DNA from: Dictyostelium discoideum | Taxonomy: Eukaryota | Direction: 5' to 3' | DNA: 64,000 nt | Assembly: GCA_000004695.1 (NCBI GenBank) | Contig: CM000155.2 | Coordinates: 288,001-352,000, forward strand | Shown: positions 1-64,000 of the stretch, one piece after another | Position numbering within the stretch: position 1 is the stretch's first letter | Layout: every line of letters begins with the position of its first letter | The notes under the pieces: generated by a model | Told to the model about the DNA's origin: nothing | The model's input: only the letters and a program-made list of their open reading frames with translations | Database searches by the model: none | Made by a program: the position numbers and the translations under genes

Positions 1-26
1 AACAATTAAAAAAAAAAAAAAACAAA

Positions 27-57
<31 letters not shown>

Positions 58-105
58 TAAACATATTTATAATATTTTATATTATATATATTATAAAGGT
101 ATATA

Positions 106-144
<39 letters not shown>

Positions 145-313
145 GGATTTTATTCATCAAAGAAATAAATAAAATACCAAAAGGAAATAAAAATAAAAAA
201 GGGAAAAAAAAAAAAGGGGGGTTTTTTAAAGTAACAACCCCAATAACTATTTAAAATATTTTTTTTTGTACATGTACCACCAGTAAAAAATTTAAAAAAA
301 ATTTGGTTTGGTT

Positions 314-355
<42 letters not shown>

Positions 356-835
356 CAAGCACTATTTTTGAAACCTTTTTTTAAATTAATTTTTTTTTTT
401 CAGTTATCCTCAGCACATTGACTACAAACAAACCTTGGTTACTACTTACTTACTTTATTTAATTATTTTATTATGTTATTTTAAAAAAGACAATCATTTA
501 TAATAATAATTTAATAAATAAAAAGAAAAAAAAAGAAAAAAGAAAAAAAAAAAAAAACCAAAAACTAGTTAATTTTACAAAATAATAAAAATTCACATAA
601 AATAAATTTTAAACAAAGGTTTTTTTTTTAATTTTTAAATTTTTTAATATTTTTTTTTATTTTTATTTTTTATTTTTTTTTTTTTTTTATTTTTTATTTT
701 TTTAATTTTTTTTTTCCTTCATTGATATATATATAAATTCATTTAACAAAGTCAAAAACAAAAAAAAAAAACAATTAACTATCTAAAGAAAACCTTTTTT
801 TTTTTTTTATTTTTATAAAATTAATTCCTCTTTTC

Positions 836-838
<3 letters not shown>

Positions 839-870
<32 letters not shown>
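839..870. repeat. (CA)n dinucleotide microsatellite, ~16 units
   Basis: Directly visible run cacacac... in the AT-rich 5' flank of the first gene. Confidence 0.9.
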
Positions 871-877
<7 letters not shown>

Positions 878-1087
878 AACTTTTTTTTTTTTTTTTGTTA
901 TTAAATTTTTATTTTATTTTTTTCTTTATTTAATTTAAATATTAATAATAATTATAAGTTTTATATAATAATAATAATAATAGTTTTAATAATAGGTTTT
1001 ATATAATAATAATAGTTTTATAATAATTTTAATAATAGCATCATAATAACAAATAAATAAATAAAATAAGAATAACATAATAATATT

Positions 1088-3199
1088 ATGTCTTCGAATG
1101 TTTTAAATAATCATTCTATTTTAAATTCACATACATCATCATCGCAAACATCATCTGTCTCACCGTCATTATCCAGTGTCAATAGCAACAACAACAACAA
1201 CAACGACAACAATAATAATAACTTATTACAGCAACCAACTCACTCCTCATCCTCATCTGATACTGGTGAATTCATAAATAATAGTAATTTTTTAAATAAT
1301 AGTGAAAACAAAATGGCGAATAACAATGGAAATTCTGTTATAACTTCAACTCTAAATGAAAAAGGAGAACCAGAAACAATAACAACAACTACAACAACAA
1401 CTACAACAACAACTAAACGACCTTTAGATGAAATTGATGATAGAAATTTAAAAAAAGTTAAAGAAGATTTTACTACAAACAATAGTAGTAATAATAATAT
1501 CAATAATAATAATAATAATAATATCAATAATAACAACGGTGATAATTACAATAACTACAATAATAATAATAATAATAATAATTACAATAATAACAACTTC
1601 AATAATAACTATAATAACAACTATAATGGCAATAATAGTTTTGACTACAATAATAATAATAATAGTAATGTATATTTTAATAACGACAGGGGTAATAACT
1701 ACAATAATTCCTACAATGATTATAATAATAATAATAATAATAACACCAACACCAACACCAACACCAACACCAACACCAACACCAACACCAACACCAACAC
1801 CAACACCAACACCAACACCAACAACAACAACAGTTTTAATAACAATAATAATAACAATAATAATAATAATTTCAACAATAGCAGCAACTATAATTACGAT
1901 TATAATAACAAACCATATGTAAATAGTAACAACAACAACAACAACAACAACAACAATTTTAATAATAATATCAATAATAATAATAATAATAGAAATAAAT
2001 CACCGCCACCACAATATCAAACACAAATATCGCAACAACAACCAAATAATCAACAACAACAACAATTAAATAATAAAAATGAAAATTTAGAATTAGAAGA
2101 TGAAGATGAAAATTTAATTTTAAATCAAAATAGAAAACCAAAAAAAACAAAAACCATTCATAGATTAATGGATATTTGTTTAGAAGAATTAGTGAAAAAC
2201 ATTGATAAGATTGAAACATTAGAACCATTACCAGATGAACTTTGTCAAAAGATTATACCATTATTTCAGCGTAGAAAGATTCTATCATTAAAGACATTGT
2301 CACTCTTTAGAAATTGTAAACTATCGAGATTAGAACTCTATGGTAAAGAGATAGCAATCAATGACGAATGGTTAAATATAACGAAAGGATTGATGAAATC
2401 GACATTGTCCTCAATAAACATCTCAAAAAACAACTCACTCACAGATCAAGGCATTGCAAGTTTAAGTAGTTTGGCAAAGCTATCATCGTTGGATATTAGC
2501 TATTGTGAAAAGATCGATGGAACAGGTCTTGAACCTTTGGTGGATGCAGGTGTACCCCTTCAAAAGCTACACATGGAGGGTAATAGTTCATTGAATTTGG
2601 TAAAGGTTTTCAATTCACTCTCAAAGTTAAAAACATTAAATTCACTTTGTGTTGGCAATACAAATATCACCGATGATATGTGTAAACCTCTATCACTATT
2701 GACAACACTCACTCATCTCGATGTTGCTAGAAATACACAATTGGGTAATCAAGGTTTAGAATCGATTTCAAAGTGTGTAAATCTAATAGATTTGGATATT
2801 AGTTGTTGCACTAAAATCAATGCATTGGGTATTCGTCATCTAGGCTCACTCTCTAATCTTCAGTCACTCTCGGCAGAGAATTGTGCTATCGATGATGAAT
2901 CTATGAAATATATTGGTACACTAAAAAGTTTAAGTTCCCTATCACTCATCAATAATCCTTTTAGTGATACTGGTGCAAAGAATATTGGTAATCTCACACT
3001 CTTGACAACTTTAGATCTTTCAATGTGTGCAAATATTACAGATGCAGCTTTAGTTCACTTTAAAAATTTAACTCAAATTTCAAAATTAAATTTAAATTTT
3101 TGTGGTAATTTAACTGATAGTGGTGTAACTTCATTAACTGGTGGTTTAGGTCAATTAAAAACACTTGGTATAATTGGTTGTAATAGATTATTAATTAAA

Positions 3200-3277
<78 letters not shown>

Positions 3278-3721
3278 TTATAGATAATAGCTAACTAACT
3301 TTTCTTTATTTTTATTTTATTTTAGTTAAACATAGACCATTAGTTTTATTAGTAGAGGATAATCCATTACAGATTAAAGTAATTTCAAAAGTTATGGAAA
3401 GATATAATTTTGACGTTGAAGTTGCATCAAATGGTCAAATGGCATTAGATATGTTTAAAGCAAATCCAAGATATGAGTTGGTTTTAATGGATATGATCAT
3501 GCCTATAATGGATGGTTTAACAGCTACCATGCTCATAAGAGAATACGAGAGAGAAAGAGGTTTAAAAAGAACTCCTGTCATCATTCAAACTGCTGATTCA
3601 AGAGAAAGTCATAAATTGATTTGTCTTGCTGCAGGTTGTGATGATTTTATGACAAAACCATTAGATAAAAGATTTGTCGATAGAGCTTGGAAATTATTAA
3701 ATGAAGAATTCGATTCAACTG

Positions 3722-3761
<40 letters not shown>

Positions 3762-3921
3762 TAATAGCAATAATAACAATAACAGCAATAATAATAACAA
3801 TAGTAATAATAATAACTATAATAATAATAATAATAGAGAAAATAGTGGAGATAACGTAAATAATAACAGCTCAAATATTAATAATGGTTTTAGCAATATT
3901 AGAGTTAATATTAATGTATAA
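1088..3921 (+). CDS. Cysteine-containing leucine-rich-repeat (F-box/AMN1-type LRR) protein with a C-terminal response-regulator receiver (CheY-like) domain; two exons, 1088..3200 and 3326..3921
   Basis: ATG at 1088. The N-terminus is an N/T-rich low-complexity region with (ACC AAC)n encoding TN repeats. Repeated LxxLxLxxCxxITDxG LRR motifs follow. The first ORF runs into a poly-A tract: donor G|GTAAAAAA at 3201, acceptor TTTTAG at 3324-3325, phase-1 junction giving GTT (Val). Exon 2 encodes LVEDNPLQIKV...VLMDMIMPIMDG...MTKP with all canonical receiver residues (DD, phospho-Asp, T/S, K). Confidence 0.75.
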
Positions 3922-4099
3922 AAATACAAAAAAACCTTTTTTTGAAAAAAAAAAAAAAAAATAAATTAAAAAAAAAGTATAAATACACTTTATAAATCAC
4001 AAATCTTTTAAAAGGATATTTAAATCAAAATCCTATTTATTTGTGAAATTTAACATCAAAAACTATTTTCTTCTTTTTTTTATTTTTAATGGATTTGTT

Positions 4100-5080
4100 T
4101 TATTTTGTACAAATAATATATGAAACTTCAGAACCTATAAATTCACCTTTATTTAAAAGTTCATCAACATGATTTACAATCTATATATATATATATATAT
4201 TTATAATTATGTAAATATTAGAAAAATAATTGGAATAATTGGAATAAAAAAAAAAAAAAAAAAAAACCATTACCAATAATAATAATATTACCTTTGATTT
4301 CCAAAGTAAATATTTCTCTTTATCAAGTGTTTGAATGAATTTTTGTAAACCAGGTGGTGATAGGAATACTTCAGAATATTCTTCACCATTTTGAATTGGT
4401 GAATTAACAAATGAATGACCAGCGAGTACTCTTGAGAAACCAGCATCTAATGCCATTTGACGTAACTTGGTTGTATCGTTTAAATGAAATGATGATCTTT
4501 CTTGTGAACTCATATCAATTCCAATTTCATCGGCTATTTTCTTAACAATTGTAAATTGATTTGAATTTTCAGGTCTACCCCACACTGAAAATGCGGCAAT
4601 ACCACCAACTTCTAATACTCTGTAAGCTTCTTTTAACATTGTTTCTGGTGATGTTACTAAATGTAAACAATAATTACTAAAATAACGATCGAATGAGTTG
4701 TCTGGGAATGGTAGTTTTTCAGCATTACATTGTTGAATTTTGAAATTCTTTTCTGGAATTTCATCACCACCATCACCATTATTGGTCATTCCTAAACATT
4801 GTTTAGTTAATTGAATCATTTCATTTGAAATATCAGTTGATATGAATTTACTTGAATCGTTTTTATATTGTAAACATAATTTTGTACCTGCACCTGGACC
4901 ACATGCAACTTCTAATATAGATTTACAAGAATTTTGAGCACTTCCAAATTGACTTGTAATACCTAAACTGGTAATTAATAAAAATGCAACCGGTGCTGTT
5001 GAACATTCATTATAATGTTGAAAGATTTTACTAAATCCATCCCATTTTTGTTCTAATTCTTCTGATGTAAATACTTTCAT
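4100..5080 (-). CDS. Class I SAM-dependent methyltransferase; two exons, 4302..5080 and 4100..4180
   Basis: ORF 4181..5080 carries motif I LEVACGPGAGT and the post-I acidic residue. Reading the minus strand, the ORF runs into an intron: donor AAG|GTAATATT at 4301-4300, poly-T tract, acceptor ATATATAG at 4182-4181. A phase-0 27-codon terminal exon IVNHVDELLNKGEFIGSEVSYIICTK* follows. Confidence 0.7.
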
Positions 5081-5844
5081 TATCTATCTATCTGGTGGTG
5101 TTTTGTTTATTTCTAAAAAAAAAATAAAAATTAAAAATAAAAAAAATTAATTTTCATCAAGATATTTTTTTTTAAAAAAAAGTTAGAAATAAAAAAAAAA
5201 AAAAAAAAAAAAAAACCATTTTATAAACCATTTAATAAAATGAAATTTCAACACAAACTATTTTTAGAAATTTTTTTCATTTTTTTTATTTAAGAATCAA
5301 TGATTAAAATAAATAAATAAAAATTGGAAATTGTTCTTAAAATAGTTTTTTTTCATTATAATTATAATAATTTAATATTTGTGAATGTAACCCTATGTTT
5401 TGGTGAAAGGTTATGAAAAAAACTTGATTTCTTTTTTTTTTTTTTTTTTTTTTTTGGGCCAAAGGTTATAATTTCATAATTTGAAAGAAATCGATTTCTT
5501 AATAATGATTAAAAAAAGAAAAAAAATGATCAATAATTTTGAAAATTGGCCAATTTAAATTCAAATAAATCACAAACAAAATAAAATATGGTTAATTACC
5601 ATACCAAAAAAAAAAAAAAAAAAAAATTTAAAAAAAAAATATTATAACCGATACACAAATTTGTGAACAGATGAAATCTTAAAAAAAAAAAAAATAAAAA
5701 TAAAAATAAAAATAAAATTAAAAATAAAAATCTTTTCAATTTAAAAAAAAAAAAATAAAAAAAAAAATAAAAATAAAAAATAAAACATTAATATAAAAAG
5801 TTTTTTTTAGAATTGTGCAATCCACAAAAAACAAAAAAAAAAGA

Positions 5845-7089
5845 ATGAAAGTGTTAATTCTTGTATTATTACTATTATCATTGAGTGGAGTTTTCACTGG
5901 ATACACCCCACAATGCAGTTCATGTTATTCTGAAGGTCAAAGAGTTTGTATATTTTAAGAAAAAAAAAAAAGTTAAAAATGAAAATAAATTAAAACTGAT
6001 TTTTTTTTTTTTATTTTTCCCAACAAATTATTTAAGTGTATGATATTAGATACAAATTCAGGAACTTATAAAAATGGTGGAGAATGTAATGATGGATTAG
6101 TATGTGCAGCTAAAAATAAAGGCGAAGATGAAAAGAATTGGATATGTATGAAACCAATTGAATTGAATGGAGTTTGTGCAGGTGAGAGTTCATGTGTAAT
6201 TGGATTAACATGTGATCCAGTTGAATTTAAATGTTTAAATTCTAGATTCGCACAAATCGGTGAAAAATGTTCAAAAGATACAGACTGTTCTGGAACATTA
6301 GCATCTTGTACTAATAATATTTGTAAATCAGAATCAAGTGGTAAATGTGATGATGCATCAGATTGTGAATATGGCTCAACTTGTAGTAACAGTTTATGTG
6401 TACCATTACGTAAACAAGGTGAATCATGTGATTCAATGAAAGGTGAAACATGCATTTACGGCCTCTCCTGTCTCTCCAACTCTACCTGTGGTCCATTATT
6501 CTCAAAACCATTAGGTGCATCATGTCTAATGGATGATGATTGTAATCAACCTGAAAATTTATATGTATGTGAAAAAAAAAAAAAAAAAAAAAAAAAAAAT
6601 AATAATTTCCAAAATTAATAAATTTATTAATTATTAATTTTTTTTATATGTTGTACAAAATAGTGTTCACAAAAATCACATTTATGTGAAGAATATGTTC
6701 AACCAAAACAACCAACAACAAATTGTAGTTTAACTGAAAATTCATGTGACCAATTCCATGAATGCTCATGTGATGGTAAATGTTACCAAAGTTCACCATT
6801 CCCAACCCAAGTTACAAGTGGTATGCAACCATTAGTTAATTGTGTTTTAAAGAATAAATGTACATGGGTAACAAACTTTTTCTCATCTGATAGTTGTATA
6901 ACTAAAAATTGTGCTTCTGAACTTTGTAAATATAATGGTGTCACAATTATGAATAATGCTTTAACATGTGGTAATAATCATCAATCAAATATTTATTGTG
7001 CTGATTCAAATTCAGTTTCAAGAATTAATATTAACAATTCAATGTTATTATTATTATTATTATCTATTTTATTAATTTTTAATTTTTAA
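5845..7089 (+). CDS. Secreted cysteine-rich protein with a predicted C-terminal GPI-anchor/hydrophobic tail; three exons, 5845..5943, 6037..6564 and 6664..7089
   Basis: Exon 1 encodes the signal peptide MKVLILVLLLLSLSGVFT and ends at donor AGA|GTTTGT. Exon 2 is rich in CxxxxDC...C spacing (CAAKNKGEDEKNWIC, DTDCSGTLASC, DASDCEYGSTC) and ends at donor TAT|GTATGT at 6565. Acceptor AATAG at 6662-6663. All junctions are phase 0. Exon 3 ends with the hydrophobic tail NNSMLLLLLSILLIFNF*. Confidence 0.6.
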
Positions 7090-7516
7090 AATAAAAATAA
7101 AAATTGATTAATTAAAATTAAAATAATTTTTATTTTTATATTTATTTTTATATTTATTTATTTTTTTTATTCTTATTTTTTTCTAAATCTAAATTTATAA
7201 TTTGGTTTAAATCATTTAAATTAATAATTTTCAAATTTTAATTACAAAAATAAAAATTATTTGAAATTTTTTCACAATCAAAAATAAAAAAATATCTTTT
7301 TATGTGTGATTTTGAATTGATTTCAAAGAATAGATTTTTTTTTTTTTTTTTTTTTTTTTTGTGTTAAAAAAAAAAAAAAAAAAATTCTTTTCACAAAAAA
7401 AAAAAATAAAATAAAAAAAAATATATATTATTAAATTATCAAATTATTTATTTGTTTAATTTATTTTATTGTTAATAAATTGGAAAATAAAAAAAAAAAA
7501 ATTATTTATTTATATA

Positions 7517-7543
<27 letters not shown>

Positions 7544-7548
<5 letters not shown>

Positions 7549-9610
7549 TAATTTTGTTTTTTCATATTTTAAAAATGATCCAATTAAGGAAAATAATGAA
7601 GATAATGAAGATAATGAAAGTGATAGTTATGAAAGTGACTATGAAGACAATGAAGTTACCGATGATAATAAAAATAAAAATTTACAACAACAACAAAATA
7701 AAATATTTCCAAATTATTTAATAATTTCAATTTTAAATATGATATTAAATTCTGAATATAAAGATGGTATTAAAATTAAACATTTTCCAACAAAGAAAAT
7801 AAATATTTTTCAAAATATATTAAAGATGACATTAGTTTCAAAGAATTTTGAAACAAATATTATACCACATTTGAATTATCCAATTTTTATAATAAAGAAT
7901 TCAAAAGATATGCTTTATATTCAAAAACTAGTTAAAAATGGTATTACTCCAAATTGTAAAAATCCATTTGTAAATATTAATCAATTAAATATTAATTTAC
8001 CAAATGAATATAAATTGACTGAAACGAATCCAACCAATTCAATATTTAAAAAATTATTATTATTTAAAGAGAATTTTAAACTTGAGAAACTTAAAATCTC
8101 AACAGCATTAGTACCAAATGATATGGATTGTGAAGTTCCTTCGATTTTAGTTGAATTTATAATTAAACATCAAATTAAAGAATTGGAATTACATAATTTA
8201 CCAGCAATTAAAAACCCAAATTTTACAGAGAATAAACCAATTTTAAATTATTCATTTCTTTCAAACAGAATTGAGCTATGTAATATTCAACATTTATGCT
8301 TAAAGAATCAATTGTTGTCATGTGATAGAGTGATGGATTTTTTAGAACTAATTCCAAGATTATCAAGTTTAGATTTAACAAATAATAGAATTGGTTTAGA
8401 TTATAGAGAGTGCTTTACAAATGCAATTGGAAAGGCAAATCAATTATCAAGTTTAAAGCTATCTTCAAATATTTTAAAAGATAATATATTACAATTATTA
8501 CCAATTTTAAAATCAAATTGTTATCAATTAACTACATTAGATCTTAGTGAAAATTATATAACTGATGAATCAAGTAAATCAATTGAAGAATTTATTCAAT
8601 TTAATAAAACAATTGAATCTTTAAATTTATCTGGTAATTCATTCACTGAATTAGGTGTTAATTTAATTTTTAGTTCATTAATTCAAAATGAAACACTAAC
8701 AGATTTAACATTATCAAATTTTCAAAATTTTAATACAACTTTATTCTCTGAATATTTATCAAGTAGAAATAGTAATAATTTAAAATCATTAAATTTATCA
8801 AATAGTAAAATTTTATGTTCATCAAATTTAATTTTTCAATCATTATCATCGCCATCATTAAAATATTTAGATTTAAGTTATTGTTTAATTAATGATGATT
8901 CACAAATTAATTCATTATCACAATATTTTAATTCAAATGAAAATTGTAAATTAGAGAAATTAAAATTATTGAATTCTTTTAAAGAAAGTGTACCATGTAA
9001 ATTATTATTTTCAAATTTATCTCAATCAATTACAGATTTAGATTTATCATTAAATTATTTAGATAATGAAAGTTCAATTGAGCTATCAACAATTTTAGAA
9101 ACAAATAAATCAATTAGATCTTTAAATTTAACTTGCACAGTCTTTAGAAATCTAGGTTCACTATTTAATGCTTTAAAGCTTAATAATACTTTATTATATT
9201 TAAATTTATCAAGAAATTCAATTAAGTTAAAAGATATTATTGATTTTCAATTCTTACTTGTTAATAATTCATTGATATCTTTAAACCTATCAAATAATGC
9301 TATTGAAACAAATGAAATGCTTCAATTTTTTAAACACCTCTCTAAAAATAGATCAATTAAATATTTAGATATTTCAAATAATCCTACAAATGGTGATATT
9401 AGATTTCCAAGTTTTAAAAGAAGAAATCAAAGATTATCTTTGGATATTAAAGTTTCAAACTTTTTAAAAAATAATCCATATTTAACAAAAATAACAAATA
9501 ATATTAAAATTGATAAAAATAAACCATATTCAATAACAAAATATGATTCTTATACTTCTGATTTTTTTGCTTTTCAACAAAAGAAACCAACGAAAAGAGC
9601 TGCTTATTAA
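7544..9610 (+). CDS. F-box-like / RNI-type leucine-rich repeat protein
   Basis: Single 688-aa ORF from ATG. The acidic N-terminus is followed by an F-box-like segment (IFPNYLIISILNMIL). It then has >10 LxxLxLSxNxI(T/S)D ribonuclease-inhibitor-type LRRs (LDLSENYITDESSKSIEEF..., LNLSGNSFTELG...). Confidence 0.7.
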
Positions 9611-9697
9611 AAAAAAAAAATTAAAAATTAAAAATTAAAAATAAAATAAAATAAAATTTTTTAAAATAATAATAATAATAAAAAAAAGAGTTTTTAT

Positions 9698-9770
9698 TTA
9701 TCTTTTAATTCTTTTTCTTTTTTTTTCTTGAATTTGAACTTTTTCCTCCTGTTGTTGTTCTTCTTGTTGA

Positions 9771-9846
<76 letters not shown>

Positions 9847-11362
9847 CCTCTTGTTGTTCTTGTTGTTCTTCTTCTTCTTGTTCTTCTTCTTGTTGTTCCT
9901 CTTGTTGTTCTTGTTGTTCTTCTTCTTGTTGTTCTTCTTCTTGTTGTTCTTCTTCTTGTTGTTCTTCTTCTTGTTGTTCTTGTTGTTCTCCTTGTTGTTG
10001 TTCCTCTTGTTGTTCTTGTTGTTCTTCTTCTTGTTGTTCTTCTTCTTGTTGTTCTTCTTGTTGTTGTTGTTCTTCTTGTTGTTGTTGTTCTTCTTCTTGT
10101 TGTTGTTGTTGTTCTTGTTGTTGTTCTTCTTGTTGTTCTTCTTGTTGTTGCTCATCTTGTTGTTGTTCTTGTTGCTTTTTTTTTTGTTGACTATTTGGAC
10201 TTGTTATTAAATTTAAAAGTGAAGGTAGTGATGAAATTGGATATTGATCAAATATTGATAAAAGATTTAATTTTTCTTTAATTTCCTTCATTGTATCATC
10301 ACTATAAATTGTAGAATCACCAATTACATGAAAATCCTCTAATAATGATTGTTTCATTTGATCATATTCTATTTCCCAAATAATTGTAATTTTTGGTTTT
10401 TTAATATTTGGTTCATGATAAATTATTACACTAGAGAAATAATTACCATCATCATCATTATCATCTATTTGTGATTCTTTATAACTAATAATTGAATTAT
10501 TATTATTTTTATTATTATTATTAATTTTATTAATTAATAATTTAAAAAATGAATTTCTCCTTTTAAAAAAACTAGAAATTCTTTGAAATATTTTTAAAAA
10601 ATCTGATAATGATTTTGTTCTTTTACAATATTCTATAAATTGACCAAAGTGTGAAGATGATAAAACTAATGATGGTATTTCAACATTTATTGAAAGTTGT
10701 TGAATAAAAGGTTGTTGTGCTATTCTTTTATCAACTCTATCTTCTTTATCCTCATCATCTTCCTCTTCATCATCTTCTTCCTCATCTTCTTCCTCATCAT
10801 CTTTTTCTTTTTCATCGTCATCTTCGTCATCATATTCTTTTTCTTTTTGTTTTTTTTTTTCTTTTTCAATATTTTTTTTTTTTCTACCAACTGTAAAGTT
10901 TATATTAAATTTAATTTGATTACAATAACCACCATACTCGAAATCACCATATCTAAAATCATCATTATCTTTTACAATATTACTTTTAGTTTTTGATATT
11001 TTATAACCTGTTAAATTTTCTATGATATTATTAGTTTGATTTAATTCATTCAAACTTTGATGGTTGTTTTTTGATGAAGATGATGATTTTTTATCACCTT
11101 TCATAAAATCCTTTGAATATTTAGTATTATTATAAATTGAATAATCATTAATCAATTCTTTTAATTCTTTATTACTTTCATCGTCATCATCATCATCGCT
11201 ATTATTTTTGCCTATATAACTTTGATCATCATTAACGTCATCAATAGTTTCATTTTTTAATTGAATTTCTTGCTCCTGTTGTTTTTGTTTTAAAAATCTA
11301 ATCTTGCTTTCTAATTCTTGGATTTCAATTTTTAAATCCACAACAATTCGTTCATTTTCCAT
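9698..11362 (-). CDS. Hypothetical coiled-coil protein with acidic patches and a C-terminal poly-Q/E tail
   Basis: 554-aa ORF from ATG at 11362. The N-terminal heptad-like segment is MENERIVVDLKIEIQELESKIRFLKQKQQ. Long (CAA/GAA)n tracts encode a Q/E tail. No recognisable catalytic motifs; a further 5' exon cannot be excluded, as a TTTTTCAG acceptor lies just upstream of the ATG. Confidence 0.45.
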
Positions 11363-11935
11363 TGAATTACTGAAAAATTAAAAAAAAAATAAAAAAAAAA
11401 ATAAAAAAAAAAGAAATTTAAAAACACCCAAGTTCCTTACTCATTTCAATATTGCCTCATTCTTGCTTCGTTTTGGGATTAATTAAAATTAATAATAAAA
11501 TAATAAATATATTTTAAATTTTTAAAAATTTTATTTTTCTAAGTCTTTAAAAATTTCATATGTTTTTTTTTTTTTTTTTTTTTTTTTTTGAGTATATCTT
11601 TTTATTAATAATAAATACATTGATTTTTTTATTTTTTAAAGTTAATTATTGTACATGTATTTTTTATAGATGAACAAATTCAAACCGAAATTTTCATCAC
11701 AATTGTTTATAAAATTAATTAATTTCCATATTGAAAAATATTTTTAAATTTATCCTGAATCTTTCTAAATAATAGTTTTTATAAAACAAAATATCATAAA
11801 TCCATAAATTAAATAGGGATAGTTGATCAATTAATTTAAAATATATATATATATATATATTAATTAATTATTATATATTATTAAAATTATTATTATATAT
11901 TATTAAAATTATTATTATATATTTATTAAATTTAT

Positions 11936-13426
11936 TTATAATTCATCATGTTTAGCAGAAGAATCTTTTTTAGATTCAACATTATCATCAGTTTGAGATG
12001 ATGGTAATTTGAATTCAATGGCAGCGTTATCTTGAATGAATTCAACAAAGTTCATATGATCATTTCTTTGACCTTCATAAGAGATTGGATTTTCTTTGTC
12101 ATCAGCTTTGAAGAGCATGATGGTTGGGTAACCTCTAATTTCGATATCACTTGGTACATCATTTGAGTCGGCATCAATCTTTACGATTGAGACAGATTCA
12201 ACGTCTTTTAAGTATTCACCTAATTTATCGTAGATTGGAGCAAGATTCTTGCAATGACCGCACCATGGAGCGTAGAATTCAACCAAAACATCCTTTGGTG
12301 AGTCTAAAACCAACTTTTTGAAAGTGGTACCAACGGCAACCTTAACTGGAGCATCATTTGATTCTGGTTCTGGTTGAGATTTAACAAATGGAGAAACTTT
12401 ACCACCAATGACATCTTGGATCCATTTGGAGACGGTATCGAATGAGAAGGTTTCTTTTTCATCGAAATTGTAACGAGCTTTATTGGCAACTGAATCAACA
12501 GAGATGGCTGGAACAACTTTACCAGAGAGACCCATATGAGTTGCTTGTTGTGGGAATTTCTTCATATCGACCCAACAGAAAACGGCATTACCTTTTTGTG
12601 AGGTAGCGATTTTCTTTACATCTTCGAGAACTTGAGTGTTATCTTGAGTGGAGTCAATGAATAAATAAGCTAATGGAACGGCGATTGATTCATACTTTTT
12701 GTAGGTGTTACGATTGATTTCACCTAATAATGGTACAGAGTTACCTTTAATGAATTTAATTAATGATTCACTATCAAATTCACCTTTGTGGGCAACGGTT
12801 GGTTCATCAAAACTTCTAAATAAAACAACGTTTGGTGTGGATTCAACATGTTCCTTTGAGAAATCTTTATCAATTACAACGGCAAATTTAGCTGATTTCT
12901 TATTATTTCCTGCTAATTCACTAAATAATTTAAATCTATCATCATGATCATTATCAAAGAAACCAACAACACTAATTGGGTGTTGTTTTTTAAATTCTTC
13001 AATATCTTCATTTGATTCTAAAGTTGAAATAGTTGGTTTTAATTCTCTAAAATAAAAAAAACTATTAGTTTTTTTTTTTTTTTTTTTTTTTTTGAATAAT
13101 TTTAAAAATAGTATTATTTTTATAAAAATTTATACTTTACTCTTCTAAAGTTTGAACAATTGATTTAGTGGTTCTATCACCTTCATATGGTTCAGCTTTA
13201 CCATTCTTGAAAACAACTAAAGTTGGATAACCTTGAACTTTATTTTGTTTACAGAGTTGTTCATGTTGAGTACAATCAACTTTTGCAATTGCAATCTTTT
13301 TGTTGGCTGATAATTGTTTAGCAGCTTCTTCATATAATGGTTTTAAAGTTTTACAATGACCGCCTATATATTATATTATATTATTATATTATTATATTAT
13401 ATTATTATATTATTATATTATATTAT

Positions 13427-13486
<60 letters not shown>

Positions 13487-13894
13487 TTTTAAAATTATTA
13501 AATAATTAATTAAAATTAGAAAAAAAAAAAAAAAAAAGTCAATAAAATTATTTATTGAAAATAAAATCTAAAAATAAAATTAAAATACATACACCATGGG
13601 GCATAAAACATAACAAGAGTTACGTCATGTTCAGAAACTGAATTATGGAAATTATCAGAATCTAAGATTTTAACAAATGATTCATCATGATCATGTTCAT
13701 GATCACCATCACCATGATCATGTTCTGGGTGACCTAAAAATTTTTATAAAGAAAAAAAAAAAAAAAAAAAAAAAAGTTAGAAATAAAATTATTAGAAAAA
13801 AAATATATATTTATATATTTTATTTACCTTCACATGAAAAAGCAATATTAGCAAACAAAGCTAAAACAAATAACAAAGCTAAAAATTTATTCAT
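11936..13894 (-). CDS. Protein disulfide isomerase (two CGHC thioredoxin domains, C-terminal KHDEL ER-retention signal); four exons, 13828..13894, 13593..13733, 13141..13363 and 11936..13046
   Basis: Exon 1 is the signal peptide MNKFLALLFVLALFANIAFSCE, ending at donor G|GTAAAT. Exon 2 ends ...FYAPW then T|GTATGT. The intron is the (TTATA)n/(TTTA)n microsatellite, with acceptor TATATAG. Exon 3 begins GC, completing WCGHCK. Donor GA|GTAAAG, acceptor TTTTAG at 13048-13047. Exon 4 carries the second APWCGHCK and ends SAKHDEL*. Splice phases are consistent (1, 1, 2). Confidence 0.85.
13366..13495. repeat. Compound AT microsatellite (TTATA)n followed by (TTTA)n, forming most of PDI intron 2
   Basis: Directly visible attatattattatatt... 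then tatttatttattt... repeats. Confidence 0.9.
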
Positions 13895-14105
13895 TATTTG
13901 TATATTTTTTTTTTTTTTAATTTTAATTTTACACAATGAAATGAAAATTTTTTTTTTTTTTTTATAAAAAAAAAAATTTTAAAAAAAAATTAAAAAAATT
14001 GAAAAATAAAAAAATAAAATTTTATATTAATACACTGATCAAAGGTGACTCACCCTTTTTTTTATCATTCAAAGTCAATAACTGTTAAGTTTGAGGGGTA
14101 AATAA

Positions 14106-14144
<39 letters not shown>

Positions 14145-14475
14145 TAAAAAATTTAACCAATAAAAGAATTATTTAATTGTTATTTTTGGCTTTTGTAGTC
14201 AATGTGGGTTTTTTGTATTTTTTTTACAACTAAAAATTATAATAATAATAATAATATTACAAATTTGTAAAAAAAAAAAAAAAAAAAATAAAATTGTTTT
14301 CCTTCAACAAATATGGTTGTTTTTTAATTATTTATTATTATTTTTTTAATTTTTTTTTTTAAATAAAAAAAACAAATTTAAATAAAATAATAAAATAAAG
14401 TCAAATATTGTTTATCAATTTTTATTTTTGGACACGAGATTTTTCCAAAATCACGACAAGACGAGATATTTTCTC

Positions 14476-14519
<44 letters not shown>

Positions 14520-14805
14520 TGAATTAAAAAAATAGAAATCAAATTTTATTAATAGAAATATTTTGACATATTTGACTCATATATATTTGACTCATTATAG
14601 AATTGTTTTAAAACAATTTTTTATAATAGTTTTTTTATTATTTTCATTAATTTTTATTTTTTTTTTATTTTTTTTTATTTTTTTTTATTTTTTTTTTTCG
14701 TTTTCGTGGATGAAATTTTTTTATTCTTTTTTTTTTTTTTTTTTAAATTTTTTTTTTCTGCTAGCAAAATTAAATAAAATAACTATAAATAGATAGATAG
14801 ATATT

Positions 14806-15542
14806 ATGTCAAATTGTTCTAATAATAGTGAAAATTGTAATATTAATGACAATAAAAAAAAAGAAGAAAATGTAAAAAATCAAAATTCAAATAAAAATTC
14901 AAATAATAATAATAATAAATCAAATATTGAATCGATTATATTAAATAAAAAATCAAAATTTTCAAGTGAAAAGGAATTAGATGAAAAAGAGAATAAAGAT
15001 TTAAAAGATTTATCAAATAATAAACCAATTAATATCGATGAATATGAAGGATTACCTAGATTTGAAAATGAGCAAAATGCACGTTCAAAATCATCTCTAT
15101 GGTCTAAACTCTGTGATTGGATGTATGACCAAAATTTTAAGATTGCAAGTTCAACATTAAAAAATGGACCAATACCAAAACACATTGGTGTAATTATGGA
15201 TGGGAATAGAAGATTTGCAGAAAGAAATCATCTAGAAACTAAAGAGGGTCATAAAAAAGGATTCAACACAATGCTAGACCTATGCCAATGGGGTCTCACA
15301 CTTGGTGTTAAAATAATCTCAGTATATGCATTCTCAATTGAAAATTTTAAACGTTCAAAAAGTGAAGTTCAAGATCTTATGGAATTGGCAAATAATAAAT
15401 TCACTGAAATGATCTCAAAATCACATAAACTTCAACAACTTGGTGTCAGAATACGTGTTGTTGGTGATCATTCACATATACCTGAAAAAACAAAATCAAT
15501 TTTAGCAAAAGCTGTAAAATCAACTGAAAATAATACAAAGTA

Positions 15543-15581
<39 letters not shown>

Positions 15582-16187
15582 TTTAAATTTATTAATTTCT
15601 AAATATATATATATATGTATTCTAATTATTATTATTTTTTTTTTAAAAAAAAAAAAAGAGCATTATTAAATATTTGTTTATCATATACATCACATGAAGA
15701 GATATTACATTCAATGAAAATATTAAGTAAAGGTGTAAATCAAGAGAAAAAGATAGAGATTGAAGATATTGACCAAGATTTATTTGAAAATTGTTTATAT
15801 ATTAAAGAGGATTTAGATATATTAATTAGAACATCTGGTGAATATAGATTAAGTGATTTCATGTTATGGCAATCATGTTTTACAAATTTAGCATTAGTTA
15901 ATACATTATGGCCTGATTTCTCTTTCTTTCATTTCATTTATATAATTTTCTTATATCAATTTAATAGTAAAACTTTAAAAAATGAAATTCAAAATCAATA
16001 TAAATTTAATAATAATAATAATAATAATACAGATAATAATAATAATTTAAAAGAAAATATAAAAAATTTAAAATCAGATCAAAGAGTAAAAGAATTTATA
16101 AATCATTTAAAAATTTCTGAAGAAAAATTATTTGATGAATTTATTTCAAAATATAATGAGGAGGAGGAAGAAGAAGAAGAAATATAG
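14806..16187 (+). CDS. Dehydrodolichyl diphosphate synthase / cis-prenyltransferase (UPP synthase family); two exons, 14806..15539 and 15659..16187
   Basis: Family motifs HIGVIMDGNRRFA and RTSGEYRLSDFMLWQ are split by one intron: donor AA|GTAAAT at 15540, (TAA)n/poly-T intron, acceptor AG at 15657-15658. The phase-2 junction restores the frame to ...STENNTK-ALLNICLSYTSHEEI. Confidence 0.85.
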
Positions 16188-16286
16188 TAATAATAATAAT
16201 AATAAAGTTGTTTTTTTTTTTTTTTTTTTTTTTAATATTTTTATTTTTATTTATTTATTTTATTTATTATTTTAATTTTAATTATT

Positions 16287-19057
16287 TTAATTAAATTCAT
16301 TAATTAAATTAATTGAATTTTGATTTAATTTAAATGTTTTAATTAATTTACCACCCAACATTTGAATTTCATTAATAATTTCAAAAATATTTGGAATTAT
16401 TAAATTTGAATCTTTAGTGATTTGAATTGAGTATTTTGATTTTGATGGTTTGAATGGAGTTGGTAAGAAAGCTTCAGATTTCCATTTTAATGCAAATTTA
16501 TTACCACCAACTAAATCATATTGAATTGTGAAATAATCTGAAAATCTATCTTTTAATTCTTGAACTAATATTAAAACTGGATTAAATCCAGGTTGTAAAT
16601 TATTATATAATTCATTAAAATTTTGATTTTGATTTTGATTTTGATTTTGGTTTTGTTGTTGTGGTTGTTGTGATTGTTGTTGTGGTTTTTTAGAAATATT
16701 TCTAAAAACTGGTTTCTTTGCTTGAATTATTGTTGTTGTTGTTGTGGTTGTTGTTGGTGGTGGTGGTATATTAGTAGTTTGAGTATTATTATTATTATTA
16801 TTAAAATTTTTATTATTAATTAAATTTGAAATTTCTCTTGAATGATTTGGAATTAAAGATTCATCTAAATTAAAGATTGCATCAAATTCGATGAATGATG
16901 GTTGAAAAATTGATAACCAATTAAAAGAGATTGAAGAATAATTTGATTCAATTAATTCTATTGATTTTTGAGCAAATAATTTGATTTTTTCCCATTGTTG
17001 ACGATTGGTAATAGTTGTTTTTCTAAACCACATACTGAGAGGATCTTTTTCAGTTGCAATGAAAAGTAATGGTGGATTTTGAGATTTCTTTTGAATATCA
17101 AATGTTGATTTAATTGAAAGTTGAGTATTCTTATCGACTGAATTTAAGTAATCTACAATTAAAGGTTTTTCATCGAAATCAAAAGTATATAAAAGGAAAA
17201 GGAATCTAAGGAAACCCATAATTGGGGTTTTTGGAATTGATGAAGTGTCTAAAGAATAGGAGGAGGAGGAGTCTTTTTCATTTTGATTTTGATTGTGATA
17301 GTGATTTTCAGTTACTTTATAAAGTGATGCAACCAATAGTTCAACAGTTTGATGATCGATGAAATCAGAGAATAAATGTGAATGAATCCAACGTAATGCA
17401 ATACGAGCGGTTGGACCATATGAACTGTAGGTGGTATGTAATGATTGAATAAAAGTATGATGTTGTGAATTTCTTTGTAATGATTCTTGTTCATCTAAAC
17501 CATCCAATAGCCATTGTTCTCTCATGAACTCGATTTCTTTTGGATAATAAGCAATACAACGGAATATGAAACCATCAACACAAAGATCAACATATTTATC
17601 GGTTAATCTTGGTTGGAATGGTGTAGATTGTAATTCTCTTGCAATTTTCAAAAGGAATGCTTGTTTCAATGCATTTATAGAATCAACATCCTTTGTCCAT
17701 TGTTGACTTTGTTCAAATTGTAATAGAATTGAAATTGGTTGATTCTCTAAATATCTATCATCCTTGGTGGTAAGTATTGAAGTATAACGTAATGCAGGAT
17801 CAATTGAAGGATATGCCTCAATTGATAATGGTAAACCTAATGATTGAATAGTTGAAATTAATTTTTGTTTTGCTGATAAAACCAATAAAGTATGATCTTG
17901 AACTTGTTCAGATACAATCAATTGATCAAGTTCTGATACTATTGATCTAACATTTTCAGTTGGAATTTGTAAATGATAATTTAAAGTATACTTTATAATC
18001 TCCTCAATAACTAAATGACGTGAACCATTCTTTGGATTCCAAGTAACAGCTTCAAGGATTGAACCATCTTTAAAACGACGAATTTGTGATTTATTACCCC
18101 AAAATTCTCTAAATTTTGAAGCATTAACATGATCAGCTGGTGGACCTAAATCAATAACTGATAACCAATTTTCTGAATTTACTTTTAATCCAATTATAAT
18201 TTTAATTTCATCATCATCATCACCATCATTTTCATTTTCTTGATCATCATCATTAATTTTTAAAATATTAATTTTTGTAACACGTTTTGTTAAAGATTTT
18301 TTAATTAATTGATAAATTCTATAATTTAAATAAGTATCTTGTTGATAATAATCATTTGTTGGCACTTTTAAAGATTGTTGATTAGCTAATAATTGTTTAT
18401 TAATTTTAATTGAAATGATCATATCATACTCTTGATAGAAATGGAATTTTGTCATGAAAATCTCTTCAAAACCATTACCAGAATCTAAATTTTCAATTAC
18501 TAAACGTGCTTCAATAATTAATTGTTTAAATCCCCAAACTGAAATTGATGACCAAATATTTAATAAACCTGAATTATCAATTAATGCAACTGGATATAAT
18601 TTTTCAAATTCATCTTGATATTGATTTTGTTTAATTACAGTTGTGGCGGTGGCGGTGGTGGTGGTGGTTAACTCTGAAGAAAGTTTCATAAATTGAATTG
18701 GTTTCTTTTGAAATTCTTTACAAATATAAACCATAACCATACGGAATGCTTGATATGAACTCATTGATTTATTAACTTTACCAATTGAATATAAATGAAT
18801 TAATAACATTGATAATTGAAAACTATTAACTGTTGGTATCTTTTTAATCTTTAACCATAATTTAATTAATAACATTGTATCAATTAATACTGGTGCATTT
18901 TCACATTTTTCATTAATTAATTGCATATGATCATTTATAAAAATATCTTCTAAAATTGAATTATTATAAAATGGTGTTCTTTTAATTTCATCTAAATAAA
19001 AATAATAATAATAATAAAAAAAAAAAATAAAAAAAAATTAATTAATAAAAAAAATAA

Positions 19058-19088
<31 letters not shown>

Positions 19089-20310
19089 ACTTTACCAAAT
19101 GATTTTTTCTTATTTTTAGAATCTATTATATTATTATTATTTAAATTATTAATTTCTTTTGAATCATCTTCTTTAAAAGTTTCAATTTTAAAATTATTAC
19201 GTTCAAAAAATAAACAACTCATATTTGGATGAAATTTTGTATAAATATTAAAAAGATCATTTGGAATTGTTGGAATTATACGAATTTGAAATTTAGTTCT
19301 TGCACCAGTTTTTGGATCTTCTTTTGGACGAATTACAATGATTTGTTTATTTGAATCACCATTGAAATTTTTGAATGAAATATCAGAAAAACGTGAAACC
19401 TTTGATACTGAATTAAAGATTTTCAACATGTAAAGATTTCTTTTATTGAAATATTTAAAATCATTGGCATCTTTTGAATCAAATACTGATTTTGGAATTT
19501 CAATCATTAAATCAACATTTTCATTGGACTTTAATACTGATCTTGTCATGAAACTACCAACGACATCGATTTGCGATGGTTTTGAGTATTGGATGGACAA
19601 GCCTTCGCCACCATTGAAATCGAATAATTTAATTTTTTCAATGTTTGCTTCAGTGATTGTAACTTGTTGATCGGATGGGATCTTTTCAATAACCGATTTC
19701 AATTGATGTAATGCCGATTCTAGTGATGTTAATTTACTATAATCAATTTTAATCTCTTTAAATAACTCTACCATTTGTAATCTAAATAAATTGGAATTGT
19801 AAAGATCTGAAGTCTCTTTCAAATGTTGAATCTCTTCATTGGTTGGTGCTACCGATTGTTTCAAATATGATACATTCTTTACTTTTAAATTTTTAAATTC
19901 CTTTGCTTCCAATTCTGATTTCTCTGGTAATATTGTTGCTCTACCAACTTTTGCTTCACTATCATCTAATTGTTCTTCTTGTTCTGATTCTGATCCTTCA
20001 CCTTCTAAGAAATCATTATCATCTGATCCTTCATCATCTGATCCTTGATTATTATTATTATTATAAAAATTATCATTATATGAAACTGCTTTTTCATCAT
20101 CAAAATTATATTCATCATCATCCATGCCTAATGACATAATACTATCATCTTGCTTTTTCTAAAAAAAAATTAATTAATAAATAGGGGTTTTTTTTTATTT
20201 TTTTTTAATTTATATAAAATATAATAATTAATTATACATACTTCAATTTTATTCTTTTTATTTGAAATTGTTTCTTTTTTAGAAACTGTTTTTCTTTTTT
20301 CAGAAACCAT
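16287..20310 (-). CDS. Nrap/NOL6 (UTP22)-like nucleolar RNA-associated protein; three exons, 20242..20310, 19096..20158 and 16287..18991
   Basis: The two large minus-strand ORFs are joined by donor G|GTAAAG at 19095 and acceptor TTTAG at 18993-18992 (phase 1, giving GAT). Exon 2 has a nucleotidyltransferase-like motif VGSFMTRSV...VDLMIEIP. Exon 3 contains GPPADHVNASKFREFWGNKSQIRRFKDGSILEAVTW, matching my recollection of the Nrap family block. A short basic 5' exon MVSEKRKTVSKKETISNKKNKIE joins in phase 0 via GTATGT...TTTTTTTTTAG to KKQDDSIMSLGMDDD. Confidence 0.65.
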
Positions 20311-20360
20311 TTTTTTTTATTATTTATAAATAAAAAGTTATAAAAATGAAATAGATAAAG

Positions 20361-20395
<35 letters not shown>

Positions 20396-20877
20396 AAAAA
20401 TAAAAAAAACGAAAAGAAAAAAAATTTTTTTTTTTTTATTTTTTATTTTATTTTATTTTATTTTTTTTTTTTTCAGAAAAAAACGAAGGAAATAATTTTT
20501 TTTTTATTTTAAATTTAATTGTTTATTTTTATTTTTTTTTTTCACACTTTTTTGATCGAAATCCTATTTTTAATTATTTTTATTATTAAATTTTTTATTT
20601 TTTTTATTTTTTTTTATTTATTTAAAATAAAAATGTAAATCCTAATCGATCAAAAAAAAAAAAAAAAAAACTATAAAAAAACTAAAAAAAAATAAAAAAA
20701 ATAAAAAAATAAAAAAAAATCATTTTTTAATTTTTTTAATTTTTTTAATTTTTTTTTTATTTTCATTTGTGAACATATTTATTTATTTTGTTTTGTTTTG
20801 TTTTGTTGTTTTTTTTTTTTAAAATTAAAAGAATACACTTTTTTTTTTTTTTTTTGTTAAAAAGAAAAAAAAAAAAA

Positions 20878-22365
20878 ATGTTACGTTTAATTAATAAAAC
20901 TATAAATAAAAATGATTTAATTAAAATAAATAATAGCAAAAGATTTTGTTCGACAACAACAAATTCTACAATAAATAAAGATAATATTTATGATATAATT
21001 ATTATTGGTGGTGGATTAGTTGGATCAACTATGGCATGTTCAATTGGTAATAATAATACAACTAAACATTTAAAAGTTGCATTAATTGAATCATCAAAAA
21101 TTCAAACTGTTGAACAATCCATTTCAAATGCAATACCAGAAATTAGAACTATATCATTCAATAATCAAACCATTGAATTATTTAAATCAATAAATGTTTG
21201 GGATACAATAAAATCAACTAAAAGAGTTAACCCATTCAATCAAGTTAGAGTTTGGGATACAAGTGGATTTGAAGGTATTCATTTTCAAGATAATGATATA
21301 ATTGATGATGGTAACAATACTACAGCAATGGGATATATAATTGAAAATAATATTGTAACATCATCATTATTATCAAAAGTTAAACAATTTGAAAATATTG
21401 AATTATTTGAACAATTATCAGTTAAATCTATGAATGATTATAATGAAGAAACTATTAGAACTACAAGTATTTTACCAAGTGTAACATTATCAAATGATCA
21501 ACAACTACATGCTAAATTAATCATTGGTGCTGATGGTGGTAATTCAATATTAAAAAAACAATTACAAGTACCATCAATTGGTAGAGTTTATAATCAAAAA
21601 GCTGTAGTTTGTACATTAAAATTAGGTATTAAACAAGATAATAATAACAATAGCAGCAATAATAATAATAATAATAATAATACATTATTTCAAAGATTTT
21701 TACCAACTGGTCCAATTGCTTTATTACCATTAGCAAATGGTTATGCTAATATTATTTGGTCAACAAATTTAATGCATGCTCAATATTTATTAGAATTAGA
21801 TGATGAATCATTTCTTGAACAAGTTAAAGATTCATTCTTAAAATCACCATCAACTTCAAATTCAAGTTTCTTTGAAATCGCTTCAAATTTATTCAATTTA
21901 AATCCAAAAGGATTAAGTGGTAATGAAATTTATTTACCACCAATCGAGGGTTTGGTATCGAAAAGAGCTTCTTTCCCATTAAGAATTGATCATACTTTTA
22001 ATTATACATTACCAAGAGTTTGTTTCATTGGTGATGCTTCACATTTAGTCCATCCAATGGCTGGTCAAGGCGTAAATTTAGGTATGGCAGATGTTAAAAC
22101 TCTCTCTAGTATAATCGAACAATCGGTTCAATCTGGTTATGATATCGGTGATGCTATGATGTTAAAAAGGTTTGAAGAAATTAGAAAACCTGAAAATCTT
22201 AAAATGTTACTCTCTATTGATACTCTCTTCAATTTATTCACAAATAATTCAATATTTGTAACTGGTTTAAGAAATTTTGGAATGTCCTTATTAAATAATA
22301 TTTCACCTCTTAAAAATTTAATTATTGGTGTTTCAAAAGGTGAATCAATTTTAAAATTTAAATAA
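20878..22365 (+). CDS. coq6: Ubiquinone biosynthesis FAD-dependent monooxygenase COQ6
   Basis: N-terminal presequence-like MLRLINKTINK, FAD motif IIIIGGGLVGSTMA, and family motifs LIIGADGGNSILKK and GDASHLVHPMAGQGVNLGMADV. I place the start at the second in-frame ATG (20878); the tool start at 20788 runs through a poly-T promoter tract. Confidence 0.85.
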   Translation: MLRLINKTINKNDLIKINNSKRFCSTTTNSTINKDNIYDIIIIGGGLVGSTMACSIGNNNTTKHLKVALIESSKIQTVEQSISNAIPEIRTISFNNQTIELFKSINVWDTIKSTKRVNPFNQVRVWDTSGFEGIHFQDNDIIDDGNNTTAMGYIIENNIVTSSLLSKVKQFENIELFEQLSVKSMNDYNEETIRTTSILPSVTLSNDQQLHAKLIIGADGGNSILKKQLQVPSIGRVYNQKAVVCTLKLGIKQDNNNNSSNNNNNNNNTLFQRFLPTGPIALLPLANGYANIIWSTNLMHAQYLLELDDESFLEQVKDSFLKSPSTSNSSFFEIASNLFNLNPKGLSGNEIYLPPIEGLVSKRASFPLRIDHTFNYTLPRVCFIGDASHLVHPMAGQGVNLGMADVKTLSSIIEQSVQSGYDIGDAMMLKRFEEIRKPENLKMLLSIDTLFNLFTNNSIFVTGLRNFGMSLLNNISPLKNLIIGVSKGESILKFK

Positions 22366-22782
22366 AAATAAAATTAAAACTAAAAATCAAAAAATTATTT
22401 ATAAATATATATCTCTTTAATAAATAAAATAAAAAAAAAAAAAAAAAAAGAAAAAATGATTTCAAATGAAAAATTAAATATTTTTTATTTATTAAAACTT
22501 GAGATCTTTAACAAACTCTCAAGAGTTTCCATATAAAATTAATTTCCAATTACTAAACCATTATTGGTTATTGTATCTGAAATAATGGATATGAGTGATA
22601 AACATTATAATGATTTAAAACGAAAAGAAGATTATTTATTTGGAAAAAAGTTGGATTTTATATATTGGATTATTATTTTGTTTTTGATATTTTTTTTTGA
22701 TATTTTTTTTAACCCACCAAAAGAATATAAAAACAAAATAATAATCTTCAATAATAAAACCCAAACAAAACCGAACCCAATC

Positions 22783-22793
22783 AGAATCGAACC
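22783..22793 (-). promoter_or_regulatory. External B box (ex-B), GGTTCGATTCT, 32-42 nt downstream of tRNA-Leu
   Basis: A second copy of the B-box consensus GGTTCGANTC lies just 3' of the tRNA. From memory, this arrangement is known for Dictyostelium tRNA genes. Confidence 0.6.
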
Positions 22794-22824
22794 AGGGACA
22801 TAACATGGGTTTTTGAAAAACTGT

Positions 22825-22905
22825 TGATAAAGGCGAGATTCGAACTCGCGAAGCCGAAGCATAAGAACTTGAGTCTTACCCATTTGACCACTCTGGTACT
22901 TTACC
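22825..22905 (-). tRNA. tRNA-Leu (anticodon CAA), type II with long variable arm
   Basis: Manual fold of the minus strand. Acceptor GGTAAAG/CTTTATC (one G-U pair), 3-bp D stem CCA/TGG, D loop GAGTGGTCAAA. Anticodon stem TAAGA/TCTTA with loop CTCAAGT, variable arm TGC-TTCG-GCTTC, T arm GCGAG-TTCGAAT-CTCGC, discriminator A. 81 nt. Confidence 0.85.
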
Positions 22906-23099
22906 TTATGAAAATCAATGGTTATTACGGTTGATTTTGACCACTTAATTAATGGACCTGTAAAATAAAAAAAAACTAAAAATAAAATGAGATCTAGCAT
23001 CTCAAGGAGAAGCAACTAATAATTGCGTTATCCAATTCAAAAAAAAGACCACTTATTTAATATACTCTGGTAATAAAGGGTCAAATAGAACCTCCAGGA

Positions 23100-23230
23100 T
23101 TAAAATTGAAATTCTTGTTGAAATTGAAATTGGGTTGCAATTGAATCTTTCAATTGAAATTGTAATTGTAATTGTAATTGAAACTTTAAATTACAATTCA
23201 AATTGCAATTTCATTTACAAATTCCAAAAA
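23100..23230. repeat. Array of ~10-bp near-palindromic units AATTG(N)AATT (aattgaaatt/aattgtaatt/aattgcaatt)
   Basis: Directly visible at ~200-330 bp upstream of tRNA-Leu. It is non-coding and is not a simple homopolymer. Confidence 0.6.
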
Positions 23231-23753
23231 AAGAATTTCAATTCCAATCTGATGGTTCTCAAGTAAAAAAATAAAAAATTTTAAAATATTAAAAGTGTTA
23301 GTAAGATTATTAAATAATAATATGTAATATATATAAAAAATTATGCCTACTCTAAATTATCATCTATATTCAATACCATTTTTTATATTCATCTTGTGAG
23401 AATCAACTGTTCCTCTCATAAAGGATTTACATGTTTTCTATTTTTGTTTTATTGATTAATTTAGATTCAGTCATGAAAAAATTTATTTATTTATTTATTT
23501 TATTTATTTTTTTTTTTTATTTTATTTTACAATTGATTGATGAAATGAAAAATATTTATTTAATTTAATTATTGATTAATCGAGAAATGAAAAATATGTA
23601 TAAATATATCTATATTTTTTTTTTTTACCTTTGTAGAAAAAGAAATGGTATAATATTGAATATATTAATATTTTTGAAAAATATACTACACTGTTTTTTT
23701 ATATATAAATATTAAATAATTATTTGTTTTTAAAAATAAATTGAAAATTTTTT

Positions 23754-23795
<42 letters not shown>

Positions 23796-24208
23796 TTTTT
23801 AATACTTGAGAAAAATTGGTTCTAAATGTAATTTTTAAGAAAAAAGGGGATTATAAAAAAGTGTTTATTTTTTAAAAAAAAAATGTGTTTGTATTTTTAT
23901 CAAAAATATGTGCTCTGCATCTATTTTTGGAAAAAAAAATGGTTTTTTTTTTTTTTTTAGACATTTAAAATCTAAAATATGATTTGGTGCCCTTTATTTA
24001 AAAAAAAAAAAAAAAAAATATTATATCTTTTTTATTTTTATCATTTAATTATTACCTATTTTTATTTTTATTATTTTATGATTTTCAAATTTATCTTTAA
24101 GATTTAAATTAGAATTTAATGAATCAAAAAAAGGGAAATAATTGATTTGTGTGTGTAAATCCTTTTTTTTTTTTTAAAATTTATTTAAAGTTTATTTTTT
24201 TATTTTTT

Positions 24209-24908
24209 TTAATTTATTATACAATTACTTTTTTGGGATTGAGGTTTTTTTAAAATTATAGTTGAAGAAGAAGTTGAAGATGGTTTAAACTCTTCAATTC
24301 TATCTATACAAAGTTTAACTAAAGATATAAAAGCATCTTCAATGTTAATTGCTTGTTTTGCACTAGTTTCTTTGAATGTAATATCAAGGGAATCAGCAAA
24401 TTCTTGAGCCAAAAAAGGGTCAACCACTTTTTGTGAGATCATATCACTTTTATTTCCAATTATCATTTTAATGACATTATCTCTTGCATATCTTTCGATT
24501 TCTTGTATCCATTTTGCAACATTTTCAAATGATCTTTGATCAGTAACATCATAAACCACCATAACTGCATGACAACCTCTATATTGAGAATTATTATGAA
24601 CTCTAAATCGTTCTTGTCCAGCAGTATCCCAAATTTGAAGTTTTATTGCTTTACCTTCAATATAAACTGTCTTTATTTTAAAATCAACTCCAATTGTTGA
24701 TATATAACTTTCTGTAAATGTATCCTCTGTAAATCTTAATAAAATACTTGATTTACCTTTTTTATTTATTATTTTTTTTTTTTTTTAATAAATAATTTTT
24801 TTTATTTTTTTTATTTTTTTTTTTTTTGTTATCTATTATTTATCGGACAATAAATACTTACCAACTCCACTATCACCTACAAAAATAAATTTAAATAAAT
24901 GTCTATAT

Positions 24909-24946
<38 letters not shown>

Positions 24947-25024
24947 GGGAAAAATTTTTTAATATAAAAAAAAAAAAAGAAACCAAAAAAAAGAAAGGAA
25001 TCCTTACTCATATTTTTTACTCAT
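24209..25024 (-). CDS. Rab-family small GTPase (Rab1/8-like effector region); three exons, 25008..25024, 24862..24902 and 24209..24756
   Basis: Micro-exon 1 is MSKKY + GA, with donor GTAAGG. Exon 2 is (E)[13 protein letters not shown] + G, with donor GTAAGT. Exon 3 reads (G)[29 protein letters not shown]...[10 protein letters not shown]...GNKSDM...ETSAKQ...CIIN*. Splice phases 2 and 1 are consistent, and the P-loop GDSGVGKS is reconstituted across intron 2. Confidence 0.8.
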
Positions 25025-25704
25025 TTTAATTGTACATTTAATAAAAATTATATTACATTTTTTTTTATCCCAAACCTTTCCAAAAAAAAAAAAAATTAAA
25101 AAAAAAAAAAAAAAAATAAAAAAAATTTTTTAAAAAAAAAAAAAGAAAAAAATTCATTGAATAAACATTAAAACACTAAAAATATCCCAAAAACATTGAT
25201 TTGTGGTTATCACCATTGAATCTTAAAAACCCTAAAAAAAAAAATATCAATTTTAAATAAATTTATTTAAAAAAAAAAAAAAAAAAAAAAAAAATAATTA
25301 ACATGTTTATGAATTTAAAATAATTAATTTATTGAGGGTTTTTTTATATTTTATTTTATTTTATTTTTTATTTTATTTAACAACTTTCCTAAAAAGGTTT
25401 GAGACTTTTTTTTATATATTAAATATATATTCAACTGATATCATTTAAGAACAATTTGGCCCAAATTTTGTTTGTAAAAAATATTAATTAATTTCCATAT
25501 TTAAATACTATTATTGTAATATTAATTAAAAAGGATATTATTTTTTTTAATTTTTGATTAAAAAACATTAATTTTAAACAAAAAAAAAAAATTCCAATCT
25601 TAATTTAATTTTTTTATTTTCTTTATATTATTCTGTAAAAAAACAATTTTAAAATTAATGATTTTTTATATAATTGATTTATTATTTATATGTAAAAGAT
25701 ATAT

Positions 25705-25736
<32 letters not shown>

Positions 25737-25946
25737 TTTATTAGATTTCATTTTTTTTTTTTTTTTTTTTTTTTTAATTCACCCAACAATTCTCTTTTTT
25801 ATTTTAATATTTTCAATTATTGGTTCTTTCACAACCTTTAATTTCATCATAATAAAATTTGGTATTTTAAAAAAAAAAAAGTTAAACCAAATACAGAGTA
25901 TTTAATATTATTTATTTTATTTTATTTTATTTTTATTTTTATTATT

Positions 25947-28900
25947 TTAATCATATAAATTAATACGTTGATCATGATTTGCACCAGTTAATTTTAAGAA
26001 AACTGATTCTAAAGATGTTTGACCAACGTTATAATCATCTAAAATTGGTAAATTTGATAAAATTGAAAAGATATTTGATAATTTAATTGGATTTCCAGGT
26101 GGATTTGGTACTTCGAAACTTGCCATAACATCATGTTGATCCAAAACTGTACAATTTGGTATTGATTGTAATATTGTTTGAATACCAGTTTCCAAATATT
26201 CTTTTTTAAATTTAACATCAATTGAATAACCAGCACCAAAACGATTCTTTACACCTTGAATTGTATTTAAACATGTATATTTACCTTCTTTCATAATTGT
26301 AATACGACCTAAGAAAAAAAAAAAAAAAAAAATTAAAATTAAATATTAATAACAAAAAAAGATTATCATTTTTAAATAATAATAAAATATAAAATATATA
26401 ATATACATACTACATAATGCTTCAACTTCACTCATTGAATGACTTGTTAAAATTATTGATTTATCTTTACCTAATTCACTAATTACATCCCAAAGTTGTC
26501 TTCTAACAACAGCATCACAACCACAAGAAATTTCATCCAAGAAACAAACTGATGGATTACCGAGCATTGCCATTGATAATGAAACTTTTCTTTTATTACC
26601 ACCTGAATAACCACCACAACCACTATTTGCAATACGAGTTAAATCAACCATTTTAATGAAAGCTTCAACACAATTTTCAATTTGACTCTCTTTAATACCT
26701 TTGATTCTAGAGAATAACCATAGATGTTCACGAGCTGATAATAATGAAATGAGAGCATCAAATTGGAATACCATTGAAATATTACCAAGTGCTTTCTCTC
26801 TATTGGTAATAACATCATAACCATTGATTGAAATTTCACCACTTGAAGGTACAATCTCACCAGATAACATTGATAGTGTAGTTGATTTACCACCACCATT
26901 TAAACCCAATAAACCAAATGTTTGACCACGTGGAATACCCAATGTTGAATTGTATACAGCAGTTTTTGATGGATTTTTACCTGAACCTGGGAATAGCTTA
27001 TGAAGATTTTTAAATTGAATTGGTTCTTCCGATGGTCTCATATTTAGTAATCTTCTTCTCTCTTGTGATACATCATAATCTTCATCTTGTGGTGGTGATG
27101 GTGCAGGTAAATTCTTTGGATTCTTAAAGAAACCTTTAATTTGTGGTACATAATCCAATAGTAATATCCAAACATTCCAAAGTACTGCATGACCTGCCAA
27201 AACAATCAATGGTGTACCTAAATAATCAAATGACCAATAGTTATCAACTTTAAAAGTACCCAAACGAGTTGAACCTGGGAAACCAGATAAAATGAAAACA
27301 ATTCTATTCAATGCAAAAATCGGACTAATAATTGAAAATATCAAATCAATAATATCGGCAACTTTTTGAGTTGTACTATTTTGATTGACCACAGCTTGAA
27401 TACGTACATTTAAACTTGCAATTGTAAATACTAAACCAAAAACAAATAAAATTGCAGTGATTGCACCAACTGCTTTACCATAGGTTTGAAATTTATAAGA
27501 CATTAAATAACCCAATGGTATAATTGCACAACTTAATAAAATTAAACATAATAAAAATGAACCAAATTGTTCTTTAAATGCACCTTTAATCACTCCTGCT
27601 AAAATTGAACAACTTAAAATTGAAATTATAAATGCAAAGAAAAAATCCCAAACTAAATTTGATAACCAATAAATATGTTTTTTACAACCTGAAACATATA
27701 ATAATCTTTTAACTCTATTTGTACGTTCTTGAGCTATACTACCAGCAAATGAACCTGCCATCAATGAAAAACCTGCCATTAAAATAAATACAAAATAAAT
27801 AATTGCTGATGCATTTATATCTGAACTTGAAATTTCAAATGCTGTTAAAATATGATCAAATGGCATACTTGTAACTGAAATACTAATATTTTTAAATTTT
27901 CTTAATAATGCATCATTAATTAAATTAACATGAATCGGAAATGAATGAATATAATCTGAATTATAATATGCAATATATGAACAATTTGTTGATTGACCAT
28001 TATTATTATCATCAATGCTAATTGGTTGATTTGTAAAATTAATTGCACCAATTGATAATTTATAATTATCAATTAAATAATCATTAAAATTTATAGATTC
28101 ATTAATATATTTAAATTTATTAAAATATGGTGAATTATTAAATAAATTTGACCATTCTAATTCATTGTTTAATAATTGCATTGGTACATTAATAGTGTTA
28201 TCACTATCAGTATAAATTGATAATGACATTGTTAATGGTTGAGTTGAATTATTATAAAATAAAACTTGTTTTTGATCATTCATTGATTTATATAAAATAA
28301 TTGAACCAATAATTAATGCCATTGGTAAAATAATTGATAAAAAGAATGATCTTGCATCTTTTTTAGATTGTTGAATACGTTTAATTAATAAACCTTTAAA
28401 TTGTTGAATTTGATTAATACCATCTGATGGTGTTGCAATTGCTAATTTTAATGATTCCATTTCATTTTGTTTATTGAATTCATTATTACCATTAGCATTA
28501 TTATTTAATTTTTTAGAATCTTCTTGACCTAATGAAATGAAAACTTCTTCAAGACTTGTTACTGATATACCATAAGTTTGAATTGAAAATTTTGATAAAT
28601 TTAAATCAAATTCTGTAAAAAATTGTGGGAAATTTGATAATGATTCAGTTGGTAAACGATAACTTAGTTCTGCACCAGAATCTGTTAAAATTGATGCACC
28701 AGGTATAAAATTTTTAATAAACTCTGAAACTTGATTCGTATTGAAACCATTGCTAGCATTTTCTAATTTTTTATTACATGTTAAAAGATAACCTTGACCA
28801 AATCTATTCTTTAAAAATAATGAAGTACCATCACAACGTAATTTACCTTGTGAAATAATTGCAATACGATCACCTAAATAATCTGCCTCCTCTAAATAAT

Positions 28901-29711
28901 GAGTTGTAAGAATGATGGTTTTACCTTTTTTATATTTTAATAGAAAATCCCAAACTTGTCTTCTACTAACTGGATCCATACCAGAGGTGACTTCATCCAA
29001 GAAAATGATTTTAGATCTACCAATAAATGCAATACCTAAACAAAGTTTACGTTTTTGTCCACCTGAAAGACTACCAGCTGGTGCATTCATTTTCTCGGCT
29101 AATCCAACCTCTGTTGCCATTCTTTCAGCCTCTCTTTGAATATTTCTACCCTCAACGCCTTTTAATGATGCGTAAATAACCAAATGTTCCAATACTGTCA
29201 ATTGTGACCAAATGATATCAGTTTGTAAGCAGCAACCAATGTATGGTCTAATCTTTGACATTTGGCTTGTAATATCGTAACCACGAATAAATGCACTTCC
29301 ACTAGTTGGTGATATTAAACCTGTCAACATACCAATCGTTGTTGATTTACCACACCCATTGGGTCCTAACAATGCATGAATTTGATCTTCAAACATATCC
29401 AAATATAAATCATTAACTGCAACTCTCAATCCATCACCAGTTTCAAATTCTTTTCTTAAATTACGAATTGATATAGTTGAATTTTTCAATACTTTCAATG
29501 GTATAGTCTCAACATCTTCACTATCAAATGTTGATTCAATATCATCAATTTCACCAATACTTCTTTTCTTTCCAAACCAATAATTTTTTGTAAATAAAAA
29601 ATAAAATTTCTCTTTTGTACCATATTCACCTGGTATAACTTTTTCAAAATACCAAATTAATATAATATAAATTATAATATCAATTCCTAACATTAAAATA
29701 CTTTGACTATT

Positions 29712-29759
<48 letters not shown>

Positions 29760-31147
29760 CCATAATAATTTATTTTTTTATAAAAAAAAAAAAAAAATAC
29801 TTACTTTTCAGTTACAATATAATCCCAATTTAAATTTAAAATCATTGTTAAATCTTTAACAGACATAATATAAATTGAATTTGAAAATGCAATTGGTGAA
29901 AATATTGAAAGTAATAATTTTACAGAAACACTAAATTCATTTTTTGAAACGAAAATACCACAAATATTAATTGCAATTACAATTACAAATGATAATAAAC
30001 CACAAAATTTGGAATTATTAAAAAATATACTAAAAATAAATGATAATAATAATAATGTTATCAAGTATAATACAAATGTTATGATTACAATACCCCAACT
30101 TGTAGAATAAATTAATTGACTACCTTTAAATATGACAACAATTAATAGTGTGACTGGCAATGATGTTATTAAACTTGTGATAATCCATGAACTGAAATAC
30201 GCCAATGAATTCAATGACATCATTCTCATTGCTTCTACAATTTTAGTTTCTTTTTCAATTACAACATCTGTAACTAGCCTAAAACTAAACATCATCAATG
30301 CCGCTGTAATGAACACACTTCCTGCTGACTTAATAATTGCGTCTCTTCCTGTTATCCATTCTTGCCATAGCTCTGTATATGGATCTGGGTAATGTCTACC
30401 TGATATATTTAATACCATATCCAATCCAAAGTATCCAAAAATAGCTTGATCCATTGCAACTTGAATCGATGCGAAATTATCATTTAAATAGATACTACTA
30501 TCACCTCCATCAACTTTACCAGTTTCTGATGTGTCTGCTGTATCGTCACTATCTAATCTAATATTATACCCGAATTGGCCACCTGCTGCTATTGGGTCAT
30601 TATTATTACCACCACCACCACCATTAGTGCTACTATTAAACCAAACACCACCATAAACCATCATTGAATAATTTTTGAAAAATGATTCCATTAAAGTACG
30701 ATCATTAATTTCCATGAAAAAATCTTGAACCTCTGCTACTGTTAAACCTCTAGCAGTTGCAACTTGTTCTTTCATTGTTTCAATTACACCACTTTGATCA
30801 TTATTTAATGATCCTTCACTACCATATAATAATTTATTTTCAGGTCCAACTCTTCTTGAAAATGTTGTTACATCAATTGAGTTATAATCAGAATTTGTAA
30901 CTTTAATTAAAGCTTTAATAAATAAATAAATAAATAAATAAAATAAATAATTAGTTTTCCATAATTTATTTTTTTAAAAAAAAAAAAAATAAAAAAAAAA
31001 AAAAAAAAAAAACTTACCTAAAATTGCAAATAATACACCAATAATTACAATCGGAAAAACAATTTCACAACAAATTGAACATTTTGATTTCCCTTTTAAT
31101 AAAAGATTCTTTTTTAATAAAGTTTTTAATTGTCTTCCAAATTCCAT
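25947..31147 (-). CDS. ABC transporter, A subfamily (full-size TMD-NBD-TMD-NBD); four exons, 31018..31147, 29805..30912, 26411..29706 and 25947..26308
   Basis: Exon 1 MEFGRQLKTLLKKNLLLKGKSKC... is a typical ABCA N-terminus, ending at donor G|GTAAGT. Exon 2 has the large extracellular loop and TMD1, ending at donor AA|GTAAGT at 29804. Exon 3 carries NBD1 (GPNGCGKSTT, LSGGQKRKL), TMD2 and NBD2 (GLNGGGKSTT, YSGGNKRK), ending at donor A|GTATGT. Exon 4 is the ABCA C-terminal block RITIMKEGKYTCLNTIQGVKNRFGAGY. An alternative exon-2 acceptor 12 nt downstream is also in frame. About 1631 aa. Confidence 0.85.
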
Positions 31148-31231
31148 TTTTGGATAAAAAAAAAAAGAAAAAAAAAAAAAAAAAAAAATTTATAAAAAAA
31201 AAATAGATTTAATACAAATAAAAAAAAAAAA

Positions 31232-31268
<37 letters not shown>

Positions 31269-31297
31269 GTTGGGGTTTAAAAATAGGTTATAATTAG

Positions 31298-31329
<32 letters not shown>

Positions 31330-31622
31330 GTCAAAATAATGGATTTAAGAATAAAAAAAAAAAATTAATAAAAAAAAAAAAAATTAAATAAAAAAAAATA
31401 AAATGAATAAAAAATAAGATATTAGCTATTATATATATAACCTTGGATTAAAAATAATCATAAATTCTTACCTTTAAGATCAAAATAGGAGGAGTGTGTT
31501 GGAACCGTATAAAAAAAAAAAAAAAATTAAAAATAGAAAATGTAATGTTATATTAATAAATTTTTTTATTTTTTTTAATTTTTTTTTTTTTTACTGATTT
31601 TTTGAGTAATCCCAAAAAAAAA

Positions 31623-31653
<31 letters not shown>

Positions 31654-32737
31654 AATATAAAATTTTTTTTTAAAACAAAAATAAAAACAATTGTTTAAAT
31701 TACTATGATATTTATTTATTGCAACCCCTTTGTGATTTAATTGTTTTTATTTATTTTTTTATTTTTTGAAATTTACAATCAAAAAAATCTTTTTTCTGTT
31801 TAAAAATCTAGATTTTTTTTTTTTTTTTTTTATTTGATAACTTATGAAACTTTTATACCATATCTTATTTTTTATTATTATTATTATTATTTTTATTTTT
31901 ATTTTTATTATTTAAAGGTTGACAGTCCAATTTTTACTATTTGCATCTAATTGTTTATATCTCATTAATTCTTTAATTCCTGAATCAACCTCTATTATAT
32001 ACATATTTAATTTTTTTTCATCTATTTCATTTCTGTTTTTTCTAAATTCTATGTGTATATATTTGTGTTAGTTTTTATTTTTTTTTTTTTTTATTTTTTA
32101 TTTTTTATTTTTTTTTTTTTTTTACCTTCTCTTGTAGTAGTTAGTAATCTAAATCTACTCTTTGATGGATAACTTGGTAAATTTCTAATTAAAAATCTAT
32201 ATTTATGAATCATAACATTCCCACTCATCATCTTTGAAATTTTATTATTTACAAATTAAAAAAAAAAAAAAAAAAAATAAAATGAAAAAAAAAAAAAAAA
32301 TGAAAATGAAATGAAATAAAAATAAAAAAAAAAAAAAAAACAAAAATAGTGTTTTTGGATTTAAAAACAAAAAATAAAAAATAAAATAAAAAATAAAAAA
32401 ATGAATTTAAATTAAAAAGATAATTAATTTTAATTTAGTAGTATTATTATTATTATTATTATTATTTGATGCGATTTATTGGATAAATTAAAATCTATAT
32501 ATAATAATAAAAATAAAAATAAAAAAAAAATAAAAAAAAATAAAATAAAAAATAAAATAAAAATAAAAAGATCTTGACTCGTTTTTTAAAAAAAAAAAAT
32601 TATTTTTTTTTATTTTTTTTTTTATTTTTATTTTTATTTTTATTTTTAAAAAAAAAAAAAACCGACTGTTTTTTTTTTGAATTTTTTTTTTTTATTTTTG
32701 TTTGTCCCAACATATTTATATATAATTAATACCAAAA

Positions 32738-34210
32738 ATGGATAATAAATCATTATATGTTGTTAAACAATTTTTAGGTAGTAATAAAAGCCTTTCAAAA
32801 GTACTCGATACTTTTACTGCTCAAACAAAATCAATTAAAATTGAAAATGTTGAAATTCCATCATTAGAAAAATTGATTGAATTTTATATTAATGAAAAGT
32901 AAGATTTTATTTAATTTTATCCCACCATTAATTTTCAAAAAAATAAAAATAAAAATAAATAAAAAAACAAATATATAAATTTAATATTCTAATTTTTAAT
33001 ATTTTTAATATTTTTTTTATTTTTTAGTAAATCAAAAGATAATAAAAAGAGACCATTAGATGAAAAAGAAGAAGAAAAATCATCAAAAAAACATAAAGTA
33101 GAGAAAGATTCATCAGATTCATCAGACTCATCAGACTCTGAATCAGACTCTTCAGATTCAGAAGATGAAAAAGAAAAAGAAATGAAAGTTGATAAAAAAA
33201 CTGAAGATTCTTCATCATCATCAGAAAGTGACACTGAATCATCATCATCTTCAGAATCAGAAGATGAAAAGAAAAAAGAAAAAGAATCAGATGATTCATC
33301 ATCATCAGAATCTGAAAGTGATTCATCATCATCAGAATCAGAATCAGAATCATCAGAATCATCATCATCATCAGAAAGCGAATCTGAGGATGAAAAGAAA
33401 AAAGAATCATCTGACTCTTCAGATAGTGAATCTGAAGATGAAAAAAAGAAAAAAGTAGAATCATCTGATTCTTCATCATCAGAATCAGAATCATCAGACT
33501 CTTCAGATAGTGAATCTGAAGATGAAAAAAAGAAAAAAGTAGAATCATCTGACTCTTCATCATCAGAATCAGAATCATCATCATCATCATCATCAGACTC
33601 ATCAGACTCTTCAGATAGCGAATCTGAAGATGAAAAAAAGAAAAAAGTTGAAAAATCATCAGATAAAGAAACTTCATCAGAATCAGAATCAGAAGATAGT
33701 GATGACGAAAAAGATAAAAAAAAATCAAAAAAAGAAGATAAAAAAGAAAATAAAAAACAAGAAGAAAAAAAAAAACCAATTGAAAAAGACTCAGATGAAG
33801 ATAGTGATGATGAAATGAAAGTAGTTGAACAACCAAAAAAACAAGAAATTAAACAACAACAACAACAACAAACTGTAAATAAAAATAATAGTAATAATAA
33901 TAATAAAATAGATTGGAAATCAAATCAAGATTATAATTCATATAGTAAATCAGAAACACCAGCTAAAAGAGGTAGTAATGCACCATTCCGTAGAGTTAGA
34001 GAAGAGGATGTAGTTTTTGATGAACATTTTACAAGTGAAGGTGCCAATCGTGAATGGACTGATGCTTGGGGTGTAAAAGTACAAAATCGTCTCTCCAAAA
34101 AAGTTGGTGACCAATTCCGTAAAGGTAAAAATAAGATGAAGAAAGGTACCTATACCGATTCAACAATTTGTGAAGAATCATCTGCATATGTTTATCCAGA
34201 TTCTGATTAA
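32738..34210 (+). CDS. Nopp140/SRP40-like nucleolar phosphoprotein (LisH-like N-terminus, Ser/Asp/Glu-rich acidic repeats, SRP40 C-terminal domain); two exons, 32738..32898 and 33028..34210
   Basis: Exon 1 MDNKSLYVVKQFLGSNKSLSK... ends at donor AA|GTAAGA; acceptor TTTTTAG at 33026-33027. Long (SSSSESESD / EDEKKKK) acidic-basic alternating repeats follow. The conserved C-terminal block is NAPFRRVREEDVVFDEHF...AWGVKVQNRLSKKVGDQFRKGKNKMKKGTY. Confidence 0.65.
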
Positions 34211-34305
34211 ATTAAATTATTAAAAATTAAAAAAAAATAAAATAAAATAAAATAAAAAGCTTTTTAAAATAAATTAAAAATAATTATTATTTATTCATTT
34301 TATAA

Positions 34306-34809
34306 TTATAATTCATCTCTTTTTTTTAAAGATTTTAAAAATTGATCAGTCATTAAATTTAAATTCCTGAAAAATGAATCGGTTAATTGATGTGATCTTT
34401 CTTCTTTTTTATAAAATCTTTCTTGAATTGTATCACCTATTGCTAATTCCTAATTATATATATATTTGTAATTGTGTGTATTAATAGGTAAGTAACTTAA
34501 AAAAAATAAATAATAATAATAATATTTATTTACCAATGGTTTAAAACTTTTATTTGCTTTGTGATAAAGGTTTAAAACTTGTTCATAATGATGTTCTAAA
34601 ATGTGCTCTATGAAATCACAAAATATAGGGATACCATTTTCATTTTTTATTAATGCTAAAGATTTATCATAACAAATCTCTTTCATAAAATTTGAAATAT
34701 CTTTATAATCATATGTTTCAGTTATGGGTGATTGAAGTGATGTTGATGTTGATGTTGATATTGATAATAAAAAAATTATGAAAATAATAAATAAAATATT
34801 TTTAAACAT
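34306..34809 (-). CDS. Small secreted/ER-lumenal protein (signal peptide, ~115-aa mature part, C-terminal RDEL); two exons, 34534..34809 and 34306..34449
   Basis: ATG at 34809 and signal peptide MFKNILFIIFIIFLLSISTSTSTS. Donor TTG|GTAAAT at 34533, AT intron, acceptor AATTAG at 34451-34450 (phase 0). The second exon is ELAIGDTIQERFYKKEERSHQLTDSFFRNLNLMTDQFLKSLKKRDEL*. Only two Cys residues are present. Confidence 0.5.
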
Positions 34810-35422
34810 TCTTTTATTTTTTTATTTTTTTATTTTTTTGTTTTCTTAGTTCATTGTTATGGATTGGGGTTAGAAAAAAAAAAAAAAAAAAACAAATTAA
34901 AATTGTGGCATTTAAATGTTAAAAAAACCCATAAAAAAAAAAAAAAAAAAAAAATATTGTTGGATAAATTTTTTTTTTTATTTTTTTATTTTAACAAAAT
35001 ACCACAATTTAGAAACTCTGTTAAATATTTATTTTAATTTTATTTTGTAGAAACTGGTTTTAATTGTTTAAAACATAGGCATAAAAGCAAATTCTTTTTT
35101 TTGTAATCTTAAAATTCTCACTTTTAACAAAATCCCACATTTTGAATTTGTTGTGTAAAAAAAAATTAATTTTTTTTTACACAACAATAATATTGAAGCA
35201 ATCATGAAGATTTGAAAATTTGAATATTATCAGTTCGAATCTATTTTCATATTGAGGAGTTTTTGATATATTTTTATGAGTCTCTTTTAGGTTTTGGTTC
35301 TTTCTTGAGGTTTGTAATCTTAGAAAAAAATTTCAAAAATGTTGGGTATAAAAAAACTACTTTTCAGTTGAAATAAAAAATTATTGTAATATCGAGGTAT
35401 TAAACTTAGCTTTTCAACTAAA

Positions 35423-35494
35423 TCCTCATTGGTGTAGTCGGTAACACTCTAGTCTTTCACACTGGTACCTCGGGTTCGATTCCCGAATGGGGAG
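35423..35494 (+). tRNA. tRNA-Glu (anticodon TTC)
   Basis: Fold: acceptor TCCTCAT/ATGGGGA, D arm GTGT-AGTCGGTA-ACAC, anticodon stem CTAGT/ACTGG with loop CTTTCAC, variable TACC, T arm TCGGG-TTCGATT-CCCGA, discriminator G. 72 nt. Confidence 0.9.
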
Positions 35495-35524
35495 CTTTTT
35501 AAAAAATATATTTGGTAGATCACT

Positions 35525-35535
35525 GGTTCGATTCT
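35525..35535 (+). promoter_or_regulatory. External B box (ex-B), GGTTCGATTCT, 31-41 nt downstream of tRNA-Glu
   Basis: Identical 11-mer to the one downstream of tRNA-Leu. The surrounding sequence does not fold as a tRNA. Confidence 0.6.
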
Positions 35536-35579
35536 AATAGCGAGAATGAAATTGCAGATAAATCTATTTTTTATTATCA

Positions 35580-35810
35580 ATAACATCTTCTTTTAGATAA
35601 TTGGAGTTCGATAGGGTTGTACCTATCAGGCTTTGTAGAAAGCTTTTTGATGGAGTAGCTGGTGTGGCTGGTCAGTATGGGATTCTCCTCTCCCAATTGG
35701 GCACACGAAAGAACTAGATCCAACAATAAAACCACTAACACAATTAAACCTATAATACCGCCATATATCATAAATAAACCTATTAATCTTTGTTTATCTC
35801 CATTAAAGGA
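35580..35810. other. GC-richer (~45% GC) non-coding island 90-300 bp downstream of tRNA-Glu; candidate remnant of a tRNA-gene-targeted retroelement (TRE3-type) or a small ncRNA
   Basis: Base composition shifts sharply against the ~15-20% GC flanks. The only ORF (35577..35813) starts at TTG, not ATG. Its position relative to the tRNA and ex-B box fits downstream-targeting TRE3 elements. Confidence 0.3.
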
Positions 35811-35965
35811 CAAACATTTATTAATGAATATTAAAAATAAATAAATAAATAAAAACCTTTTTTAGACTCATTGGTTAGAATCTTAAGTTTTTTTTTTTTA
35901 GATATCTAAAAATTGTGATATGGTAAAAAGAATATCTTTTTTTTTTATTTTTTATTTTATTACTT

Positions 35966-36210
35966 TTATTTATTATTTCTTTTTGTAATTTTTAAATTAT
36001 GAGAAGAAGGGTGAATAATAATACCAAAATCTTCCAATTCATTTATTTTTTTACCATCCCATGATTCAATTTTGAAATTATAAACTAAATTTGCACAAAC
36101 GATATATAACTCTGCTTCACCTAATTGTACACCAACACATCCCCTTCTACCAGTTGAAAATGGAATTGAAATTTTATCTAAATCATTATAATATTTATGT
36201 TTATTATTAC

Positions 36211-36255
<45 letters not shown>

Positions 36256-36310
36256 ATTCTAAATTAATTTTTTGTTGTTCTTGTTCTTGTTGTTCTTGTT
36301 GTAGTTGTAG

Positions 36311-36358
<48 letters not shown>

Positions 36359-37932
36359 TAAATCATTTTGAAATGATTTTAATTTTTGATATTCCAACCA
36401 ACGATAAGGATTAAAAGTTGTAGGATCATCTATTAATTGATCAGAATTTGAAAGACCATAAATATTTTCAATGATTTGAGTTCCTTTTGGAATTCTATAA
36501 CCATTTACAAAAGTATCATCATTTGCAATACGTGGTAAACCTAATGATGTAACTGGTTTAATTCTTAAAACTTCTTTAATGCATGCATTTAAAAATGGTG
36601 TTTTACTTGAATATTCGTCACCAAATCCTATTGCTGTTGTTATTGTTGAATTATTATTATTATTATCAGTATTATTAGAATTACTAAAAGCATTAAATAA
36701 TTCATTAAAACATTTTTCTTGAATTATTGGATTATTTGATATATAAACTAAAAACCATTCAATTGTAACACCAACAGTATCACTACCAGCAATTAAAAAA
36801 TCAATACAAGTTTGAATGATTATATCCTCTTTAGAATCATTAGTTGACATTATCAATAGATCCATTATATCTTTTGGAGGACTATTTAAATCTAAATTCA
36901 ATAGATGGTCATCATAAATCTCTTTAATATACTCTCTAACTTGCTTTAATGTTTGATCGAATCTTTTATTCTTTAAATAAAATAATGGTCTAACCAATGG
37001 AACGAAATCACAAAAATTACTTGACCCTAAATGTTTTAATATCATCTCTTTTGGTTTTGTCAATCTTGCCATATCACCCTCATTAACATCCTCATCATTC
37101 TTTATCTCTTTACTAAATGCAATCATACAAACTACATTTAATGTTAATTTATGAATATATTTCTTTGGATTAAACTAAAAAAATAAAAAAAATAAAAAAA
37201 ATAAAAGGTTAACATATGTAATTTAATTATTAATTAATTATATATATATATTTACAGGTTTATTATTAATTGAATAATTATTCATTGTATTAATTAAATA
37301 ATTTGTTTGAGTTTCTAATAAGTTTGAAATTCCTTTAACTTTTGATTTTGTGAAGGATGAAGAAACTAATTTTCTAAGTTCTGACCAAAGTGGATAATCA
37401 CTAAATGATAAATTTCTAAAACCTGATGAGAATTGATCTAAACTATTAAAGTGTGGTCTATTTGTAAAATTTAGAAATTGTTTACACCATACTTCATTAA
37501 CATGATCAGGATCAGTCAAAACAACTGTTGGATATTCTCCCATCCAAATCTTAAAAATTCCACCGTATCGTTTTGATAATTCTAAAAATGATCTATTTGG
37601 TCTATCACCTAATAAATATAAATGTCCTATTAATGGTAATGCTAATTTTGGTGTTGGTGGTTCATCTTTTAATTTTTTATTTTTTTTAATCTATTTTTAA
37701 ATAAATAAAATAAATAAATAAAATTAATAAATAAATTAAAAAAGGGTAGTGGTGGTGCGTAAAAAAAAAAAGTTTTGAAAAAAAAAAAGATATTTTTTTT
37801 TTTTTTTTTTTTTTTTGGGAATAAAAAATATTAAAAAAATGAAAAAATAAAATAAAATTAATAAAAGATATTTACCAAATCGAATAATAAATAAATAATG
37901 CAAATAAAAAAAGTTAAAACAAATACATTCAT
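35966..37932 (-). CDS. Cytochrome P450 monooxygenase; three exons, 37876..37932, 37256..37690 and 35966..37174
   Basis: Exon 1 is the membrane anchor MNVFVLTFFICIIYLLFDL, ending at donor GTAAAT. Exon 2 reads IKKNKKLKDEPPTPKLALPLIGHLYLL...WMGEYPTVVL, ending at donor CCT|GTAAAT at 37255. Exon 3 holds the I-helix AGSDTVGVTIEW, EVLR, and the heme loop FSTGRRGCVGVQLGEAELY, with embedded poly-Q and poly-N tracts. All junctions are phase 0. Confidence 0.85.
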
Positions 37933-38387
37933 TTTGAGTGTAAAATTATTTTTTTTTTAAACTTTAAAACTTTTTTTTTTTTTTTTTCCTGATTTTTTTT
38001 CTTATCGACCTATTTTTTTTATAAAAAAAATTAAATAAAAAATAAAAAAAAAAAACATTTTATCGTTTTAAAAATAAAATGAAAAAAAAATTAATTAAAA
38101 AAAAAATTAAAAATAAAAAAAAAAAAATCGTTTCGTCGATTTGAAAGGTTTTTTAAAATGAAAAAAAAAAAAAAAAAAATGAAAATAAAATATCTGGAGG
38201 CCAGCCGAATTAGTCACCTGAATATTTTTATTTTCTAAAAAGCGAAACGAAAATCCAGCATTAAAATAACATTTAAAATAAAATGTTATTTTAATGGTGT
38301 TTTTAATATATTTAAATTACCATTAAAATGAAATTTTAATAATTGAAAAAAAAAAAAAAAAAAATTATATTTCATTTAAATAATAAA

Positions 38388-38452
<65 letters not shown>

Positions 38453-38457
38453 ATATT
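38388..38457. repeat. (AAAT)n microsatellite
   Basis: Directly visible aaataaataaat... run 3' of the IPT/TIG gene. Confidence 0.9.
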
Positions 38458-38533
38458 TGCCAACAAAAATTCATTTCGGAAAAAAAGATTTTTATTTTTT
38501 TTTATTTTAATTTTTTGGGGGAGGGGTTTGATT

Positions 38534-39431
38534 TTAAAATAGTAATACAATTAAAATTAAAATAAATATTAAATTAATATTATTATTTAATGAATTTGTT
38601 ATTGTTAAATTTAATTGATTATTATTTTTTGAATAATCAGTTTCATCAATGAATTGATTTTCATTAATTATAATTTCATTTGAAGAAATACCACCAAAAC
38701 CACCAAAAGAAAATGATAATTTATATGTTGATTTATTTATTCTTATTTTCCTTTCAATAAAATTAAAAATAAATAAACCATTTTTTTCAAAATTATTTAT
38801 TGATGATGATGTTGATAAAAGAAAATGACTAAATGGTATTGAAGTACCATCTAATTTTGATAATAAATTTAATGATGAATATGAATCAATTGAAATTTCA
38901 TTACAATTTAATGAACCATTTATATAAATTTTTGAAATATAAAAATTATTTTCAAAATTTCCATTTTCATCTTGAAAATTTTCTTTACCAATTCTAACAT
39001 CATAAATTATTGGTTTAACCAAGAATCTATAATTAACATTTGTAAATATATCACCAACATAATTAATTAAATCACATTTATTAATTACAATTTCATTTAA
39101 ATTACTATTATTGCATATCATTGTATTTGTATAAATTATATTTTCATTATTATCATCATCATCATCATCATCATCATTATTATTATAATTATTAATACTA
39201 TTTATACAATTTAATTTATTATTTAAATAAGTAATATTTGATGATAATGATAAATTTAAACCAGTAATTAAAAATTGATTATTAATAAAATTAATATTTT
39301 GAATTATTTGATTTGGTAAATTTATAAAATAACTATTATTTGATTTTACATTAAAAAATGTAAAATAAATATTAAAAATACCATTACTTTGTAAAGGTTT
39401 TGAATTAAATTGAAATTTAAAATTTAAAATA

Positions 39432-39464
<33 letters not shown>

Positions 39465-41866
39465 AAACTTAATAATGGATAACGTTCACTTGTATCATTG
39501 ATAACATCTGTTATTATACCTGTACTATTTTCATAAAATTCTTTACCTTTTAAAGTACATTGCATTGTTTCTACTTCCACCTCTATTAATTTTCCATCAA
39601 CTTTTAAAAATTTAACCAATGGTCTAATGAAATACATTATTCTACCACTATAAAACGAACCATAATAATCAATATATCCACAATCATCTCTACCACAACT
39701 CGTATCATTTCCATTGATTTTAATACATTCTTCACTATTTGGTAAATAACAAATTGTTTCACTATCACATTTTAATTGAATTGAATTGAATTTAAATTTA
39801 GTTGTTTTACTTAAATTGAAACCATCAATTATTAATTTACCACTACCACCACCCCCAGCAGATTCATTTTCTACTGATATAGTTTTAATAGTTGGTTCAA
39901 TAATTCTATATTTATATAATGCTAAACCTGTTTCTTTAAATTTAAATGAAAAATAAAATTCATCATTCTTTTGTGGTATTTTACAATTTGGAAATATAAA
40001 ATAAAATAAACCATTTTTAAATTCTAATAATGATGATTGTGAATAATTATCAGCATCAATATAAATATTACTATTCATATATTGATCTGGTGTTATTGCT
40101 TCACATCTAAGTGTTGCATTAATTATTAAATAATTTTTTGATAAATTATCATCACAAGTATTAAAATTTTCATCATCTTCATTTTCATCAGATTTAAAAT
40201 TTAATGAATAAATTTCCGCTGCATAATATTGATAAACTAAACTATATTTTCTATCACTATAAATAATTTGGCCACATGTCAAAAATGTATTATCATTATT
40301 AATTGTTGTTGGGAAATAACATTTAATTGAATAACCTTTAATTACATTCTCACATATTAAAATTGTATTTGAAAATTTTACAGTTGCATCTTTTATTAAA
40401 TTATCACCATTAATTATTATACTTGAAACAACACCATCACTACTATTAATATAATTTGAACTTTCAATTTTTGGTATTAAATATTGAAATGGTGAAATTT
40501 CATCAGAAGATATACCATTAATAGTTATTTTTAAAACTGTGAAATCCATTGAAAAATCTGATGGTAATGTACAAGTGATTTCAGTTTTATTTATTAATTT
40601 TGCATTTTCACAAAAAGTTTGTTTTGATGATATATAATTTAAAATTGATAAATTTGTTGTTGCTATTCCTTCTTCATTATTATTATCAATAAAATAATAA
40701 CCCTTAATAGTTATATTTTGATCACCAATTGGATAAATTTCAATTTTATTTTCACTTTCAATACCAATATTAATAATTGGTTTAATATTTAAAGTTAATT
40801 CATTTGATATAATACCATACTCTTTAACTCTAATAAATACTGTTTCATTTAACGTTAATTCTAATAATAATTTATTATTAAATCTACAAAAAATTAAATT
40901 ATATTCAATATTATCATCAATATCACAATCTAATGCAATATCAATTTCATTATTATTATAATCTGATTCTTTAACCCAATAAATTGAAATTGGTTCATTT
41001 AATAATTTAATTGGATTTGATAATCCTTTACCCTCAATTTTAAAATACATTTGAAATACTTGTGTAATTTGAACTAAATGTGGTATTGATTGGTTGAATT
41101 TAAATTGAATGATTTCATAATTTCCAATTTTTATATTTGATAAAATTTCATTTCTTATTATCATATCATCATCATCAATTGGTGATGGTGTTGGTGTTGG
41201 TATTAAAATTTTACATTGAATATATTGATTGGTTAAATTTAAAACTTGACTTATATTTAAGCAATCAATAAATGTAATACCATTATCAATACTAATTGTA
41301 ATATTATAATTTATATTATTAAATGGTTGCCATAAATAATTACCAAAATAGTAAATTGTTAATATTGTTTCATTGATTGTTGTTGTTTTTGATATACTAG
41401 TTTGTGCATTTATTATTATTGGTGTCATATCAATTTCAAGAAAAAGTTTATTTGATTCTTCTATTATTGTAAATCTTTTATTTACAACTGTGAAATTACA
41501 ATTTGTTAAAGTTTGTGGTATTGTTACAATAATAATTTTTGAATCATTGAATAAATAACTTTGTTCAACAATTAATGGTGATTCACCATTTTCCACTAGA
41601 AAATAAACTTTTGAAAATTCTGTAAATCCATCTCCATTTATAGTTATATCTAATTTATTTTGTGAATAACTATATATTTCCAAACAACTATAAAAAAGTA
41701 AAAATAAAATAAAAAAAAAATTAAAAAAAAATAAAAAAAAGTGTTTTATTTTAATAAAAACAGTGTTTCGAGAATATTTTTTTTATTTTAACCACACATA
41801 CCTCGATTTACTGGCAAAATATAAAATTATAATTAATAAACTGATAATTTGTTTTAAACTCATCAT
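38534..41866 (-). CDS. IPT/TIG-domain cell-surface glycoprotein (Tgr-like family candidate) with signal peptide and C-terminal hydrophobic GPI/TM tail; two exons, 41802..41866 and 38534..41687
   Basis: Exon 1 MMSLKQIISLLIIILYFASKS + AG ends at donor GTATGTGTGG; acceptor TTTTTATAG at 41689-41688 (phase 2). The tool's Met at 41683 is a TTG. The body is very N-rich with many N-x-S/T sites. IPT-like segments occur, e.g. PTIKTISVENESAGGGGSGKLIIDGFNLSKTTKFKFNSIQLKCDSETICYLP. It ends NINLIFILILIVLLF*. Confidence 0.65.
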
Positions 41867-42302
41867 TACTAAAAATTATAAAGTACGAGTGATGCTAATA
41901 AACGAGATGATTTAAAAAAAAAAAAATAAATAAAAAAAATAAAAAAAATAAAAAAAAAATAAAGATATTCCAAAAAAAATCATTTTTTTTATTTTTTTCA
42001 TTTTTTTTTTTTATTTTTTTTTTTTGATCAATTTCGTCCAACTCTTACTATCGTTTTTTTTTTATTATCATAAAAAAAAAAAAAAAAAAAAAAAAAAATT
42101 AAATAAAAAAAAAATATATTTTCCAAAAGAATTTTTTTTTGAAATATAAAAAAAATAAAAAATAAAAAATAATTTAATAACTAAATCTCAGATTTATTTT
42201 TAATAATTGTTTTCCATTTTTATTTCTATTTTTTTTTTTTTTATTTTTTTTTTATTTATTTATTTTTTTTTTATTTTTTATTTATTTTTTATTTATTTTT
42301 AT

Positions 42303-44395
42303 TTATTCGTCATCAGATTTTAAATCATCTTCATCTAAAAAGTCTAATAAACTCTTTGTACCATCCATTGAATCAATTTGATCTTCAATTTCTTCATCAG
42401 CACCACCATTTTCGTCATTTGTGTTATCTCCTTCTTTATTAATAGTGTAATGATCTTCAATATAATCATTTTCTTGATCATCATCATCTTGTTGTTGATT
42501 TTCAATTTCTTCAATTTTATTTAAAATCTCTAAAAGATTATTTAATTTTAATAATCTAATTGCTTGAGTATCATCCATACTTTTATGAGTTTTAATTAAT
42601 AATGATTGACCTTGTTTCTCTTTAAAGAAATTTAATAATGATTCTGGTACTGGTAATGTTGCTGATGATATCTTTAATTTTGTTAATAATGGATCCTTTA
42701 ATTTTGTTAAAACTAAAATACCTCTTTCACATAAAATTCTTGATCTAAAAAAAAAAAAAAAAAAAAAAGTTAGTATTTTATTTTAATTTTTAAATTTTTT
42801 AAAATAATACACATACTTTAAATAACTAATTGAATTTGTTGGTGGATTTGATAATTTTGATTCTTGAATGAATTGATTTAAAAATATTGAAATATTATTT
42901 ATATTATTTTTATTATTTGATGGTGATTGCTGAATAAATTGATCTTGAGAGAAATCAAAAGAGGTCATCATACTAACTAATTTTGGTAAAAATGTTATTG
43001 ATTTACCTAATAATAATTTAATTGCAGAATAATCAGATTCAATGAATTGAATTGATGAATTTGAAGAATTTAATAATGAAAATTTGAATAAATTAGTTGC
43101 CAATTTAACATATGATTTAATAATTGAAACATCATTATCAATACTATTATTATTTTTTAAATTATCTAAAATTGAAATTGATAAAAATTGTCTTAATGAT
43201 TTATAAATACTTGAATTACTTTCTTTATCATTAATATCTGATAAATCTATAATTGTATTTAACATATCTATAATTTCATTTGTTACCTATATAAATAAAA
43301 TAATAATAATAATAATTAATAAATAATAATTAATAATTATTAATAAATAGTAAATAAATAAATAATACATTACATTATTTAATGTTAAAGAATACATTAT
43401 AAATTTATGTAATAATTGACAAGGTGATAATTTTGAAGTTATAAAAAATGAATTTATAATTATTGAATATTTATCGGATTGATTTAATGAAATTGATTGT
43501 TTATATAAATGTTGTAATTCTTCTGGTTGATTATCTTTTAATTGTTGAATTAATGATTCTCTACCACTAATAATTTGATATGATAATAAATTTTTGAAAA
43601 TTGTATTTGAAATTTCCTCCTCTTCCTCATCTTCTGATTTATTATTATTATTTTCATTATCTTCATCATTATCATCATCTTCATCATCATCATCATCGAC
43701 AGTTTCTTTAATTTCAATATCCTCAATATCATTATCTTTTTTAGATTTTAATATTGCTCTAACTCTATTATTATTAATTATTTATTATTAATTATTAGTA
43801 TTTTTTTTTTTTTTTTTTTTTTTTAGAAAATATATAATTGAAATTACATTCTATAAAATTTATGCCAAGATTGTGGTTTAAATAATAATTCTCTAATTCC
43901 TTCATGTTTAAGTTGATTTATTGATTCAAAATATAAACCTCTAAGTGTTGAACCAGTTGAATTTTTACCCTTTAATTGTTGAGCATATGATGCTGCCATT
44001 GTTTTTATAAATCTTTCGCATAATAATTGTTCATTGGTTTTACCTTTTGGTTTTTTTTCAACATTTTCATCTTTATCATCATCACCATCTTCTTCTTCTT
44101 CCTCTTCCTCTTCTTCATTATTGTTAAATGTTATTTTATCTTCTTCTTGTTCTTCTTCTTTTTCTTGTTCTTGTTCTTTTTCTTCTATTTGTTCAACTTG
44201 TTCAACTTGTTCTTCTTGTTCTTCTTGTTCTTCTTGTTCTTCTTGTTCTTCTTGTTCTTCTTGTTCTTCTGGTTCTTCAATTATAGGTTGCTTTACATTT
44301 TTAGTAATTTTAGTATTTTTACCTAATTTGATTTGTTTTATTGGTTTTTTTGGTTTAACTAATGATTGATTAACTCTTTTTTTTGATTCAACCAT
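42303..44395 (-). CDS. Hypothetical acidic (probably nuclear) protein, ~616 aa; four exons, 43848..44395, 43374..43764, 42817..43286 and 42303..42744
   Basis: Three minus-strand ORFs plus an unannotated middle exon join with canonical sites and consistent phases. Junctions are AT|GTAATT...AATAATAG (phase 2), AAT|GTAATG...TATATAG (phase 0) and AA|GTATGTG...TTTTTTAG (phase 2). Basic N-terminus MVESKKRVNQSLVKPKKP, long (EEQ)n and poly-D runs, acidic C-terminus ...DFLDEDDLKSDDE*. No motif I can assign. Confidence 0.55.
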
Positions 44396-44870
44396 TTTTT
44401 TTTTTTTTTCAAAGTGTGTATTTTAATTATTACAATGAAACTGATTCGTTCGTTTATTTCGTTTTTTTTTTTTTTTATTTTTTTTTTTATTTTTTTTTTT
44501 TTTTTGAAAATTTTTTTTTTTTTAAATTTTATTTTTTTTTATTTTTTATTTTTTTTATTTTTATTTTTTTTTTATTTTTATTTTTGGGTTCAGCCGAAGA
44601 ATATATTTATAAATATAATTAATTAATTTTGTTGGAAAAAAAAAAAAAAAAATTAAATGTTTTTTCCTTTTTTTTTATTCTCAAACAAGTCAGCATGTAG
44701 TATTCGTATATATATATATATATATATAATTATTTCAAATTATAATTACAATAAAATATTAGATTATTATTAAACATAATAATGTGGTGGTCAAGATATT
44801 TTTAGTTTAAAATAAAAATAAAAGAATAAAAAAAAATACTTGTCTTTTTTTTAAATTGCCACCATTTTCC

Positions 44871-44912
<42 letters not shown>

Positions 44913-45291
44913 AAAACAATTATAAAGTTGGTTAAATTGGTAGATTTACAAGTATATCTCAATAAATGATATTTTTATAACAATTTTATAATACTTATTT
45001 AAAAACTATACATCTATTTTACATGATATTGAATTAGAAGGTCCATTTGGTCAACTTTGTAAAATGATTGGGTATGTATAAAAAATGATTAAATAATTAG
45101 AATTTATTTAAATTCTAAAAATAAAATAAAATGTTATTTAATTTTTTCAACAGTTTATCAAATAAATAAATAAAGCCTTGTATAGTGAAAATAAAAAAAA
45201 TAAAGATAAAATAGTTTTTTTTTTTTTTTAATAAAAATTTGTTTATTTTATTTATTTGTTTGTTTGTTAGTTTGATTATTCATTTTTTAAT

Positions 45292-48043
45292 TTATTTGTT
45301 TGATGAGAGCAGCACCAACAGAATCAACACAACCAATTGTAATACCTGAAATTGCCCACCTGATAGTTTGGATGATTCACTATTTCCTTCAGCACCGATT
45401 GATGGTGATGGAGATATTGATATTTGAATTTCTTCAATTTTAACATCATAATTATATGATGTTGAGCCTAATTGGAGATATAATACTCCTGATGTTTCAT
45501 TAACAAATGAATTTGAATGGCATGATAAACAATCAGTACTATTTGTAATATCGATTTCATTTGAACTTAATATTGGATTACTATCATAAAATGTTTCATT
45601 TGGTGATAAACTACATTGTAAATTACATAAAAGAGAAACATTTTGTGATGAAAGTGCCAAGCTTGCATGAATATTACCTGATAAACCAACACCACCCACT
45701 GTTATTGAAATACCTTCTTTTTTATTTTTAATGGTTGGAACAACTGTAATCTTTGGTTTAAAATATGTTAAGAATGCATTTGGTCCTAAATTATCTCCAA
45801 TGAATGTTGAAACAAGTAGTGGACTCTCTATACTATCAGTTCTGACTATTAACATCTTTTCATCATGAGTAATAATCGTGGTATTTTTATTATTTGCTAA
45901 TACTTTAACTTTGAATTCATCTTCATTTGTTAATAAATTCTTACCAGAAACTGTGATTGTACCTCCACAACCAATTGTTTTATTATCTATATTTATTATA
46001 CCATTAATAACAGGTGGAAATGTTAAACTAAATAATGATTCCATATTAATTCCATCTACAGTAATATCAATTGGACCATAATCATATGAATTCAATGTTT
46101 TAATTGTTAATTGATTATCTTTTAATGCTAAAATTTCTGATGAAATATCATTACCATCGAAATAGACTTGAATTAATGGTATTGAGTTACCGAAATTATT
46201 TCCATGAAATGTAATATTAAATTGATCTTTAGAAAATTTACGATGCTCGATTATTGGAGGAGCATATGAGTATCCATCACTAACTGTCTCTGAGTTTAAT
46301 TTGAATATGAATTGTTTATTTAAACCAGTACCATATGGTGTTGAACATTTTGTTTTATAGTAACCAGATGTTAATGATTGTGATGATGGTATTGAACATT
46401 GGGTGGCTGATGATGAATTACCAATAGTAATACTTGGTGTTGATGATGAAATTAATGGACAATCCATATAATATATTTCAATATTTAATGTTCCATTAGA
46501 TACATTTGGTCTATTAATTACATTAATAATTAATGATGCAGAAATTGAAATTGTATTTGAGGAAATATTAGAACGAGTAAAACTAATATTAAAAGATCTA
46601 CATCTTAAATGAGGTAATTTAAATGTTAAACTCTTTTCATCAGATGTAACATTTAATTGGTCAATTTTTAAATAACTATTAGTTCCATCAGCATACAATT
46701 GAACGAATGATTCTTTATTTTTACCAAAATTTGTACCAATTAATGTAACGAAACCATTTGAATATGATCCACTTGATAATGTTGGAATATTATATGTAAA
46801 TGATACATTATTATTACTTGTTGAATTGCAACCTCCGAAATTAACGTTAACTGGTAAATCTCTACCACCATATTCATTTGGATCTAATTGACATTCTAAT
46901 TCGTTTGTTGTTGATTTAATTAATGTACATTGTTTATTTCCAATTGTAATTGAGGGTTTCAATGATGGATATAAAGTCGAAGATAATTTAACACCTTTAA
47001 TTGTTACAATACCTCCTAAATAATTTGATACTGATGATATTGATGTTATTATTGCTGGAAAACAATGAGTAAAATCCTTTTGAAGAGTAATTTTATTTAC
47101 CTTAATATTAATAGACATTGGACCAAGATCAGGTCTACTAAAGTTATTCACTTGAATTTGTGTATGATTTACTGAAATTATAAAATTTGTTTGATTAATA
47201 CCTCCCAGAAAAACCTCTACCAACTTTTTATCTGTAAAGAAGTTATCACCATTAATTGTTAATATCCCTAATGATTCGTCTGAAACAGTACTTGATATTT
47301 TAGGTGATTTGTATGAAAATGGAATAGGAAAATCACCTTCATCTTCAAAGTTAATTTCAAAATTTCCAGAACCTGGTGGAAATGATACAGTGATATTATT
47401 ACAGTCAAAAGAAGGATCAGAGAAATTACCTTTAACAACAAAAGAAACACCATTTCCATAGTTACTTTTAATAAAATTAGGACCTCCCCTGAATCTTAAA
47501 TAATTACCAGTAAATACTACATCACCTCCAGACGTTGCCGGTTTTTTATTAAACTTGATATCACTTACAAATTGAAATGTATATCCAGTACCAGAAAATT
47601 TATCTATATCTGTAAGATTAAATGAACAATTTTCAACTGGATTTGATAGTTCTTTTGCACATACCTTACTATGAGCACTACCCCATAATCTTGAGAATGG
47701 TTCATCTGAATGGAATGTACAAAGTCTCATACTACCAACAACGACACTACAATTGAAATAATTTGGTGCCATTTCATATCTGGGTGTTGTTTCGTTTTGA
47801 TACATAATTAAACGGGTAGGGTAAGAACGATCGCTTGGATAATTAAAATAATGTATTGTAAATGATTTTTCACTAATTGTTGCAACTAATTAAAATAAAT
47901 TAATTTCATAAACAAATTAATTATCAATAATTAAAAATATAATGATACTTACTATATGCCATTGGATCTTCCATTGAATATGGATATCCTAATTTAAAAA
48001 TTGAGAATAAAAAAAAAACTAGTAATATTATTTTATTTTCCAT
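45292..48043 (-). CDS. IPT/TIG-domain single-pass/GPI cell-surface glycoprotein (Tgr-like family candidate); main exon 45292..47886, candidate signal-peptide exon 47953..48043
   Basis: Main ORF of 837 aa. Clear IPT/TIG signatures: [25 protein letters not shown]...[11 protein letters not shown]...ELECQLDP, and [28 protein letters not shown]. The C-terminal TM is [21 protein letters not shown]. Upstream exon [30 protein letters not shown] + A has donor GTAAGT, and the only acceptor is TTAATTAG at 47888-47887. However the junction is phase 1 into phase 0, and a TAG stop lies at 47889-47887. So the 5' structure is inconsistent as read (frameshift/pseudogene or my error). Confidence 0.6.
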
Positions 48044-50399
48044 TTTTATTTTTATTTGGGTTTATTAATAATTAATAAAAATTGAAAAAGTGAAATTTTA
48101 TTATTACTGGAGAAAATAATTCTTAATAAATAAATAGAAAAAAAAAAAAAGTAAAAAAAAAAAAAAAAAAAACGAAATAATAATAATAATAATAATATAA
48201 AAAAACCGAAAATAATTTCTATTTTTAGAAGTTCTCTACCGAATGATATTGATTGGTATCATTTCATACATCAACCAAAAAAGATTTATAAATCTATTAA
48301 ATTCATAAAAAAAAAAAAAAAAAAAAACATTGGAAAATTTATTTAATAAAATTCAAAATAGTAATTTAAAAATAAATAATTATTTTACATTAACCAAAAA
48401 TTTCTTTTATTCATTTCTAATTGTCTTTGGTTCAGTAATTCCTTTTCTTTCAGATAATTGTTCTTATTTAATTTGGTTTTTTTTTTTTTTTTTTTTTTTT
48501 TGATGTATGTAAAGGAATGGGTTATATTAATTTTTAAAAAACAAAATAAAAATAAATAAATGCAAACTATTTTTTAAAAAAAAAACACAATTTATTTATT
48601 TTCTATTGTGGTTTAAATTCCTTTTTTTAATATAAAAATAATTGATGGTGATGGAGATATTGATATTTGAAATTCTTCAATTATAACCATAATTATATGA
48701 TGTTGATGACCAACATCATATAATTTTCGAAATTTTCAACCAAGAAGTCTCGAACGAAAACTCTGAAATATATAAAACTAAATAAATTAATTATTATTTT
48801 AATTATTATTGTTTAATTATTTATCATTATTATTATTATTACTATTATTAATATTATGATTATAAAAAAATTATAAATATTAAACAATGTAAATCATTAC
48901 AGATCAAAAAAATTGCAATCGGATAGAAATTCTATCTAATAGATCAATAAAAAAAAAAATCTTAATCGAAGAGATCCACGGCATTTTCTTTTTTTTTTTT
49001 TTTGAAAATGTTTTTTTATTTTATTTATTTTATTTTTTTTATTTTATTTTTTTTATTTTATTATTTTTTTTATTTTCTATTTTTTTTTTTTTTTTTTTTT
49101 TTTTCAAACAATAATTTAAATATATCAAAAAATTTTTTTTTTTTTTTTTTTTCACATTTTTATTAATAAAAACTATTTTAGAAAATAATTACGTTAATAG
49201 AATAATATAAACCTCTAGAATGATCGAAAAAAAAAAAAAAAAATTTCAGAAAAAAAAAAACAAAAAAAAAGAAAAAAAAAATTAATTAGACCTAATTAAT
49301 TCATTTTAACCAAAAACAAGCGCTGTTTTTTTTTAACACACAACTTTTTTAATACCCTTACCCTACCTACATTAATTTCATGTGAATATCAATATTCTAA
49401 TTATATTCATTTATGTTTTTTTTTTTTTTGATCTTTCCACCCATTCCTTTCTGTTTTTCATCATATAAAAACAATTCAATATTTGAATTAATGTGTGTGT
49501 GTGGGTTTACCATTATTCACACTTAGAAGATTAAAATGAGATATACATTTTCAATATTTACAATCAATACAAAGGTAATTTTTTTTTTTTTTGTTAAATT
49601 AATATTAATTTTTTTTTTTTTTTTCTTTTTTATTGTAATTTAACTACAATACCATATAAGAGTATAATTTGTTGGGGGTGTGCAAAAAAGTGGGGGCATA
49701 GAAATACTTTTTACCCATACTCCACATTAATTTATATTGATTAGGGTATTAAAATTTGAAAAAAAAAATTGAACTCACCATTTTTTCCTTTTTAATCATT
49801 GTATTATTAGTTTTTTAAAGTATAGTGTGTATTTTGTTTGCAAAAAATGAATAAAAACATGAAAATTATAATTTGTAAACCCTTTTTATTGTTCATTTCA
49901 TCAAACATCTTTTTTTTATAGAATAATACAATAATCACATCATTCACTCGATATACCAATAATATAAAAAATTAAAAAATATAATAATTAAAAAAAAAAA
50001 TAATAATAATAATAATAATATTTTTTTTAATAATTTTTAAATAAATAAAAAAAAATATTAATAAAAAAATTAAAAAAATAATTAATAAACAAAAAAAAAA
50101 ATTACTTAAAGCCAAAAAAAAAAAAAACATAAATAAATTCTATTCATTAAAAAAAAAAAAATAATTGTAAATATAATAATAGTTTTAAATAAATTTGTTT
50201 ATTCAAATATTCTAGTTATTTTTTTTTCCATTCTTTTTTGTAAATAACTATTTTTTTATATTAATAATTAAATAAAACTTTTTTTTTTTAAACTAATTCT
50301 ATTTTTGATTTAAATAAAAATAAACAAAACAAAACAAAATAAAATAAAATATAAAATAAATAATTAAATAATTAAATTATCAAATAATTAAATTTCTTT

Positions 50400-50606
50400 T
50401 AAAAATATAATAAAATAATATAATATAATATAATATAATATAATATAATATAATATAATATAATAGTTGATAATATAATATAATATATATAATAAATATA
50501 TATAAATAAATAATTAAATAGATAAATTTCTTTTAAAATAAAAATAAAAATAAAATACAATATAATAAAAAAATAAATAATATAAATATATAAATTAATA
50601 AATTAA

Positions 50607-50653
<47 letters not shown>

Positions 50654-50738
50654 AAAAATAAATTAATAAATTAATAAATTAATAAATTAATAAATTAATA
50701 AATTAATAAATTAATAAATTAATAAATTAATAAATATA

Positions 50739-50770
<32 letters not shown>
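50400..50770. repeat. Compound AT-rich microsatellites: (ATAAT)n, (AAAT)n, (AATTAATAAATT)n
   Basis: Directly visible tandem units in the kinase gene 5' flank. Confidence 0.85.
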
Positions 50771-50774
<4 letters not shown>

Positions 50775-50917
50775 ATATTTGTTTTAATTAATAATAATTT
50801 TTTTATATAAATACTTCAAAAAAATAAAATAAAATAAAAGGTAAGAAGAACAAATTTTTTCATTTTAAAACAACAATTAACAAAATATTAATTATTATTT
50901 TTTTTATTACAGTTCGA

Positions 50918-53906
<2,989 letters not shown>

Positions 53907-54350
53907 TTTAAAAATCTTTTTTAAAGTAAAATAAATTTAATTTTTGTAAATCATCTTATCAACTGTCCAAATAGTTGATCATTCTAAAAAATAAATAAAT
54001 AAATCATATAAATAAATTAAAAATTTATACAAATATAAAATAAATAAACTAAAAATCAAATAAATAAAAATAGTTTTATTAATAAAAAATTAATACTCTT
54101 GTAATAATTACACTTAATAATTAATTTTTTTTTTTTTTTTCAATATTGTTAATTATTGTTTTTAAATCTTTTTTTTTTTTAAAAAAAAATAAAAGAATAA
54201 ATATTTAAATTGGTGCTATAAACTGTTTGGACAATTGTGTTTTTGAATTTGTTAAATCTTTTCTTTTTTTTTTTCTCTTTAATAGTCTAAAAAATATTAA
54301 AGAAAAATAATAATAATAATAATTCTGTTTTCTATTTTTTTTTTTTTTAA

Positions 54351-54383
<33 letters not shown>

Positions 54384-54745
54384 CTTTAATTATTATATAA
54401 ATAAATAAGATGTTGGTTTCTTTTTTTAAAATCAGTTGGTTACATTCAATGAATTATTTTCATTATTGAATTATTATTATTATTTTTATTATTATTTACC
54501 GCCAATACATTTAAAACTATTGGTTGTTTGATATTTATTTTTACTAATGAATAAGTTTTCTATCCTCGTGTAATTTGGTGTTCAAATTGATAATGTTCCA
54601 AAAAAACCAATAATCTAAAATGAATCCATAAAAAGAAATATAAATTTTATTTTATTTATAATTATATTCTCAACGATTTAAATCATTTAATTATTTTATT
54701 ACTTTCGTTTAGGCGCTTTTTTTCCCTGCAGTCAGGAAAAAATAA

Positions 54746-55712
54746 TTTAAAATTTCCCTACAACAGAAATTACAATTTTAAATGGAGACCAACTAACCCG
54801 TACTGAAATTTATTATGAATTACCAATAAAATCAAGTTGTTCAATTGTTTCGAACCAAATGATTAAATGTCTTGGTAATTTTATAAATTATTTAGATTTA
54901 TTTAAAAATGGTAAAATTAAAATACAATTTTCAATATGATTATAATTGATAATATCATAAACCAGTGGAGTTGAAAACAAGAGATTGGTTTACAAATTTA
55001 ATCGATGGAGTTATATCAATTTTAAAATCTGGAGAAGTTACATCACAAACAATTAGATATATATAACTTGAACTGGCTTCATTGAGAATGAAAATGGATC
55101 ACTCATAAAAATAATTGGATTGTGATGAATTATTAATTAATGGTGAAAATTTTAATGAAAATACAATTTACAATACATCTGTATATTGCTTTTCAAAAAA
55201 ACAAGTTTATAATTGTTCATTTATAAACTATACATCTATCTCATGTGATATTGAATTGGTAGGTCCATTCGATCAACTTTGTAAAATCAAATTTAATGGG
55301 TAAAGATGAGAATTATAATATTTCAATATCATATTATCCTCCATTAGTTTTAAATTCAACAAAGATTTCGAATTCATCGATTAGTGGAATTATTACAATT
55401 TTTGGTAATGAATTTTATAATCAAATTGATTTAATTACAGTTGGTAAAAGTAAATGTTTAAACTCTACATTTATAAATTCAACATCGATTTCATGTTTTG
55501 TAGAACCTTCAAATTTTATTATTAATCAAACTGAACAACAACAACAACAATATGTTAACATTACAATTAATAGCAAAAGTGGTGGTAATAATTTAATAAT
55601 TTATTCTGGTAATTCAAATAGAATTGATGAAAATAATAAATCAAATAAAAATACAATTGATGATAAACAAACCAACAATGAAATCAAAAATGAATCCATA
55701 AAAGAAATATAA
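54746..55712 (+). pseudogene. Truncated, rearranged 3' fragment of a tandem-family IPT/TIG gene (copy 0): no 5' part, internal ~165-bp inversion, frameshifts
   Basis: It aligns by eye to 58635..59624 of the intact copy. The segment ~54955..55120 is the reverse complement of the equivalent of 58820..58985, which is why minus-strand [18 protein letters not shown]-type ORFs appear antisense in the intact copies. Reading frames are broken (ORFs 55115..55303 and 55296..55712 are in different frames). Confidence 0.7.
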
Positions 55713-56608
55713 ATTTAATTTTATTTATAATTATATTCTCAACGATTTTAATCATTTAATTAAATTTATTACTTTCGTTATAAAAAAAATTAAACTCACA
55801 CCAAAAACAATGATTTAGTATATATAAAAATGATTATTTTTAGTGGTTTTGTGTCAAATAAAAAAAAATAATAATACAATAATAAATTTTGAACATGTTG
55901 TTTTTTTTTTTTAATTTTTTTTTTTTTAATTATTTTTATAATAATTATTTTTTTGTTTTTACTATTTGATAAGTGTGTTATTGTGAATTTTGATAATTAA
56001 AATAATATATAAAAATCAAAAATAATTAAAAATATTACCACTTCTCATAAACTACTTTTTATGGTAGTGGTTGAAAAAAAAAAAAAATAATAATAATTTT
56101 AATTTCAATTAAAAAAAACAAGCCCAAAAAAGTTTAATACAATAAATAGTATTCTAATATGATGAAAGAAACATCAAGTGGTGGGTGGTAAACTTGGCAC
56201 ACAGTGTTAAAAAAAAACAATATGAGTAATATTGAAAATCATACAACAAAACTGATAATATTAAAAGAAATTAGTGGGATGTGTGTGTTGAAAAACATTT
56301 TTCAATAAATTATGTGATTGTTTATTTTTAATTTAATATTGAAGCATTACCTTATTGTTTTTATTATTATTTTTATTATTATTATTTTTTTTTTTTTTTT
56401 TTTTTATTATCAATATTTTTGTTTTTTTTAATTATTATTAATATTTATGTTTTTTTTTAATTATTAATATTTTTGTTTTTAAAAAATTTTTATAATTATT
56501 ATTTTTATTTTTAAATAATTTTTTTTCCAACCCAAACCCGTAATATTAAATTTTTTTCCCTTTTCAAAAAAACAATTTCATTATTAAAATAATAAATAGT
56601 AAATCAAA

Positions 56609-56768
56609 ATGAAATTTTTTATATTATTTTTTATTTTATATTTAGTTTCTGATACATTAGGACATTTAAATGAACCAGTTGTCAAGAGTAAATATTTAAT
56701 ATAAAAATAATTTAATCTTTTTTTTTATATTGTTTTTTCCGGTTTGGGTTTTTTTTTTTTTCCAAATT

Positions 56769-56833
<65 letters not shown>

Positions 56834-56955
56834 TTTGGTTATTGTTATTTACTATTTTTAATTTTTTTTAATGTGTTAATATTTAACTAGTTAAAAAAAT
56901 ACAAATATTCAATTTTGTAACCACTTGTCAATATAATTAAAGAAATTTGCAATTG

Positions 56956-57018
<63 letters not shown>

Positions 57019-59624
57019 AGTTTAAAATTAATATCTATAAATATTAATATTAATAAATATTAATCATTTAATAGATACATTCTCTATATTTTTGTATTTT
57101 TTTAAAAAGAAATCGATGGTTTCCAACACTAATTTTTTCTAATGATTTTATTTTAATTTCAGATTTTACATACACAAAACAATCATTGGAATATACATAT
57201 GATATTGATAGTACATATTATATAAAATGGATTTTTTCAAATTTGGAATATGAATTGGTTTTTGAATGTAAAAATAATAGCAAAGAAAGAACATGTACTG
57301 CTGGTATGTCCATTGATATTGCTAAAAATTTACATGGTCAAATAAAGGTATGCATACGTGGAATTGATAATAATGGTGTATTAGATTGCCATATTGCTTT
57401 TTATGAAGAATATTTTCCAAAGCCAATTATTGAAGGTGACTTTAAACCATCTACCAAAGGTGGTCCTACTATTATGAAAGGTTATTATTTGGCAATTGGT
57501 GCATACTACTATACCATTATCCCTGATACTAGATTGGGTATAATAGGTGATATTTTTAGTAACTCTATTGATGTCACAAATTTAATACTAGACTATAAAG
57601 GTGGTTGTGGCCCAGGAACTATTCAATGGTCAAATGATTTTAAATATAGTTTCAATCATTCAAATCCAATCATTGAAAATATTTTTATTGAAGGTTCATC
57701 TTTTATATCAAAAGGTTCTAATTTTTGTAATTCTTCTGATTCAATTCAAATTTATTTAGATGGTGTTCAAATTGATAAATCAAAAATAAAATCAATTGAT
57801 CATGAGCAATTTGAAATAATTTACACTCAACTATATTCAAAATCAATCAATGTTAAAATAGTATCTGGTGGACTTGAATCGAATATTTACAAATTGGATT
57901 TTAAACCGATACCTTTAAAAATTAATAGTGTTCCAAGATTAAAAGGTGGTTCAGTTACAATAATTGGTGAAAGACTATCTCCACAAGTATATAATTCAAC
58001 AATCATTGTTAAAATTGGTCAATATGATTGTAAAAATGTAATCTCATCAAAAAATGAAATTCTCTGTAATTTAGAATCGGTTCAAAATGTTGAAAAGGTT
58101 AAATTGGTAGATTTACAAGTTAATATCTCAATAAATGGTATTTTTAATGAAAATAATTTATTATTCTCATTCGATGTACCAATAATGTCAGATTTTATAC
58201 TTCCTCAAGGTGAAGTTAAATTAGTTGGTGATTGTTTTGGTTCTTCACAATTGACTCAAGTTAAAATTGACGATGTGTTACAATCCAATATAACAATTAA
58301 TATTAATGAAAAAGAAACAACACTTTCATTTAAGCCAATTAAACCAATTAAAAAATCAAAGTTATATATAATTGTCAATGGTACAAAATCAAATACTATT
58401 GAAATTGATTCATCATTTTTTGTAAAAAGTGTTCCATCTTCACCTTCAGTAAATGGTCAAATTGTAAACTTTACACTTTTCAATATAAATCCAAATAATG
58501 TAAATGCAACACCAATTATGATTTTTCAAAATAATAGTTCAATAAATGCAATTGATTATAAAAATTCAAATGAATACTCAACTCACACATACTCCTTTGA
58601 TATTCCAAAAAGTTGTGGGAGAAATGAGATTACAATTTTAATTGGAGACCAACTAACCCGTACTGAAATTTATTATGAATTACCAATAATATCAAGTTGT
58701 TCAATTGTTCCAAATCAAATGATTAAATGTCTTGGTAATTTTTTAAATTATCTAGATTTATTTAAAAATGGTAAAATTAAAATACAATTTTCAAATATGG
58801 TAATAATTGATAATATTCCAAACAATTCAATTATTTTTATGAGTGATTCATTTTCATTCCCAATGAAGCCAGAGTATAGTTCAAGTGATATATATCTTAT
58901 TGTTTGTGATGAAACTTCTCCATATTTTAAAGTTGATATAACTCCATCGCTTAAATTTGTGAGCCAATCTCTTGTTTTCAACTCCACTGGTGGTGAATTA
59001 TTAATTAATGGTGAAAATTTTAATGAAAATACAATTTACAATACATCTGTATATTGCTTTTCAAATAAACAAGTTTATAATTGTTCATTTATAAACAATA
59101 CATCTATCTCATGTGATATTGAATTGGTAGGTCCATTCGATCAACTTTGTAAAATCAAATTTAATGGTAAAGATGAGAATTATAACATTTCAATATCATA
59201 TTATCCTCCATTAGTTTTAAATTCAACAACGATTTCGAATTCATCGATTGGTGGAATTATTATAATTTTTGGTAATGAATTTTATAATCAAATTGATTCA
59301 ATTACAGTTGGTAAAAGTAAATGTTTAAACTCTACATTTATAAATTCAACATCGATTTCATGTTTTGTAGAACCTTCAAATTTTATTATTAATCAAACTG
59401 AACAACAACAACAATATGTTAACATTACAATTAATAACAAAAGTGGTGGTAATAATTTAATAATTTATTCTGTTAATTCAAATAGAATTGATGAAAATAA
59501 TAAATCAAATAAAAATACAATTGATGATAAACAAACCAACAATGAAATCAAAAATGAATCCATAAAAAGAAATATAAATTTAATTTTATTTATAATTATA
59601 TTCTCAACGATTTTAATCATTTAA
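56609..59624 (+). CDS. IPT/TIG-domain cell-surface glycoprotein, intact copy (copy 1) of a tandemly repeated Tgr-like family gene; two exons, 56609..56687 and 57163..59624
   Basis: Signal-peptide exon [26 protein letters not shown] + A ends at donor GTAAAT. A 475-bp AT intron with a long poly-T follows; acceptor AATTTCAG at 57161-57162 (phase 1). The tool's Met at 57186 is TTG. IPT motifs are present, e.g. [25 protein letters not shown]...[10 protein letters not shown]...EILCNLES. The C-terminus is the hydrophobic [15 protein letters not shown]. Confidence 0.7.
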
Positions 59625-59868
59625 TTAAATTTATTACTTTCGTTATAAAAAAAAATTATACTCCCACCAAAAACAATGATTGAGTATATATAAAAAATGA
59701 TTATTTTTAGTGGTTTTGTGTTAAATAAAAAAAAAAAAATACAATAATAAATTTTGAACATGTTGTTTTTTTTTTTTTATATTTTTTTTTTTTTCTAATT
59801 ATTTTTAAAATAATTTTATTTTTTTTTTTTATTGGTTTTACTGTTTGGGTTATTTTTAATCTCAAATT

Positions 59869-59922
<54 letters not shown>

Positions 59923-60467
59923 TTTGATTATTGTTGTTATTTACTATTTTTAATTTTTTAATATTAAAGTCTCCAAATATTCAGCTATTGTTTATTTTTT
60001 ATATCATTGTTAATGTCATTAATAACTATAACTAGTTATTAATATAAATAAATATCAATCATTTTGTAGATATATTATCTATTTATGTATTTTATAAAAG
60101 ATATTGATAATTTCCAACACCAATTTTTAATTTTTTTATTTGGTTCATTAATATTTTTTTAAAAATTTTTCAATGTTTTAACCAGTTGTCAATGTAATTA
60201 AAGATATTTGCAATTGTTTATTAAAAAAAAAAAAAAAAATTGTTTGTTATTTTTTTAAAAAAAAAAAAAAAAGAGCTACTGTTCATTTTTTAATAAATTA
60301 ATTTTAAATTAATATCTATAACTATTAATATTAATAAATATTAATCATTTATTAGATACATTATCTCTATTTTTTGTATTTTTTTTAAAAAGAAATCAAT
60401 AGTTTCAACACTAATTTTTTCTTATGATTTTATTTTAATTTTAGATTTTACATGCACAAAACAATCA

Positions 60468-63400
60468 TTGGAATATACATATGATATTGATAGTACATAT
60501 TATATAAAATGGATTTTTTCAAATTTGAAATATGAATTGGTTTTTGAATGTAAAAATAATAGCAAAGAAAGAACATGTACTGCTGGTATGTCCATAGATA
60601 TTGCTAAAAATTTACATGGTCAAATAAAGATGTGCGGAACTGATAATAATGGTGTATTAGATTGCCATATGCGTGTATACGAAGAATATTTTCCAAAGCC
60701 AATTATTGAAGGTGACTTTAAACCATCTACCAAAGGTGGTCCTACTATTATGAAAGGTTATTATTTGGCAGTTGGAGTAATTCCTTACTTTACTATTATC
60801 CCTGGTACTATATTGGGAACAATAGGTGATATTTTTAGTAACTCTATAGATGTCACAAATTTAATACTAGACTATAAAGGTGTTGTGGCCCAAGAACTAT
60901 TCAATGGCCAAATGATTTTAAATATAGTTTCAATCATTCAAATCCAATCATTGAAAATATTTTTATTGAAGGTTCATCTTTTATATCAAAAGGTTCTAAT
61001 TTTTGTAATTCTTCTGATTCAATTCAAATTTATTTAGATGGTGTTCAAATTGATAAATCAAAAATAAAATCAATTGATCATGAGCAATTTGAAATAATTT
61101 ACACTCAACTATATTCAAAATCAATCAATGTTAAAATAGTATCTGGTGGACTTGAATCGAATATTTACAAATTGGATTTTAAACCTATACCTTTAAAAAT
61201 TAATAGTGTTCCAAGATTTAAAGGTGGTTCAATTACAATAATTGGTGAAAGACTATCTTCACAAGTAAATAATTCAACAATCATTGTTAAAATTGGTCAA
61301 TATCATTGTAAAAATGTAATCTCATCAAAAAATGAAATTCTCTGTAATTTAGAATCGGTTCCAAATGTTGAAAAGGTTAAATTGGTAGATTTGCAAGTTA
61401 ATATCTCAATAATGGTATTTTTAATGAAAATAATTTATTATTCTCATTCGATGTACCAATAATATCAGATTTTATACTTCCTCAAGGTGAAGTTAAATTA
61501 GTTGGTGATTGTTTTGGTTCTTCACAATTGACTCAAGTTAAAATTGACGATGTGTTACAATCCAATATAACAATTAATATTAATGAAAAAGAAACAACAC
61601 TTTCATTTAAGCCAATTAAACCAATTAAAAAGTCAAAGTTATATATAATTGTCAATGGTACAAAATCAAATACTATTGAAATTGATTCATCATTTTTTGT
61701 AAAAAGTGTTCCATCTTCACCTTCAGTAAATGGTCAAATAGTAAACTTTACACTTTTCAATATAAATCCAAATAATGTAAATGCAACACCAATTATGATT
61801 TTTCAAGATAATAGTTCAATAAAAGCAATTGATTATAAAAATTCGAATGAATACTCGACTCACACATACTCTTTTGATATTCCAAAAAGTTGTGGGAGAA
61901 ATGAAATTACAATTTTAATTGGAGACCAACTAACCCGTACTGAAATTTATTATGAATTACCAATAATATCAAGTTGTTCAATTGTTTCAAATCAAATGAT
62001 TAAATGTCTTGGTAATTTTACAAATTATTTAGATTTATTTAAAAATGGTAAAATTAAAATACAATTTTCAAATATGATAATAATTGATAATATTCCAAAC
62101 AATCCAATTATTTTTATGAGTGATTCATTTTCATTCCCAATAAAGCCAGAGTATAGTTCAAGTGATATATATCTTATTGTTTGTGATGAAACTTCTCTAG
62201 ATTTTAAAGTTGATATAACTCCATCGCTTAAATTTGTGAGCCAATCTCTTGTTTTCAACTCCACTGGTGGTGAATTATTAATTAATGGTGAAAATTTTAA
62301 TGAAAATACAATTTACAATACATCTGTATATTGCTTTTCAAATAAACAAGTTTATAATTGTTCATTTATAAACAGTACATCTATCTCATGTGATATTGAA
62401 TTGGTAGGTCCATTCGATCAACTTTGTAAAATCAAATTTAATGGAAAAGATGAGAAGTATAACATTTCAATATCATATTATCCTCCATTAGTTTTAAATT
62501 CAACAACGATTTCGAATTCATCAATTGGTGGAATTATTACAATTTTAATTGGAGACCAACTAACCCGTACTGAAATTTATTATGAATTACCAATAATATC
62601 AAGTTGTTCAATTGTTTCAAATCAAATGATTAAATGTCTTGGTAATTTTACAAATTATTTAGATTTATTTAAAAATGGTAAAATTAAAATACAATTTTCA
62701 AATATGGTAATAATTGATAATATTCCAAACAATCCAATTATTTTTATGAGTGATTCATTTTCATTCCCAATGAAACCAGAGTATAGTTCAAGTGATATAT
62801 ATCTTATTGTTTGTGATGAAACTTCTCCATATTTTAAAGTTGATATAACTCCATCGCTTAAATTTGTGAGCCAATCTCTTGTTTTCAACTCCACTGGTGG
62901 TGAATTATTAATTAATGGTGAAAATTTTAATGAAAATACAATTTACAATACATCTGTATATTGCTTTTCAAATAAACAAGTTTATAATTGTTCATTTATA
63001 AACAATACATCTATCTCATGTGATATTGAATTGGTAGGTCCATTCGATCAACTTTGTAAAATCAAATTTAATGGTAAAGATGAGAAGTATAACATTTCAA
63101 TATCATATTATCCTCCATTAGTTTTAAATTCAACAACGATTTCAAATTCATCAATTGGTGGAATTATTACAATTTTTGGTAATGAATTTTATAATCAAAT
63201 TGATTCAATTACAGTTGGTAAAAGTAAATGTTTAAACTCTACATTTATAAATTCAACATCGATTTCATGTTTTGTAGAACCTTCAAATTTTATTATTAAT
63301 CAAACTGAACAACAACAACAATATGTTAACATTAAAATTAATAGCAAAAGTGGTGGTAATAATTTAATAATTTATTCTGGTAATTCAAATAGAATTGATG

Positions 63401-63531
63401 AAAATAATAAATCAAATAAAAATACAATTGATGATAAACAAACCAACAATGAAATCAAAAATGAATCCATAAAAAGAAATATAAATTTAATTTTATTTAT
63501 AATTATATTCTCAACGATTTTAATCATTTAA
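60468..63531 (+). pseudogene. Degenerate tandem copy (copy 2) of the 56609..59624 gene: signal exon region deleted, frameshifts, and an internal in-frame 630-bp tandem duplication
   Basis: It has the same N-terminal [17 protein letters not shown]... as copy 1, but the frame breaks after ~190 codons (three successive ORFs 60468.., 61172.., 61528..). The block starting GGAGACCAACTAACCCGTACTG occurs at 61921 and again at 62551. The ~0.8 kb upstream that carries the signal exon in copy 1 is missing. Confidence 0.7.
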
Positions 63532-64000
63532 TTTAATTTATTATTTTCGTTATAAAAAAAAAATTAAACTCCTACCAAAAAAAATTATTGAGTATATATA
63601 AAAAATGATTATTTTTAGTGGTTTTGTGTTAAATAAAAAAAAAAAATAATACAATAATAAATTTTGAACATGTTGTTTTTTTTTTTTATAATTTTTTTTT
63701 TTTTTAATTATTTTTAAAATAATTATTTTTTTGTTTTTACTATTTGATAAGTGTGTTATTGTGAATTTGATAATTAAAATAATATATAAAATCAAAAATA
63801 ATTAAAAATATAACCACTTCTCATAAACTACTTTTTATGGTAGTGGGTGAAAAAAAAAAAAATAATAATTTTCATTTCAATTAAAAAAACAAGCCCAAAA
63901 AAGTTTAATACAATTAATAATATTCTAATATGATGAAAGAAACATCAAGTGGTGGGTGTGGTAAACTTGGCACACAGTGTTAAAAAAAAACAATATGAGT

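What the first reader, a model, noticed from the sequence alone, without database searches (positions are those of the whole stretch)
1088..3921. F-box-type cysteine-containing LRR array fused to a two-component receiver domain
The N-terminal 3/4 of the protein is an AMN1/FBXL-style LRR solenoid (LxxLxLxxCxxITDxG). Across one canonical phase-matched GT..AG intron the last exon encodes a complete CheY-like receiver with every catalytic residue (EDN acidic pair, VLMDM phospho-acceptor, T/S, K). Receiver domains are normally attached to histidine kinases, PDEs or DNA-binding outputs; I am not aware of an LRR scaffold output. If real, phospho-relay could gate a protein-protein interaction or ubiquitin-ligase adaptor.
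Basis: partly seen in the sequence, partly recalled or inferred. Interest (0 to 1): 0.6.

Follow-up and report, generated by a model that had tools for sequence, protein, structure and literature searches.

The report
Leucine-rich-repeat response regulator of slime moulds
This is a real, two-exon gene of a social amoeba that joins a protein-binding leucine-rich-repeat scaffold to a complete bacterial-type phospho-receiver domain; it is conserved across slime moulds and is an unstudied candidate for a second output of a signalling relay usually said to end only in the enzyme RegA.

Summary
Observation confirmed. Window 1088..3200 plus 3326..3921, joined across a 125-nt GT..AG phase-1 intron, encodes a 902-aa protein. 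Its parts are a low-complexity N-terminus, a three-helix cap, 12 cysteine-containing (FBXL-type) LRRs, and a receiver (Pfam Response_reg E=9e-23) with every catalytic residue.

The fusion is genuine. The same architecture occurs in Acytostelium (two copies), Cavenderia, Ceratiomyxa and several transcript-like contigs. The intron sits in the same Val codon and phase in four genomes.

There is no F-box. The cap instead matches the N-terminal cap of Rad7/Rhp7 proteins, in register with Rad7 L168/C172. That is the SOCS/BC-box needed for Rad7's Elongin C–Cul3 ligase activity; Rad7 was co-crystallised with Elongin C (5ZB2).

Best reading: a phosphorelay-gated LRR adaptor, possibly a cullin-ligase substrate receptor. 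The fusion is shown; the mechanism is inferred.

It is not unprecedented. Extra Dictyostelium receiver proteins were counted in 2006, and LRR-bearing response regulators were noted in Physarum in 2015. None has been characterised. I could not verify Elongin C in dictyostelids.

Verdict: new variant of a known kind, moderate interest (0.55).

The parts
1088..2155 (+). Start codon and low-complexity N-terminal region (aa 1-356; poly-Asn, poly-Thr, (Thr-Asn)n). It holds a short conserved basic/acidic motif, KRPLDEIDDRNLKKVK (aa 110-125, nt 1415-1462).
   Evidence: No Pfam family at E<=0.01. The motif recurs as KRKLDDEDK / KRKHDYFVDEQ / RQKRRKSHVFGEEQDD in Acytostelium and Cavenderia. Non-dictyostelid members lack this region and start at the cap.
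2156..2314 (+). Three-helix N-terminal cap (aa 357-409), IHRLMDICLEELVKNIDKIETLEPLPDELCQKIIPLFQRRKILSLKTLSLF. L360 and C364 are invariant in the eight aligned family caps and form an LxxxCxxx[LV] BC-box-like motif, followed by LPDELCQKI.
   Evidence: The AF2 model has helices at core residues 2-14, 27-39 and 45-51, pLDDT 81-88. The cap-only profile finds Rad7/Rhp7-family proteins at whole-library E 2e-5 to 5e-4. The register is rLidlClevvvkNI = Rad7 SLQSLCITKISENI. There is no F-box.
2315..3187 (+). Twelve cysteine-containing (FBXL-type) leucine-rich repeats, aa 410-700.
3188..3200 (+). End of exon 1: the highly conserved C-terminal edge of the solenoid (..NRLLIK) and the first base of the Val705 codon.
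   Evidence: GIIGCNRLLI is 93-100% identical to the window in the other dictyostelid members (Cavenderia model 86%), and 45-80% in the non-dictyostelid members.
3201..3325 (+). Intron: 125 nt, GT..AG, phase 1, 7% GC, exactly at the LRR/receiver boundary.
   Evidence: The same position and phase are found in Acytostelium L001 (65 nt), Cavenderia L002 (~130 nt) and the non-dictyostelid genomic contig L005 (239 nt).
3326..3339 (+). Short linker (VKHRP) leading into strand beta-1 of the receiver.
   Evidence: pLDDT is below 50 for core residues 345-350, although the sequence is conserved.
3340..3714 (+). CheY-like receiver domain, aa 710-834. Acidic pair E715/D716; phospho-acceptor D760 (nt 3490-3492); T793; F812; K815.
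3715..3921 (+). Poly-Asn C-terminal tail (aa 835-902) and the TAA stop (3919-3921).
   Evidence: The tail has no aligned counterpart in the other family members; the two Acytostelium paralogues carry their own unrelated low-complexity tails.

Best explanation
This is one gene for an atypical eukaryotic response regulator. Its parts are a Rad7-like three-helix cap, a 12-repeat FBXL-type LRR solenoid, and a C-terminal CheY-like receiver that should accept a phosphoryl group on D760.

Shown:
- The fused architecture, and its conservation across Dictyostelia, Ceratiomyxa and related uncultured or unnamed amoebozoan-like sequences.
- An ancient phase-1 intron at the domain boundary.
- Full conservation of the phospho-acceptor chemistry and of the T/F switch pair.

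Inferred:
- The receiver is fed by the His-Asp relay (hybrid histidine kinases, then the Hpt protein RdeA).
- Phosphorylation of D760 flips the alpha4-beta5-alpha5 face. This changes what the adjoining LRR solenoid can bind, either by releasing an intramolecular block or by dimerisation. The protein would therefore be a phosphorelay-gated adaptor and a RegA-independent output of the relay.
- Most specific inference: the cap is a Rad7-type BC-box that docks an Elongin C-like (Skp1-fold) adaptor and a cullin. Phosphorylation would then gate the recruitment of LRR-bound substrates to a cullin-RING ubiquitin ligase.
For: Gene model and domains.

Conserved architecture: ten homologues have the same domain order, plus Ceratiomyxa P0214. 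Trinity transcripts (P0004, P0214) and uninterrupted 1.6-kb contigs (L003, L004) carry both domains in one ORF.

Intron: identical position and phase in four genomes.

Receiver: catalytic residues invariant. The receiver is more conserved than the LRRs. Its closest structures are hybrid-kinase, Sln1 and Ssk1 receivers that take phosphate from Hpt proteins.

LRR: best matches are the substrate-receptor solenoids FBXL2 and FBXL17.

Cap: the cap-only profile search of 1.84e9 proteins gave 52 hits. Those with a diagnostic extra domain are Rad7/Rhp7 proteins (P0223, P0231, P0238, P0250; one is named 'rad7'). L360/C364 align with Rad7 L168/C172. Mutating those two residues abolishes the Cul3-Elc1-Rad7-Rad16 ligase activity (PMC4551923). 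PDB 5ZB2 holds Rad7 together with Elongin-C.

Against: No experiment or transcript from this organism was available. Phosphotransfer, partners and phenotype are all unknown.

The BC-box fit is imperfect. The first consensus position is Arg in most family members (His-Arg-Leu...) rather than Ser/Thr/Ala/Pro. The Cavenderia ORF has Thr in place of the Cys.

The same cap motif occurs in the axonemal protein DRC5/TCTE1, LRDICVKVV...LPDKYVKRI. DRC5 is not known to me as a ligase subunit, so the cap may be purely structural.

Pergolizzi et al. 2017 (PMC5666861) state that members of the VCB-Cul2/elongin complex are missing in Dictyostelium. The cullin review PMC9108976 lists only Cul1-, Cul3- and Cul4-like cullins and does not mention elongins. 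My search for a dictyostelid Elongin C was uninformative.

The model's inter-domain geometry is uncertain (pTM 0.68, linker pLDDT below 50), so no particular gating mechanism is supported structurally.
Confidence: 0.4

Rival explanations
1. A phosphorelay-regulated LRR scaffold with no link to ubiquitin ligases. The cap is only a structural N-terminal cap of this LRR class. The solenoid binds some other partner, for example a kinase, phosphatase, small GTPase or cytoskeletal or nuclear protein, and binding is switched by phosphorylation of D760.
Confidence: 0.38
2. A phosphate sink or competitor. The receiver's main role is to drain or buffer phosphoryl groups from RdeA, as extra receivers do in some bacterial chemotaxis systems. 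The LRR merely localises it, so the protein modulates RegA activity rather than having an output of its own.
For: The receiver is the most conserved part of the protein. It resembles the receivers of hybrid kinases. All characterised Dictyostelium kinases act through RegA (PMC3783435).
Against: The cap, the LRRs and especially the LRR-receiver junction are also conserved over the whole family. The conserved T793/F812 switch pair suggests that a conformational output is maintained.
Confidence: 0.12
3. A cryptic SCF subunit. The segment LPDELCQKIIPLFQ...LSLF is a degenerate F-box that binds Skp1, making this a true FBXL protein with a receiver appended.
For: The LRRs are FBXL-type and FBXL2/FBXL17 are the best structural matches. 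One family member gives a marginal F-box-like_2 hit (E 0.16) over exactly this segment. LPxEL resembles the start of an F-box (my own knowledge of the F-box consensus).
Against: Four of five members give no F-box hit even at E<=10. The cap-only profile recovered Rad7-type proteins. The single F-box protein among the scanned hits (P0257) matched outside its F-box. The family has an extra conserved helix (LxxxC) upstream that F-boxes lack.
Confidence: 0.07
4. Two separate genes, or a mis-joined model: an LRR protein ending in the A-rich tract and an independent small receiver protein.
For: No transcript evidence for this organism was available. Exon 1 can be read through to a stop at 3274.
Against: The spliced junction peptide GCNRLLIK|VKHRPLVLLVEDN is identical in P0001 and nearly identical in the two Acytostelium proteins. 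Transcript assemblies from other species carry both domains. The intron is in the same place in four genomes. A receiver started at the first exon-2 ATG (3394) would lack beta-1 and the acidic pair.
Confidence: 0.03

Closest known systems
RegA of Dictyostelium (receiver + cAMP phosphodiesterase)
   Same: A non-kinase response regulator of the same organism group. Its receiver is presumably served by the same Hpt protein, RdeA. The literature treats it as the single output of the relay (PMC3783435, PMC1420674).
   Different: RegA's receiver is N-terminal to an enzymatic output. Here the receiver is C-terminal to a non-enzymatic LRR scaffold, and nothing is known of its function.
LRR-bearing response regulators of Physarum polycephalum (Schaap et al. 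2015, PMC4758236)
   Same: The same domain combination (receiver + LRRs) in a related amoebozoan, and very probably the same family. P0005/P0007 and P0006/P0008 form two paralogue pairs of non-dictyostelid origin.
   Different: They are mentioned in one sentence as a domain architecture, with no sequence analysis, cap, intron or function. I could not obtain the Physarum sequences to prove orthology.
Yeast Rad7 (Rad7-Rad16-Elc1-Cul3 GG-NER ubiquitin ligase; PDB 5ZB2)
   Same: An N-terminal cap with an LxxxC BC/SOCS-box in the same register, followed by cysteine-containing LRRs. The cap profile retrieves Rad7/Rhp7 proteins.
FBXL2 / FBXL17 (F-box/LRR substrate receptors of SCF ligases)
   Same: The best structural matches for the solenoid: the same repeat length and cysteine-containing repeat type.
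   Different: No F-box is detectable. FBXL proteins carry no receiver domain.
Fungal Ssk1/Skn7 and plant type-A/B ARRs (eukaryotic response regulators)
   Different: Their outputs are MAPKKK binding or DNA binding, not an LRR solenoid.
DRC5/TCTE1 (axonemal nexin-dynein regulatory complex LRR protein)
   Same: It shares the cap motif, LRDICVKVVAANF...LPDKYVKRIIDIL.
   Different: It is a structural flagellar protein without a receiver. Dictyostelids have no flagella (my own knowledge).

Membership tests
CheY-like receiver domain (Pfam PF00072, two-component response regulators) | Significant match to the family profile above the curated cut-off | tested here: met
   Response_reg E 9.3e-23, 81 bits against a cut-off of 30.2.
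CheY-like receiver domain (Pfam PF00072, two-component response regulators) | (beta-alpha)5 fold | tested here: met
CheY-like receiver domain (Pfam PF00072, two-component response regulators) | Catalytic quintet: acidic pair after beta-1, phospho-acceptor Asp after beta-3, Thr/Ser after beta-4, Lys after beta-5 | tested here: met
   E715/D716, D760, T793 and K815 are invariant in 11 sequences, except one Ser for the Thr. The switch aromatic F812 is also invariant.
CheY-like receiver domain (Pfam PF00072, two-component response regulators) | Actual phosphotransfer from a histidine kinase or Hpt protein | not testable with these tools
   This needs in vitro phosphotransfer from RdeA~P, or Phos-tag analysis in vivo.
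Hybrid sensor histidine kinase | HisKA and HATPase_c domains in the same polypeptide | tested here: not met
   No such Pfam hits anywhere in the 902-aa product. The precomputed Pfam lists for all ten homologues hold only LRR families and Response_reg.
F-box/LRR (FBXL) proteins | Cysteine-containing LRRs of about 26 aa | tested here: met
F-box/LRR (FBXL) proteins | N-terminal F-box domain (PF00646/PF12937) | tested here: not met
   No F-box family at E<=10 in four of five caps; F-box-like_2 at E 0.16 in one.
F-box/LRR (FBXL) proteins | Binding to Skp1 | not testable with these tools
   This requires pull-down or interactome data.
Rad7/Rhp7 family | Cap with an LxxxC SOCS/BC-box immediately before the LRRs | tested here: met
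   The cap profile hits Rad7/Rhp7 proteins at E 2e-5 to 5e-4 in 1.84e9 proteins. L360/C364 align to Rad7 L168/C172 (PMC4551923).
Rad7/Rhp7 family | Rhp7 treble-clef zinc finger (PF23550) upstream of the cap | tested here: not met
   No Pfam hit in aa 1-356. Non-dictyostelid members begin directly at the cap.
BC-box (Elongin C-binding) substrate receptors | Consensus [STAP]-L-x-x-x-C-x-x-x-[AILV] (consensus quoted from my own knowledge) | tested here: inconclusive
   L, C and the final hydrophobic residue are present in all eight aligned family members. The first position is R in five, S in two and E in one. The Cavenderia ORF has T for C.
BC-box (Elongin C-binding) substrate receptors | Downstream cullin box (for Cul2: phi-P-x-x-phi-x-x-x-phi, from my own knowledge) | tested here: inconclusive
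   LPDELCQKI fits the short pattern and the P is invariant. The pattern carries little information, and Rad7 itself lacks the LP.
BC-box (Elongin C-binding) substrate receptors | An Elongin C partner encoded by the organism | tested here: inconclusive
   The homology search with human Elongin C listed only metazoan hits. The literature is silent or negative (PMC5666861, PMC9108976).

The most novel reading that the evidence does not exclude
His-Asp phosphorelay directly gates a cullin-RING ubiquitin ligase. The receiver domain of this protein, phosphorylated through RdeA, would switch an LRR substrate receptor that is docked by a Rad7-type BC-box to an Elongin C-like adaptor and a cullin. Histidine-kinase signals in slime moulds would then control protein stability through a RegA-independent branch. 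A receiver domain as the regulatory module of a CRL substrate receptor has, to my knowledge, not been described in any organism.
Probability: 0.25. Interest if true: 0.8.

Novelty: new variant of a known kind. Interest (0 to 1): 0.55.

Why it matters
Dictyostelium has about 15 histidine kinases. The field's working statement is that they all converge on a single response regulator, RegA (PMC3783435), although extra receiver proteins were counted long ago and never followed up (PMC1420674).

This gene is a concrete candidate for a RegA-independent output. It is strongly conserved across Dictyostelia, Ceratiomyxa and probably Myxogastria, and its phospho-acceptor chemistry is intact.

The analysis also gives testable handles: D760 for phosphorylation, and L360/C364 for the Rad7-like cap.

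If the cap really recruits an Elongin C/cullin module, it would link two-component signalling to regulated proteolysis in a eukaryote. That would be a new type of response-regulator output. Even if it does not, an LRR scaffold switched by aspartyl phosphorylation would be an unusual output class.

Tried and rejected
1. Looking for the exact protein or its neighbours in public annotation. The 902-aa product and two neighbouring ORFs are not in the collections, so I could not name the organism or the gene. The spliced protein cannot be used in the look-up of encoding contigs.

2. F-box hypothesis for the cap. Rejected on Pfam and on the cap-profile search.

3. ZYG11/ZER1 VHL-box idea. The cap+LRR1 profile (A2) matched ZYG11B only weakly, at internal LRRs (E 0.13, residues 201-291) and not at its N-terminus. 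The LRR_Zer-1 Pfam hit is generic LRR similarity. Dropped in favour of Rad7.

4. A profile search for further LRR+receiver proteins found none beyond the same ten. The exhaustive cap search added Ceratiomyxa P0214 and fragments. No bacterial member was found.

5. Presence of Elongin C in dictyostelids. Three literature searches and my last homology search (all 120 listed hits metazoan) gave no answer.

6. AlphaFold-database search to find a named orthologue. The library was not available.

7. Inter-domain packing could not be read from the model. Only summary data are returned, the linker pLDDT is below 50 and pTM is 0.68.

8. Literature searches for a functional study of an LRR response regulator in Dictyostelium or Amoebozoa found only the one-line Physarum remark.
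Full report
**1. What is in the sequence**

The window is extremely AT-rich, with long poly-Asn coding runs, as in dictyostelid social amoebae.

- An ATG at 1088 opens a reading frame that runs to 3200. There a GT begins a 125-nt stretch of 7% GC (A45, (TA)n) that ends in AG at 3325.
- Exon 1 is 2113 nt long, so the intron is phase 1.
- Joining 3200 to 3326 creates a Val codon (G|TT) and continues the frame to TAA at 3919-3921. The product is 902 aa.
- Unspliced, exon 1 would end in a poly-Lys/(Tyr-Ile)n tail at 3274.
- The first ATG in exon 2 (3394) would give a receiver lacking strand beta-1 and the acidic pair.

**2. Domains**

- *Receiver.* Exon 2 matches Pfam Response_reg at E=9.3e-23 (81 bits; cut-off 30.2). 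Its closest solved relatives are receivers of hybrid kinases (GacS D1, fungal HK3, Sln1) and Ssk1.
- *Catalytic residues.* In full-length numbering the acidic pair is E715/D716, the phospho-acceptor is D760 (VLMDM), followed by T793, the switch aromatic F812 and K815.
- *LRRs.* Residues 410-700 form 12 repeats of 24-28 aa of the cysteine-containing type. They hit several Pfam LRR families.
- *Model.* An AlphaFold2 model built on the family alignment is confident (mean pLDDT 88). It has a three-helix cap, the solenoid, a low-confidence linker and a canonical (beta-alpha)5 receiver.
- *Correction.* The first 356 residues are low complexity with no family hit. The LRR part is therefore about 38% of the protein, not three quarters.

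**3. Is the fusion real?**

No transcript data for this organism were available, but the comparative evidence is strong.

- A homology search returned ten proteins with LRRs followed by a receiver. They are an unnamed EukProt protein at 71% identity, two Acytostelium subglobosum paralogues, Cavenderia fasciculata DFA_07787, a complete Trinity transcript ORF, and five proteins from short environmental or run-assembled contigs.
- The junction peptide GCNRLLIK|VKHRPLVLLVEDN produced by the proposed splice is identical in the closest homologue and nearly so in both Acytostelium proteins.
- Two of the environmental members are uninterrupted ORFs on 1.6-kb contigs with UTR-like flanks.
- A more divergent member, P0214, is a Trinity transcript of Ceratiomyxa fruticulosa.
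- In genomic DNA the intron lies in the same Val codon and the same phase in four genomes: Acytostelium (65 nt), Cavenderia (about 130 nt), a non-dictyostelid genomic contig L005 (239 nt; 36% GC) and the window.

The domain junction and its intron therefore predate the dictyostelid radiation. A phase-1 intron exactly at a domain boundary is what exon shuffling would leave, but that is an inference.

**4. Constraint**

- In the 11-sequence alignment every catalytic residue of the receiver is invariant, except one Thr-to-Ser.
- Identity to the window protein is 56-87% in the receiver, 33-62% in the LRRs and 43-62% in the cap, counting only members that cover the whole cap.
- The GIIGCNRLLI edge of the solenoid is 93-100% identical in the other dictyostelid members (Cavenderia model 86%), and 45-80% in the non-dictyostelid members.
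- A profile search found no further members. This is a small, tight family, seen so far only in Dictyostelia, Ceratiomyxa and unnamed sequences that look like other Amoebozoa.

**5. The N-terminal cap: not an F-box, but Rad7-like**

- *No F-box.* Pfam finds no F-box in five family caps even at E<=10. The one exception is F-box-like_2 at E 0.16.
- *Cap search.* A 63-column cap-only profile was searched against 1.84 billion representative proteins and found only 52 proteins at E<=1e-3. Besides family members, the hits with a diagnostic extra domain carry the Rhp7 treble-clef finger (P0223, P0231, P0238, P0250). One is annotated 'UV-damaged DNA-binding protein rad7'.
- *Register.* Using one of these as a bridge, the solved yeast Rad7 chain reads SSLQSLCITKISENISKW at this place. 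A direct HMM alignment puts the family's rLidlClevvvkNI on Rad7 SLQSLCITKISENI. The family's invariant L360 and C364 therefore correspond to Rad7 L168 and C172.
- *Function in Rad7.* Those are the two residues changed in the 'psocs' mutant, which abolishes the Rad7-Rad16-Elongin C-Cul3 ligase activity (PMC4551923). PDB 5ZB2 contains Rad7 together with Elongin-C (Liu et al. 2019, cited in PMC10454142).
- *Motif quality.* Most distant hits show the canonical [ST]LxxxCxxx[VIL] followed by (L/V)PD.L. Within the LRR-receiver family the first position is usually Arg.

**6. Caveats on the ligase reading**

- The same cap motif occurs in DRC5/TCTE1, a structural axonemal protein, so the motif may be a general cap of this LRR class.
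- A review of Dictyostelium ubiquitination says members of the VCB-Cul2/elongin complex are missing (PMC5666861).
- The cullin review lists Cul1-like CulA/B/E, Cul3-like CulC and Cul4-like CulD, and does not mention elongins (PMC9108976).
- My attempt to find a dictyostelid Elongin C failed for technical reasons: all 120 listed hits were metazoan.
- In yeast, Rad7-Elc1 works with Cul3, and a Cul3-like cullin exists in Dictyostelium. Lack of Cul2 is therefore not fatal, but the partner is unverified.

**7. Mechanism**

*Shown:*
- A conserved single polypeptide of cap, LRR solenoid and receiver.
- Intact phospho-acceptor and switch residues.

*Inferred from established two-component knowledge:*
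- The receiver is phosphorylated on D760 through the kinase-to-RdeA relay.
- The T793/F812 switch then remodels the alpha4-beta5-alpha5 face.
- Because the receiver follows the last LRR after only about 15 conserved residues, this should alter access to, or oligomerisation of, the solenoid.

I rank the readings as follows:
- About 0.40: a phosphorelay-gated adaptor that works in a cullin-ligase context through the Rad7-like cap. The specific 'novel case' wording gets 0.25.
- About 0.38: a phospho-gated scaffold unrelated to ubiquitin.
- About 0.12: a localised phosphate sink that tunes RegA.
- About 0.07: a cryptic F-box protein.
- About 0.03: two separate genes.

**8. What is already known**

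- The field commonly states that Dictyostelium has a single response regulator, RegA (PMC3783435).
- The Physarum genome paper counted five response regulators in D. discoideum and remarked that two Physarum response regulators 'have leucine-rich repeats' (PMC4758236).
- The Cavenderia protein is named 'Response regulatory domain-containing protein' in UniRef.

The domain combination is therefore catalogued but uncharacterised. I found no study of its function. What this analysis adds is the family's extent, the conserved junction intron, the absence of an F-box, and the Rad7-type cap.

**9. Verdict**

- It is a new variant of a known kind: a response regulator with an LRR/adaptor output.
- Interest is moderate (0.55). 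The case is not a new principle on present evidence. It does make an old question directly testable, namely whether the Dictyostelium phosphorelay has outputs other than RegA.

**10. Surroundings**

- The 5' flank (1-1087) is 13% GC intergenic DNA with a (CA)n run.
- The antisense strand of the gene has only low-complexity ORFs.
- Downstream, a convergent SAM-methyltransferase gene ends about 175 nt from the stop codon.

Noticed in passing
window 4094-5080 (minus strand): A convergent class-I SAM methyltransferase gene (Methyltransf_11 E 3e-20). The listed ORF reads through an intron. The probable structure is exon 5080->4293, intron 4292->4181, last exon 4180->about 4094 (..KSK|IVNHVDELLNKGEFIGSEVSYIICTK*). 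Its stop is about 175 nt from the stop of the LRR-receiver gene.
   Followed up: partly
window 7544-9610 (+): A 688-aa ORF encoding another LRR protein, with RNI-like repeats and weak LRR_1/LRR_6 hits. It has a different N-terminus and lacks the Rad7-like cap. It lies only 3.6 kb from the LRR-receiver gene.
   Followed up: partly
window 1415-1462 (aa 110-125): A short basic/acidic motif, KRPLDEIDDRNLKKVK, stands out in the low-complexity N-terminus. It recurs in Acytostelium (KRKLDDEDK, KRKHDYFVDEQ) and Cavenderia (RQKRRKSHVFGEEQDD). It may be a nuclear localisation signal. Non-dictyostelid family members lack the whole N-terminal extension.
   Followed up: no
L002 3001-4550 (Cavenderia fasciculata GL883021.1): The public model DFA_07787 (P0009) splices out the cap and the first LRRs, although this stretch is one continuous ORF that encodes them (VVQKLVDLTFDYIVKNI...). 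The annotation appears wrong. In this ORF the BC-box Cys is a Thr.
   Followed up: partly
L005 606-2512 (Logan SRR30000132 contig): The gene call P0211 is truncated because the LRR/receiver junction intron (1642-1880) was read through. The receiver lies downstream and is split by two more introns (about 2045-2148 and 2257-2404) that dictyostelids lack.
   Followed up: partly
window 838-870 and 1743-1815: A (CA)n microsatellite in the 5' intergenic region, and an (ACCAAC)n tract encoding (Thr-Asn)n inside exon 1. Both are likely to be length-polymorphic.
   Followed up: no
window 22825-22905 (-) and 35423-35495 (+): tRNA-Leu(CAA) and tRNA-Glu(UUC) genes, found by ARAGORN.
   Followed up: no
P0226 (Protostelium nocturnum) and P0252 (ENA contig, 1420 aa, poly-Asn rich): Other amoebozoan-type proteins carry the same Rad7-like cap in front of cysteine-containing LRRs but have no receiver. 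The cap+LRR module therefore exists independently of the receiver in these organisms.
   Followed up: partly

What the first reader, a model, noticed from the sequence alone, without database searches (positions are those of the whole stretch)
54600..64000. 3.3-3.9 kb tandem repeat units: one intact gene flanked by decaying copies
Gene 3' ends recur at 55712, 59624 and 63531 (spacings of ~3.9 kb). Intergenic segments are also repeated (e.g. 56041..56200 vs 63821..64000; 55713..55900 vs 59625..59760 vs 63532..63700). Copy 1 retains signal exon and ORF. Copy 2 has lost ~0.8 kb including the signal exon and accumulated frameshifts. Copy 0 is only a 3' fragment. This is a snapshot of tandem duplication followed by pseudogenisation, and the array continues past the window end.
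Basis: seen in the sequence. Interest (0 to 1): 0.6.

Follow-up and report, generated by a model that had tools for sequence, protein, structure and literature searches.

The report
Tandem Dictyostelium tgr gene array
This is a real head-to-tail array of cell-surface "tiger" (Tgr) adhesion/recognition genes on Dictyostelium discoideum chromosome 6, holding one intact gene, one dead copy and edge fragments; it is an already-annotated, textbook case of gene birth and death by unequal recombination rather than something new.

Summary
Window 54585-64000 is the left end of a same-strand tandem array of Tgr genes (IPT/TIG and TgrO1-like Ig domains).

- **Copy 1** (exon 1 56609-56687, 475-nt intron, exon 2 57163-59624) encodes 846 aa, identical to annotated AX4 protein XP_635221.
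- **Copy 2** (60445-63531) lacks 742 bp that include the promoter and signal exon. It has two uncompensated 1-bp deletions (60881, 61410).
- **Copy 0** (54766-55759) is a 3' fragment with a ~170-bp in-place inversion and three frameshifts. A 125-bp remnant of a further copy lies at 54585-54709.

An independent assembly, probably long-read AX2-214, reproduces all of this with zero coding differences, so the array is not an assembly artefact. In that assembly the array runs to eight units. It includes a near-perfect 11.4-kb three-gene higher-order repeat made by one unequal crossover inside copy 1 (window 58286-58475).

The family, its clusters, its pseudogenes and its birth-and-death dynamics are published. 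Interest is low to moderate.

The parts
54585..54709 (+). Decayed 125-bp remnant of the 3' end of a further short-type Tgr copy ('copy -1'). It marks the left edge of the array.
   Evidence: Local alignment to 59519-59644 of copy 1, with frame-breaking indels; BLAST 54612-54709 matches 59546-59644 at 94.9%.
54766..54955 (+). Copy 0, piece A, equivalent to copy 1 58626-58816 (aa about 515-570). It has a 1-nt deletion at 54933.
   Evidence: 94.7% identity. Its left boundary lies within about 5 bp of the left boundary of the 630-bp duplication in copy 2 (motif GAAATTACAATTTTAATTGG).
54956..55121 (-). Copy 0, segment inverted in place, equivalent to copy 1 58822-59007 on the opposite strand. It is bounded by short imperfect inverted repeats (AATTGATAATAT / GAATTATTAATTAAT).
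   Evidence: BLAST minus-strand match at 87.8%; tblastn on the minus strand for aa 580-636; junction sequences.
55122..55759 (+). Copy 0, 3' coding part, equivalent to copy 1 58990-59624. It has +1 nt at 55298, +3 nt at 55534 and -1 nt at 55700, giving a premature stop at 55712 and loss of the hydrophobic tail.
   Evidence: 98.4% identity; indels listed; ORFs 55115-55303 and 55296-55712.
55760..56608 (+). Full-length intergenic spacer and presumed promoter of copy 1. Its first 468 bp (55760-56227) recur after copy 2 (63532-64000).
   Evidence: 55122-56227 matches 62897-64000 at 95.9%. The part 55962-56608 is missing upstream of copy 2.
56609..56687 (+). Copy 1 exon 1, encoding the signal peptide [26 protein letters not shown], with a GTAAAT donor.
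   Evidence: The spliced product is 100% identical to XP_635221 / EAL61795.
56688..57162 (+). Copy 1 intron (475 nt) containing T65 and A55 homopolymers; the acceptor is TTTCAG.
   Evidence: Homopolymer lengths differ between the two assemblies.
57163..59624 (+). Copy 1 exon 2, an intact ORF including the stop codon. It encodes two TgrO1-like Ig and two IPT/TIG Pfam matches and a short hydrophobic C-terminal tail. Together with exon 1 it gives 846 aa.
   Evidence: Pfam PF24612 E = 4e-33 and PF01833 E = 1e-10.
58286..58475 (+). Interval inside copy 1 where the unequal crossover occurred that created chimeric copy 4 and the 11.4-kb higher-order repeat seen in the independent assembly.
   Evidence: Informative sites: copy 4 equals copy 7 at 43/43 sites 5' of the interval and equals copy 1 at 13/13 sites 3' of it.
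59625..60444 (+). Shortened spacer between copy 1 and copy 2. It lacks the equivalent of 55962-56703 (742 bp: promoter, signal exon, splice donor). The deletion junction is near 59831/59832, and what remains is intron-derived sequence.
   Evidence: No signal-exon match upstream of copy 2 or copy 5, and no convincing alternative start exon.
60445..63531 (+). Copy 2, the pseudogene body. It has 1-nt deletions at 60881 (GGTGGTTG to GGTGTTG) and 61410 (AATAAATGG to AATAATGG), which split it into three ORF pieces.
   Evidence: Identical lesions occur in the independent assembly at composite 14190 and 14719, and in copy 5 at 25605 and 26134.
61906..63165 (+). In-frame 630-bp tandem duplication inside copy 2 (61906-62535 and 62536-63165; 210 codons, aa about 515-724, roughly two Ig-like modules). 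The junction lies in the 11-bp microhomology ATTACAATTTT.
   Evidence: 98.75% identity over 641 nt; junction sequences; aa positions.
63532..64000 (+). 3' flank of copy 2 and the start of the full-length spacer leading to copy 3 (844 aa, P0002 = XP_635224), which lies beyond the window.

Best explanation
The region is the left end of a same-strand tandem cluster of Tgr ('tiger') cell-surface genes of Dictyostelium discoideum, most likely the cluster the literature calls tgrA. These proteins have a signal peptide, IPT/TIG and TgrO1-like Ig repeats and a membrane anchor.

The cluster evolves by non-allelic homologous recombination between its 95-98% identical units of about 3.9 kb. Unequal crossovers add and remove units and create chimeric genes. 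Conversion-like exchanges keep the units similar to each other. Individual units are knocked out by small lesions. The window shows:
- one functional unit (copy 1);
- one unit killed by a 742-bp deletion of promoter and signal exon plus two 1-bp deletions, and remodelled by a microhomology-mediated 630-bp in-frame domain duplication (copy 2);
- at the array's edge, a truncated, partly inverted, frameshifted fragment (copy 0) and a 125-bp remnant.

**Shown:** the anatomy, the lesions, their reproducibility in a second assembly, one clean crossover chimera, mosaicism, and the monophyly of each array.

**Inferred:** the recombination mechanisms, the lack of expression of copy 2, and the cell-adhesion/recognition role, which rests on family membership only.
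For: - **Repeat anatomy:**
- **Family and identity:** Pfam Ig_TgrO1 and TIG; the spliced copy 1 is 100% identical to AX4 XP_635221 on a 3,602,379-bp contig.
- **Copy 2 lesions:**; they are shared by copy 5, so the death of this unit predates the higher-order duplication.
- **Independent assembly:** collinear over window 46600-64000. In 54585-64000 there is no substitution in any coding part; there the differences are homopolymer lengths and two error-like patches.
- **Array extent:** eight units.
- **Higher-order repeat:** 14.2 kb repeated at an offset of 11,427 bp with 99.3% identity. Copies 2 and 5 are identical over the aligned exon-2 coding sequence, as are copies 3 and 6.
- **Chimera:** copy 4 is a clean copy-7/copy-1 chimera, 43:0 sites then 0:13.
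- **Older mosaics:** seen in copy 7 and copy 2.
- **Array monophyly:** 96-98% identity within an array against 85-90% between arrays of three isolates.
- **Constraint:** dN/dS is 0.26-0.56 among copies, indicating moderate constraint.
Against: - No expression data could be consulted, so 'pseudogene' for copy 2 rests on sequence lesions only. An automated annotation of the other assembly calls a 963-aa protein there.
- dN/dS does not separate copy 2 from intact copies (0.28-0.45).
- The subfamily name tgrA could not be checked against a database; the sources name the protein only 'immunoglobulin E-set domain-containing protein'.
- Identifying the second assembly as AX2-214, and as a de novo long-read assembly, is an inference from the paper and from protein identity.
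- Whether the window's own source carries five or eight units beyond position 64000 is unknown.
Confidence: 0.9

Rival explanations
1. The array, or the differences between its copies, is an assembly artefact: collapsed, expanded or mis-joined repeats, with frameshifts that are sequencing errors.
For: The window does contain error-like patches and homopolymer length discrepancies next to the copy 1 signal exon. The unit count beyond the window may differ between assemblies.
Against: An independent assembly reproduces every junction in 54585-64000: the deletion, the 630-bp duplication, the inversion and both frameshifts. No coding part of that interval differs by a substitution. The copies differ by 2-4%, enough for unambiguous assembly.
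Confidence: 0.02
2. Copy 2 is not dead. It is expressed from an alternative start, or serves as a selected variant with two extra Ig-like modules, as the 963-aa automated gene model suggests.
For: The 630-bp duplication is exactly in frame, and the last 667 codons form one ORF. The gene is called in the other assembly. dN/dS is not elevated. The literature notes that some AX4 tgr 'pseudogenes' are open in other strains.
Against: Promoter, signal exon and splice donor are deleted. Two uncompensated frameshifts lie in the first 1 kb. No ATG-started hydrophobic exon with a usable donor lies upstream. The curated AX4 protein set has no protein for it.
Confidence: 0.05
3. The units were multiplied by a mobile element (transposon capture or rolling-circle type) rather than by unequal homologous recombination.
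For: Published work says tgrA-type genes duplicate at transposon-like rates and appear at new genomic sites. A DDE_Tnp_4 ORF lies beside the array of another isolate. P0007 is a dispersed copy of 'junction plus last unit'.
Against: Within the window a unit contains only the tgr gene and its spacer: no transposase or RT ORF and no terminal repeats. The units are strictly head to tail. The one datable event is a clean homologous crossover inside the coding sequence.
Confidence: 0.03

Closest known systems
Dictyostelium Tgr (tiger) family, tgrA-type same-strand cluster (Benabentos et al. 2009 cited in PMC12745789; Holland et al. 2025, PMC12745789; Polo Prieto et al. 2025, bioRxiv 10.1101/2025.10.22.684067)
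   Same: The domain content matches (signal peptide, TIG/E-set repeats, TgrO1-like Ig). Copy 1 is identical to an annotated AX4 protein. The genes are unpaired and on one strand, interspersed with pseudogenes. Turnover between isolates is rapid.
   Different: Nothing essential differs. Details I did not find described in the two papers I read are the 630-bp microhomology duplication, the inversion in copy 0, the 11.4-kb higher-order repeat with its chimeric gene, and the short-tail versus long-tail C-termini.
tgrB1/tgrC1 allorecognition locus (chromosome 3)
   Same: It belongs to the same protein family and shows local duplication, recombination and pseudogenes.
   Different: tgrB/C genes are head-to-head pairs sharing a promoter, with a demonstrated kin-recognition function. 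The genes here are unpaired, only about 26-49% identical to other subfamilies, and have no known function.
Classical birth-and-death or concerted-evolution arrays of recognition genes (e.g. vertebrate MHC/KIR, plant NLR clusters), from general knowledge
   Same: They share tandem paralogues, NAHR-generated chimeras, copy-number variation, interspersed pseudogenes, and arrays that are monophyletic within a lineage.
   Different: The organism and protein fold differ, and no ligand or selective agent is known here.

Membership tests
Tgr (Transmembrane, IPT/TIG, E-set Repeat) family | IPT/TIG (E-set, Ig-like) repeats in the ectodomain | tested here: met
   Pfam PF01833 TIG, E = 9.5e-11 (42 bits against a cutoff of 20.9), 2 stretches; PF24612 Ig_TgrO1, E = 4.2e-33, 2 stretches.
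Tgr (Transmembrane, IPT/TIG, E-set Repeat) family | N-terminal signal sequence | tested here: met
   Exon 1 encodes [18 protein letters not shown]..., a hydrophobic h-region followed by small residues. This was judged by inspection and by identity to the curated protein; no signal-peptide predictor is available.
Tgr (Transmembrane, IPT/TIG, E-set Repeat) family | C-terminal transmembrane anchor | tested here: inconclusive
   Copies 1-7 end in a hydrophobic tail of only 14-17 residues ([17 protein letters not shown]) with no cytoplasmic part. This could be a GPI-attachment signal or a short anchor. Only copy 8 (P0004) and P0007 have a classical internal TM helix plus a tail of about 250 aa.
Tgr (Transmembrane, IPT/TIG, E-set Repeat) family | Sequence identity to an annotated D. 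discoideum family member | tested here: met
   100% over 846 aa to XP_635221 / EAL61795 / Q54EL9.
tgrA cluster specifically | Unpaired genes, all transcribed from the same strand (unlike the head-to-head pairs of other tgr clusters) | tested here: met
   All units are on the + strand with no divergent partner. The description is quoted from bioRxiv 10.1101/2025.10.22.684067.
tgrA cluster specifically | Gene symbol tgrA assigned by dictyBase | not testable with these tools
   The sources give only 'immunoglobulin E-set domain-containing protein'. The original family paper (PMC2694408) is not held.
Birth-and-death multigene family | Tandem duplicates together with inactivated copies | tested here: met
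   Intact: c1, c3, c6, c8. Disabled: c2 and c5 (deletion plus frameshifts) and c4 and c7 (TAA at codon 17 of the signal exon). There are also two edge fragments.
Birth-and-death multigene family | Copy number and content vary between strains | tested here: met
   Arrays of 4 and 3 genes occur in other neighbourhoods in two other isolates. No homologue more than 84% identical (protein) was found outside the AX-type genomes.
Concerted evolution by NAHR or gene conversion | Paralogues within an array are more alike than arrays are between strains; mosaic or chimeric members exist | tested here: met
   96-98% within arrays against 85-90% between them, and each array is monophyletic. Copy 4 is a clean chimera; c7 and c2 are mosaics.
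Processed (retroposed) pseudogene | Intron loss, poly-A tail, dispersed location | tested here: not met
   Copy 2 retains intron-derived sequence upstream of exon 2 and sits in tandem register.
Transposable element | Terminal repeats and/or a transposase or RT ORF within the unit | tested here: not met
   The only ORFs of 60 aa or more in a unit are Tgr pieces and low-complexity antisense ORFs. No terminal repeat structure was found.

The most novel reading that the evidence does not exclude
The 11.4-kb three-gene higher-order repeat (copies 4-6) is seen in the second assembly with zero differences between copies 2 and 5 and between copies 3 and 6 over their aligned exon-2 coding sequence, and with a perfectly clean chimeric copy 4. 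The curated AX4 protein set may lack it. If AX4 does lack it, either the array underwent an unequal crossover during the few decades of laboratory propagation that separate the AX2 and AX4 lineages, or the AX4 reference has silently collapsed 11.4 kb of chromosome 6. The first case would make this array a place where tgr gene birth and chimera formation can be watched on laboratory timescales.
Probability: 0.35. Interest if true: 0.45.

Novelty: already known. Interest (0 to 1): 0.25.

Why it matters
Tgr proteins are the cell-surface family that includes the Dictyostelium kin-recognition pair TgrB1/TgrC1. How such families generate and keep diversity is an active question, linked to Crozier's paradox and to parallels with the MHC.

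This array gives a compact, fully resolved example of the steps involved:
- unit duplication;
- promoter and signal-exon deletion;
- microhomology-mediated domain duplication;
- inversion;
- mosaic exchange;
- one datable unequal crossover that creates a chimeric gene.

The locus is annotated in the reference genome, and the family's birth-and-death dynamics and the tgrA cluster are already published. The finding therefore confirms and illustrates existing knowledge rather than extending it. On the practical side, it flags a possible copy-number discrepancy or collapse in the AX4 reference beyond position 64000, and local base-call errors next to the copy 1 signal exon.

Tried and rejected
1. 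**Is the short C-terminus of copies 1-7 read from former upstream DNA at a duplication junction?** I compared the unit with the dispersed long-type paralogue P0007 (L005). That locus itself carries a remnant of a short-type 3' end, including 78 bp of coding sequence, upstream of its promoter. It is therefore a copy of 'junction plus last unit' and cannot show the ancestral state. The nucleotide alignment of short and long types fades gradually after '...NLIIY' with no sharp breakpoint. The question is left open.
2. **tRNA and Rfam scans of the window**. Nothing was found in 54-64 kb. A C/D-box-like motif at 56158-56256 has no Rfam support and was dropped.
3. **Alternative start exon for copy 2**. 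Only a 25-codon ORF at 60085 was found, without a canonical donor. Rejected.
4. **dN/dS as a test of pseudogene status**. It does not discriminate, with 0.28-0.45 for copy 2 against 0.26-0.56 among the other copies. This is probably because most differences predate inactivation or were moved by conversion.
5. **Confirming the gene symbol.** Searches for tgrA1, tgrO1, Q54EL9 and DDB_G0291 and the original family paper (not held) gave no direct confirmation.
6. **The AX4 chromosome beyond the window.** The look-up of encoding contigs returned only the other assembly, so the unit count in the window's own source could not be determined.


Full report
**Source and context.** The window is about 20% GC, with long poly-A/T and CAA runs. 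The spliced product of the central gene is 100% identical over 846 aa to D. discoideum AX4 protein XP_635221 / EAL61795 / Q54EL9, which lies on a contig of 3,602,379 bp. From my own knowledge that is the size of AX4 chromosome 6. The window contains no N.

**Checking the observation.** A self-BLAST of 54000-64000 against the window and the repeat finder show long, high-complexity direct repeats:
- 57011-59269 matches 60292-62546 (96.5% over 2266 nt);
- 58629-59831 matches 62536-63739 (97.7%);
- 55122-55961 matches 58990-59831 (96.3%);
- 55122-56227 matches 62897-64000 (95.9%).

These are far beyond chance; the only chance-level matches are poly-A/T tracts. The recurrence of gene 3' ends and intergenic segments is therefore real. 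One correction is needed. The stop at 55712 is not homologous to those at 59624 and 63531. It is created by a 1-nt deletion at 55700, and the homologous stop would be at 55757-55759.

**Copy 1.**
- Exon 1 is 56609-56687 ([26 protein letters not shown], donor GTAAAT).
- The intron is 475 nt (56688-57162) and carries T65 and A55 runs.
- Exon 2 is 57163-59624.
- Pfam finds two stretches each of Ig_TgrO1 (E = 4e-33) and IPT/TIG (E = 1e-10).
- It is a Tgr ('tiger') family protein.

**Copy 2.**
- Its body (60445-63531) is 97.7-97.8% identical to copy 1 exon 2 once the internal duplication is removed.
- Upstream, the equivalent of 55962-56703 (742 bp) is missing. That stretch holds the presumed promoter, the signal exon and the splice donor.
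- Two uncompensated 1-nt deletions, at 60881 (GGTGGTTG to GGTGTTG) and 61410 (AATAAATGG to AATAATGG), split the reading frame into the three ORFs.
- The junction of this duplication lies in the 11-bp microhomology ATTACAATTTT, which encodes the 'ITI' motif at the start of two different modules.
- This duplication explains why the 5' parts of copies 1 and 2 are about 3.28 kb apart while their 3' ends are 3.907 kb apart.
- No credible alternative first exon exists upstream.

**Copy 0 and the array edge.**
- Copy 0 starts at 54766, equivalent to 58626 of copy 1. That is within about 5 bp of the left breakpoint of the 630-bp duplication.
- It carries a 1-nt deletion at 54933.
- It has an in-place inversion of 54956-55121, bounded by short imperfect inverted repeats.
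- It has a +1 frameshift at 55298, a CAA insertion at 55534, and the -1 deletion at 55700 that removes the hydrophobic tail.
- To its left, 54585-54709 is a decayed 125-bp remnant of yet another 3' end.
- Nothing further left is related. The next gene upstream is an ankyrin/protein-kinase gene.

**Is it an assembly artefact?** The look-up of encoding contigs returned the same locus from a different assembly, GCA_054883475.1, contig JBTAPE010000005.1.
- It is collinear with window 46600-64000.
- A base-level alignment shows no substitution in any coding part of copies 0, 1 or 2. Within 54585-64000 the differences are homopolymer lengths and two error-like patches beside the copy 1 signal exon.
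- Both frameshifts, the deletion, the inversion and the 630-bp duplication are all present.
- The locus-tag series and species set match the long-read genomes of Holland et al. 2025 (PMC12745789), which include the lab strain AX2-214. Because its proteins are identical to AX4's, I infer that this assembly is AX2-214.
- The artefact hypothesis is refuted for the window.

**Beyond the window.** I stitched four overlapping loci into a 50.5-kb composite. It shows eight full-length units followed by unrelated genes.

| Unit | Product | State |
|---|---|---|
| c1 | 846 aa | intact |
| c2 | - | pseudogene |
| c3 | 844 aa (P0002 = XP_635224) | intact |
| c4 | - | nonsense in signal exon |
| c5 | - | pseudogene, identical to c2 |
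| c6 | 844 aa | intact, identical to c3 |
| c7 | - | nonsense in signal exon |
| c8 | 1087 aa (P0004 = XP_635226) | intact |

- A 14.2-kb stretch repeats at an offset of 11,427 bp with 99.3% identity.
- c2 and c5 are identical over the aligned exon-2 coding sequence, as are c3 and c6.
- c4 equals c7 at all 43 informative sites 5' of a 189-bp interval and equals c1 at all 13 sites 3' of it.
- So a single, very recent unequal crossover between a c7-type gene and c1 (window 58286-58475) converted a five-unit array (c1, c2, c3, c7, c8) into eight units.
- c4 and c7 have a TTA to TAA nonsense codon at codon 17 of the signal exon plus a 9-bp deletion. They are probably disabled too. The automated annotation rescues them with an invented first exon (P0003 begins MMKETPIGG...).
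- The curated AX4 protein set contains only c1, c3 and c8. That is what a five-unit array with two pseudogenes would give, but I could not read AX4 beyond 64000.

**How the array evolves.**
- Older exchanges are visible. c7 is c3-like over its first 1.7 kb and c1-like over its last 0.6 kb. c2 is a patchwork of c8-like and c1-like tracts.
- In two other isolates, same-strand arrays of 3-4 short-type genes sit in different neighbourhoods.
- Identity is 96-98% within an array and 85-90% between arrays, and each array is monophyletic.
- dN/dS among copies is 0.26-0.56.
- Together these results indicate repeated non-allelic homologous recombination or gene conversion, which drives expansion, contraction and homogenisation, with occasional inactivation. 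That is birth-and-death with concerted evolution.

**Comparison with what is known.**
[quoted passage not shown] They find that the tgrA/H/I/O subfamilies duplicate almost as fast as transposons and land at new sites.
[quoted passage not shown] That is exactly this arrangement, so I infer this is the tgrA cluster. The symbol itself could not be verified.
- The feature is therefore already known in kind, and as a locus it is already annotated.

**Verdict.** Novelty is 'already known'. Interest is 0.25. The most novel reading not excluded is that the 11.4-kb duplication arose in laboratory time, or is collapsed in the AX4 reference.

Noticed in passing
window 56481-56563 and 56738-56769: There are two patches of clustered differences from the independent assembly (23 substitutions plus 3 single-base indels), in which a base is replaced by a copy of its neighbour (CAAATCATAAACAG to CCAACCCAAACCCG; ATTATTTAACATTCTC to TTTTTTTCCCTTTTC). 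The other assembly agrees with paralogous copies 3 and 8. These are probably low-quality base calls in the window's source, next to the T65 and A55 runs.
   Followed up: partly
window 56772-56836, 56962-57016, 59872-59925: There are very long homopolymers (T65, A55, T54) inside the copy 1 intron and the copy 2 spacer. Their lengths differ by 14-33 nt between the two assemblies.
   Followed up: partly
window 59480-59624 (copy 1 C-terminus); composite copy 8 and L005 (P0007): Copies 1-7 end about 50 aa after '...GGNNLIIY' in a short hydrophobic tail ([14 protein letters not shown]), which may be a GPI signal. Only the last unit (P0004, 1087 aa) and the dispersed paralogue P0007 (1038 aa) have an internal TM helix and a cytoplasmic tail of about 250 aa with PPNQxE repeats. 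The origin of the short tail is unresolved. The short type is the common form in other isolates.
   Followed up: partly
window 54766-54769 and 61903-61906 (both equivalent to 58626-58629 of copy 1): Two independent rearrangement breakpoints fall within about 5 bp of the same motif, GAAATTACAATTTTAATTGG: the left end of copy 0 and the left end of the 630-bp duplication. This may be a breakage or microhomology hot spot at the 'ITI' start of an Ig-like module.
   Followed up: partly
L005 5113-5509 (upstream of P0007, same contig about 100 kb away): The P0007 locus carries a remnant of a short-type 3' end, with 78 bp of coding sequence plus 3' flank, ahead of its promoter. It arose as a dispersed copy of the array's terminal junction plus the last unit.
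   Followed up: partly
window 46249-47544, minus strand (gene model extends to about 48040): A distantly related Tgr-like gene (26% identity to copy 1; an 894-aa model with Ig_TgrO1 and TIG in L001 1-1444) lies on the opposite strand about 7 kb upstream of the array.
   Followed up: no
window 50918-53906, plus strand: The upstream neighbour is an ankyrin-repeat protein kinase gene with a perfect (CAA)36 polyglutamine tract at 51289-51398 and an apparent short intron near 53030-53080.
   Followed up: no
window 56158-56256 (and 63930-64000): An intergenic element begins ATGATGAAAGAAAC... and has a CTGA about 95 nt downstream, a C/D-box-like arrangement. It has no Rfam match. In copies 4 and 7 the same stretch is open and was used as a first coding exon by the automated annotation.
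   Followed up: partly
window 22825-22905 (-) and 35423-35495 (+): Two tRNA genes, Leu-CAA and Glu-TTC, lie elsewhere in the window.
   Followed up: no
L006 17860-18234 (-): A DDE_Tnp_4 transposase-like ORF lies immediately downstream of the four-gene Tgr array of another D. discoideum isolate.
   Followed up: no

What the first reader, a model, noticed from the sequence alone, without database searches (positions are those of the whole stretch)
61921..63180. In-frame 630-bp (210-codon) internal tandem duplication inside copy 2
The block beginning GGAGACCAACTAACCCGTACTGAAATTTATTATG... occurs at 61921 and again at 62551. It duplicates the [17 protein letters not shown]...[25 protein letters not shown] segment without breaking frame. 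This is a domain-scale duplication of roughly two IPT-like modules. It shows how repeat number in these adhesion proteins can change by unequal crossing-over.
Basis: seen in the sequence. Interest (0 to 1): 0.5.

Follow-up and report, generated by a model that had tools for sequence, protein, structure and literature searches.

The report
Internal duplication in a dead tgr gene
A real, in-frame 630-bp head-to-tail duplication sits inside one member of a Dictyostelium cell-surface (Tiger/tgr) gene array, but that member is a pseudogene, so it is an ordinary relic of rearrangement in a fast-turnover gene family rather than a working longer adhesion protein.

Summary
Window 61906-63176 is two head-to-tail copies of a 630-bp unit. 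The copies differ at 8 positions, and the reading frame stays open through both. The window is Dictyostelium discoideum AX4 chromosome 6, in a tandem array of TgrO1-like Tiger (tgr) genes. An independent de novo assembly has the identical duplication, so it is not an assembly artefact.

The host gene ("copy 2") is a pseudogene. It lacks exon 1 (start codon and signal peptide). It also carries two 1-bp deletions upstream of the duplication, and both are present in the second assembly.

The unit holds two complete beta-sandwich modules. Its ends, however, cut through beta-strands of the flanking domains, not domain borders. The two breakpoints share only an 11-nt microhomology (ATTACAATTTT; chance about 5e-5). 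This points to microhomology-mediated slippage or template switching, not homologous unequal crossing-over.

Six of the eight differences between the copies lie at sites that also vary among paralogues, which suggests later gene conversion.

No annotated protein in any genome searched carries this duplication. A wild isolate has an independent in-frame 207-bp duplication starting a few bases away.

Verdict: a real but ordinary feature of a known, dynamic family. Interest is low.

The parts
61906..62535 (+). Unit A of the 630-bp tandem duplication (maximal register)
   Evidence: Period-630 identity starts exactly at 61906; the repeat finder families D2-D4 and D8.
62536..63165 (+). Unit B of the tandem duplication
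   Evidence: There are 8 substitutions relative to unit A, at unit-A coordinates 62077, 62142, 62145, 62198, 62200, 62375, 62445 and 62514.
61906..61916 (+). 11-nt microhomology ATTACAATTTT at the left breakpoint; it recurs at the junction (62536-62546) and at the right end (63166-63176)
   Evidence: Flank and junction sequences compared. The chance of 11 nt or more at random breakpoint pairs in this gene is 5e-5.
62536..62546 (+). Novel junction: ...GGAATT|ATTACAATTTT|AATTGGAGACC
   Evidence: A 26-mer spanning the junction occurs only here and in the equivalent copies of the second assembly.
63166..63176 (+). Third copy of the microhomology, at the right end of the repeat tract
60445..63531 (+). 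Copy 2: pseudogene body, equivalent to exon 2 of copy 1 and including the stop codon
   Evidence: Alignment to copy 1; tblastn of P0001 in three different frames; ORFs 60468-61037, 61172-61462 and 61528-63531.
60881..60882 (+). Frameshift 1: 1-bp deletion (GGTGGTTG in copy 1 becomes GGTGTTG)
   Evidence: identical in the second assembly.
61410..61411 (+). Frameshift 2: 1-bp deletion (AATAAATGG in copy 1 becomes AATAATGG)
   Evidence: identical in the second assembly.
59625..60444 (+). Region upstream of copy 2 that lacks exon 1. About 730 bp present upstream of copy 1 (55960-56693, including exon 1) has no counterpart here
   Evidence: blastn of the two intergenic regions. A search for the signal-peptide motif finds only the copy 1 exon at 56609.
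56609..56687 (+). Copy 1 exon 1 (start codon and signal peptide [18 protein letters not shown]...)
   Evidence: Splice junction read from the sequence and matched to P0001.
57163..59624 (+). Copy 1 exon 2. With exon 1 it encodes P0001 (XP_635221.1, 846 aa), an intact paralogue with a single unit at 58629-59269
   Evidence: 100% identity to P0001; one unit only.
54766..55712 (+). Copy 0: a 5'-truncated gene fragment whose homology begins 3 nt from the left breakpoint of the duplication, with an inverted piece at 54961-55124
   Evidence: tblastn; boundary read base by base.

Best explanation
The feature is a microhomology-mediated, in-frame tandem duplication of 630 bp inside a decayed member of a tandem array of TgrO1-like Tiger (tgr) genes on D. 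discoideum AX4 chromosome 6.

Proposed mechanism (inferred). During replication or break repair, the nascent end at the right-hand ATTACAATTTT (codons I-T-I-F of the last TIG domain) re-annealed to the identical 11-mer 630 nt upstream (codons I-T-I-L of the second Ig_TgrO1 domain). The interval was then copied a second time.

Content of the unit. It carries the last 13 residues of the Ig_TgrO1 domain, two complete beta-sandwich modules of about 88 aa each, and the first 21 residues of the terminal TIG domain.

Later events. The two copies diverged at 8 sites, mostly by short gene-conversion-like exchange with paralogues. The host gene is dead in this lineage: it has no exon 1 or signal peptide, and it has two frameshifts. 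The duplication therefore has no protein-level effect now. The whole pseudogene was afterwards copied again as part of an 11.4-kb segment, at least in the second assembly.

Shown directly: the duplication, the junction, the lesions, and the domain mapping onto the paralogue model. Inferred: the slippage/template-switch mechanism, the gene conversion, and the order of events.
For: Repeat geometry and the 8 differences. Organism and family: P0001 is 100% identical and lies on a 3,602,379-bp AX4 contig; Pfam gives Ig_TgrO1 at 113.8 bits and TIG at 42 bits.

Pseudogene status: two 1-bp deletions relative to the intact copy 1 split the gene into three frames, and exon 1 is missing. Both deletions and the duplication are identical in an independent de novo assembly, described as Nanopore plus Illumina in PMC12745789.

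Microhomology: 11 nt at both breakpoints, with P about 5e-5 for random breakpoints.

Domain mapping: Pfam on the separate pieces. In the AF2 model of P0001 (mean pLDDT 72.7), the breakpoints fall in strands 513-520 and 724-730.

Gene conversion: 6 of the 8 A/B differences lie at sites where both states occur in other copies (hypergeometric P about 2e-4).

Uniqueness: the junction 26-mer occurs only in this lineage. All 8 wild-strain paralogues examined have a single unit. No protein in the collection covers more than 60% of the 667-aa ORF.

[quoted passage not shown] Clusters consist of gene and pseudogene pairs, with gene conversion among them (bioRxiv 10.1101/2025.10.22.684067).
Against: The 3' ORF stays open for 667 codons, and the frame-repaired copy 2 has no nonsense codon. 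About 3 would be expected from 57 neutral substitutions (5.5% of point changes give a stop). dN/dS against copy 1 is 0.47. Most divergence therefore predates inactivation, and I cannot tell whether the duplication arose while the gene was still functional.

An automated annotation of the second assembly calls a 963-aa product here, so a spliced product cannot be formally excluded without RNA data.

The slippage or template-switch mechanism is inferred from the junction alone. An unequal exchange between sister chromatids or paralogues at the same 11-mer would leave the same scar.

The identity of the second assembly as strain AX2-214 is my inference from its near-identity to the window.
Confidence: 0.8

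Rival explanations
1. Copy 2 is a working gene, and the duplication gives a longer Tiger adhesion protein with two extra IPT-like modules.
For: The ORF is open through both copies. dN/dS between A and B is about 0.4-0.5, and there are no nonsense codons. The second assembly's automated annotation predicts a 963-aa product.
Against: Exon 1 with the start codon and signal peptide is absent. Two 1-bp deletions lie inside sequence that is continuous coding in copy 1 and in all paralogues, and both are confirmed in a second assembly. AX4 has no protein record for this locus. The 963-aa model is 93 residues shorter than 846+210, so it must skip conserved domain sequence. With only 8 differences, the A/B dN/dS is uninformative.
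Confidence: 0.06
2. The duplication arose by homologous unequal crossing-over between pre-existing similar IPT repeats.
For: The product is a perfect head-to-tail, in-frame repeat. The family is known for recombination and duplication (PMC12745789).
Against: Outside the 11-mer the two breakpoint regions are no more alike than chance. The left end lies in an Ig_TgrO1 domain and the right end in a TIG domain, at non-equivalent strand positions. There was therefore no extended homology to cross over in.
Confidence: 0.1
3. The two units come from two different parental sequences (two paralogues or alleles) joined by an unequal exchange at the 11-mer. On this view the A/B differences are parental rather than post-duplication.
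For: Six of the 8 A/B differences are at sites polymorphic among paralogues, with both states present. Unit A shares T/G at 62198/62200 with the 844-aa paralogue, while unit B shares C/T with copy 1.
Against: A and B share derived states against copy 1 at 8 sites and are closer to each other (8 differences) than to any paralogue (10-17). The shared-with-paralogue states are scattered, not in one block. That pattern fits short conversion tracts after an intragenic duplication.
Confidence: 0.15
4. Assembly artefact: a falsely expanded repeat.
For: Tandem arrays of near-identical paralogues are hard to assemble.
Against: The copies differ at 8 sites. An independent de novo long-read plus short-read assembly reproduces every base.
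Confidence: 0.01

Closest known systems
Tiger (tgr) gene family of Dictyostelium: clusters of genes and pseudogenes, especially the rapidly duplicating tgrAHIO clade (PMC12745789; bioRxiv 10.1101/2025.10.22.684067)
   Same: Same organism. Same domain set (Ig_TgrO1 plus IPT/TIG, signal peptide, C-terminal TM in the intact copy). Tandem array mixing intact genes, a frameshifted copy and a truncated fragment. Mosaic similarity among paralogues.
   Different: The main text of those papers describes whole-gene and locus-level duplication, recombination and pseudogenisation. I found no mention there of an in-frame intragenic duplication of modules or of microhomology junctions. I could not retrieve the dictyBase gene or pseudogene name for this copy.
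Microhomology-mediated internal tandem duplications, e.g. FLT3-ITD in human leukaemia (from general knowledge, not tested here)
   Same: Head-to-tail, in-frame duplication inside a coding exon, with short microhomology at the junction and no filler.
   Different: This one is germline and evolutionary rather than somatic, is much longer (630 bp), lies in a pseudogene, and no gain of function is shown.
Repeat-number variation in Ig-like or tandem-repeat adhesins (yeast FLO/ALS genes, bacterial Bap/Aap-type adhesins) by unequal recombination (from general knowledge)
   Same: Changes the number of beta-sandwich modules in a cell-surface protein by tandem duplication.
   Different: Those systems recombine between long, highly similar pre-existing repeats at equivalent positions. 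Here the founding event joined non-equivalent positions of two different domain types through 11 nt.

Membership tests
Tiger (tgr) protein family (TM, IPT/TIG, Ig-like E-set repeats) | IPT/TIG domains and the TgrO1-like Ig domain | tested here: met
   Copy 1: Ig_TgrO1 113.8 bits (cut-off 27.9) and TIG 42 bits (cut-off 20.9). Copy 2 3' ORF: Ig_TgrO1 60.4 bits. The last TIG scanned alone scores 27.1 bits. Foldseek finds strings of Ig/IPT domains, including plexin IPT3-6.
Tiger (tgr) protein family | N-terminal signal sequence | tested here: not met
   Copy 1 has [18 protein letters not shown] on exon 1 (56609-56687). Copy 2 has no homologous exon; about 730 bp are missing. No formal signal-peptide predictor was run.
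Tiger (tgr) protein family | C-terminal transmembrane segment | tested here: met
   The hydrophobic tail [17 protein letters not shown] is present in copy 1 and copy 2. It is a helix at 826-845 in the AF2 model. This rests on sequence and model only, not on a TM predictor.
Pseudogene (non-functional paralogue) | Disabling lesions relative to an intact close paralogue, and not sequencing errors | tested here: met
   Two 1-bp deletions and loss of exon 1, identical in an independent assembly.
Pseudogene (non-functional paralogue) | No functional transcript or protein | not testable with these tools
   No expression data are available here. The literature says most tgr members are weakly expressed.
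Tandem duplication by homologous unequal crossing-over | Extended sequence homology at the two parental breakpoints, at equivalent positions of repeated units | tested here: not met
   Only 11 nt are shared. The breakpoints lie in different domain types at different strand positions.
Microhomology-mediated tandem duplication (slippage, template switch or MMEJ) | Short microhomology present once at each parental end and once at the junction, head-to-tail, without filler | tested here: met
   ATTACAATTTT at 61906, 62536 and 63166. The chance of 11 nt or more is about 5e-5.
Domain-precise module duplication | Breakpoints at inter-domain linkers, so that only whole domains are added | tested here: not met
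   P0001 residues 518/519 lie within strand 513-520, and residues 728/729 within strand 724-730. The Pfam envelopes agree.

The most novel reading that the evidence does not exclude
The roughly 28-nt stretch encoding N-E-I-T-I-L-I-G-D (window 61898-61925) may be a recurrent rearrangement hotspot in TgrO1-like genes. Four apparently independent lesions end there: the 630-bp duplication; the 5' truncation of copy 0; an in-frame 207-bp duplication in a wild isolate's intact-looking paralogue; and a 7-nt insertion in a distant paralogue of a cryptic species. If this reflects a site-specific fragility or slippage-prone motif (AATT-N2-AATT-N2-AATT), it would be a built-in way of varying module number in this recognition-gene family.
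Probability: 0.15. Interest if true: 0.45.

Novelty: new member of a known kind. Interest (0 to 1): 0.2.

Why it matters
The feature is a clean, dated-by-sequence example of how module number in Ig/IPT-repeat surface proteins can change. The founding step here was an illegitimate, microhomology-mediated duplication that cut through domains, not recombination between repeats. It happened in a family already known for birth-and-death evolution. It also warns annotators: the open 667-codon ORF and an automated 963-aa gene model look like a long adhesin, yet the locus is a pseudogene. No new biology or long-standing question depends on it. The only mildly surprising element is the clustering of independent breakpoints within a few bases.

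Tried and rejected
1. Tandem Repeats Finder missed the repeat because its period limit is 500. The repeat finder and direct comparison were used instead.

2. I tried to get the dictyBase name of the gene or pseudogene from paper text and supplements. Only accessions were obtained (XP_635221.1 / Q54EL9 for copy 1). No tgr letter-number name can be given.

3. I tried to model the hypothetical duplicated product around the junction. MAFFT placed all homologue fragments on one copy (A2) or misaligned module Y onto module X (A3), so I did not spend the second AF2 job. The domain mapping rests on the model of the intact paralogue.

4. An apparent fifth boundary at residue 520 (the N-terminus of P0029) proved to be only a gene-model ATG. 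Homology continues upstream to about residue 507, so it was dropped.

5. Assembly artefact was rejected.

6. dN/dS between the two units (5 non-synonymous to 3 synonymous; the extra non-synonymous count is the boundary codon) has too few sites to indicate selection.

7. No ORF of 80 aa or more lies on the minus strand under the repeat.

Full report
OBSERVATION. The sequence at 61921-62550 and 62551-63180 is two blocks of 630 nt that differ at 11 positions. The last three of these are simply the right boundary, leaving 8 substitutions (98.7% identity). Identity at a spacing of 630 begins exactly at 61906 and ends at 63176. The repeat tract is therefore 2 x 630 nt plus a third copy of an 11-nt boundary motif. 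The copies abut without filler, and a single 667-codon ORF (61528-63531) reads through both. Tandem Repeats Finder did not report the repeat only because its maximum period is 500.

WHERE WE ARE. The window is about 20% G+C. The intact neighbour ("copy 1": exon 1 at 56609-56687, exon 2 at 57163-59624) encodes a protein 100% identical to XP_635221.1 / Q54EL9 of Dictyostelium discoideum AX4, on a contig of 3,602,379 bp. Pfam finds the TgrO1-like Ig domain (113.8 bits) and IPT/TIG (42 bits), both above their cut-offs. An AF2 model (mean pLDDT 72.7) is a string of beta-sandwich modules between an N-terminal helix (signal peptide) and a C-terminal helix (TM). Foldseek matches multi-Ig/IPT ectodomains, including plexin IPT3-6 and MET. 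This is a member of the Tiger (tgr) family. The literature describes that family as 38 genes plus 26 pseudogenes in AX4, arranged in clusters of gene/pseudogene pairs, with the tgrAHIO clade among the fastest-duplicating (PMC12745789; bioRxiv 10.1101/2025.10.22.684067). The + strand of 54.6-64 kb carries four elements in order: a short 3' remnant, a 5'-truncated and partly inverted fragment (copy 0, 54766-55712), intact copy 1, and copy 2 (60445-63531). The upstream region of a further copy follows at the window's end.

COPY 2 IS A PSEUDOGENE. When copy 2 is aligned to copy 1, the only indels inside coding sequence are a 6-bp deletion, a 3-bp insertion, the 630-bp insertion and two 1-bp deletions. 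The 1-bp deletions change GGTGGTTG to GGTGTTG at 60881/2 and AATAAATGG to AATAATGG at 61410/1. They place the homologous coding sequence in three different frames (tblastn) and break it into ORFs of 189, 96 and 667 codons. Exon 1 is also gone. About 730 bp present upstream of copy 1 (55960-56693, including the start codon and signal peptide) has no counterpart upstream of copy 2. AX4 has no protein record for this locus.

An independent de novo assembly (GCA_054883475.1) confirms these lesions. The study behind it used Nanopore plus Illumina reads, and I infer the strain is AX2-214 because the sequence is near-identical to the window. It matches the window base for base from 60258 to 64000, so both frameshifts, the duplication and all eight A/B differences are real. 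That assembly's automated annotation calls a 963-aa product here. This is 93 residues short of 846+210, so it must skip conserved domain sequence, and I do not regard it as evidence of function.

The frame-repaired copy 2 has no nonsense codon among 57 substitutions against copy 1, where about 3 would be expected if all were neutral. Its dN/dS is 0.47. Inactivation is therefore recent relative to the divergence of the copies. I cannot say whether the duplication came before or after it.

ANATOMY OF THE UNIT. The unit corresponds to P0001 residues 519-728.
- Pfam on separate pieces shows that the second Ig_TgrO1 domain runs to "...[11 protein letters not shown]" (profile positions 4-80 of 81).
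- The last TIG domain begins about 20 residues before "[11 protein letters not shown]" (27.1 bits).
- The piece before that TIG is weakly TIG-like (19 bits, just under the cut-off), and the piece before that has no Pfam match.
- In the AF2 model the left breakpoint (518/519) lies in strand 513-520, the penultimate strand of the Ig_TgrO1 domain (last strand 523-530).
- The right breakpoint (728/729) lies in strand 724-730, the second strand of the last TIG (first strand 711-714).

The unit therefore consists of 13 residues of Ig_TgrO1 tail, module X (about 533-618), module Y (about 620-707), and 21 residues of TIG head. The cut, however, is through strands and not at linkers. A translated product would have a roughly 34-residue chimeric stub between Y and the second X.

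MECHANISM. Both parental breakpoints carry ATTACAATTTT: on the left GAA|ATTACAATTTT|AATTGG, on the right ATT|ATTACAATTTT|TGGTAA. The motif occurs once at the junction. Outside it the flanks are unrelated. Random breakpoint pairs in this gene share 11 nt or more with probability about 5e-5. The right-hand 11-mer is intact in copy 2 and in most paralogues but interrupted in copy 1 (site 62540). This is the signature of microhomology-mediated slippage, template switching or end joining. It is not the signature of homologous unequal crossing-over, which needs far longer homology at equivalent positions. Once two 630-bp copies exist, unequal crossing-over could change their number, but no such product was seen.

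AFTER THE DUPLICATION. A and B share eight states that differ from copy 1 and are closer to each other (8 differences) than to any paralogue (10-17 differences). The event was therefore intragenic in the copy 2 lineage. Six of the eight A/B differences lie at sites where both states occur in other copies (hypergeometric P about 2e-4). For example, unit A shares T/G at 62198/62200 with the 844-aa paralogue. Only two differences (62142, 62375) are private to A. I read this as short gene-conversion tracts from paralogues, which fits the literature on this family. The 1.3% divergence between the units is therefore not a clock. The split of 5 non-synonymous to 3 synonymous changes is uninformative.

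DISTRIBUTION. A 26-mer across the junction occurs only in the window and in the second assembly, where it occurs twice. There the pseudogene sits in an 11.4-kb higher-order repeat (846/856 aa - pseudogene - 844 aa). The two pseudogene copies differ only in homopolymer length, so this is the most recent event. Eight paralogues recovered from two wild D. discoideum assemblies each have a single unit. No protein among 5.8 billion covers more than 60% of the 667-aa ORF, and all 27 annotated homologues with a full-length unit match carry it once. Module number does vary in the wider family: some members end after module X.

SEEN IN PASSING. A wild isolate's paralogue (the P0005 gene, L004 11940-12353) has an independent, in-frame 207-bp (69-codon) tandem duplication whose left end lies 6-8 nt from the left end of the 630-bp event. 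Copy 0's homology starts 3 nt from that same end. A more distant paralogue in a cryptic species has a 7-nt insertion at the same codons, which ends its ORF. Other fragment ends lie elsewhere. Four lesions within about 28 nt is suggestive of a slippage-prone spot (AATT-N2-AATT-N2-AATT).

VERDICT. The interpretation needs three corrections: the host is a pseudogene, the breakpoints cut through domains, and the origin was microhomology-mediated rather than unequal crossing-over. This is an ordinary product of a family already known for rampant duplication, recombination and pseudogenisation. It is a new instance of a known kind, of low interest. The possible breakpoint hotspot is the only lead worth a follow-up.

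Noticed in passing
L004 11940-12353 (GCA_054859355.1, gene of P0005): A wild D. discoideum paralogue with an apparently intact 920-aa model has an independent in-frame 207-bp (69-codon) tandem duplication with 1-2 mismatches between its copies. It covers NEITISIGDQ...DNIPNNP. Its left end is 6-8 nt from the left breakpoint of the 630-bp duplication.
   Followed up: partly
window 54618-55712: A roughly 75-nt remnant of a gene's 3' end (54618-54692) is followed by about 70 nt of unrelated filler. Next comes a 5'-truncated copy (copy 0) whose homology begins at 54765/6, 3 nt from the equivalent of the duplication's left breakpoint. Copy 0 contains an inverted segment at 54961-55124.
   Followed up: partly
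L008 ~7270-7290 (GCA_054859205.1, gene of P0038): A 7-nt insertion or duplication (ATTGAAA|ATTGGTAAT) sits at the same I-T-I-E/G-N codons in a distant paralogue. It shifts the frame and ends the 393-aa model. This is the fourth lesion within about 28 nt of the same site.
   Followed up: partly
L001 2296-23170, L002, L003 (GCA_054883475.1 contig JBTAPE010000005.1): In the second assembly the array reads fragment-846-963(dup)-844-856-963(dup)-844-857-1087. This is an 11.4-kb higher-order tandem repeat whose two periods are nearly identical over about 8 kb. The window ends too early to tell whether the AX4 reference has both periods.
   Followed up: partly
window 46249-47544 (- strand): A distant tgr-like coding region (26% identity to P0001 residues 121-536) lies on the opposite strand about 7 kb upstream of the array.
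   Followed up: no
window 63850-63958 and 56079-56187: A conserved block (86% identity) lies about 500 bp upstream of exon 1 of the copies. In another assembly's annotation this block was read as a spurious N-terminus (MMKET..GGCGKL, P0002).
   Followed up: no
window 60445-61000 versus 63200-63531: Copy 2 is itself mosaic. Its 5' part resembles the 1087-aa paralogue P0004 (VGVIPYFTIIP.., KMCGTDNN), while its 3' tail is the short copy 1/844-type tail. This is consistent with recombination or conversion among paralogues.
   Followed up: no
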